A program made the translations under genes and the position numbers. Under the pieces are notes generated by a model. It had not been told where the DNA came from and searched no databases. It saw nothing but the letters and a program-made list of their open reading frames with translations. Of a DNA stretch of 8,653 bases, positions 1 through 8,653 are shown piece after piece; positions within the stretch are counted from its first letter, which is position 1, and each line of letters begins with the position of its first letter. Source of the stretch: Paraspadella gotoi (taxonomy: Eukaryota > Animalia > Chaetognatha); NCBI GenBank assembly GCA_051294375.1, contig JBJCIZ010000069.1, positions 1 through 8,653 on the forward strand, written 5' to 3'.

Positions 1-441
1 CGCCTCAGCGTCATCTAGGCATTGCCAAAGTCGGGTGTTATCTCTCTGCCTCTGAGACGATTCTGACGTGAGAGACGAAATGTCCAGATGGAGCCTTTCA
101 TTGGCAAGGCAAATGCCTTCTAACTGCCTAATGCTCGCTTGAGCAATATCGTCCTCGTCACAATCATCGCCGTCGCTAGAGTCAGAATCTATCGGCGGCG
201 GAGTCGGCCTATGCGCCTGAAACTGGGGTAAGGAAGACCACGTCTCGGGCGGCAGAAGCTCCTGTTCAGCGCCAGCGCCAGCGTCTCTCGATTTCGACCG
301 GGCGCGGCGCATCGTACATCTGCTAAAGTCAAGCGATCTCGAACGCGATCGCGCGCGCGGGCGGACGCTTTTCTCTGCGCCCTCTTTCTCAATCTCCGGT
401 ATCGTCGCCGCTCTGGCCGTCGGGCGGACAAGGTCACTCAT
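1..441 (-). CDS. N-terminus of a long ORF running off the window; probable Gag/ORF1 of the downstream element copy
   Basis: Manual translation gives 147 stop-free codons from ATG 441: MSDLVRPTARAATIPEIEKEGAEKSVRPRARSRSRSLDFSRCTMRRARSKSRDAGAGAEQELLPPETWSSLPQFQAHRPTPPPIDSDSSDGDDCDEDDIAQASIRQLEGICLANERLHLDISSLTSESSQRQRDNTRLWQCLDDAEA. The Gag identity is positional only. Confidence 0.6.
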   Translation of the reverse strand, partial: MSDLVRPTARAATIPEIEKEGAEKSVRPRARSRSRSLDFSRCTMRRARSKSRDAGAGAEQELLPPETWSSLPQFQAHRPTPPPIDSDSSDGDDCDEDDIAQASIRQLEGICLANERLHLDISSLTSESSQRQRDNTRLWQCLDDAEA

Positions 442-1014
442 CCTGATGACCCGACGTTGAGGGCGGGGAGAGAAAAGAGGTAGCGGTGCGCCCGGGCGAA
501 GGGGCTGCCGGCGGAAAATATCTTTGAATTTAATTGTTATTGTTAATGTTAACGTTCACGTCTGATGCGAGTTAATATTTTGTTTAATTTTGTATTTTTT
601 TGTATTTTTTTGTTAAAGAACCTCAGCCGTTTACAGTTTTACTCGTTTTATATATATTCTCAAAAAAAATTATTGCTCTTTTGTTTTTGTATCAATTTTT
701 CTCTCGATCTGTATTTTTCGACTTTTTGGCCGTTTTTCTTTTTTTCTCAGAGAGAGAAAAAATGAAGGGGGGGGGTAAGCGACTTTGCTAAACGTTTCAA
801 GAATATTCTCTCTTCCAAAGTTTTTGCGAGGATAAGAAATATTGGCGACACAGTCGTTCTCGATAAATCTTCACAACTCCGCAACTTTTGGATCGACCGA
901 AAACGGGAGAAAAATTCTTTTAGATAAAATGTTGGACGTTTGGCGTCGCAGCCTCAAACGGAGTCAGACAGAGAGAGAAAAATATTTCTTTTTTTTTTTG
1001 AGAGAGACTGTTAC

Positions 1015-1043
1015 GTTTATGTTATGTTTATGTTTATGTTTAT
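1015..1043. repeat. (TTTATG)n microsatellite, imperfect
   Basis: gtttatgttatgtttatgtttatgtttat. Confidence 0.7.
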
Positions 1044-1360
1044 ATTTTGTATTGTTGAAACGCTGTAGTTGATGCTTTAGTTTTATAGTTTTCTTCCTAA
1101 CGGATTATTTGTAAAGTGCCTTCCTAACAATTTAGATTTTAACGCTAGAGTCCATCGGTAAAAAAAAGGAGAGAGAGGAGGGAGGGGGTGAAGATTGGGG
1201 GTCGGTGGTGAAAGAGAAGAGAGAAATAATAGAGACGATGAGAGGAATTTACTGTTGACGACACTGATCAGTTAGTCTCCAGAGTATTCTAATTTAGAAA
1301 TGCATTAGTATTTGAGTTTAGTAGGAATAGTCGGCGGTTTTTTTTTTTATATTAGTTTAA

Positions 1361-1423
1361 AGTTTATGTTTTTCGCTTTAATGTTTACTGTTTTTCGTTT
1401 TTAAGTTACTGTTTTTCGCTTTA
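1361..1423. repeat. Three degenerate tandem copies of a 20-23 bp unit (core TGTTTTTCG(C/T)TTT)
   Basis: agtttatgtttttcgcttta / atgtttactgtttttcgttttta / agttactgtttttcgcttta. Confidence 0.75.
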
Positions 1424-1612
1424 TTTTTTTATTTCGGGGGTGGGGTTTGAGAAATCGACAGTTGGGAGTTTTTACGCCTATTGTTAGGGGGGGGTATCGA
1501 AAGGATTCTTCGGGCTGTTGGGGGCTGCGGGGTAACGGGCGTTCTATGTCATTCACTGGAAAGCAGGGGGAGGAGGGAAATGGGGACCTGGTCTTCTCGC
1601 TCTACGCGACTC

Positions 1613-1834
1613 TTACTTGTCCGCCTCTGTTGTTAAAGGCGTATACAGTTTCACTTGACGTCGACTTCGTCGTCGTGATTTTGTAGTCCACGTCTTCGGA
1701 GAAAAATCTGGATCGCGCTTGTAGGAGAGAGCGGCGTCTTGCGTGGCTGCGTCGTCGTCGGCGGGCGCGGTCGGAGCGGCGGTCAGCCAATGAGCAAAAA
1801 TTCGAGCGAGACGCAGGCGGTTAAATCTTTCCAT
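1613..1834 (-). CDS. Small leader ORF (73 aa), unknown function
   Basis: ATG-initiated ORF in a GC-rich island within an otherwise low-complexity leader. No recognisable motif. Confidence 0.35.
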   Translation of the reverse strand: MERFNRLRLARIFAHWLTAAPTAPADDDAATQDAALSYKRDPDFSPKTWTTKSRRRSRRQVKLYTPLTTEADK

Positions 1835-2182
1835 CGGGAAAGGCGCATAGAGATAAACGAATGAGAGAGAGAGAAAGGAGAAAAAGGGAGAAAAGTGGCG
1901 GTGGGAGAAAGAAATTTAAATTTTGAAAGTTGTAGTTCTGATTTAGTCTATTATAGAGTTTGTTGTCGTTTTGAAGTCGAAAGTTTAAAGTTAAAACAAA
2001 TGTTTTCGTCTTTCTATGATAGTGTCAGATTCCTCAGAAAATAAACGACTTTGCAGTTTTTAACGTTTGTGTAGTAAAGGGCGGGAAGCGGGGGAAGGTC
2101 AGAAGGTGAGATGAGAGATAGATGAAGGAAAGCGGCAAGACGAAAGTTCAGAAAAAGGAGGTGAGAGCGATTGTCGTCTGAC

Positions 2183-2218
2183 GAAAATTAATCCAGGGCG
2201 TAGAAAATTAGTCCAGGG
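2183..2218. repeat. Direct repeat with 20-bp period
   Basis: GAAAATTAATCCAGGG (2183-2198) and GAAAATTAGTCCAGGG (2203-2218). Confidence 0.8.
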
Positions 2219-2452
2219 TTAGTCGAGACGGCGGCGAAAATTCGAGTCAATGTCGGCGTGGGAGGGAAGGACATCGACCGAAGGGAGAAAGTGGGCGAGA
2301 CTTGGGGGCGGGGTCAAGGACCTGGTTATTTTGTTTATTCTGGGCTCTTATTTTTTTTTTGAAGTCAAGGTTAGTTGGGATTTTTTTGCCGGTAGAGGCA
2401 CAGGACTCGAAGGATGGGGTCTTATGTGGTTAAAGTTCGAGCGACGTCACAA

Positions 2453-2460
2453 GGGCGCCA
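2453..2460 (-). other. Candidate primer-binding site TGGCGCCC (tRNA-Lys-like)
   Basis: Matches the first 8 nt of known tRNA-Lys PBS sequences (TGGCGCCCGAAC / TGGCGCCCAACG). It is short and lies 27 nt from the proposed LTR end. Confidence 0.4.
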
Positions 2461-2487
2461 CTCTAACTGGTGGGCTCTGGGCCTAAC

Positions 2488-2819
2488 TGTGTCTCACGTC
2501 TAGTAGAAACCAAAAGGAATGGGAGGAGAGTAAATGTATTTCACAACTGAGGTCTAAACTCTATCCGAAAAATATAAAATGTCCAAAAAAAGGGAGAGAG
2601 AAAGAGGCGGAGAGAGAGAGAGAAGATGGACTGAACCTAAACTTGAACGCGACCCCGAATCCCCGTGAGGAGGATGAGGAGGGAGGAGGAATAGAGAGAG
2701 AAGAGGAGCTGTAGACCCGCGACGTCTACCGGCCTTCGATTCTGGGTTCAACATGCAAATTTATTTATTTTTGATCAGTTATCAAATTAATAAAATAACT
2801 CTTCTCTCGCACTTACACA
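2488..2819 (-). repeat. Candidate LTR (332 bp, TGTGT...ACACA termini)
   Basis: Starts immediately after the PPT. Termini form an inverted repeat (AACTGTGT 2485-2492 / ACACAGTT 2815-2822). Minus-strand AATAAA at ~2759-2768. No second copy in the window; the left end could lie nearer 2465. Confidence 0.5.
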
Positions 2820-2820
2820 G

Positions 2821-2831
2821 TTCCCCCTCTC
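2821..2831 (-). other. Polypurine tract (plus-strand primer)
   Basis: The minus strand reads GAGAGGGGGAA-c-TGTGTAAG: a purine run 1 nt before TG, downstream of pol in the correct orientation. Confidence 0.65.
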
Positions 2832-2965
2832 ACACATTAGGCTTATCTTAACACATTTAAGTGATCTAATCGCCATTAAGGTTAAACTTTTAGGCACAAT
2901 CATTCTCTCCGATCTTTCAATCTATATGGTAGACACCTGCGAATCGATAATGAATCACAGGAGTC

Positions 2966-3247
2966 GTGGTCGTTGTGCCAAATCGGCCCAGGTACCCCTT
3001 TACTGTGACCCTTACCCAATTCGTTGAAGAGATCGGCGAGGGTCTCACGGGTGGGCAGATTGCGGGAATCGCGGTCGGCGCCATTCTTTTTCTCGTTGTC
3101 TTCGCAGTGTTGGCGTGCATTTTCTGTCGCCGCTCTGGATGCCAAGTCCGGGCAGCGGCATTAAATGTCCGCCTCCCCTGCGTTGACGCCGAGGTCCAGG
3201 ATGCCGTCGTTTCCGGATCCTTCGAATTGCAACCTGTTGAGGCGTAA
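2966..3247 (+). CDS. Small single-pass membrane protein (~93 aa visible; true start uncertain)
   Basis: GLTGGQIAGIAVGAILFLVVFAVLACIFCRR is a typical type I/III TM helix followed by Cys and basic stop-transfer residues, in a GC-rich island. There is no in-frame ATG. The start may come via the acceptor CACAG at 2959 or, with one indel, from the ATGs at 2926/2950. Confidence 0.7.
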   Translation: MVVVPNRPRYPFTVTLTQFVEEIGEGLTGGQIAGIAVGAILFLVVFAVLACIFCRRSGCQVRAAALNVRLPCVDAEVQDAVVSGSFELQPVEA

Positions 3248-3296
3248 AACATAAAAAATTTAATATATGAACCCTTAAGCTTAACCTATATCTCTC

Positions 3297-3304
3297 TATA
3301 TAAG
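3297..3304 (+). promoter_or_regulatory. Candidate TATA box for the spliced antisense gene
   Basis: TATATAAG about 70 nt upstream of ATG 3367, between the two + strand genes. Confidence 0.35.
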
Positions 3305-3425
3305 ACAGGGCCTAGGGACCTTTAGGACCCCTTTCTATTGAACAATTGAGGAGGTATAACAATTTAATGGTAGGGAATAGGAGAGCTAAGGATCCCAACT
3401 ACTAATGATACAATAATCCACCCAG

Positions 3426-4143
3426 CTCATCATCTCTCTCGCCGAATCCGGCACACTCCCACCTTGCCGGATGAATGTTCAATGTCCGGATACAACAATC
3501 CGGGAAGAACTCCGCCAGAGCGGCATGGTATGTATCATATGAATGTTTTTTACTCCCAACTTATTTGTAGTTGTATCCTTCTCAAACCTCTCTCCCTACA
3601 GAAAGATGGACAAACGGGACACTTCTCAGTGACCGATACCCAGGGCCACATCATCATCGGGCCCTTCGAAGAGGCTCAGACGCCCGGCGCTACCTCCAAG
3701 AAGTTCGACAAAGTTCTCGAGAACTTCAAGGAGGACTACAAGCGCCAAGCCAGCATCATCGCGGGCGTCTGGGGCCTAATCGGCGCTCTGATCCTGAACA
3801 GTGAGTCCAATTATCCTAATTTCTAAAAAAATCAATATTAGTACACACACGAATTAATAGTAATTCATATGATTAGTATTAAAATAATCAATTGCATAGT
3901 CATGACCATTTTCTATTTCTCTCTTACAGCCTTGATCACCGCCCTTCGTCAATGCCTTCGGAAGAAGGATCCCGACGGCTTCTTCCGGCTGGAAAAGGTC
4001 TACTATGTGAGTATAATAATGATTGAATAACATATATTAATCAATTATACAGTGAAATTTACAAGTGGTAACCCATTCTCTAATTCGTTCTACAGCCACG
4101 GCAAAGACCCGGCACAAACGCCGTGCGCGTCTCCCACGTTTGA
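3426..4143 (+). CDS. Spliced gene for a ~126-142 aa single-pass membrane protein. Exons 3426(or ATG 3471)-3527, 3602-3800, 3930-4006, 4096-4143; possible ATG micro-exon at 3367-3369
   Basis: Donors GTATGT (3528), GTGAGT (3801) and GTGAGT (4007); pyrimidine-rich acceptors ending TACAG at 3601, 3929 and 4095. Phases 0/1/0 join into one open frame: LIISLAESGTLPPCRMNVQCPDTTIREELRQSGM|KDGQTGHFSVTDTQGHIIIGPFEEAQTPGATSKKFDKVLENFKEDYKRQASIIAGVWGLIGALILNT|LITALRQCLRKKDPDGFFRLEKVYY|PRQRPGTNAVRVSHV*. Exons are GC-rich and introns AT-rich. Confidence 0.8.
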
Positions 4144-4190
4144 ACGCCGATTAGAAAAAAACAAAAGACACGCGCAATTCATCATTTATC

Positions 4191-4196
4191 ATTAAA
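4191..4196 (+). terminator. Candidate polyadenylation signal (ATTAAA)
   Basis: Lies 47 nt after the TGA at 4141-4143, in the AT-rich gap where this gene and pol converge. Confidence 0.3.
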
Positions 4197-4406
4197 TTTC
4201 GCCAATATAATCTCATCCATTGAAATTGCATTTAATAATTATTTGTCACATTTATTTAATTAAACAAGTAAAACGATTTGGTATTTTCTCAAACAAAATA
4301 TTCAAAAAAAAAGAATCCAAATAGTCAGCAATTGCAACGAAATACAACGAAGTATCTAGTGAAAATAAGAATACAAAATTCAAAATCCCACATTTACGAT
4401 ATTGTC

Positions 4407-5959
4407 TCATTCGGCGAAAATAAGATGAATTGCATCAATAGCGATCCCTGCATTTGTAGAAGCAGAGCGGCGAGCAGCCAAACGGGTAAGAGGCGGTTCG
4501 CAGGCGGGCATGGCACGGCGGTCCAGCGTTCTCATTTTGTCAACCATTTTGATGAGGCTCTCTCTGGACAAGTTTGAACGAATAAGATGATCTCCAGGGA
4601 ATACTTTAAATTCACCAGAGACTAGAGAATGGCACTTGAATGAATTCGTTGCTATTTTGGCAACTATTTCCCACGAATCTTGATCCACTTTCCTTTGAAT
4701 TTTTCGTGGAGAACCAAGAAAAAACGAAGTCTTCTTCTTCATGACTAAATCTCCAACTTTTAGATGAGATGTAATATCTCTCGGATTTTCGCGTTTCCGG
4801 CGTTGAAGGAACCGGTTCACATCATGGCGCAAAAATGTCATTCTGAAGTCTTCTCCTTGCTTCCAATGTTTCTCTCACACTCTTTGCCGGCGCCGTCACG
4901 CCGCTAGATGGCAGTTCTCCTCCGGGTCCAACAGGTTTTGCAGATGAACGAACAAAAATGGACGTCAGAAGGACTTTTCCAGATAAAATATCTGTACAAT
5001 GTTGAATTGTAAACAACTCTAGCTTTCGCCGACGAGAGAATGAAATGGAAGATGAGGTTCATGTTCTTGTAATTTGAGCATTATTCTCGTAATGAATTGA
5101 TGAATCTCTCTACTTTAGACTGACATCTTGACACATTTGCCAATCCATGTATCAACTCCACTCCATGTTGACTAAGGATATTGGCTGAGGGAGTGTTTTG
5201 ATTTACAAAGAGCATTGTCAGCATGGATGCGACGAGGTAACCACTCCACTCTTGTCTTATCTTCATTAGACAATCCACTAACTTCCTTTGTCTTGGTAGA
5301 TTTTGTAGGATATGCCCATGCATATCTGGAGAAGAGGTCCACAGCACAAAAAATGTACGGAAATGCAGCATCATTGTGAAGGGTCCTGCAAAGTCAATTG
5401 CAACGGAGTTTCCTGGCTCCATGGGTGTCTGCATCCCTCTTCATCTCTGGAACCTTTTTGGTGATTGTTCTGAAGGCAGATTGCACAATTTCTGATGTAT
5501 GTAGAAATCTTCTCTCTCATTCCATGAATGTAGTAACTTTTTTCCCAAAGTTTTAAGGTTCAATTCACTCCAGCATGAGTTGCTGGCAGGATCACGATCC
5601 CAACAACAACATATCAAACCTTGATTGACCGCAGCAAATTTTGTTTCATGAGTCTTACTCAAAAGACGATGAAATTCCATCTCAGACACAACAAGGAGAA
5701 ACTTGATTCCTCCATCAGGGGCTGTCCACAAGCGCAGTAGCACTCCCTGATTACTGATGATGAAGAGACTGCGGTGAGAAAGGAATGCCAAAGTCCCCAT
5801 AGATAAAAGCAAAGCTTCATGTTTATCTGGAACTTCATCTTTTTCTTTCAAATAATCAATTTTTTCACTCACATCAGGCGGCTGTTGCATTTCCAAGATT
5901 TTCTGGAGAACTTTGTCTGCAAAAACTGGAACTTCCTTGGCTTTAATTGGCTCATCCAC
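4407..5959 (-). pseudogene. Integrase: HHCC zinc finger, DD(35)E core, and GPY/F-like C-terminal module
   Basis: H (HETK, 5650), H (THAGVN, 5577) and CAIC (5487-5476). D in VAIDFAGPF (5395), D in IHADNA (5219), E in SKVERF (5110). C-terminal LKVGDLVMKK...WEIVAKIATNSF. Confidence 0.92.
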
Positions 5960-6489
5960 AACTTCGTCAACTTCCTCAGTGTGGCCTGAAGCTACATCTT
6001 TATCTGAGAGTTGAACAATTGAGACTGTCCAAGGGGCAAGAAGACCTTTCCACTTCTTGATTTCACGCTTTCTGCGACGCCTTGTAACTCTACTGTGAGT
6101 AGCACCAATTGAAGAGATGGAATAGCTCCTTTGTCTAATTCCTTCTCTATTAGACTGTCCGGATCCCAGTCATCTGATGAACACTCTACTTTGTCACCGA
6201 CTGCCGACGGAGGGTGTGCCGGATCAGTGGAATCATTTGCCGGAAAATGCGTCCACTCAGTGTCATCCATATCCGGAGTCGGGTCCCGGCTGACATTTCA
6301 ATGTGGGAGACTATTAAGCTTAGACATAGTAGTCCTCTTCTTGCTTTAAAAATTGAACACAATTCATCTGAAATACTTTTATTCAGAAGTGATTCAAGCG
6401 AACTTTTTCTCGCTTTACCATTCAGAATCCTGCCTTGGAGAAACCTTTCTGTCATAAGTAGCCATCTCCTCCATCATTTTCTTCCCATC

Positions 6490-6895
6490 TGCTCACACAA
6501 TCAGCTGGAATTTGCTTAGAGTTCAATAAAAAGAATCTTGAAGTCAAAACTCTGAAGATAAGATAGATTCTTTTCAAAAATGCATCAATCGACTTTGTCC
6601 AGGTTAGCCCATCTTCTGCAACACTTGACTATCAGTGATTATGTAGAATGGTCCGCAGTGAAAGATAGCTAAATCTTTGAACTGTTTCATATAAGAGCCA
6701 AAAACTCTTTATAAAACGTTGGCAAACTTCTTTTTGCTGGAACCAAAGTCTTTGAATAACATTGGACAATGTAGAGTTGCCCTCTTGTCTCTATCAGCGC
6801 CAGCTGCAATCTCTGCTGAAGTTGGAAAAAGCTTTTGCATAATCACAGATCCAATGGCATGCTGAGAGCCATCTGTGAGCACAATCAGCTCATCT
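6490..6895 (-). pseudogene. RNase H domain, Ty3/Gypsy type (frameshifted)
   Basis: LIVLTDGSQHAIGSVIMQ, then PFYIITDSQ (~6652-6626), then IPADCVSR (~6512-6489, equivalent to NxxADALSR). Confidence 0.9.
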
Positions 6896-7019
6896 TCAAG
6901 CTTGGTTGAGGGAACTCTCACCCTCCCAAGTTTTTCATCCAGAAGTACACTTTTTTGCTTTTTCAAATGCTGTTTTGTGATTTCAGTGACTTGAACTTTG
7001 GTCTTTCCTTTTGCTAAAT

Positions 7020-7880
7020 CACGCAATGGCCCAAGTGCTTCACTCAGCTTAGGGTTGCAAGCTAGGAACCAAGAGAAAAAAGCAAGGCTTAGAAATAAGG
7101 TCCTTCCTTGAGTCAGGAAAGGTGAGTTTTAGCAATCTTCTCAATCTTCTCCCCTGACATTCCTTTTGCTCCTTCTGAGACTTCATGCCCGAGAATCCTC
7201 AGTTTGTCCACCCCAATGTCACTCTCTTGGCAGACAAAAAGCAGGTGTATAGGTTGAGCAAATAGCTATGGTCAGAGGTAGATCTGCATCCAGATGTTGC
7301 TTCATGTTCTTGGAGTAGGTAGATGTGGTCATCAATGAAGGGCTTGCATCTTTTTGTGAATGTCAAAACATTCTCGACACCCATTGTTGAGCATACCAGG
7401 ACCAACACTGATCCCCATTGGACATCTGAGGTATCTGAAGAACTTTCCCAGAACAAAGAATCCAGTGAACTTTTTAGATGAATCTTCATCCATCAACAGT
7501 TGATGATAGAATCCGGCAGCATCCAAGTTGGAGAAAAATTGTGTAATCACCACTGGCAATTTCCCTCCTGAACTCTTCCATTTCGGTAGTGGGAAGTGAT
7601 GAGGCATCAGAGCTTGATTCATTTTTCTGTAATCAACGCACATTCGCTCTTGGTGACCTCTCTCTTCTCTGTACAACATATCTGCTCTCCAGAATAATGT
7701 GGATGTTTGACAGCCCAACTATCATCTGAATTTGTCATCTCAGTAATGACTCCTTGTTTGAGAAGCTTGTCAATATGCTGCTTGATAAAGGGAATCTTTG
7801 CGTCAGAGTGTTTTCTCACTTTGTCTTTCATGGGAATGTCTGTTGAAGATTTGAGTTTGATTGGATTCATCCTCACTCCA
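7020..7880 (-). pseudogene. Reverse transcriptase domain (frameshifted)
   Basis: IDKLLKQGVI, RMCVDYRKMNQ...HFPLP, FFSNLDAAGFYHQL, YLRCPMGISVGP, catalytic FIDD (7339-7328), ILGHEVSEG (~7196-7170) and thumb LSEALGPLRDL. Confidence 0.95.
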
Positions 7881-7899
7881 GTGAAAGTTTCAGGTTTTT

Positions 7900-8653
7900 C
7901 TTCATTGTAAAAAGATTAGACTGAAAGACCCAGACCAAAGATCTGACTTCTCCTGATCACTGTCACTAAGATGAGATATTTTGAACTGCTTCAGAAATGC
8001 TTCTTTGTCCTCCCAATTAGTGCAAGTTGCTCCTTTTTGTCTCTCTTTTTCCACATCAACATCAATCTTCAAGAAATCATCTTTCACGAGATTTGCCTTA
8101 CTTGATAGATCAAAATTGACTCCACGACTATGCATGTCAGTTAGCATGTCAGATGACATGTTTGTTTTCCCCTCCATGGAAGAAAATGGAACAGCTTGAT
8201 TTTTCTCATTGACATAAGAAACAGAGATTTCATCTTGAAGTTCAGTCAACTCCTCACCAGAGACTATGTGAAATACAGTAGACTCTGAATCCAAAGGCTC
8301 GTTTTTCTTCATGTTGAACAACCTCACCAAAATTTTTCCTTTCTTCGCAGAACAATTTCTTCTTTTGTTCATTGATAACTGGAATTTTGTAAGTCCTTGA
8401 CTTTCCACAAAACTGATACCGCGGAATCATCATTTTGTCAGTAGGCTCATCATAGAATGATAGAAATGAATGCTTTCCTTGTTGGTTTCCGGTTTTGTAA
8501 GCATTCCACCCATGTGATGCTTCTTGGATGAATGTTGTTTCCTGGTACAACGCATGAGTGTAGAACGCCTGAATCTCCACGTAGACGAGAATCTCGTTAA
8601 AAAAAGATTCAACATTTTTCTTATAGAATTTCGTTCAAAGATCTGACTACCCA
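7900..8653 (-). pseudogene. End of the protease region and protease-RT linker of pol
   Basis: The window edge reads xGSQIF, a weak match to the protease C-terminal ILGxDF motif. YKIPVINE...(KGK/N)FGEV and SHLSDSDQEK resemble Gypsy PR-RT linkers. The catalytic DTG motif is not in the window. Confidence 0.5.

Follow-up and report, generated by a model that had tools for sequence, protein, structure and literature searches.

The window, i.e., the whole 8,653-nt stretch of DNA that was analyzed, holds the 3′ part of a Ty3/Gypsy LTR retrotransposon that runs on the minus strand; the window ends inside pol. Between the stop of the integrase C-terminal frame at 4407 (minus strand) and the polypurine tract (PPT) and LTR (2831/2819) are two plus-strand genes, antisense to pol, which we term the cassette. 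The features, with the evidence for each, are the following:

Positions 2453–2460, minus strand: possible primer-binding site beyond the LTR and outside the cassette, an 8-nt motif starting with TGG at the point where other contigs diverge (2461).
Positions 2488–2819, minus strand: LTR, the element's 3′ LTR (TG...CA, 332 nt), placed by the preceding purine run, an inverted repeat and contig depth.
Positions 2821–2831, minus strand: PPT, with C-TGT next to it.
Positions 2926–3247, plus strand: antisense gene 1, for a predicted small single-pass membrane protein; open frame 2954–3247, 97 aa.
Positions 3297–3302, plus strand: TATA-like box upstream of gene 2, a putative internal promoter; the sole TATA[AT]A match in 2801–4406.
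Positions 3471–3527, plus strand: gene 2 exon 1, with an ATG at 3471; joined in run X7 across a 74-nt intron.
Positions 3602–3800, plus strand: gene 2 exon 2, with an amphipathic stretch and most of the transmembrane segment (TM); X7 joint from 3800 to 3930, GT..AG.
Positions 3930–4006, plus strand: gene 2 exon 3, with the end of the TM and a basic patch; X7 joint from 4006 to 4096, GT..AG.
Positions 4096–4143, plus strand: gene 2 exon 4 with the stop; supported by the frame and by diverged X4 and X6 contigs that bridge to pol.
Positions 4407–8533, minus strand: pol (the region after the protease, RT, RNase H and integrase); supported by a sub-threshold RVT_1 match of a fragment, tblastn of 10 clade proteins and indels in contigs.

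The affinity with Ty3/Gypsy elements (Metaviridae) is apparent from both pol and the terminal features. The best single-stretch match of the window pol in a HMMER search of 1.84 billion representatives is P0003 (42%, E 6e-19), a 1759-aa protein that has the Pfam domain order protease–RT–RNase H–integrase and is collinear with window positions 4428–8472 at 32–44%; the characteristic domain order is thus seen via P0003, the protease itself being outside the window, and the PPT is followed by a TG...CA LTR. The RT fragment has a weak RVT_1 match in Pfam, under the cut-off, and retrieved nothing from a word-based protein search, and a PDB search with 7905–8426 found no significant match; Rfam over 1–4500 gave a single match at chance level. 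The window pol copy is frameshifted at many places, and at 9 listed sites between 5196 and 6692 the contigs of all four runs are one base off from it, which indicates that this copy is decayed or mis-polished. At 8581–8627, loose contig ends and a depth jump suggest that pol is broken, or carries a high-copy insertion, just ahead of the protease.

Four purine runs of at least 10 nt occur on the pol strand from 4410 to 2810, and C-TGT follows only the one at 2831–2821; this bears out a preliminary description of the locus, which had put the PPT at 2831 and seen no PPT or LTR ahead of the cassette. An 8-nt perfect inverted repeat (2485–2492/2815–2822) marks the LTR ends: the LTR start after the PPT pairs with 2485–2492, and hence the LTR spans 2488–2819. 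Contig depth within it (2640–2769) is far greater than over the cassette. Based on loose contig ends, the far boundary could instead be at 2461, directly beyond which stands the motif at 2453–2460, which we take to resemble a tRNA-Lys primer-binding site. Within 2461–2744 the LTR core, with a GA microsatellite and a short hairpin near 2715–2740, is much deeper in contigs than the first 75 nt of the LTR; many contigs exit the LTR at 2744/2745 into differing sequence, one variant substitutes 2489–2584, and the core is likely common to several subfamilies or solo LTRs. Past the LTR, 1–2460 is covered less deeply by contigs than pol and includes low-complexity, strand-skewed DNA over about 2 kb; it features a minus-strand frame with an ATG near 440 that is open to the window start and has no Pfam match. 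This region may be host flank, or it may belong to a second element that uses the LTR as well, in which case it would hold that element's leader and the start of its gag.

Using P0003 as query retrieved 43 proteins, of which 10 (P0003 and P0165–P0173) score at least 582 bits as against at most 110 bits for the other 33. In a quick tree, which carries a long-branch warning and from which 3 of 49 rows were dropped for short match, the window and these 10 are set apart from the rest by a branch with an SH-aLRT of 100, on a stem of 1.63; within this set, P0003 and P0165–P0167 cluster with the window, and P0170 falls in the other half of the clade. Thus, by sequence, the window pol belongs to a deep-branching, long-stemmed Gypsy clade. 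There is no named member among its 10 representatives, and the names in their clusters amount to one integrase labeled as from a bacterial MAG and four "hypothetical protein" rows. The former, P0235 in the cluster of P0167, is a eukaryote-type Gypsy clade member whose label probably reflects binning contamination. In the pol proteins of the clade (window 4407–8533, P0003, P0165–P0173), a long insert separates the protease from RT, and the linker that connects RNase H to integrase is long and variable.

In env-bearing Gypsy elements, such as the errantiviruses, a large sense env follows pol. Here the longest stop-to-stop frame on the pol strand in 2832–4406 is 122 aa and devoid of a TM; hence, there is no sense env in this interval, as had been claimed for it earlier.

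The exons of gene 2 were modeled from splice signals alone. The product is 126 aa, with no internal stop across the four exons, and the three introns (74, 129 and 89 nt) are all GT..AG with a GC content of 26–35%. Six of the 11 listed sequencing runs (X1, X2, X4, X6, X7 and X9) were compared with the window: all three predicted introns are spliced in X7 and none in the five DNA runs (X1, X2, X4, X6, X9), X7 being RNA by our guess, with no listed run on record as RNA. The GT..AG polarity assigns the gene 2 transcript to the plus strand, opposite to pol. X7 also has joints from 3527 to 3608 and from 4006 to 4099; these two come with a few differing letters and suggest that another, diverged copy of gene 2 is spliced as well. 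Separately, the depth of X1 and X2 over 3995–4134 (end of exon 3, intron 3 and exon 4) is well above that of the rest of the cassette, and loose contig ends occur at 3995 in X2, X7 and X9; the genome probably also contains relatives of gene 2 that are more diverged.

The predicted TM of gene 2 (aa 71–91) has about 70 residues on its N-terminal side and is flanked on both sides by amphipathic stretches (hydrophobic moment 0.71 at aa 51–61); it is followed by five K/R in 15 aa, and there is one membrane-proximal Cys. The earlier designation of gene 2 as a membrane protein thus holds insofar as one TM is predicted, with the qualification that this segment is merely moderately hydrophobic (2.03). 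Among the differences listed between copies, 4 of 8 are synonymous (p 0.09, not significant) and one is stop-to-stop. A word-based protein search with one unspliced frame found no homologue.

Gene 1, whose start is some 95 nt away from the PPT, has a markedly hydrophobic predicted TM at aa 36–58 of the open frame (nt 3059–3127; 19-residue hydropathy 3.13), preceded by an ectodomain of 35 residues in the open frame, and more with its start, and followed by four K/R in 15 aa; cysteines are found at 55, 58 and 63. A helix spans 33–61 in one of two predicted structure models, both of low confidence (pLDDT 54 and 61). The window copy is broken near 2959, where the contigs of 4/4 runs have a short indel, and lacks an in-frame ATG, the ATGs at 2926 and 2950 being in another frame. 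Hence, of the preliminary claim of two antisense genes for single-pass membrane proteins, both frames and both TMs are recovered, but one of the genes is broken and without an in-frame ATG in the window. As gene 1 is intron-less, its coverage in X7 does not establish transcription. The protein P0110 has a tblastn match to 2918–3148 (E 0.002). Among the differences listed, 9 of 13 are synonymous (p 0.0015–0.005) and the remaining four are conservative (BLOSUM +1 to +3), a pattern suggestive of coding constraint on gene 1 among the copies.

In block shuffles of the region, a frame of at least 95 aa with a TM of at least 3.0 was seen in 0 of 1000, and with the TM threshold at 1.9 in 36 of 1000. 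The GC3 of both cassette genes is 0.61–0.71, as against 0.36–0.43 in the pol fragments. Pfam and PHROGs returned only TM-type matches, all sub-threshold, including a weak Pfam match to influenza NB (E 1e-4, below the cut-off).

Several contigs bear on whether the cassette travels with the element. A contig over 4066–4479, recovered in X4 and X6 with 18–19 substitutions and 27–28 gap letters, bridges gene 2 exon 4 and pol, and an X4 contig over 2762–2960 with 13 substitutions bridges the LTR/PPT and gene 1. These bridging contigs are about a tenth off from the window, and the same runs also contain contigs that match the window exactly and a version that is about 81% similar to it (3554–3688), i.e., more versions than two alleles would yield, with the proviso that the samples may be pooled. 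As diverged contigs bridge the cassette to both pol and the LTR, the cassette is, with high confidence, element-borne. Contig depth, which is a hint only and neither copy number nor expression level, is greater over pol than over the cassette in X1, X2, X4 and X9; given this excess, the loose ends at 3995 and an X4 contig that joins 2784 to 3995, there are likely subfamilies with diverged or shorter cassettes.

Locus scans of viral contigs, genome contigs and a first set of metagenomes uncovered no relatives. An alignment of the 10 clade proteins yielded, among the 587 metagenome pattern matches listed, one clade locus with DNA downstream of pol, L001. Its pol is 99% identical to P0170, of the clade half other than that of the window, and is about 27–30% identical to the window pol, with about 26–29% over the RT and integrase core and 42% in the C-terminal part. 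Its pol stop is at 3504, and an antisense ATG-initiated ORF of 138 aa (3689–4105) ends 185 nt beyond that stop; one such ORF is present within 1.4 kb, as against two genes in the window. The predicted protein has one TM (aa 40–58) with a C-x-x-C at its end, as in gene 1, a 39-residue ectodomain with an N-glycosylation site before the TM, an amphipathic helix after it, and two K/R in the first 15 aa past the TM (five in 30). An antisense ORF with a TM like this one arose in 3 of 1000 shuffles; the pattern C-x-x-C-x-[RK] arose in 0 of 1000, though this pattern was picked after seeing both proteins and is not independent. The identical protein occurs in the protein collection, where its cluster has 67 members, and all 15 listed are full length (137–138 aa). 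It shows no significant homology to gene 1 (BLAST E 0.22, HHalign probability 1.4%) nor significant similarity to gene 2 exon 2, and has an Atlas match to M2 (0.84), which is a lead only. Thus, position, orientation and protein type recur in the one relative with downstream DNA (1/1), and the sequences share no significant similarity. Together with the diverged bridging contigs and the antisense splicing, this antisense single-TM ORF upholds the earlier proposal of an element-borne module. In the contigs of the runs compared, nothing that the preliminary description had named as contrary evidence came to light: neither single-copy syntenic orthologues away from a pol, nor copies of this pol in which a PPT/LTR directly follows integrase. 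L001 also has two candidate PPTs upstream of its antisense ORF, the purine runs at 4119–4128 and 4296–4311; neither run leads directly into a TG.

As to function, we tentatively favor, while giving it somewhat less than an even chance, an explanation by analogy: that the gene 1 and gene 2 proteins might take the place of env in targeting membranes and in transfer between cells, comparably to the FAST and sORF2 proteins. The preliminary description had likewise proposed cell-to-cell spread or modulation of host membranes, a reading that derives from the anatomy. They would stand in for env by tying the particles of the element to membranes and could help these particles pass between neighboring cells, as FAST/sORF2 proteins do. 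In standard reverse transcription the packaged RNA is the other strand, so the introns of an antisense gene are kept; the introns of gene 2 would accordingly survive reverse transcription because the packaged RNA is complementary to the strand that carries them. Genes on the antisense strand would have to use promoters different from the one for sense LTR transcription; the likely sources are the 3′ LTR end for gene 1 and a separate TATA promoter for gene 2, and such separate antisense promoters would uncouple cassette expression from that of gag-pol. The topology is likely N-out/C-in without a signal peptide, and the juxtamembrane cysteines could be palmitoylated. In favor of this reading we count the splicing of gene 2, the linkage of the cassette to pol and LTR, the synonymous-rich variation of gene 1, the recurrence in L001 and the FAST-like anatomy. 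Against it stand the generic nature of short TM proteins with basic tails, the missing myristoylation motif and cysteine noose, the long N-terminal side of gene 2, the few K/R after the L001 TM, the sense orientation of every insect sORF2 candidate, the lack of significant homology between the window and L001 ORFs, the single ORF of L001 as against two genes, and the non-significant synonymous share in gene 2. A broader version, which we regard as possible though doubtful, is that an undescribed deep-branching Gypsy lineage has swapped env clade-wide for an antisense fusogenic or transfer module with its own promoters and introns; this would constitute a FAST-like route separate from that of insect sORF2, in which spliced genes survive reverse transcription on the opposite strand.

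The same evidence for an element-borne module applies if the proteins are instead intracellular accessories of the viroporin, Vpu or NB/M2 type, which counter a restriction factor, steer assembly or block related elements. We consider this possible, if on the unlikely side. It would accommodate the weak NB match and the M2 lead, the lack of a myristoylation motif and the long N-terminal side of gene 2, and the inferred separate antisense promoters would fit expression while gag-pol is off. However, the NB and M2 matches are sub-threshold and driven by TM composition, and the env position, short ectodomain, cysteines and basic patch suit a FAST-type protein too. Less probable, and in our view rather unlikely, is that host membrane-protein genes were captured, or left by a nested insertion, and are carried passively, the ORF of L001 being an independent capture or a coincidence. 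The introns of gene 2 are indeed ordinary spliceosomal ones, the GC3 of the cassette departs from that of pol, the window and L001 ORFs lack homology, and the cassette seemingly varies among subfamilies (the X4 joint from 2784 to 3995). Yet the word-based search with one unspliced frame found no homologue of gene 2; the copies of gene 1 appear to be constrained as coding sequence; the two halves of the clade agree in position, orientation and protein type; and, in the available text on such events, RNA-mediated capture normally strips introns and is usually in the sense orientation (PMC7264820).

That the antisense transcript acts mainly as RNA, in self-silencing or copy-number control, with the proteins being incidental, strikes us as improbable. 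Antisense non-coding transcripts are known from micropia and are discussed as regulators in the available part of the source (PMC7264820), which provides a precedent for such a role. Against it, one 126-aa frame is maintained across three introns, gene 1 has a synonymous excess, the L001-type frame is open in 15/15 listed proteins and the cassette genes do not overlap pol. Finally, it is very unlikely that the real gene is the overlapping 122-aa pol-strand frame at 2917–3285, with gene 1 as its shadow: this frame is open in the window with an ATG and has its third codon positions in common with gene 1, so that 7 of its 13 listed differences are synonymous (p 0.02–0.05), but its six replacements are radical (BLOSUM 0 to −3) as against the four conservative ones in the plus frame, its hydropathy is 0.58 with no TM, and the sense frame that overlaps the antisense ORF of L001 is in a different register and absent from the protein collection.

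The FAST/sORF2-like role that we favor can be set beside the known systems, for which we draw on the available portions of the cited sources. FAST and sORF2 proteins are described there as 63–200 aa, with one TM, a short ectodomain, a basic patch, an amphipathic helix and membrane-proximal cysteines (10.1101/2025.03.14.642691; PMC12945298). By hydropathy scans, the cassette products fall within this size range with a single TM and no signal peptide, the N-terminus of gene 1 being out of frame. As against at least three K/R in the 15 aa after the TM in sORF2/FAST, gene 1 has four, gene 2 five and the L001 ORF two; as against an ectodomain of about 30 residues, they have at least 35, about 70 and 39, respectively. 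The C-x-x-C at the TM end of gene 1 and the L001 ORF is, by prediction, like the membrane-proximal cysteines of p10-type FAST proteins, whereas neither the gene 1 frame nor the L001 ORF has the ectodomain cysteine pair of the p10-type noose. An N-terminal MGxxxS/T is absent from gene 2 and the L001 ORF, and the gene 1 frame in the window has no start. A likeness is seen to sORF2 of the Drosophila MDG1 group, as far as its available description goes: an env-less LTR element with a single-TM protein of about 100–140 aa, a basic patch and an amphipathic helix. In the source, all 105 insect sORF2 candidates, picked by the myristoylation motif, are sense-strand, and some lepidopteran ones are downstream of pol (10.1101/2025.03.14.642691), whereas the cassette is antisense and has two genes, one of them spliced.

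The layout as such, termed aORF-3R and typified by Grande, Retand and Boty, is shared by the cassette. Antisense ORFs between pol and the 3′ LTR are documented in the accessible literature on the plant Retand/Grande elements (PMC11963269; PMC7264820) and Botrytis Boty (PMC7264820). Like the cassette, the Retand/Grande ORFs are in Gypsy elements, between pol and the PPT, have their own promoter and are kept across copies. They are found in plants and are of a nuclear or DNA-binding type (TRP28, SMC), with no introns mentioned in the available text, whereas the cassette has two predicted membrane proteins, one gene with three introns and a clade unrelated to Retand/Grande; no Pfam match to TRP28 was found in the gene 1 frame, gene 2 exon 2 or the L001 ORF. 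The brtn gene of Boty/BcGypsy1, credited to Zhao 2011, is reported to contain introns. Compared by description, brtn of Botrytis cinerea is one gene, with no membrane role stated in the available text (PMC7264820; PMC8365987). The rotifer Vesta ORF3 (PMC5408684) and the Oikopleura Tor env (PMC4402516) resemble the cassette as extra post-pol membrane-protein ORFs with a partly internal promoter. As described, however, the rotifer ORF3s are 210–230 aa, with two TMs and an RXXR site in Vesta4 (PMC5408684), the Tor env is a large cleaved glycoprotein (PMC4402516), and the available text describes neither as antisense (PMC5408684; PMC4402516). HBZ of HTLV-1 is likewise accessory and antisense, with expression from the 3′ LTR, but HTLV-1 is, in the parts consulted, a retrovirus with an env, and HBZ is nuclear (PMC11963269; PMC7264820).

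In the literature searched, i.e., aside from subscription journals and Repbase, we found no antisense small membrane-protein genes in Gypsy elements; in the sense orientation, small-TM ORFs have been described from insects and rotifers in the available accounts (10.1101/2025.03.14.642691; PMC5408684). The arrangement, which the preliminary description had called unfamiliar, is therefore already known as an antisense-ORF layout from plants and Botrytis, and it is the predicted membrane-protein cargo that is unusual. An antisense, intron-bearing cassette at the env position would escape both sORF2-type screens and ordinary ORF-based TE annotation, and here it marks a Gypsy clade without a named member among its 10 representatives. 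The work on sORF2 has newly reopened the question of how env-less retrotransposons reach new cells and germ lines, and the cassette offers a concrete, testable membrane hypothesis for the antisense ORFs of Gypsy elements.

Follow-up and report, generated by a model that had tools for sequence, protein, structure and literature searches.

A three-intron gene antisense to Ty3/gypsy pol, probably element-borne and predicted to encode a small membrane protein, in Paraspadella gotoi

How can spliceosomal introns be kept inside an element that replicates through RNA? The question is raised by a stretch of 8,653 nucleotides from the chaetognath Paraspadella gotoi (the window, meaning the whole stretch analysed), in which a spliced gene, here called gene B, lies on the plus strand beside a Ty3/gypsy pol on the minus strand. 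The answer that we favour with good confidence is that gene B is a three-intron gene antisense to pol, that it is carried by the element, and that its predicted membrane protein likely serves that element. All junction and variant data on gene B come from a single public run of a single study (X1), whose RNA status was guessed by a tool and which is stored as unstranded contigs. X1 contains a fraction of 0.37 of the sampled words from 2800-4300, and two runs of the same study contain nearly none; coverage in runs X2 and X3 was almost limited to simple repeats.

Splicing, reading frame and variation of gene B

The features that concern gene B are the following.

3297..3303, plus: candidate for an internal promoter of gene B (a TATA-like motif), from sequence only
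3370..3425, plus: proposed extra intron with a lone ATG at 3367, unsupported by X1 contigs
3471..3527, plus: coding exon 1, likely start ATG 3471 with the 5' UTR before it; X1 joint at 3527
3528..3601, plus: intron 1, 74 nt, phase 0, GTATGT..CAG; X1 joints 3526/3601 and 3527/3608
3602..3800, plus: exon 2, with an amphipathic stretch and the bulk of the predicted transmembrane (TM) helix
3801..3929, plus: intron 2, 129 nt, phase 1, GTGAGT..CAG; X1 joint 3800/3930, depth 19.7
3930..4006, plus: exon 3, with the end of the TM helix and a basic patch; joints observed at both ends
4007..4095, plus: intron 3, 89 nt, phase 0, GTGAGT..CAG; X1 joints 4006/4096 and 4006/4099
4096..4143, plus: exon 4, ending at the stop TGA 4141-4143
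4191 and 4259, plus: poly(A)-like ATTAAA, 3' of the gene B stop

According to the initial annotation, three introns of 74, 129 and 89 nt join four exons into one frame, so that 3527 meets 3602, 3800 meets 3930 and 4006 meets 4096. Contigs of X1 bear this out, as introns 1, 2 and 3 are each skipped exactly (depth 8.4, 19.7 and 19.2, respectively), all three joints being GT..AG in the plus orientation. Such joints imply a plus-strand pre-mRNA of gene B, and the three introns are real and are spliced in that orientation. In sequence, the donors are strong GT sites and the three acceptors pyrimidine-rich CAG sites, the GC content is 0.26-0.35 in the introns versus 0.55-0.57 in exons 1-3, and removal of the introns leaves a single stop-free frame that runs to TGA 4141-4143. 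When 3426-4143, a region picked after the fact, was put through 2000 dinucleotide shuffles, a single one gave three such serial introns and kept the frame open. The branch-like CTAAT remarked on near 4080 is present 15 nt 5' of acceptor 3, and it is a feature of intron 3 only, as a scan near the acceptors of introns 1 and 2 gave no CTAAT-like motif.

The joined forms might instead be intron-less DNA copies, that is, processed derivatives in a run of DNA rather than spliced RNA, a reading helped by the tag 'RNA?' carried by X1 and by the coverage of all 30 bins. Spliced forms, however, stand beside unspliced ones: introns 1 and 2 are also crossed by unspliced contigs, with intron 2 retained in a contig of depth 6.1, and intron 3 is covered, these retained-intron forms carrying no strand assignment in unstranded contigs. 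Moreover, introns 1 and 3 are missing from two extra contigs (depth 8.2 and 7.0) whose flanking exon letters differ, so that distinct copies lose them at the same GT..AG sites, and a processed copy would itself presuppose earlier splicing of the plus strand. We consider this explanation very improbable. A further joint, 3435/3554 with CT..AC ends, was considered as a minus-strand intron and rejected, as about 110 unaligned letters of a diverged contig may intervene.

A possible fourth intron, which would attach the lone ATG 3367 to the rest of the gene, fared less well. No 3369/3426 joint is among those listed for the X1 contigs, which cross 3370-3425 unspliced and are by nature unable to prove the absence of a joint, and the ATG is altered in a contig that makes up a depth of 21.4 of 38; the fourth intron is unsupported, yet not disproved. 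Because this joint is missing and ATG 3367 varies between copies, a start at ATG 3471, the first in-frame ATG beyond the stop at 3414-3416, is likelier, and the likelier gene B protein is the one of 126 aa from ATG 3471 rather than the product of 142 aa that ATG 3367 and the extra intron would give. A trans-splice acceptor at 3425 was also considered and rejected, there being no loose contig end at this position among those listed.

The exons of gene B are under apparent purifying selection. Among the 40 of 58 X1 variants that were listed, 15 fall in exons from 3426 on, 12 of them at third codon positions; nine are synonymous and six non-synonymous, giving a pN/pS of 0.21 (binomial p=0.003), a pooled value over what may be paralogues, alleles or related species and not a codon-model estimate. 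The same variants are synonymous in 2 of 15 cases in shifted frames. Counted from ATG 3471, nine of 13 are synonymous (p=0.0006), both variants upstream of this ATG being non-synonymous; beyond it, exon 1 has two synonymous changes among three listed, and exon 2 has six of its eight listed variants at third positions. In this pooled form the variants agree with the expected dN/dS below 1 in exons, and none of those listed touches the six splice sites. Three different letters at 3637, and again at 3640, imply several copies, and a contig of ~81% identity carries a pair of compensating 1-nt indels in exon 2.

It has been proposed for plant elements and for non-coding micropia RNAs that antisense RNA acts by double-stranded RNA silencing of the element (PMC7264820), and in gene B the RNA might likewise be what matters, the protein being incidental. 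The synonymous bias in the spliced frame, with shifted frames free of bias, speaks against this idea, as does the fact that gene B and pol do not overlap, and we give it scarcely any credence.

The gene B protein of 126 aa has one hydrophobic 19-mer and is predicted to be a single-pass membrane protein. It had been claimed that the TM helix is completed only across the intron at 3801-3929: splicing does extend the helix, raising the best 19-mer hydropathy from 1.49 (unspliced) to 2.03 (spliced), but the core of the helix lies mostly in exon 2. In an X1 contig of depth 26.5, an acidic residue near the helix start lowers this value from 2.03 to 1.62. About 70 residues precede the helix, the flanking charges are +4/-3 on the N side and +4/-2 on the C side, and an N-out/C-in topology is weakly predicted. 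Four K/R are found among the 15 residues C-terminal to the helix, which is flanked by an amphipathic stretch at either end (moments 0.70-0.71), traits of low specificity. A motif scan found neither a myristoylation motif nor an N-glycan site. With exon 2 as query, no candidate homologue was found among proteins of 82-263 aa, none of 397 pattern hits in metagenome contigs was confirmed, and exons 1-3 had no Pfam match; as these searches, like those for gene A below, used single exons or fragments as queries, gene B is provisionally regarded as an orphan.

The surrounding element and gene A

The element is made up of the following parts, beside which stands a second antisense membrane ORF, gene A.

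4407..8472, minus: Ty3/gypsy pol (linker-RT-RNase H-integrase), with many frameshifts in the window
2954..3247, plus: gene A, antisense single-pass membrane ORF between gene B and the LTR, beside the polypurine tract
2821..2831, minus: putative polypurine tract (PPT), an 11-purine G-rich run
2461..2820, minus: inferred single LTR of ~360 bp, with the PPT on one side and a PBS-like motif on the other
2453..2460, minus: PBS-like 8-mer TGGCGCCC

The order RT-RNase H-integrase with a gypsy-type RT, as found in Ty3/gypsy elements, is present in pol. Profile matches were obtained to RVT_1 (E 3e-4), Integrase_H2C2 (E 6e-7) and rve (E 2e-4), and the solved structure nearest to the RT is that of Ty3 RT, while the RNase H part of this pol, searched by itself, gave no Pfam or PDB match. 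Across several frames, window positions 8472-4428 are colinear with amino acids 325-1747 of P0008 (32-44% identity), an intact PR-RT-RH-IN protein of 1759 aa on an ENA contig of 11,157 nt, with 42% identity in RT; the similarity ends at 8472, short of the protease. P0008 is the sole close relative of this pol among the best 150 of 4269 RT matches at E<=0.001, other named matches (Tanacetum, Dallia) being distant, and no related RT locus was found in metagenome or viral contigs. P0008 marks a distinct gypsy lineage.

Because gap letters outnumber substitutions in X1 contigs compared with the window (21 vs 15 at 4774-5951; 40 vs 14 at 6836-8579), some of the frameshifts in pol would seem to stem from errors in the long-read assembly and not from decay. 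At 4583-5889, X1 joints of depth 15.1 skip 967 and 303 nt of integrase and have no splice-site ends, possibly a deleted derivative. At the far side of pol, 8581-8653 has a high X1 depth (~540 at 8596-8598) and loose ends at 8581, 8621 and 8627, and is possibly an inserted repeat.

The PPT was chosen by its position among 29 minus-strand purine runs of at least 10 nt, and it alone defines the LTR boundary at 2820. The other LTR end is marked independently, as two X1 contigs depart from the window at 2461 with a loose end. The PBS-like 8-mer, which corresponds to the start of tRNA-Lys primer sites, is one of two matches to a list of such motifs, the other lying inside gene A. The LTR so placed ends in CT..AG, not TG..CA, and no second LTR was found within the 8,653-nt window; tRNA genes and Rfam families were likewise not found there. 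An LTR that lies between a PPT and a PBS-like motif suggests two tandem copies with one common LTR, and the PBS at 2460 probably opens the next tandem copy; genes A and B likely both lie inside the element, at the tandem junction with that copy. Past the PBS, within positions 1-2452 of the minus strand, a low-complexity leader of ~2 kb is followed by an ORF from ATG 441 that runs off the window after 147 codons without a Pfam match, perhaps where gag of the next copy begins.

Seven of the nine variants in gene A are synonymous (pN/pS 0.10, p=0.002; 40 of 58 X1 variants listed) versus five of nine in its minus-strand shadow frame, and gene A is under apparent purifying selection. Its helix reaches a 19-mer hydropathy of 3.13 and is followed by cysteines and arginines, and AF2 without an alignment gave a single long helix (mean pLDDT 61.7). 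In the window, the copy of gene A lacks a start codon in frame and seems to be disrupted near 2960. None of seven candidate homologues reached E<=10. Weak Pfam matches below the cut-off, NB (E 1e-4) and TM_ErbB1, were rejected as generic to a helix, and genes A and B were not accepted as paralogues, their comparison reaching only E 4.8.

Genes B and A might be host genes, or a host fragment captured once, around which pieces of the element were inserted, in which case the introns would never have been reverse-transcribed. Their GC3 is host-like (0.71 in gene B and 0.63 in gene A, within 2963-4143, vs 0.37-0.43 in pol, 4407-8423), the window has one LTR only, and none of the X1 contigs listed spans from gene B into pol or the LTR, the linkage coming from the window itself. 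Against this stand the position of the pol frame, which converges on gene B and reaches its C-terminal end at 4407, 260 nt from the gene B stop, the PPT-like tract, LTR end and PBS that come next in matching orientation, and the three alleles at single sites and the relative of ~81% identity, which fit a multi-copy family. A host origin of this kind is quite improbable in our view, and we prefer to regard gene B as element-borne.

Intron survival and antisense genes of other elements

The element-borne reading includes an account of how the introns persist. Read along the pol strand, they have CT..AC ends, in line with the initial statement that antisense introns are not spliced from genomic RNA, and because such ends on the genomic strand are unspliceable, the introns would survive reverse transcription: the genomic RNA would keep them and reverse transcription would copy them. 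A separate plus-strand mRNA would make gene B, most simply from the TATA-like motif at 3297, in which a gap of 1 nt occurs at 3298 in one X1 contig; alternatively, the transcript would start in the LTR and pass through gene A. The spliced mRNA would then yield the single-pass protein of 126 aa in the service of the element. Spliced and unspliced X1 forms together are as expected if the plus-strand mRNA is spliced and the minus-strand RNA keeps its introns. The proposal that antisense orientation lets the element carry a multi-exon gene is strengthened by the splicing, by the exon selection, and by the place of gene B between pol and the inferred PPT/LTR. A bacterial promoter scan of the window stayed at chance level and is irrelevant here.

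An antisense gene in this place is already in print, and antisense placement is a recognised way for an element to keep introns. Like gene B, brtn (Zhao et al. 2011) is an additional antisense gene, and it is reportedly multi-exon. It belongs to Boty-like Ty3/gypsy elements of Botrytis cinerea and Sclerotinia, where it lies antisense in the stretch from pol to the 3' LTR (PMC7264820, PMC8365987). In contrast to brtn, the present locus has two small membrane-protein genes and a pol without a close named relative, the two being likened by layout and not by sequence. Plant aORFs-3R (Grande gene23, RIRE2, Retand, PvRetro13) are likewise antisense and lie between pol and the 3' LTR; they are conserved among copies, and Grande gene23 has its own promoter upstream (PMC7264820). 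Gene B has the position used to recognise aORFs-3R and brtn, antisense to pol and between the pol end (4407) and the PPT/LTR (2831-2461), the latter being inferred. The products of plant aORFs have been described as nuclear or as having TRP28/PMD domains (PMC7264820, PMC11963269, PMC4408406), whereas that of gene B, in the same layout, is predicted to be membrane-bound. The word 'intron' is missing from the Retand/aORF papers.

Spliced antisense protein-coding transcripts are known from retroviruses, namely HBZ of HTLV-1 and APH of HTLV-2/3/4, which start in the 3' LTR and encode bZIP-type or other transcriptional regulators (PMC3185765). They share with gene B a spliced antisense coding transcript in an element replicating through RNA, but the coding sequence of gene B is split by three introns, its candidate promoter is internal and its product is predicted to be a membrane protein. 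Our literature search, with most subscription journals outside its reach, returned no description of a gypsy element with a spliced antisense gene for a membrane protein, and the accessible portions of PMC6431247 and PMC13524379 held nothing on antisense genes. A search for antisense and spliced transcripts was called for in a 2020 review (PMC7264820), and gene B supplies an example, backed by observed junctions, in which an LTR element retains a multi-intron gene by antisense placement, one that standard ORF-based TE annotation would overlook. What sets the present locus apart is that two apparently orphan membrane genes accompany a pol for whose lineage a single close relative was found; without a function, gene B is one more accessory gene of known layout.

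Possible roles of the membrane protein

In MDG1 elements, known from Drosophila, sORF2 encodes a FAST-like single-pass membrane protein on an unspliced LTR-to-LTR transcript, with a myristoylation motif in 4/6 members (PMC11952523). The sORF2 and reovirus FAST proteins and the gene B product are short and single-pass, with an amphipathic stretch on the N-terminal side of the helix and both a basic patch and an amphipathic stretch on its C-terminal side, and the elements that carry sORF2 and gene B are both without a recognisable env. Among the traits used for FAST/sORF2 proteins, gene B has the size of ~100-200 aa with one TM helix in N-out/C-in topology, the topology being weakly predicted, and an amphipathic ectodomain motif with a polybasic patch, a combination of low specificity; it does not have the N-terminal myristoylation motif of most members. 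Gene B further differs from sORF2 in being antisense and spliced, and the likeness is one of architecture. These traits are generic to single-pass proteins, and gene B is not classed as a FAST/sORF2 member.

By this analogy, gene B, with or beside gene A, might be an envelope substitute that moves particles between touching cells, an idea that we regard as tentative and rather unlikely. Still less likely would be the broader scheme of an undescribed Ty3/gypsy lineage in which two separately expressed antisense membrane proteins, one of them from a three-intron gene of ordinary host build, replace the envelope and allow passage between cells, as an independent, spliced counterpart of sORF2. An element-borne gene B could instead have a job other than fusion, such as blocking the re-entry of related elements, anchoring assembly or damping host defence, and this stands at slightly less than an even chance. 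The lack of a myristoylation motif, the long N-terminal part and the modest hydropathy of the helix fit such jobs; regulatory roles have been published for the antisense products of aORFs and HBZ (PMC7264820, PMC3185765), and separate antisense expression decouples gene B from the timing of the genomic RNA. The amphipathic-TM-basic order and the size, on the other hand, match the description of sORF2/FAST. All non-transfer membrane jobs together, though just short of probable, are likelier than envelope-free transfer, which is itself favoured among specific jobs.

If the membrane proteins do mediate spread, envelope-free cell-to-cell transmission would extend beyond the insect MDG1 elements, and a small, directly testable protein would be gained. 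The env of Oikopleura Tor3b/4b, located 3' of pol and with an internal promoter, is unspliced and encodes a furin-cleaved glycoprotein of 60-65 kDa in a retrovirus-like gene order (PMC4402516); it shares with gene B its place 3' of pol, the internal promoter being only a candidate in gene B. Small TM ORF3s have been reported from rotifer elements (PMC5408684).
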